From the IMG/VR virus record IMGVR_UViG_3300042090_002752: a DNA stretch of 20,000 nucleotides; one strand, written 5' to 3'. This document shows positions 1 through 20,000 of this stretch, in pieces. Under the pieces are notes generated by a model. That model was given only the letters and a program-made list of their open reading frames with translations. It did not search any database and was not told where the DNA came from. The first letter of the stretch is position 1; each line of letters starts with the position of its first letter. Origin of the DNA: an uncultured virus (IMG/VR IMGVR_UViG_3300042090_002752). Taxonomy: Duplodnaviria > Heunggongvirae > Uroviricota > Caudoviricetes. Position numbers and translations under genes: made by a program.

Positions 1-1783
1 CCAGGATGTCCTCGGCGCCGCCCCATGTGACGGGAAACGGAAGATCCGACGGCATCCACGGCGCTGGCCGCAGCGCGACGGTATGGAGTGAGAAATCGTC
101 GTAAGCCAACACGTCAGCCCACTCGGGCGACGAGCGCAACGCCGTGATGGCATTCGCCAGCAGGGACTTCACGTTACCGTTGGCAGTGAGCAAAAGCCCA
201 TCACGCCAATTGGCTGATGTTTGCGTAGCCAGTGCGAGCTGCGGCCCCGAGGAGCGTGCGGCGCTCGCCCGCTTAGCGCCGGCCTGCTTCTTGCTGTCAA
301 TCCGGACGATCTTCATCTGCTTACGCAGGGCCGCGATCGGCAGCCGGTCTCTGCCGCATTTCTCCTGGATCTGTTTGAGGAGACGTGGCTGAGCGATGGG
401 ATCCAGCTGGCCCACCTCGGCCAGCAGCGGACCAAGGACACGCACCAGGTCCGAGTCCGGAGTATCGGTGGAGAGCGCCGCGATCGCCATCTCGAGCGGC
501 GTCTGGGCCACGGCGAGAATCTGTTCGAATTCCGCGGCCGTCTTGTCGGAGGCGAAATACTCATTCACGTCGATTTTGGCGTCGGCCAGCAGCGCATCCG
601 CCTCGGCGCTATCGGTAGCCAGCCCGACCAGCCTCTCGCGCGCGGCGCGCTGTTTTTCGCCCAGCGGCAACACTGCCATCCGCGTTGTGATTCCGTTGGC
701 ACCGAGAATGCGCGCCGTCTTCAACGCGCCGTGCATGCCGGCCTCGGAGATCTCGTTGTCCTGGCAGATGAAGACTGTCTTGACGCCAGCGAGCTTGGGC
801 AGCAGCCGTTCCCAATCGGCTTCGCGGATCCGCACGGTCACCGGCGAGACCACCGGGAATCCGTGCTCCATGAGCGAGATGCAATCGGTGACTCCCTCGG
901 TGATGATCACCCGCTCGGGGCGCATCAGCAAAACGTCTTCGTTGTACAGAACGTCGTTCTGAATGCACTGCGCGACCTGTTCGTTATTGCGGTCGTTACG
1001 GACCGGGAGTTTCTTGTACTTCGACTTCTCCCACTCCTGATCGGGCGTCCACGGCGTACGGCGGCCGATCATGAAGACCACATTGCCCCGGCTCCAGTAC
1101 GGGAAGACAATCCGGCCCTCGAAGAAGGGGAACAGCCCGTCCTGTGCGGTCGGCCGGAACGCGGAGGTCGCCGACAGCTCGCGTAGCGTGAAGGCGCCGG
1201 CGCCTTCGGTCAGCGCCCGCACCGGACTGGGATCGTTCTCCGCGAAACCGATCTTCAGCCGCGCGATGGTGTCATCGCCAATGCCGTATTTCGATTTGAA
1301 CCAGGCGAGGACTTCGGCGTTGGCAACCAGCCGCTGATGATAGATCTCGGCCAATGCTGCCAGAGCTTCGCGCACGCGCCAGGTGAGCCGGTGCTCTTCT
1401 TCCGCCGCGGCGATCTCCTCCGGGGACCGGCCGAGTTGCGCCAGGGGCGGCAAGCCCACGTGGGTCGCGAGAAAATCGCGGGCCTCGCGGTGCGATTTCG
1501 GCATGACGCCGGACTGGCCGCGCGTCACCGTGCCAGCCTGCACAAATTCGACGAGTTGCAACACGTCGCCGCCGACACCACATCCGAAGCAATACCAGCC
1601 CTGCTTGTCGAGCATGACCTGCAGCGAGCGGTGCGACTGGCTGCGGTGGTTCGGACAATCACAGAACAGGGTCGAGCCCGATTCCTGTGTGACGCGCCCG
1701 CCGAGCATTTCTCGGGCCAGGGCGCCGATATCCAGATCGGTGATCTGCCGGTAATAAGTTTGAACGTCTGCTGGTGTACTCAC
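1..1783 (-). CDS. DnaG-type primase (CHC2 zinc finger + TOPRIM), probably fused to a VirE/VapE-type helicase region; 3' partial, >=594 aa
   Basis: Not in the ORF track. I translated it by hand: GTG at 1783 overlaps the recD2 TGA (GTGA) and there is no stop down to position 2. Motifs: CDCPNH...WYCFGCG (zinc finger), FEGRIVFPYW...VFMIGRR, IITEGVTD and ICQDNE (TOPRIM), KIDVNEYF. The last part, LANAITALRSSPEWADVLAYDDF...PAPW, resembles a VapE N-terminal region. Confidence 0.9.
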   Translation of the reverse strand, partial: MSTPADVQTYYRQITDLDIGALAREMLGGRVTQESGSTLFCDCPNHRSQSHRSLQVMLDKQGWYCFGCGVGGDVLQLVEFVQAGTVTRGQSGVMPKSHREARDFLATHVGLPPLAQLGRSPEEIAAAEEEHRLTWRVREALAALAEIYHQRLVANAEVLAWFKSKYGIGDDTIARLKIGFAENDPSPVRALTEGAGAFTLRELSATSAFRPTAQDGLFPFFEGRIVFPYWSRGNVVFMIGRRTPWTPDQEWEKSKYKKLPVRNDRNNEQVAQCIQNDVLYNEDVLLMRPERVIITEGVTDCISLMEHGFPVVSPVTVRIREADWERLLPKLAGVKTVFICQDNEISEAGMHGALKTARILGANGITTRMAVLPLGEKQRAARERLVGLATDSAEADALLADAKIDVNEYFASDKTAAEFEQILAVAQTPLEMAIAALSTDTPDSDLVRVLGPLLAEVGQLDPIAQPRLLKQIQEKCGRDRLPIAALRKQMKIVRIDSKKQAGAKRASAARSSGPQLALATQTSANWRDGLLLTANGNVKSLLANAITALRSSPEWADVLAYDDFSLHTVALRPAPWMPSDLPFPVTWGGAEDIL

Positions 1784-3969
1784 GCACGGTCCTCCGGAAG
1801 TAAAAAAGAGAGAAAAGTATTGCGGCGGTCGACTTGGCGCTTGGTGGCGCAATTGGCGATGCCCCAGCGATCGCCCAGGACGATCACCGACTCCTTAGCG
1901 CGCGTCACCGCGGTGTAGAGCAGGTTGCGGTGATGCATGAACGAGTGCGATTTGTGGGCGATGACAATGGCGCAGGGGAACTCCGATCCCTGCTGCTTGT
2001 GGATCGAGGTGGCGTACGCCAGTTGCACGTTGTTTACGGCCTCGGTGGCTGCGTCGATCTTGACAGGCCGTCCCTCGAAGTCGATGGCCAGACTACCGTC
2101 ATCACCGGCGGCGGCAACGATGCCCATGGCGCCGTTCATCACGTCCAGGTCGTAGTCGTTCTTGGTCTGGATCACCTTGTCGCCGGCGTAGAGACGTGGC
2201 CGCCGCCCCGGCTCCGCATCGGCTACCGTCACCCCGTTGAGCTTGCGCTGCAGGAGCCGCTGCAATTCAATGTTCAGCTCAGCCGTACCCAGGGGCCCCT
2301 TGTGGATGGGCGTCAAAACCTGCACGTCCCGCAGCAGGTCGTAGCCCAGGCGCTCGTGCAGGATTTCATCAAACAAGAGCAGCAGCATGCGGCGGACATC
2401 GAGGCTGTCGGTAAAATTGTCGATCACATACCAGGGGCGCCGCGCTCCGAGAAGTACCTCCGCGGTCGGCCGCACTTCGCCATCGAGAATCGCTGTGGAG
2501 TTCTCTTTCAGAACGCCGGCCTGGCGGATGATTCGGGTGAGCACCGTCGTGGGAATTGCGCGGGACTGCACCAGGTCGCGCAGCAGATTGCCCGGGCCCA
2601 CCGGCGGCAACTGATTGTGGTCACCAACCAGGATCACGGCCGTGCGATGGCGGTCGATAGCTTGAAACAGCTGCCAGGCAAGCGGGATATCGGTCATGGA
2701 AACTTCATCGACAACCAGGATGTCGGCCTCGATCGGGTTGAGTGCATCGCGTGAGTAAGTGCGGCCGTTGTAGCCGAGCAGACGATGGATCGTGCCGGCC
2801 TCATGACCGACCACTTCCTCCATCCGCTTCGCCGCTTTGCCCGTGGGCGCGGCGAGCACGACTTCCAACTCCAGATGCTCGGCAATGCTGGTGATGGCCG
2901 AGACGGCGTAGGTCTTGCCACTTCCGGCGCCGCCTGTCATGAGCGAGATGGAGTAGCAGAATGCATTGCGTACGGCGGCCCGCTGGTCGGGGTTCAGCGT
3001 GCCGGCCTCGGCGTCGAGCAGCGCTTCGACATTGGCGACCGCGTGCGGATTGGGATGCGTGGCTTCGCGCAGGATTTCCGCAAGCTCGGTCTCCATCCGA
3101 TAGATCTCGGGATCGGCGACAACGAGCTGGGCGAAGGGCAGCGAGACCAGTTGCGCCTCGGCGATCAGAGCTTCCAGATGGCCTTCGATCACCTCGCGGC
3201 AGTCGAGGCTGTCCATCACCAGCAGCGTGTTGGCGCGGTCGAGGAGTTCTTCGTACTCCACCCAGCAATCGCCGTCGTCGAGCGCCTCAGCAACGCAGAA
3301 CATCAGGCCGGCGCGGATCCGGGATGGGAGATCCTTGGGCGTGCCCATCTTGCGCGCGATCTTGTCGACCCGTTTGAAACCGAAGCCGCGGATCTCGCGA
3401 ACGAGCACGTAAGGATCCCGCTGCAACATGGGCACGACCTGGCTGCCAAAGCGTTCCACCAGTGTCGTCACCTGGTGATGCGTCAGAGCGAAGCGCGAGA
3501 GATAGGTCATTGCGGCATTGAAGTTGGCGTTCCCGATCCAGACTCGCTGCAGGGTGAGGGCGGCCTCGGCGGGAATCTTTGCGACAGAAGCCACGGCTTC
3601 CGGCCTTGTCCGGATCACCGCATCAAAATGAGTGCCGAACTCATCGGCGATCGCCCGGGCCTTGGCTGGACCGATGCCTTTCACGTCGGGATGGTTTGCC
3701 AGGAAATTTGCCAGACCATCGGTGTCCATTTCCAGGTCATAGCCAAGACTTTCCGCCACAAACTGCAGGCCGTACTTCGGATGCTTTGCCCAGTGTCCTT
3801 CCAGCACGACGGATTCGCCCTCGCGCACGAAGATCTTGCCGGCGAAAGTGGCAAGCACTCCGTCCGGAGTGCGCAGTTTCCCGGCACTGAATGTCGCGCC
3901 GGAATAGAACACGATCTCCACGATGCCGCGGAGGCTCGTTTGAACCTCCGCGACCAATGCATTCGTCAT
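1780..3969 (-). CDS. recD2: RecD2-like SF1B ATP-dependent DNA helicase (729 aa)
   Basis: N-terminal W..HPKYG.QF, HhH KGIG, GFGFKRVD, Walker A GGAGSGKT, DEVSM, GDHNQLPPV, IHKQQGSEF, LLYTAVTRAK. Start moved from 4167 to the ATG at 3969 (ATGA overlap with the upstream stop, GGAG RBS). Confidence 0.95.
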   Translation of the reverse strand: MTNALVAEVQTSLRGIVEIVFYSGATFSAGKLRTPDGVLATFAGKIFVREGESVVLEGHWAKHPKYGLQFVAESLGYDLEMDTDGLANFLANHPDVKGIGPAKARAIADEFGTHFDAVIRTRPEAVASVAKIPAEAALTLQRVWIGNANFNAAMTYLSRFALTHHQVTTLVERFGSQVVPMLQRDPYVLVREIRGFGFKRVDKIARKMGTPKDLPSRIRAGLMFCVAEALDDGDCWVEYEELLDRANTLLVMDSLDCREVIEGHLEALIAEAQLVSLPFAQLVVADPEIYRMETELAEILREATHPNPHAVANVEALLDAEAGTLNPDQRAAVRNAFCYSISLMTGGAGSGKTYAVSAITSIAEHLELEVVLAAPTGKAAKRMEEVVGHEAGTIHRLLGYNGRTYSRDALNPIEADILVVDEVSMTDIPLAWQLFQAIDRHRTAVILVGDHNQLPPVGPGNLLRDLVQSRAIPTTVLTRIIRQAGVLKENSTAILDGEVRPTAEVLLGARRPWYVIDNFTDSLDVRRMLLLLFDEILHERLGYDLLRDVQVLTPIHKGPLGTAELNIELQRLLQRKLNGVTVADAEPGRRPRLYAGDKVIQTKNDYDLDVMNGAMGIVAAAGDDGSLAIDFEGRPVKIDAATEAVNNVQLAYATSIHKQQGSEFPCAIVIAHKSHSFMHHRNLLYTAVTRAKESVIVLGDRWGIANCATKRQVDRRNTFLSFLLPEDRA

Positions 3970-4415
3970 TCGCTCCACCTCTTGTGCGCCGCCAGGAGAT
4001 ACGCCTGCACGAAGTGGCAGGCAGCCTGGCGGCTGGAACAGAAAAATACCGGGATCCGAAAGTCGAGGATGATGGCGAGCGCGCTGCCGAGTACCGCGCT
4101 TGGGTGCGCCTCGCCGCGATAGCGCCGCTGCAGGACATCGATGAGGCCGGCCTCCACCACCACGCACGCCGCCCGGTACTCGGCGAGCTTCCGCAATTCC
4201 CGGTAAAAGCGCTCGCGGGAATGAATGACGGTGGAGACGAAATCGTCGAGACTCTTCCGCTCCACCGCCACCACCCCCTCGAGGCCCGCCACAGAGTAAT
4301 CCCCGGCCGGCAACGCGCGACGCTCGCTGCCGGCCAATTGGGGATCGAAGGAGTAAGGTTCCTGCTCGCGCGTGTCGGTGATGATTGTTGCGGGTCCCGG
4401 ATTAGAACGGGACAA
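3966..4415 (-). CDS. ERCC4/XPF-Mus81-family structure-specific endonuclease (stand-alone domain)
   Basis: DTREQ...LPAGDY...VERKSLDDF catalytic signature; 149 aa; TTG start overlapping the upstream gene end. Confidence 0.9.
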   Translation of the reverse strand: MSRSNPGPATIITDTREQEPYSFDPQLAGSERRALPAGDYSVAGLEGVVAVERKSLDDFVSTVIHSRERFYRELRKLAEYRAACVVVEAGLIDVLQRRYRGEAHPSAVLGSALAIILDFRIPVFFCSSRQAACHFVQAYLLAAHKRWSE

Positions 4416-4860
4416 GAGCGTCGCCGGCCTCCTGCCGGAAGCTGCCAGGCGCGCGGTCGTTGTCGATACAGCGATTGAAGAAGATGTTTTCGTTGTCGCC
4501 CTTGGTCTTCTTCGTGACCTCGAGCTTCACGTCGAGCAGGCGCCGGAGATGATTCGGCAGCTCCGACAGCCGCTCGAGATCCAGGCCGCAGATGTGCAGG
4601 TCGCCCTTCAAGTACTTGAGGGTCTTCTGCGTGATGACGCTGTTGCGCCACATCAGCCGGTTCACGTGTTGCGGCGCGATGACGCGCAGCGTCCACTTCA
4701 GCATCGGGTTGCCCGAGGTGTGCGCTTCGGTCAGTTCGACCTTCTCGACGTTCACCTGATACTTGCCGTCGGGCACGCTGTCGTAGTCACTGCGCTCGGC
4801 GGCTTCCTCCGAGCGAAAGCCCGCGTCGAATTGAGACAGGTCAATTGGTTTGTTACTCAT
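4402..4860 (-). CDS. DUF669-family phage-type single-stranded DNA-binding protein
   Basis: YDSVPDGKYQVNVEKVEL...SGNPMLKWTLRV pattern, C-terminal ...DALVPF tail like SSB tails, position directly after an AAA_24 ATPase, AGGAG RBS. Confidence 0.8.
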   Translation of the reverse strand: MSNKPIDLSQFDAGFRSEEAAERSDYDSVPDGKYQVNVEKVELTEAHTSGNPMLKWTLRVIAPQHVNRLMWRNSVITQKTLKYLKGDLHICGLDLERLSELPNHLRRLLDVKLEVTKKTKGDNENIFFNRCIDNDRAPGSFRQEAGDALVPF

Positions 4861-4882
4861 GCTGGTTACTCCTGTTGAGAAT

Positions 4883-5635
4883 TCACTTCGCCGCAGACGC
4901 TCGGGTGGTTTGCGGCTTCAATGGCGTGACCGCCGTATTGAAGGCTTCGAAAAACTTGGCAAAGTCGAGGTCGAGTGTTTCCGGCAACCGCCCGGTCCGG
5001 TCGCCGGCCTCGTAGTCGCGGCTCGGCTTGGTGCGGATGACGCGCCTCATCCTCTGTTCGCCGCCGTCGCCAACGCTGGTTTCCAAATCACAGTACAAAA
5101 CCATGTCGACCATGCCGAGCACGATCTTGCGGGCTTTGTCGGGCAGGGTCGGTACGATCCGCGTGTACTTGCCGGTGCGCGTCTCCACTTCGATTTGCTT
5201 CGCGTGGGAGACCAGGAAGAGCCCGTAGGGCAGGAACGCCAGCTTCGTCAGGACACGCTGGAATTCGTTGTTGACGATGGCGTAACCCTTGCCGTAGCCG
5301 AGGTCCGACTCGTGTTCGATCTTGAACTTCTTGAGGATGTAGTCGGTGCAGAACTTGTAGGCATTGTCGACGGTGTCGATGATCACCGTCTTGAAGGGAT
5401 GCTGGCCGGCGACGATCTCGGCGCAGGCATCGAGCAGTTCATCCCAGGTCTGGATCGGCACCTGGAAAACGTCGAGCGCATTCAAGCCGGGCTCGGTGGC
5501 CAGGAATAATGCGCCGTCTGCATGGGAGCAGAAATCCGACTTCCCGATCTTCGTCTGCCCGTAAGCGAGCACGGTCAGATCAGCGAGGTTCGGTTTGGGC
5601 GCGGTCTTAGCAGTTGGTAATGATAATGATGGCAT
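4883..5635 (-). CDS. AAA_24 / Sak4-like phage recombination ATPase
   Basis: Walker A YGQTKIGKS, FLATEPG, Walker B TVIIDT, GYGKGY and LVSHAK motifs; sits between a PD-(D/E)XK nuclease and DUF669; AAGGAG RBS. Confidence 0.85.
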   Translation of the reverse strand: MPSLSLPTAKTAPKPNLADLTVLAYGQTKIGKSDFCSHADGALFLATEPGLNALDVFQVPIQTWDELLDACAEIVAGQHPFKTVIIDTVDNAYKFCTDYILKKFKIEHESDLGYGKGYAIVNNEFQRVLTKLAFLPYGLFLVSHAKQIEVETRTGKYTRIVPTLPDKARKIVLGMVDMVLYCDLETSVGDGGEQRMRRVIRTKPSRDYEAGDRTGRLPETLDLDFAKFFEAFNTAVTPLKPQTTRASAAK

Positions 5636-5650
5636 TTCGATGGATCTCCT

Positions 5651-6697
5651 TTAGAAGGCCGGTTCGTTCGTTGTTGCGGGCAATACGCGCAGTTCCTCGT
5701 TGGGCGCCACGCGCTGGTAGAAGTTGTCGCGGACGTTGGGATTGCCGCCCGAGCGGCACAGCGCGAAGTAGGCGCAAGGCCGCTGGTAGTTGAAGCAGAA
5801 CGCGGTGTTCTGGTAGAAGACGCCGCGCCGGCGCGCGTCGAGGAAGGCCTGCGTCAGCTCCCACAATTCGCTGCGCAGGATGTCGAAGCGGTCCCGCGAG
5901 AGATAGAGCATCTCGCGGTGGAACATGAGCGGATCGGCGTACTTCTCCGCCAGGCGTTGCTGGAACTCCTCATCGGATTCAGGCAGCTTGCGCTTCGCCG
6001 TCGTCTTACCCGTCTTCGATTTCGCCAGTAGCTCGGCGCGCCGCTCCTGGTACTCGTCTTCGGTCTCACCCTTGCTCTGTTGCAGGCGGGCCTTCACCAG
6101 GACGTTGTAGAGGATGCCGGTGATGGGGATGCCGAGGGTCTGCTCGATATAATGCGCGTACAGCGTGATCTGGAAATCGGTCCAGAGCTTCTCCAGGTAG
6201 TCGGCATCCAGCTGCGCTGCCGTTTTGTGTTCCAGCACGAAGTACTCGCCGCCGATGCGCACGATGCCGTCGATCTTGCCGGCCAGCACAAAGCTGCGGG
6301 ATGCCGCCCCAGTCGCCGGATTGAGGATCGGGCCTTCGAACGTTTTCTCCAGCGCGACAATCTCGAACTCTTCCGTGGGATAGCGCTCGGCGTAGCCGCG
6401 CATCATCGCCGTGGCATTGAGCCAATCGCGCTTCTGGTCTTCGTCCTGCCCCCGGTTGGGGCAAAGCCGGTCGATCCGGTCGAGCACCTTCGCGAGATCG
6501 CGTTCGCCGTGCCAGAGTTCAAGGCACTCGTGGATCAACGAGCCGAAGTGCAGGTTATGGTCGCGCAGAAGCGGTACGAGCTGTTCGATGTAGCGCCAGT
6601 CCACCGCCTTACGGCAGCTCCGGAACAGCGCCCACATCGAGTAGGTGGACACCATCGGCGCGGTCCGGACAGGTTGCTGTCCACATTCGTGGGTCAT
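5651..6697 (-). CDS. PD-(D/E)XK RecB/Cas4-like exonuclease with probable Fe-S cluster (348 aa)
   Basis: FGSLIHECLE, GKIDG...LEHKT and QITLY (RecB-type QxxxY); one N-terminal Cys (SCRK) plus C-terminal C-x6-C-x5-C. Start moved from 6847 to the ATG at 6697 (GGAG RBS, avoids overlap with the upstream gene). Confidence 0.88.
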   Translation of the reverse strand: MTHECGQQPVRTAPMVSTYSMWALFRSCRKAVDWRYIEQLVPLLRDHNLHFGSLIHECLELWHGERDLAKVLDRIDRLCPNRGQDEDQKRDWLNATAMMRGYAERYPTEEFEIVALEKTFEGPILNPATGAASRSFVLAGKIDGIVRIGGEYFVLEHKTAAQLDADYLEKLWTDFQITLYAHYIEQTLGIPITGILYNVLVKARLQQSKGETEDEYQERRAELLAKSKTGKTTAKRKLPESDEEFQQRLAEKYADPLMFHREMLYLSRDRFDILRSELWELTQAFLDARRRGVFYQNTAFCFNYQRPCAYFALCRSGGNPNVRDNFYQRVAPNEELRVLPATTNEPAF

Positions 6698-6723
6698 AGT
6701 AGTTCGCTCCCAGACGCTTGCTC

Positions 6724-7764
6724 TTACACTTCGCGGCGGGTGCCACCCTGGTAGGGATCGGGTGGGACCAGCCGCCGCGTCCGTTTGCCCGAATTGATGT
6801 GATCCACGATGAGACGGGTGAGCAGCCCGATGCTCGCCCCGCTGCACGCGATCGCTCGGACGTTCGGGTCGTTCAGTGCGAACTGGCCGATCTTCTTCTG
6901 CATGTCACGGTCGATGCGGAGGCTCTTGCCGGACCAGAACGTCGGATACTCGGAGATCACGTCGGCGAGCGCGGACAGGAAGCCCATCTTCAGGTGGGTG
7001 GCCCGATCCTTGTAGAGAATCCCGCGCACACCCCAACTGCTGTCCAGCAACTCGAAGAAGGTTTTGATGTTGTCGATCATCGTGGCGGAGCCCACGTTGG
7101 CCATCATGGGCGGCAGCGCCTGCCAAATCGCGGGTAGCGTGACGTACCGTCCCGCCCCGAATTTGGAATGGAGCCGCATCACCGTCTTCAGGAAAGACAG
7201 TGCCGTCATCAATTCCTCGCGCCGCATGTATTGCGACCACGAGACACGCTGGTAAAGCACGAACGATTCGTCGCGGCAGAGATCACGCAGGCGGCCGAGC
7301 GACGGACACTGCGCGGCGCGATTGCGAATCAGGACATTCGGGGAGAGCCGCGTTCTGCGCATGTTCAGGATGTCAAAACGCTCTCGTTCCCATTCCTCGC
7401 TCGTCGCAAAGTGGATCATCGCCCCGACCAGTGGCTTGCCGCCGTCAAGCATGAACTGTTTGGCGGCGCTGATGCGCTGGAGGCCGTCGATGATGTACAC
7501 CTCGCCGCTGATCGTGTATGTTCCGTCGGCATCGGTGCATCCGTAGCGTTCGCCACGGACCGCGAGCTCCACATCGGGCACGCGCCCCGAACTGCCGCGG
7601 AATGCCTCCATCAACTCCTGGATCTTGGCTTTCCGTAACGTCTCGCGCTGGTAGGCCGGCTTGAGCAAACCGCCCAGCGACACGGGGTCGATCACCCCGC
7701 GCAATACAATCTGGCCGTCCGTTAATTCGTCCAGCGCACCGGACAGAACTCTTAGTTGCGTCAC
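6724..7764 (-). CDS. ParB/Srx-fold protein of the DGQHR/DndB/DUF262-like group (DGLQR variant)
   Basis: YQR...IIDGLQRI...ERFDILN motif series; GTG start overlapping the upstream TGA; AGGAGG RBS. Confidence 0.7.
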   Translation of the reverse strand: MTQLRVLSGALDELTDGQIVLRGVIDPVSLGGLLKPAYQRETLRKAKIQELMEAFRGSSGRVPDVELAVRGERYGCTDADGTYTISGEVYIIDGLQRISAAKQFMLDGGKPLVGAMIHFATSEEWERERFDILNMRRTRLSPNVLIRNRAAQCPSLGRLRDLCRDESFVLYQRVSWSQYMRREELMTALSFLKTVMRLHSKFGAGRYVTLPAIWQALPPMMANVGSATMIDNIKTFFELLDSSWGVRGILYKDRATHLKMGFLSALADVISEYPTFWSGKSLRIDRDMQKKIGQFALNDPNVRAIACSGASIGLLTRLIVDHINSGKRTRRLVPPDPYQGGTRREV

Positions 7765-8666
7765 TTTAATTCCTCCTGAATTTCCAACCTGGATGCGTTT
7801 AGCGGATCGGCGGCAAGTGCCTTCCGCTCGATTTCCGTGCTCGCCGCGGCGATGGCGTCGGTGGCTTTCCGCAGCAGCAGTTCCGCCTCGTCAAATTCGC
7901 CGACGGCTTCACCCAGCCAGCCGACCAGATGGGCGAGGTGTTTCGTGGCTTCGATGAACGTGAGAGTCGATCGGGTTAGTCGGTCGATCCGTTGCGCCCG
8001 GGTTGCCCGGCCGGACACTGGCAGAGCCTGCTCCGCCAAGTCCGTAGCGTCACTTGCTGCAACCGGTGGAGGAGAATCGGTCTGATGTGCTTGCGGCGTG
8101 TTTGGAGCACGCCGGAATCTCGTCGGGACTGAGGTCGATTTCGTGGCCCGCACGGCAGTGCCGATGTTGCTGACTTCGGTAGTGCGACCGTCCAGTCCCG
8201 TGCGTGTGGACGACTGCGGAATTTCCGCAGTCAGCCGCTCCCGCCAACCGCGCACCGTGCCTTCGTCGACACCGACGTGTGCAGCGATCCGGCGATTGCT
8301 CAATTGCACACCGTTCGAATGCAAGAGCGCCGCCTTTACTGCACGCTGCTTATCCTCGTTCGTGCGCCGGAGCCCCGTGGCCTTATTCGCGCCGAAGCTG
8401 TACCACTGGGCGTCTTGCTGCGTCCCCTGGCGCAGATCACAAGCGATGTTCTCCACACCGGATTGCTCCGCGGCTTTCACCCGGTGGAATCCATCAGCGA
8501 GCCAATAATTGGCGCCGTCGTAGAACACGACCACGGGTGGAAAGATCGCCCCGCCAGCCATCGCGGCCATATAATCAACGACCGCTTCAAAGTCGATCGT
8601 GGCGCGCGGTTGGGTACCTCCATCCAGACGGATGTTGCTGATCGGGAGGCTCTCTCCTTGTTTCAC
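7761..8666 (-). CDS. ParB-like N-terminal domain protein with HTH
   Basis: QPR...FPPVVVF...LADGFHRVKA (ParB/Srx GxxR motif), AN..GLRR, HTH LSNRRIAAHVGVDEGTVRGWR, low-complexity linker and helical C-terminus; GTGA coupling. Confidence 0.85.
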   Translation of the reverse strand: MKQGESLPISNIRLDGGTQPRATIDFEAVVDYMAAMAGGAIFPPVVVFYDGANYWLADGFHRVKAAEQSGVENIACDLRQGTQQDAQWYSFGANKATGLRRTNEDKQRAVKAALLHSNGVQLSNRRIAAHVGVDEGTVRGWRERLTAEIPQSSTRTGLDGRTTEVSNIGTAVRATKSTSVPTRFRRAPNTPQAHQTDSPPPVAASDATDLAEQALPVSGRATRAQRIDRLTRSTLTFIEATKHLAHLVGWLGEAVGEFDEAELLLRKATDAIAAASTEIERKALAADPLNASRLEIQEELK

Positions 8667-9205
8667 TGGGCACCTCCGGCAACGAAGTAGTTGGGACCAA
8701 TTCCGGCCGCCAGGAAGGCCTTGCGGATGTGGGCAATGTGCTCGTACACAACCGACCTAGCTGTGCCGAGAGTCTCGCTCGCCTCAGTCGGGGAACCGCA
8801 TCGCAATGCCCGCACCGTCTTCCGCAAATGTGCCGGCAGAGTCCTCACGACTTTGCCCACGTCGAGCCAGAACTCGGCGCAATCGGCCGAGGATGGCGCG
8901 GTGTCCTGGGCTAGGTCGGCAATGGCGTCGCCGTCAATCAGATCGGGACGTCCCAGCTGCAGGCGGCACCGAGCCAAGCGGTAGCGCAAGATCGCTGCGA
9001 TCTCCCGGTCCATCACGCGGCAAATGAAGGTGCGCTTTGAGGCGCGATCGGCGTCAAAGTTGCGCATCTGTGAGCAGACGGCCAGCAAGAGCTGAGATTC
9101 GACGTCTTCCCGGTCATCCGCAGTCAGCCCGCACTGCCCGATGACGGCTTTTGCCCTGAGACGTGCCAGGCTGCGCACAGCTTGGATGGCGGAGTCATTC
9201 ATCAT
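8663..9205 (-). CDS. ECF/sigma-70-like RNA polymerase sigma factor (element-encoded)
   Basis: Region 2-like DREDVESQLLL...FDADRASKRTFICRV and region 4-like LPAHLRK...EASETLGTARSVVYEHIAHIR; 180 aa; ATGA coupling. Confidence 0.8.
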   Translation of the reverse strand: MMNDSAIQAVRSLARLRAKAVIGQCGLTADDREDVESQLLLAVCSQMRNFDADRASKRTFICRVMDREIAAILRYRLARCRLQLGRPDLIDGDAIADLAQDTAPSSADCAEFWLDVGKVVRTLPAHLRKTVRALRCGSPTEASETLGTARSVVYEHIAHIRKAFLAAGIGPNYFVAGGAQ

Positions 9206-9555
9206 GACCGCCCTCCGCGCTTCGGTGCCCCCAGCTCCACCTCCATCGACAGCGGCAGGCCATGGCGGACCTCGAGTATCCGGATTTCACCCACATCCAC
9301 GCTGCGGGTGTACTCGAAGAATTCGGCCACCTGGCTTTTCAGTTCGTACTCGGCAGGACGAAATGGGCGGCCGCGGCTCCCTTCCACGCTGAACTTCACA
9401 TCGCGCACGGCCACCGGCCACGGGTCGAGAACGAGCTGGCCATCTTGGATCTGGAGAAACTCAAAACGGCCAAAGGCCATGTCCCGCATGGCGGCGAGAA
9501 AACGATGTTCAGACGGCGAGAGGTCTCCGGCAAAGCCCGGCTTGGGCGCACTCAT
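9202..9555 (-). CDS. Hypothetical protein (117 aa)
   Basis: Start moved from 9714 to the ATG at 9555 (ATGA overlap with the HTH gene stop, GGAGG RBS); its own stop overlaps the sigma start. Globular-looking sequence (FGRFEFLQIQDG...IRILEVRHGLP). Confidence 0.75.
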   Translation of the reverse strand: MSAPKPGFAGDLSPSEHRFLAAMRDMAFGRFEFLQIQDGQLVLDPWPVAVRDVKFSVEGSRGRPFRPAEYELKSQVAEFFEYTRSVDVGEIRILEVRHGLPLSMEVELGAPKRGGRS

Positions 9556-9803
9556 TGCCCGGCCTCCGGTGTCAATTCTCCGCCGCTCGGCCGTGTCGCC
9601 AGCCAGCCGCGGATGTCTTCCAGGCGATAGCGGACCGCCGCGCCAACCTTGATGTAGCGGGGGCCTTGATTCAGCAGGCGCCAGCGGCGAATCGCCGCCA
9701 CACTGAGCCCGCAAATTTCGGCTACTTCAGCTTCGGCAAGCAGCGGCTCCACCAATTGGCTAGCCGCTGCGATGGATTGTTTGTTGGGTCGAGTTGCAGC
9801 CAC
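9552..9803 (-). CDS. Excisionase/AlpA-type (HTH_17) DNA-binding protein
   Basis: LLAEAEVAEICGLSVAAIRRWR...GPRYIKVGAAVRYRLEDIRGWL; first gene of the replication operon; GTG start without an obvious RBS. Confidence 0.88.
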   Translation of the reverse strand: MAATRPNKQSIAAASQLVEPLLAEAEVAEICGLSVAAIRRWRLLNQGPRYIKVGAAVRYRLEDIRGWLATRPSGGELTPEAGQ

Positions 9804-9834
9804 GGAATGAGCTTCGCCGATGGCTGCGGTAAGA

Positions 9835-9927
9835 GGTCAAGGTAGGAAATGAGGTAGGAAGGGTAGGAAAATCTCGGCCGGAAAAGCCGCCTTAGGGTAG
9901 GGAAAGGTAGGAAGGGAATTCCTACCT
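9835..9927 (-). promoter_or_regulatory. Putative operator cluster and -35 element of the replication operon
   Basis: On the plus strand GGTAGGAA occurs at 9841, 9853, 9862 and 9906, a variant GGTAGGGAA at 9896, and an inverted TTCCTACC at 9919. Minus-strand TTGACC at 9840-9835 abuts the nearest copy. Confidence 0.65.
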
Positions 9928-10015
9928 CCGCGTTTCAAGGAGTTGCCGAAGCCGCAGTCATCAACCGTGCACTAACACCACGGAGCTTCCAACGAACGAG
10001 AAACGCCGCGAGTGG

Positions 10016-11383
10016 TCAATGAGCTGGCACCGAGTGTCTCCTGATGGTCGGCCGCTTGATCTCTATTTCATTGGTTTCGCCCTGGTACCTGCGCGTCTTC
10101 GCCAACTCCTCAGAGGCTGTCTGGTTCCTCGGGTCAAGGTCTATCGCCTTCTGGAACATGGCGATCGCTTTCTTATAGTCTTGTTGCTTTCGAAGAGCCA
10201 AGCCGAGGTAGAGATAGGCCTTTGAGTTCTTTGGATCTAGTTCTATCGCCTTGTCGAGTTCAATGATCGCGTCTTCCAGTTTTCCCTTGCCCAAGACTGC
10301 CATTCCCAAGCTAAGTTGAGCCACTGAGTAACTCGGATCTAATTTGAGCGCCTCCCTGAACTTGGCGATGGCATCATCGAACTTCTCCTTCTCGGCCAAC
10401 GCAGCGCCCCAGCCAACATACGATTGCGGGTCCTTCGGATCCAATCTCGTCGCCATCTGGTGTTTTGCGATGGCCTCCTCGAAACGCCCCTCGATGCCGA
10501 GGACATTACCCCAGTTGTTGTATGCTTTCACATTCGATGGATTTAGCTCTATCGCCTTCTGGTAGTTTGCTTTCGCCTCTTTCCAATTCCTCTGATCGTT
10601 GTTTACATTGCCCAAGAGGTTGTACGCCGCAGAACGCTGGACTGGGCCTTGGTCCGGATCCCTTATGATCACCCGGGCGAGTTCGATCGATTGCTCATAC
10701 TGCTGGGTCTGACGTCGATACACCGCAAGGACGTAAGGGTTGGCTTGTCTCAGGGCCTCCTCCGCGGCCCGCTGAATCAATGAGTTGAGGTCTCCCAGCA
10801 GCCCTTCAACAGTGGCAGGCTGGCTAGGATTCCATCCATGCGAAACGTAGATGGTAATCCGGGCAATACGGCTCTCAGGATTAGGGCTGGGGGATGTGTC
10901 CAAGACAATATCGCCCTCGATATGCCTGACCGGTCTCTTGAAAAGAGCCTGAAGCAGCCTGACAGGCTCCGCGGTAAACACGCCACCTACATGGACCTCC
11001 TCGATGGGCATGGAGTCAACGTCGCGCTTCTGCGCCACGCTGTCTTTCTTCATCTTGGTTCGCGTCTGCTCTTCGATGCGGCGGATTGCATCGCCGATCC
11101 GGCTAGCAACCACGTCGCCGTACAGTCCTCGGTCTTGCAAGATCTTCGGAGCGTCGAAGGGATCAACGATTAGGGCATCTCGAGTGACTTCCACGTAGAG
11201 ATACCGCGCCACCGCCAGCATAGCTATGAAGATCAACACTCGAATTATGATCTTGAGCCATTCCCACGCGATCTCCGGGATCGAGCGCATTCGCATTACC
11301 AAGTGCTTGGCGGGTGCGTTAGGTCGGTGGTCAGGGTTGTGGTGAGGATGGTGGTAATGAGGCTGATGAGAATTAAGTTTCAT
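10016..11383 (-). CDS. Membrane-anchored tetratricopeptide-repeat protein
   Basis: His-rich N-terminus, hydrophobic segment (IIIRVLIFIAMLAVARYLY), alpha/beta-looking middle region, then about five to six 34-aa repeats ending in ..KAIELNP / LDP. Start codon uncertain. Confidence 0.88.
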   Translation of the reverse strand: MKLNSHQPHYHHPHHNPDHRPNAPAKHLVMRMRSIPEIAWEWLKIIIRVLIFIAMLAVARYLYVEVTRDALIVDPFDAPKILQDRGLYGDVVASRIGDAIRRIEEQTRTKMKKDSVAQKRDVDSMPIEEVHVGGVFTAEPVRLLQALFKRPVRHIEGDIVLDTSPSPNPESRIARITIYVSHGWNPSQPATVEGLLGDLNSLIQRAAEEALRQANPYVLAVYRRQTQQYEQSIELARVIIRDPDQGPVQRSAAYNLLGNVNNDQRNWKEAKANYQKAIELNPSNVKAYNNWGNVLGIEGRFEEAIAKHQMATRLDPKDPQSYVGWGAALAEKEKFDDAIAKFREALKLDPSYSVAQLSLGMAVLGKGKLEDAIIELDKAIELDPKNSKAYLYLGLALRKQQDYKKAIAMFQKAIDLDPRNQTASEELAKTRRYQGETNEIEIKRPTIRRHSVPAH

Positions 11384-11506
11384 CGTGAATCAGCCGGGAT
11401 TTCCATTTTCGGATTTCCAGAAGGGTTCAGTATACATTCATTTGGTCTGATTGGTGTTGCGTACCAGTTTGAATGAGAGTATAGCGCTGGGAGTGATGGT
11501 GTGGGG

Positions 11507-11666
11507 GACTGGGCTTCGAGGCTTGGCCTTCGCCTGGATATCAGCTTCTTCCCGGCCGAGGAGCACCGGGGGCCAGGCCGAGCGCAAGCGAGTTCAGCGG
11601 CTGAGCCTGGACGCCGGCCGCGGTTCGGCCGTAGGGATGATGCTCCAGGCGAAGGTCGGCTCAGTC
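11507..11666. other. Intergenic multi-branch inverted-repeat structure (candidate ncRNA or mobile-element end)
   Basis: Perfect 12-bp stem CCTTCGCCTGGA (11527-11538) / TCCAGGCGAAGG (11644-11655), extended by G-U pairs and enclosing three hairpins. Confidence 0.5.
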
Positions 11667-11698
11667 GGTCTAGCACGCTGTCCCAGTCATAACGTTAC

Positions 11699-11845
11699 TA
11701 CGCGTGATCCGTCAAATGATGTCCAATAATCATGAGACGGAGACATTGTGTGCTGTGCGTGACCAAGGAGCAACGGGAGGAATTGAACAAGTGGGCGGCA
11801 TCCCGCACGCTGCCCGCGGGTGACGTGTTTCGGGCACGGCTGATC
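11699..11845 (+). pseudogene. IS630-family left-end remnant with truncated transposase
   Basis: The first 38 codons from ATG 11732 (VTKEQREELNKWAASRTLPAGDVFRARLI) match the IS630 N-terminal pattern; similarity then stops abruptly. A TA dinucleotide at 11699 is the possible left end. Confidence 0.7.
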
Positions 11846-11888
11846 CCGGCAAGCTCGGCCATCCATACACGACGACCGAGGGCTGGCT

Positions 11889-12722
11889 TCACCCGCCCGA
11901 TACCTCCGCGGGCATCGCTCCGTTGGCCACCAGCGGGGTCTCTCCGGAAAGCACGCTTTCGATTCGCTGTGACATCACGGACTCTACACCGAGCGTCCCG
12001 CGCCGCCAGCGTTGCATGTCGGGCTTGTAGATCTCAGCAGCTTCGCACACCGCTGCAATTGTGGCGTCGTTCGCGGTGAGAAATGCCTGCAGCCGTGCTT
12101 CGCGCTGCGGCGCAAGTTCATGCGCGCTGCAATCCTGGACGGATACTTCGGCAGCGATTGCGCCTGGATCACCAATTGGAGGGCCGGTGTGCTCCTGCGC
12201 GGGCGCCGCCGACACCTCAATATTTAGATTGGCCGCGTGGCGTTGCCACGCCTCCAGGTCCAGCCGAGCTACTTCGCCGGCCACTTCGGTTCGCACCAAC
12301 TGGTGGAAGTCCGCTACAGCCTGGTCGATCTTCCCTGCCGACAGCGAGTCGTAAGGTTGCAGTTTCCGTTGATAGGTCCGGTCTGCCACGATCCAGGCGC
12401 ATTCCCTCAGGAAATCCTCGAACTCGGCTGCCTGGCGGATCTCGCCCAGCGCGGCCTCGCCATAGGCGGGGATGATCTTGGCGGCGTAGCGCACTCCAGC
12501 CTGCCAGTGGGGCGGGACGATAGCGGCTATGCGAGATGGGTGGCAGTCTCCGAGCCCGTCCATCCAGTTGCGCCAGTTGGCTGTAACCTCTCGCGATCGA
12601 AATTCCACTTCCGCCCTTGCGCGCGCTATCTGCACGGCGGCTGATGACGACAGAGATCGCATGCGCGCCTCGGTTGCGTCTCTAGGTGTCTGGAAGAAGC
12701 TGACGTACCCACCAGTGTCCAT
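11889..12722 (-). CDS. Hypothetical protein with probable C-terminal Cro/XRE-like HTH
   Basis: 277 aa, GAGG RBS; the C-terminal RLQAFLTANDATIAAVCEAAEIYKPDMQRWRRG...SQRIESVL resembles an XRE-type HTH after a low-complexity linker. Confidence 0.65.
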   Translation of the reverse strand: MDTGGYVSFFQTPRDATEARMRSLSSSAAVQIARARAEVEFRSREVTANWRNWMDGLGDCHPSRIAAIVPPHWQAGVRYAAKIIPAYGEAALGEIRQAAEFEDFLRECAWIVADRTYQRKLQPYDSLSAGKIDQAVADFHQLVRTEVAGEVARLDLEAWQRHAANLNIEVSAAPAQEHTGPPIGDPGAIAAEVSVQDCSAHELAPQREARLQAFLTANDATIAAVCEAAEIYKPDMQRWRRGTLGVESVMSQRIESVLSGETPLVANGAMPAEVSGG

Positions 12723-12777
12723 AACCTCAACCTACCCCACTACCGGGCGGCGAACAAGAGACGAACTCGATCTCCAC

Positions 12778-12805
12778 AGGGTATCTTCTTCATATGGCTT
12801 AACAA
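12778..12805 (-). promoter_or_regulatory. Possible sigma70 promoter for the HTH gene
   Basis: Minus strand TTGTTA-N16-TACCCT in an AT-rich intergenic stretch; weak match. Confidence 0.3.
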
Positions 12806-12818
12806 AAGAGTTTTCGGT

Positions 12819-13292
12819 CTAAGTAGCTGTGTATTTCTGGGCAAATTGACCCGCCTGATCTATTGATACTAAAGGTATTGCATCATTCTTGGGCTCCGCG
12901 AGTAGGTTGCGCCACATTCGTCTCTGCACCTCCCAATCAACCTGACCGGCCAGCTTTCGCAGCCCGCGCTCAGGGGGTAGGAAGCCAGAAGGAAACAGTA
13001 ACTGTTCCTGGATGTCTGGTGCCAGATTCGAGAGATTCATCACCTGCGTCATCCGGGCCCGGGTGACGTAACCCAGCCTGGCGATGTCGGCATAGTCGCG
13101 GAGTTCCCCGCAATCCACCAGCCCCTGATACTTGACTGCGAGCGCCATCAACCGGGTGACCCTCTGCGTCCGTGGGGATGCTGCTGGCCGTGCCACCTCT
13201 CCCGAGCCCACCTTACCGCCCGACCGCCTGGGCAGATCAAGCGTGATCTCGACTTCCATCGGCGGTACGTTGGGCTTTGAATTGCGCTTCAT
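12819..13292 (-). CDS. Recombinase-associated HTH-like accessory protein (157 aa)
   Basis: RLMALAVKYQGLVDCGELRDYADIARLGYVTRARMTQVMNLSNLAPDIQEQLL is a pattern I recognise downstream of DUF2924-linked serine recombinases. Start moved to the ATG at 13292 (ATGA overlap with the recombinase stop). Confidence 0.78.
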   Translation of the reverse strand: MKRNSKPNVPPMEVEITLDLPRRSGGKVGSGEVARPAASPRTQRVTRLMALAVKYQGLVDCGELRDYADIARLGYVTRARMTQVMNLSNLAPDIQEQLLFPSGFLPPERGLRKLAGQVDWEVQRRMWRNLLAEPKNDAIPLVSIDQAGQFAQKYTAT

Positions 13293-14878
13293 TCGACCGT
13301 CCATCCCGAACACAATTCCCGCATGCCCTGCGATCGGAACGCCACGGTGACCTTGCCCGTGCGGCCGTCGTAGCCGACCCGCTCGACCAGCAGGTTCACC
13401 ATCCGTGTTTGTTGGTGCGTCCGCAGTGAGTTCCACACTGGTTCGAACCGTTCGAGCGCGGACAGAACATCAGCTTCATCAAGCGGATCATCCTCCAATA
13501 CTTCGAGTTCGGCCCGCAGCGTGACGAGACGGTCCTCGATGGCCTGAACCTCTTTGTGCAATTCGACGAGCCGGTCGAATCGCGCCGCCGCACCATCATC
13601 AGTGCCACCCATCGTTGCGGCGCAGGCCATCTCCGCGTTCAGCCGCCGGAGTTGTAACTGGCCTGCCGCTTCGTCGTTCCGCAGTTGCTCGGTTCTGGCC
13701 GCAACTTGAGCCCGCGCATGTTCCACCGTTCTGCGGGCAATCTCGGGATCGCTGCCCAGCCGACGGATGCTTTCGATGACCGCCGCTTCAATCGCGTGCG
13801 CGGCGACCGATTTGGTCTCGCACGTGTTCCAGCCCCGCTGCTGCGCGTTTAGGCAGACGTAGTATCGGTAGCGTTTCGCTCCGCGCATCGTATACGTGGG
13901 GATCATCGGGGTGCCACAAGGAACGCAGAACACGAGCCCGTGGAGCAGTGCGCCGTACTTGTTGCGCGTCCGGTCGCGGCCGGCGGCGCCGTTGCGGCCG
14001 AGGAGCTTCTGAACGTGCTCCCAGGTTTTCGCGTCAATGATGCCGTCCTGCTCGCCCTCGTAGATAGTTCCCTTGTGGTTGATCTTCCCGGCGTAGACCA
14101 CGTTGGTCAGCAAGCCGTACAAACGACTCTTGGTGAAAGGCTTGCCACCATGTGCACGCCCCTCGGCTGACCGCCAGCTCTTGGTGCGCCAGTCGCGTTG
14201 CCGGAGTTTCTCGACCACCGCGATGGCGGCCTGATGCTCGATGTAGAGATCGAAGATGGCCCGCACGCGCGTAGCCTCCTCGGCGTTGACGATCAGGCGG
14301 CCGCCGCGCGGGTCAATATCGTAGCCAAGGATAGGATGTCCTCCGATCCATTTGCCTTTCTTCCTGGCCGCCGATTGTTTGTCGCGGGTGCGCTCGGAGA
14401 TGATCTCGCGCTCAAACTGTGCGAAGGACAAAAGGATGTTCAGCGTCAGCCGCCCCAGCGAGTTGGTCGTATTGAACTGCTGGGTGACGGACACGAAGCT
14501 AGCGCCGCGCTTGTCAAAGACCTCGATGATTCGCGCAAAGTCCATGAGAGACCGGCTAAGTCGGTCGACTTTGTAGACGACCACGCAGTCCACCTTGTCG
14601 GCCTCGATATCCCCAAGTAGTTTCTTCAGCGCCGGCCGCTCCATGTTGGCACCGGTGTAGCCGCCGTCGTCATAACGGTCCGTGAGCAACTGCCAGCCTT
14701 CGTGACGCTGGCTCAGGATGTATGCCTCGCCCGCCTCGCGCTGCGCGTCGAGCGAATTGAACTCCTGCTGGAGGCCTTCGTCAGTGGACTTCCGTGTGTA
14801 GATCGCGCAACGGATCGGCTTTGCGACGGGTGCCGCGACGTTGCCGTTTGCCTTGCCACTACCGTTTCTCGTTGCCAT
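13289..14878 (-). CDS. Large serine recombinase (resolvase + recombinase + Zn-ribbon/coiled-coil), 529 aa
   Basis: Catalytic IYTRKST, DGGYTG...ERPAL, VYKVDRLSRS, FAQFEREIISERT, GGHPILGY, CVPCG...YYVC...C. Start set at ATG 14878 with a GGGGAG RBS. Confidence 0.96.
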   Translation of the reverse strand: MATRNGSGKANGNVAAPVAKPIRCAIYTRKSTDEGLQQEFNSLDAQREAGEAYILSQRHEGWQLLTDRYDDGGYTGANMERPALKKLLGDIEADKVDCVVVYKVDRLSRSLMDFARIIEVFDKRGASFVSVTQQFNTTNSLGRLTLNILLSFAQFEREIISERTRDKQSAARKKGKWIGGHPILGYDIDPRGGRLIVNAEEATRVRAIFDLYIEHQAAIAVVEKLRQRDWRTKSWRSAEGRAHGGKPFTKSRLYGLLTNVVYAGKINHKGTIYEGEQDGIIDAKTWEHVQKLLGRNGAAGRDRTRNKYGALLHGLVFCVPCGTPMIPTYTMRGAKRYRYYVCLNAQQRGWNTCETKSVAAHAIEAAVIESIRRLGSDPEIARRTVEHARAQVAARTEQLRNDEAAGQLQLRRLNAEMACAATMGGTDDGAAARFDRLVELHKEVQAIEDRLVTLRAELEVLEDDPLDEADVLSALERFEPVWNSLRTHQQTRMVNLLVERVGYDGRTGKVTVAFRSQGMRELCSGWTVE

Positions 14879-15368
14879 TGGCGCTCCCCACGGGCATATG
14901 GAAAAAGAGGTAGCCATTCCACTTGGTCCCGGTGATCTCCTTCGCGATTGCGCTCAGCGATCGGTACCGCTGGCCGTTGTAGTTGAACCCGTCCTCGCAG
15001 ACCTTTACGATGATCGTCTGCCCTTTGTACTCGCGCTCGAGCACCGTGCCTGGAAGAGGGCGCCGCGGATCCGCGTCCGGCGTGATCTTGTCCTGCGCGC
15101 ACCGCCCGCCGGCCGCCTCGAAGTCGAATCCCTTCGGCGCTCGAATCCGCAGGTCGGAGTCATTGGCGATCTCGAGGGCACGCCGGCGCGCTCGCTCCGA
15201 CAGACCGCCCTCGGCGTTGGCCTGGAGCCGCCAGGCGATGCGCCGGAACAGAAACTGTTTATGGTTGGACCGCGACTCCTCGCCAAACACTTCGCGGTAC
15301 CGCCCGCGCAACTCCCGTACTGTCATCCGCCGGAGCGCTTCAATCTGCGCACGAACTTGAATCTGCAA
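14859..15368 (-). CDS. DUF2924 domain protein (169 aa)
   Basis: LRRMTVRELRGRYREVFG...RRIAWRLQ...GGLS and PGTVLEREYKG...YRSLSAIAKEITGTKWNGYLFF. Start set at TTG 15368 with an AAGGAG RBS. Confidence 0.9.
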   Translation of the reverse strand: MQIQVRAQIEALRRMTVRELRGRYREVFGEESRSNHKQFLFRRIAWRLQANAEGGLSERARRRALEIANDSDLRIRAPKGFDFEAAGGRCAQDKITPDADPRRPLPGTVLEREYKGQTIIVKVCEDGFNYNGQRYRSLSAIAKEITGTKWNGYLFFHMPVGSANGNEKR

Positions 15369-15537
15369 ACCCTTCTCCTTTCTCGGAGGCGTTAACCTCA
15401 TGTCCATGAGGGCTCGCTTCGGCGGTCGTATCAACTGGCTCTTGGCGGCGGTTTGTGCGGTACCGGAGGTAGCCGTCGGCCAGGATCGTGGCGACGCTGT
15501 CCAGGTCTTCCAGCAACTCTTCATCGCAGATGTTCAC
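15340..15537 (-). CDS. Small hypothetical leader protein of the DUF2924-recombinase operon (65 aa)
   Basis: GGGAG RBS before the GTG; VATILADGYLR resembles small ORFs that precede DUF2924; overlaps the DUF2924 start. Confidence 0.6.
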   Translation of the reverse strand: MNICDEELLEDLDSVATILADGYLRYRTNRRQEPVDTTAEASPHGHEVNASEKGEGFADSSSCAD

Positions 15538-15563
15538 GCGTCATCTCCCTGGCGGGAGCCGCG

Positions 15564-15889
15564 CGGCGAATGGCTGTAGGAGTCGGCCGAAGTGGAACAC
15601 GGAGAGGCAATGCAATACTGTGTCCCGGCATTCTGGCCGGCGCCCACAGCGATGTCCGCCTCGCGGTAGTCCCGCTGTCTGGTGAATTCGGGGCGGCTAA
15701 TTACGTCCCCATTAGAAATATGTGCGAAGCGTTCGAAAAACGTCCGGTTGCAGACCAATCCGAGTGACGGTGTTAACCGCGCGGACGTTCTCCGGCACGC
15801 AGCGGAGAGTTTTCGTGGAAAAGGGCGTCTCGCAGCCGGCTCAGCAGACTCACCCGAATTCTCCACTACGGAGCATGCGACTCTCGCCG
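15564..15889. ncRNA. Candidate large structured RNA / leader upstream of the recombinase operon
   Basis: Four nested long-range helices share a nearly contiguous 3' strand (15853-15889), with several internal hairpins; no convincing CDS in the interval. Confidence 0.5.
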
Positions 15890-15996
15890 ACCTGTAAGTG
15901 CTTGGCTATGTTGAGGAAAGGACGCCGCGTTCAGGCGGGCAGGGAAAGGGCGATGAAGTTAACAGGCGGGGAAAACAAATTCGGGTAGAAATGAAT

Positions 15997-16008
15997 TGGC
16001 TCCCCGAG
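15997..16008 (-). other. tRNA-Asn-like 3' end fragment; putative att site / island boundary
   Basis: Minus strand reads CTCGGGGAGCCA, like the acceptor 3' strand + G discriminator + CCA of tRNA-Asn. It lies between the integration module and an unrelated gene pair. An IHF-like TAAGTGCTTG is at 15895-15904. Confidence 0.4.
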
Positions 16009-16243
16009 AGGAACCCTGGTACGAACAGGCGTTTGGAGAAACCGAAGGACACCGATTTCTCCGTCCTGTTAACCGCTCGGGGAGATTTCGTAAGCGCGAA
16101 CTCCCACTTGATATTCGGCTTTCAAAGAGCCCGATGGACCGAACAATCATACATCAGGCACTCTCTGACAAAAGTGACAGAGCCGGGACAGCGCCGCAGC
16201 CAATCAATCTCGATCTGACGGCTTCGAGGAAATCCGCGCGGGC

Positions 16244-18475
16244 TCACCAACCAACTCGCTGAGGCGGTGGAACAGGCACCGGCAGCACCTGGTGTTGAAT
16301 GTGGCCCAGTACCGCATTATCAACATTGTGCTGGCGCTGTTGCACCGTAACTGCGTAGCGCTGCCAAGTCGCCGGCTCAAGCACCGATCGGCCATACGCG
16401 AGCAGGATCTTGCGTCCATCCGGCTCGCGTCGGTGGACACATTTCTCGTCCCGGACCTTCTCAATCCGCTCGCGGTACAGAATCATCGCATCGCACAGTT
16501 CGTGAATGGCTTCGAGGTCCTGACCAAACTCCTGTTGGATGTCTTTACGGGCGCACTCCGATTTGAGGGGCTTGAGGTAGTTGTCCCACAAACACTCCGT
16601 CAGATCTCTGAACTTCAGAAAATAGACGTCCCACAGGTCACGACACTCCCACCAGCTTTGCGGAGGTACGTTACCTGCCCGGGCCTCGAGCGCGATCACG
16701 ACGCGCTCGATTTGCATGCGGAGGAGACTGCCCATCGACAGGAAGATCTGAAGGAAATTCGCGACACCATCGAGAGCCAGCGATTCTGTGTGGCGCTTCA
16801 GTTTCTTGAGATGCCGTTCGAAGAACTTCAATGTCGCCTCGTGAAGTGTTTTGCAGATCTGCAAATTACGTTCACCAAGATGGCGCATTCCGTCCTGCCC
16901 CTCCCAGACTGGCCGGTTCCTGAGGGCAGGAGGACGAGGTGCGTTCACGATTGGAATGTCGCAGAAGTTCAGAAACGTCAACAATGCGGCGTCGTCTCCC
17001 GCCCGCAGCAGATCGTTCAACACCGAAAAAAATTGCCCTGCGCTCTGAGTCGCTTCTCGGATGTGTCGCTCCTGTCGGACACTTCCCTGTGTCTTGATGT
17101 CCAGGAGGTTCGTCACGAAAACCAAATTGCTCAACTGCTTGTGTCCGTCGGCGGTTTCGATGCTGACCAATGTTGACAACTCCTGTAGCCGCGAAACACT
17201 CCGTTCGGGAACAGTGGCGGTGAAGCGCTCATCAGAAATTCTACCGATCGGTAAGACTTGCCCACGTGAGCCTTGGACGTGAAGCCTGGCTGCGATCGCC
17301 GAACTTCCGATCTCGGATGGTACGCAGGCGCGCATCATCAACCTGTCATCTGCAAGTACGGCATCGATCAGCCGGACCGGCATCGAAGGGTAGTTCTCTT
17401 CCTCATCGCGGGCTGCCGACTGCAGTTGATCTGGTGACCGAAGGTGGTAACCCGACCCGGACGGATCACAGAAACGTCGCGGGTCGAGCGCCTTCGCTGA
17501 AATGTCAGGCACAACGACCACCGTCTCAATGTTGCCAGCCTTCCCGTGCTTGAGTAGCGCAGGACTCGTGAAGTTGGCGCTGCCGTAGACTAGGAACCTG
17601 GTCCGGCCAGACTCGAAGATGATAGCTTTTGCATGAAGAGGCTGCTGGTGGCCATCGTCCTCGTAAGAGCACAGCAAGATCTCTGCACGTCCAGACCGAA
17701 CGCACGGGTGGCTCAGCCACTCTGGCGTCATCGTGGTCACCCCGTTTTGGGTGTACAGCAGGAGCTTGCCGGGCCCAAAATCCCCGATAACACGGTCGAT
17801 TAGGGTGGGCGAATCATCAAAGAATCGAGAGACGACGTGAATGCGGTCGACTGGACGAGGCACCATGGCCGTGATTTGGTCCCACAGCGAGTACTCCAAA
17901 TTATGAAGCAGACGGACGGACCTGGCCGCGGATCCGGGAGTCCCACCCAACCAAGGAGTCGTGCGCCGGAGCTCCTGTACGTTTGAGGCCAGCGATTCTG
18001 CCGGCCAGTTCTCGGCGAGCGCCGAGACAAAGGCGAAGGCGTCCTGGAAGACTGGAAGGAGCCCCTCCTGATCATCCACCTCGAAATCGAACACATCTGC
18101 GAGTTCAGCGTTGGATGTCAGCCCGGGCCGTGTGAAGTTGGCACTCCCGAGGATTAACCGGCCGGACGTCTTCGTGGTGAAGAGGAAGAGTTTGGGGTGA
18201 AAGCGACCCTTCGTGTCGATCGGACTCAGCAGATATCGAAGGTTGACTTGCTTCGGCCGCTGCGACTCCGGGGCGAGCGTGATTCTCTGGTATGTAGTAC
18301 GGTCAGTGCAAACGGAAATGTTGTTGTTGCTGCTCAAAGCACTGAATCGCTCCAAGCAGTAATCTTCGAAGAACAACGGTTCGAACGTGTATGTACAGAG
18401 AATCGCGTTGTGGTACGTGCGCCTCGACAGCGCGTCGTGCAAGTCGAGCCTCGTGTTCTTACTTCCGCGTGCCAT
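16244..18475 (-). CDS. Phospholipase D-superfamily protein with two HxK...GSAN sites (Tdp1-like / nuclease), probable defence component
   Basis: FHPKLFLF...LILGSANFT and LHAKAIIF...LVYGSANFT...GNIET, followed by a beta-rich segment and a helical C-terminal region; 743 aa; overlaps the upstream gene by 17 nt. Confidence 0.9.
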   Translation of the reverse strand: MARGSKNTRLDLHDALSRRTYHNAILCTYTFEPLFFEDYCLERFSALSSNNNISVCTDRTTYQRITLAPESQRPKQVNLRYLLSPIDTKGRFHPKLFLFTTKTSGRLILGSANFTRPGLTSNAELADVFDFEVDDQEGLLPVFQDAFAFVSALAENWPAESLASNVQELRRTTPWLGGTPGSAARSVRLLHNLEYSLWDQITAMVPRPVDRIHVVSRFFDDSPTLIDRVIGDFGPGKLLLYTQNGVTTMTPEWLSHPCVRSGRAEILLCSYEDDGHQQPLHAKAIIFESGRTRFLVYGSANFTSPALLKHGKAGNIETVVVVPDISAKALDPRRFCDPSGSGYHLRSPDQLQSAARDEEENYPSMPVRLIDAVLADDRLMMRACVPSEIGSSAIAARLHVQGSRGQVLPIGRISDERFTATVPERSVSRLQELSTLVSIETADGHKQLSNLVFVTNLLDIKTQGSVRQERHIREATQSAGQFFSVLNDLLRAGDDAALLTFLNFCDIPIVNAPRPPALRNRPVWEGQDGMRHLGERNLQICKTLHEATLKFFERHLKKLKRHTESLALDGVANFLQIFLSMGSLLRMQIERVVIALEARAGNVPPQSWWECRDLWDVYFLKFRDLTECLWDNYLKPLKSECARKDIQQEFGQDLEAIHELCDAMILYRERIEKVRDEKCVHRREPDGRKILLAYGRSVLEPATWQRYAVTVQQRQHNVDNAVLGHIQHQVLPVPVPPPQRVGW

Positions 18476-20000
18476 CGCTTTTCAGAATTCGCGTCAGTTG
18501 TCGGCGGCCGTCTGCAGTGATCGAGATGTTGCCATCGGACCCAAAATCGAGCAGGCCGACATCCCGGAGGATACGAACAGAGTTCCAATGCCGGGAGGAC
18601 CGAAACACCGGTTGATAATCCTGATCCTTGTGTATCTTGCCGTCGAGGCGATGTAACCAGCAGCTTTCCAGTCGGCCCTTCTCGTACATCACGCGGTCGT
18701 GCTGGTCGAGCACAAACGGCTCCATCAGAGACGCGATCGCAGACTTCCAGTCGAGATCAGGCCGGAGCCACCGATCCAACGCTGGCAGCACAATCCCCGT
18801 CCAGAGATTCGAGCCCGCCTTCGCGCCGATATATCGGGCGTATTCGTTGCGAGCGCTTCTCCACTTTGAATACAGGACAGCCAAGATCCCTACGGCTGCG
18901 GCTGCAATCTCTTCTGGCTTGCCATCGCTATCTGCAAGGGACCACTCGCTTTTGTCACTGGTGGCATCGATGTCCTTCCGCGCCTCGCGACAGTGATCTT
19001 CTGAGGGGACGGAGTCCATCTTGAGTGCCAACATGAGATCTCTCGGCGTCGCACCGGCACCAAATAGGCCAACCAACGTCGAGCGGAAGTTCGGCCCCGT
19101 CAGACTTGAAGACACGTCGTCGAGCGCCATTCCCGATGGTTGTAGGTTCAGTGTCTCGAGTGCGCAGTACAGCAGGTTCTCAAGTCCCTGGGTGAGGTAC
19201 TCATGGGCGCAGAACTGCTGCCAAAAGCCGTAGCAACTGGCAAGTGCCGTCGGCGGCTCGTAGGGCACCGGCGGCTGGCCATCACGCCACAGCATGCCGT
19301 AGTAGTAAGGAGGATATACAAGGTAATGATCGACCGAGTCTGATGAGGGATTGAAGCCAGCCTTGCCGTATTCGGCTACCGTATGAAGGATGAGGCCGAG
19401 GGTTTGCCGGCGCAGGAGATCTGTATCTGAGAACTCGTCACGGTCCCATGACAAGAAGAGATTCCGGAGCAGCTCCCGTTCCTCGGTAGCGCGTGTCTCA
19501 TCTAACGAATCAAGAGAAAACCGTGCTGCGGACTTCTTCAGCACATCAAACGGGAGTACTTTCTCACGGAAGTGATCCTGCTTGCAGTACGGTGTCTGGG
19601 CGACGCTGTAGTCGAATGCTCTGGCGAGCGCCTCGCCTCTCCCTGGGGCCACCCTTTCGATTCCGTCTTCGGTGCGGTGGGTGAGGCCGAGTGCATAGAG
19701 CGAACCGCCATAGTACTGTCCGTAGCCGCCCATCACGTTTGAAGGCAGGACAGCGAAATTCGTATCAACTTCCTTGCTCTCAGAGTACTTGCCCAGGCGC
19801 GGCCGAACCGCGTCAGCCCCAACAACCGATGCAGAATCAGAATCGTGTTGCAGCGTCGCTAACGCAATAAACGCCTCGCGCCTTCGGAAAGCCGATGTGA
19901 ATTCGGCGTAACGCTTGGGCGCCTCAGATGCCTCAACATGCCAGAGCGCCCACGGGTAGAACGAGTAGTAGCGCGCCCGACTGGTCGTCGTGATGATGCC
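18459..20000 (-). CDS. Conserved hypothetical PLD-partner protein (DUF6361-like), 5' partial, >=513 aa
   Basis: The frame stays open beyond the track's 19736 start to the window edge (GIITTTSRARYYSFYPWALW...FRRREAFIAL...VVG...GGYGQYYGGSLYALGL) and ends R...SVRILRDVGLL...ITADGRRQL. Family assignment is from memory of these motifs. Confidence 0.8.
   Translation of the reverse strand, partial: GIITTTSRARYYSFYPWALWHVEASEAPKRYAEFTSAFRRREAFIALATLQHDSDSASVVGADAVRPRLGKYSESKEVDTNFAVLPSNVMGGYGQYYGGSLYALGLTHRTEDGIERVAPGRGEALARAFDYSVAQTPYCKQDHFREKVLPFDVLKKSAARFSLDSLDETRATEERELLRNLFLSWDRDEFSDTDLLRRQTLGLILHTVAEYGKAGFNPSSDSVDHYLVYPPYYYGMLWRDGQPPVPYEPPTALASCYGFWQQFCAHEYLTQGLENLLYCALETLNLQPSGMALDDVSSSLTGPNFRSTLVGLFGAGATPRDLMLALKMDSVPSEDHCREARKDIDATSDKSEWSLADSDGKPEEIAAAAVGILAVLYSKWRSARNEYARYIGAKAGSNLWTGIVLPALDRWLRPDLDWKSAIASLMEPFVLDQHDRVMYEKGRLESCWLHRLDGKIHKDQDYQPVFRSSRHWNSVRILRDVGLLDFGSDGNISITADGRRQLTRILKSDGTRK

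What the first reader, a model, noticed from the sequence alone, without database searches (positions are those of the whole stretch)
15564..15889. ~330-nt nested structure directly upstream of the DUF2924 / serine recombinase operon
Seen: one nearly contiguous 3' strand pairs in nested order with four separate 5' segments. These are CGGCGA 15564-69 / TCGCCG 15884-89, GAGTCG 15580-85 / CGACTC 15878-83, CCGAAGTGGA 15587-96 / TCCACTACGG 15862-71 (one mismatch) and GAATTCGGG 15684-92 / CCCGAATTC 15853-61. The loops hold further stems: ACACGG/CTGTGT (15597-15623), CCGGC/GCCGG (15625-40), ACAGCG/CGCTGT (15646-78), AACGTCCG/CGGACGTT (15739-89) enclosing CGGT-GTTA-ACCG, and CTCCG/CGGAG (15790-15807). 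The base of the structure is about 15 nt from the RBS of the first operon gene. Inference: a large structured RNA (leader, antisense or trans-acting) or ssDNA fold belonging to the small ORF-DUF2924-recombinase-HTH module. I do not recognise it as a known family. An RNA partner for this recombinase module would be new, but that link is speculative.
Basis: partly seen in the sequence, partly recalled or inferred. Interest (0 to 1): 0.8.

Follow-up and report, generated by a model that had tools for sequence, protein, structure and literature searches.

The report
Two-state leader RNA before prophage integrase
The large 330-base fold that was flagged is not conserved, but inside it lies a real, uncatalogued 50-base RNA hairpin that sits at the start of the integrase and replication messages of a family of soil-bacterial prophages and probably acts as an on/off switch for those genes.

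Summary
Its four long-range stems break in 16 close relatives without compensation (75.2% paired vs 75.3% shuffled). The span covers two things on the minus strand. (1) 15750-16003 is the unstructured left attachment arm (z +0.85) of an Acidobacterial tRNA-Asn-integrating element, with position-fixed GTTAAC and GGAGA/TCTCC DNA boxes. (2) 15710-15538 is a leader behind a conserved promoter-like site (z -3.5). Its 50-nt core occurs in 162 of 167 DUF2924 loci, with two-sided changes and G-U wobbles (56 G-U vs 1 A-C), and matches no Rfam family. Scans not anchored on DUF2924 found it only in this element family, including second copies before a sigma-like gene. The core's 3' strand has a mutually exclusive downstream partner: it buries the start site in short leaders (39 of 40 beat shuffles) and forms terminator-like hairpins in some long ones. 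I read it as a two-state switch, core formed = ON; the trigger is unproven. In the window's own subfamily the output is unclear. The scan earlier noted related tRNA-Asn elements on other DNA, but no look-alike of this RNA.

The parts
16005..16110 (-). Right-end (attR-side) arm of a neighbouring element of the same kind; carries GTTAAC 16073-68, GGAGAA 16062-57, TCTCC 16039-35
   Evidence: The same arm is followed by GGGAGCC and unrelated sequence at 6 of the 9 places displayed from 5 genomes, and by an element's left arm at 3; also matches L085/L086, L102, L150, L157, L017, L125
15997..16004 (-). Attachment core GGGAGCCA (equivalent of the tRNA-Asn 3' end); here an attP-like or tandem junction
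   Evidence: Homology with close relatives starts at 16003, right after tRNA-Asn. Of 117 loci with enough upstream DNA, 42 have the exact tRNA end, 7 this attP-like arm, 33 other GAGCCA junctions and 35 none
15750..15996 (-). Left attachment arm: unstructured DNA with boxes GTTAAC 15963-58, GGAGAA 15864-59, TCTCC 15808-04, GGAGAA 15793-88, GTTAAC 15777-72.
   Evidence: Fold z +0.85, 160 of 200 shuffles as good. In 78 loci the boxes sit at fixed distances from the core. RNAalifold covariation term only -0.38. Protein binding is inferred
15717..15746 (-). Promoter-like site: -35 CGGACG (15746-41), 18-nt spacer, -10 CATATT (15722-17; relatives TATGTT, TATATA, TATATT)
   Evidence: -10-like box in 135 of 142 loci; the unselected hexamer 18 nt upstream is TTTACA 32, CGGACA 24, CGGACG 22, GAGACA 12, TTTCCA 11 of 129 distinct leaders. 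The consensus scan finds no sigma-70 promoter in this window
15690..15710 (-). P1, a 5' hairpin, variable in sequence and dispensable
   Evidence: z below -2 in 106 of 118 leaders long enough to test (mononucleotide shuffles); absent in 11 of 129; 5 of 8 pairs with two-sided changes in A6, 3 of 7 in A7
15640..15690 (-). Conserved core: ACAGCG (15678-73) with CGCUGU (15651-46), internal loop, CCGC (15666-63)/GCGG (15659-56), variable 3-nt loop. The 3' strand is the switch strand
   Evidence: single hit of model R1 in the window, 66 bits
15617..15650 (-).
   Evidence: Folds in all 10 subfamily members shown, -17.7 to -27.6 kcal/mol; U-tract in 2 of 17
15552..15587 (-). Far mirror segment that can pair with the whole core (MFE state of the window's leader)
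   Evidence: Leader z -3.51, 0 of 200 shuffles; 26 selected pairs 96.4% kept in 17 sequences, one-sided G-U changes only, none two-sided
15340..15550 (-). SD AGGGAG (15550-45) and small ORF (GTG 15537, 65 aa), overlapping the DUF2924 start
   Evidence: Frame kept in relatives; stop overlaps or abuts the DUF2924 start; no Pfam or PHROG family; Atlas hits 0.85-0.86, hypothetical clusters only
15406..15434 (-). Second promoter-like motif inside the small ORF, TTGATA-17-CCTCAT
   Evidence: Pattern found in 104 of 140 distinct loci, spacer 17 in 95; function inferred
14859..15371 (-). DUF2924 protein; model has an N-terminal HeH/SAP/Rho-N-like domain and a C-terminal RAMA-like domain
   Evidence: PF11149 E 6e-45, RAMA E 0.004 below cut-off; pLDDT 72; Z 7.1 T4 EndoVII C-terminus, 5.8 Rho N-terminus, 6.3 CcrM C-terminus, 6.1 MPND (middling Z values)
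13289..14878 (-). Large serine recombinase
   Evidence: Resolvase, Recombinase, Zn ribbon; phrog_95 integrase
12819..13292 (-). Small recombinase-associated gene
   Evidence: phrog_14161 'recombinase'; AcaML1 has a 'recombinase small subunit' in this position

Best explanation
The span is the left end of an Acidobacterial tRNA-Asn-integrating prophage-like element: a DNA attachment arm, a promoter, then a ~170-nt mRNA leader. The leader's ~50-nt core hairpin is the conserved sensing half of a two-state switch. Its 3' strand pairs either with the 5' ACRRCG strand (core formed) or with a lineage-specific downstream partner. In short leaders the second state buries the SD and start codon of the small ORF, which overlaps or abuts DUF2924. 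In some long leaders it is a terminator-like hairpin with a U-tract. The second state is the more stable, so the default is OFF, and something that stabilises the core turns on the integration operon and, where a second copy exists, the sigma-like/replication operon. Shown by comparison: the core structure, its strand, its placement and the alternative pairings. Inferred: transcription from the promoter, switching, and the trigger. My first choice for the trigger is an element-encoded RNA-binding protein (about 0.35 on its own), with DUF2924 or the small ORF product as candidates.
For: Core in 162 of 167 DUF2924 loci with 330+ nt upstream: 159 pattern hits, minus false hit L037, plus 4 recovered by R1 (duplicates included). 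96 distinct cores: 99.3% paired, pair 3 A-U 69/G-C 23, pair 4 G-U 46/G-C 38/A-U 8; 56 G-U-type cells vs 1 A-C, which fixes the minus strand. 39 hand-picked diverse cores: 6 of 14 pairs change on both sides, 1 of 500 shuffles. Scans not anchored on DUF2924: 22 viral hits of 31+ bits = 17 before DUF2924, 2 before a sigma-like gene, 1 before another serine recombinase, 2 broken duplicates; 18 matches in 12 of 121 genomes = 14 DUF2924, 1 sigma-like, 3 without DUF2924 within 1.5 kb. Two copies in one record, G108. Forcing the core opens the start region in 45 of 46, 48 of 53 and 9 of 9 short leaders; the other state is favoured by a median 4-11 kcal/mol. The native switch strand closes the start region more than its shuffles in 39 of 40. 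16-bp alternative helices in L282 and L225 differ from each other by matched changes; 7 of 24 lineage clusters p 0.05 or less, Fisher 1.5e-5. Hairpin plus U-tract in L113, L092, L361, L376, L240.
Against: In the window's own subfamily the start-site logic fails: the core opens it in 2 of 16 and closes it in 10, the shuffle control passes in 2 of 8, and the U-tract is present in 2 of 17. Alternative helices show no two-sided change within any subfamily. The A-U to G-C change at pair 3 maps to only 2 clades among 137 proteins, so 1-2 events. The pattern that collected the cores fixed the CCGY/RCGG stem and the outer AC/GT, and the set was chosen from structure-based hits. A first duplex test was weak: 18 of 41, 5 of 50, 5 of 30. 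In 17 further lineages the core opened the start in 10 and closed it in 4, with some starts mis-called. The window's -10 is degenerate and the consensus scan finds no promoter. A second promoter-like motif inside the small ORF could bypass the leader. No stranded RNA data and no evidence of any ligand.
Confidence: 0.55

Rival explanations
1. Ligand-free kinetic switch. The core forms first during transcription and gives ribosomes or polymerase a brief window before the leader refolds into the stable OFF state, so integrase expression stays low.
For: In the window the core is the MFE at 75-90 nt of transcript and is replaced from 105 nt on; the OFF state is more stable.
Against: A timer needs no fixed sequence, yet CCGC/GCGG and the outer GAC/GU are nearly invariant in diverse lineages, while P1 changes freely.
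Confidence: 0.18
2. Small-molecule riboswitch: the core is an aptamer for a host signal that licenses prophage excision and replication.
For: One conserved core with interchangeable translational and terminator-like platforms, and copies before two operons.
Against: The apical loop takes 20 sequences and the 5' internal loop 23 among 96 cores; conserved letters lie mostly in helices. All strong hits lie in one element family, none before metabolic genes.
Confidence: 0.12
3. Trans-acting RNA control of the IsrK or P4 CI type: a short form of the leader, or another element RNA, pairs with the long transcript and flips it.
For: The middle strand is complementary to both an upstream and a downstream segment, ahead of a small ORF coupled to the next gene, as described for isrK-orf45-anrP (PMC4825925 sections 12 and 21). 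Terminator-type leaders would yield a short RNA.
Against: The complementary strand is a helix arm rather than an exposed loop, and the apical loop is unconstrained. No Rfam C4 or related match. No separate antisense gene was searched for across whole elements.
Confidence: 0.1
4. The core is a double-stranded DNA operator (CCGC-N3-GCGG inside a wider inverted repeat), and the alternative pairings are by-products of GC-rich sequence.
For: Stems nearly invariant; the element clearly uses DNA boxes nearby; few independent two-sided changes.
Against: 56 G-U vs 1 A-C; unequal spacers on the two sides; always in sense orientation; copies before the sigma-like gene follow another gene's stop, with no promoter of this type seen in the ~70 nt displayed; shuffle control passes in 39 of 40.
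Confidence: 0.04
5. One reading: one 330-nt nested RNA or ssDNA structure that partners the recombinase.
For: The stems exist; nested chain reached by 3 of 150 shuffles; DNA fold of the minus strand z -2.35.
Against: Long-range stems 49-72% paired in close relatives with no covariation; the arm half has z +0.85; a promoter-like site lies in the middle; some relatives keep the promoter and core without the arm (e.g. L004, L005, L011, L013, L016).
Confidence: 0.03

Closest known systems
Gifsy-1 isrK-orf45-anrP leader (PMC4825925; abstract and sections 12 and 21 read) and P4 seqA/CI/seqC as described there
   Same: Prophage leader with two mutually exclusive structures, a stable OFF default, a small upstream ORF coupled to the next gene, and a strand complementary to upstream and downstream segments.
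   Different: No sequence or Rfam match; no trans-acting short RNA shown; controls an integrase operon and a sigma-like gene; one core is reused with both start-burying and terminator-like platforms.
Riboswitches and protein-sensing attenuators (general knowledge)
   Same: Conserved 5' core overlapping a variable expression platform; transcriptional and translational versions.
   Different: No ligand known; conserved letters are mostly helical; confined to one family of mobile elements in what was searched.
Tn916 canT (PMC11658703, passages read); HK022 put (recalled)
   Same: Cis RNA in a mobile element, upstream of recombination or replication genes; put also occurs in two copies (recalled).
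   Different: canT needs hundreds of nt and acts processively on distant terminators; this core is ~50 nt and competes directly with an adjacent helix. Processivity not tested.
DUF2924-serine recombinase modules of phage WO and AcaML1 (PMC10299305 one passage, PMC9203015 passages)
   Same: Same gene order: small ORF, DUF2924, large recombinase, small subunit (AcaML1).
   Different: R1 finds no core in 6 of 6 proteobacterial DUF2924 loci tested, AcaML1 included; WO loci were not scanned.

Membership tests
Any Rfam 15 family (including C4, c4-a1b1-type, Acido-1, Acido-Lenti-1) | Covariance model match over the motif | tested here: not met
   No match at gathering threshold in the window; only chance hits at E up to 10; none over the motif in 17 related loci at E up to 5
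IsrK / P4 CI-type prophage leader | Two exclusive leader structures, one burying the start of a small upstream ORF | tested here: inconclusive
   Met computationally in short leaders, not in the window's subfamily
IsrK / P4 CI-type prophage leader | Small ORF whose stop overlaps or abuts the next gene | tested here: met
   coupling itself not tested
IsrK / P4 CI-type prophage leader | Short RNA acting in trans | not testable with these tools
   Only unstranded low-depth contigs were available
Riboswitch | Conserved structured core in 5' leaders with covariation | tested here: met
   few independent events
Riboswitch | Overlapping expression platform | tested here: met
   Start-burying and terminator-like forms predicted; no two-sided change within subfamilies
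Riboswitch | Direct, selective small-molecule binding | not testable with these tools
   Needs in-line probing
canT / put processive RNA antiterminator | Read-through of distant, heterologous terminators in cis | not testable with these tools
   Needs reporter assays
Attachment junction of a tRNA-integrating serine-recombinase element | Homology breakpoint at the tRNA 3' end and the matching opposite-end arm elsewhere | tested here: met
   exact crossover bases inferred from box symmetry only

The most novel reading that the evidence does not exclude
The core is an orphan sensor module, binding a host signal or an element protein such as DUF2924, that a family of prophages has wired to both translational and transcriptional platforms to co-ordinate its integrase operon and its sigma-like replication operon. 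It sits beside a serine-recombinase attachment site with long arms and fixed accessory boxes reaching 225 bp from the crossover.
Probability: 0.3. Interest if true: 0.82.

Novelty: new variant of a known kind. Interest (0 to 1): 0.58.

Why it matters
It gives a compact, testable RNA switch for how DUF2924-serine recombinase prophages of soil Acidobacteriota time excision and replication, and it is an uncatalogued RNA family with natural translational and terminator-like versions. The same region shows that these serine recombinases sit beside long arms with regularly spaced boxes, unlike the sub-50-bp substrates of Bxb1 integrase (PMC1470463, start of abstract seen in listing). That gives the uncharacterised DUF2924 two concrete candidate targets: the arm boxes and the RNA core.

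Tried and rejected
No genome is held for the window, so the far end of this element and any second copy beyond the window could not be sought; inside the window R1 finds one copy only. blastn against plasmids: no match. ARAGORN: no tRNA in the window; its tRNA-Glu calls over the promoter region in L029 and L031 (2 of 60 loci) were taken as false. Protein-coding explanations for 15534-15866 were rejected: no Pfam family, and 1-, 2- and 5-nt indels among close relatives. It also has similar low-depth contigs at 12500-12770 and 15980-16500, contigs carry no strand or ends, and DNA may be present, so I give it no weight. X2 holds only relatives. Phylum-wide scan: 8 of 101 genomes, strong matches only in 2. 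Foldseek on the DUF2924 model: nothing at E 0.001 or better. No complex prediction was obtained, so nothing is said on protein-protein binding. Literature searches listed no description of this RNA; DUF2924 occurs once each in 3 Wolbachia papers. Term searches of the main texts of PMC2864571 and PMC5737381 (passages only) showed no matching motif. The supplement of PMC5737381 could not be read, and that of PMC2864571 was not opened, so a motif listed only there and absent from Rfam is not excluded.

Full report
1. Observation. All nine stems are literally present. The 336-nt stretch folds only modestly better than shuffles: z -1.22 on +, -2.21 on -. Numbers of perfect stems are ordinary (16, 31 and 31 of 150 shuffles reach them); the best nested chain is reached by 3 of 150. 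The structure as drawn is 14 kcal/mol above the + strand MFE, and two of its four long-range stems have pairing probability 0.04 or less on either strand. The operon (small ORF, DUF2924, large serine recombinase, small subunit) reads on the minus strand. The rest of the window holds primase, RecD-like, AAA, PD-(D/E)XK, sigma-like and excisionase-like genes.

2. Relatives. DUF2924 scans gave 184 loci; those with record titles are mostly Bryobacterales and other Acidobacteriota. Sixteen loci with DUF2924 80-95% identical align over the span (A4). Left out were L026 (identical), L030 (upstream replaced), and the duplicates L107 and L113. In A4 the four long-range stems keep 53, 72, 49 and 64% Watson-Crick pairs. 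The whole drawn structure scores 75.2% paired against 75.3% for shuffles, with no excess of two-sided changes. The 330-nt fold is therefore not a conserved feature.

3. The upstream half is an attachment arm. Homology starts at 16003, directly after the 3' end of tRNA-Asn in many relatives. Of 117 loci with enough DNA, 42 show the exact tRNA end, 7 the window's type of arm, 33 another GAGCCA junction and 35 none. The window's upstream arm recurs in other genomes: of 9 places displayed, it is followed by the core and unrelated sequence at 6 and by another element's left arm at 3. So 16003 is an attP-like or tandem junction. The arm 15750-16003 does not fold better than chance (z +0.85). In 78 loci it carries boxes at fixed distances from the core: GTTRAC-type at -40 to -36 (60 matches; in tRNA-Asn this is the anticodon loop), at +35 to +44 (76), and 21-35 nt before the -35 box (67); GGAGA at +135 (45), TCTCC at +190 (54), GGAGA at +205 (37). 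All 4 GTTAAC of the 20-kb window lie in 15391-16073. I infer protein-binding DNA sites; the symmetry about the core suggests a crossover at the CC of the tRNA end (inference).

4. The downstream half is a leader. A -10-like box occurs in 135 of 142 loci, and the unselected hexamer 18 nt upstream is -35-like. In the window these are 15722-17 and 15746-41; the -10 is degenerate and the consensus scan does not call it. The leader 15710-15538 has z -3.51. A first hairpin, P1, varies in sequence yet folds in 106 of 118 leaders and is missing in 11 of 129, with several two-sided changes. The core follows. It is present in 162 of 167 loci with enough upstream DNA (absent from L021, L022, L030, L036, L037). 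Among 96 distinct cores 99.3% of cells pair, with 56 G-U-type cells against 1 A-C, so the structure belongs to the transcribed strand. Caveats: the collecting pattern fixed one stem and two outer pairs, and the main A-U to G-C change maps to 2 clades only. In 39 diverse cores picked from pattern and model hits, 6 of 14 pairs change on both sides. No Rfam family matches.

5. Where the core occurs. A strict viral scan gave 20 loci: 16 before DUF2924, 3 before a sigma-like gene, 1 before another serine recombinase. A looser scan stopped at 120 stretches, of which 80 were fetched; the 22 scoring 31 bits or more split 17 / 2 / 1 / 2 broken duplicates, and 11 weaker loci were not followed except L234, which looked unrelated. 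A model scan of 121 genomes of the class gave 18 matches in 12 genomes: 14 before DUF2924, 1 before the sigma-like gene, 3 with no DUF2924 within 1.5 kb. Record G108 carries both kinds of copy. Two complete proviruses with the sigma-type copy also encode DUF2924, at the record's edge. Six proteobacterial DUF2924 loci lack the core.

6. Two states. The core's 3' strand has a second partner that differs by lineage. One group uses an 11-bp helix beside the SD (99% paired); another a 12-bp helix over the start codon (94.8%). L282 and L225 have 16-bp helices that differ from each other by matched changes. L113, L092, L361, L376 and L240 form hairpins followed by U-tracts; other passes of that filter were marginal (12 of 158 sequences passed in all). 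Forcing the core opens the start region in 102 of 108 short leaders, and the other state is favoured by a median 4-11 kcal/mol (14 loci skipped). The native strand closes the start more than its shuffles in 39 of 40 tested (a third of the two large groups and all 9 of the third). Against: no two-sided change in the alternative helices within groups, a weak first duplex test, and 10 for versus 4 against in 17 further lineages. The window's subfamily has both a near hairpin and a far mirror of the core, but no clear effect on the start site (2 versus 10 of 16; 2 of 8) and mostly no U-tract. Its output may be altered or decayed.

7. Mechanism. Most likely the leader is OFF by default, and stabilising the core permits translation of the small ORF, whose stop overlaps or abuts DUF2924, or read-through in terminator versions. 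Near-invariant helices with free loops fit protein recognition better than a small-molecule pocket or loop-loop pairing (inference). DUF2924 is a candidate: its model has HeH/SAP/Rho-N-like and RAMA-like domains at middling Z. It could equally bind the arm boxes. A second promoter-like motif inside the small ORF (104 of 140) may limit the leader's reach. Rivals are a ligand-free kinetic switch, a riboswitch, a trans RNA and a DNA operator.

8. Known systems. It works most like the Gifsy-1 isrK-orf45-anrP leader and the P4 seqA/CI/seqC arrangement (PMC4825925, abstract and sections 12 and 21), but shares no family match, and no trans RNA is shown. canT (PMC11658703, passages) is longer and processive. 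Ten literature searches listed no description of this RNA; an unreadable supplement leaves a gap. Earlier notes of this scan describe related tRNA-Asn elements and other recombinase leaders; look-ups with this leader's sequence and with key words returned nothing.

9. Verdict. The flagged 330-nt structure is a chance joining of two real parts. The leader core is a real, uncatalogued RNA motif with good but purely comparative evidence for switching. New variant of a known kind; interest 0.58.

Noticed in passing
window 15750-16110 and 78 related loci: Attachment arms of this serine-recombinase element carry GTTRAC and GGAGA/TCTCC boxes at fixed distances out to about +225. Degenerate, non-tRNA targets keep GTTAAC at about -37 (20 of 31 'other' junctions), suggesting accessory-protein recognition far from the crossover.
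   Followed up: partly
window 15434-15406 (minus): Conserved TTGAY-17-CCTCAT motif inside the small ORF; its second box resembles heat-shock-type -10 boxes (recalled) and could be read by the element's own sigma-like protein (8663-9205).
   Followed up: partly
window 9860-9920: Short repeats (AGGGTAGG-type) upstream of the excisionase-like gene 9552-9803; possible operator or origin boxes.
   Followed up: no
window 16244-19736 (minus): PLD-domain protein with a PADLOC ZacB hit (E 2.7e-24) and an upstream unknown gene; probable defence cargo at the right end of the neighbouring element.
   Followed up: no
L185:1-122: A related element with the same core follows a tmRNA 3' end instead of tRNA-Asn.
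   Followed up: no
G104:C3 1787280-1802088 (L347, L353): A ~14.7-kb unit is flanked by two identical right-end arms of at least 110 nt.
   Followed up: no
L387, L388 (G109, G110): The C-terminal half of DUF2924 also occurs inside long ORFs (689 and 1062 aa open frames) in the same proviruses.
   Followed up: no
L201 leader: Alternative helix of about 25 bp directly behind the core, the longest seen.
   Followed up: partly
window 10016-12722: Lower-GC TPR membrane protein and an unknown ORF inserted between the recombinase module and the replication genes.
   Followed up: no
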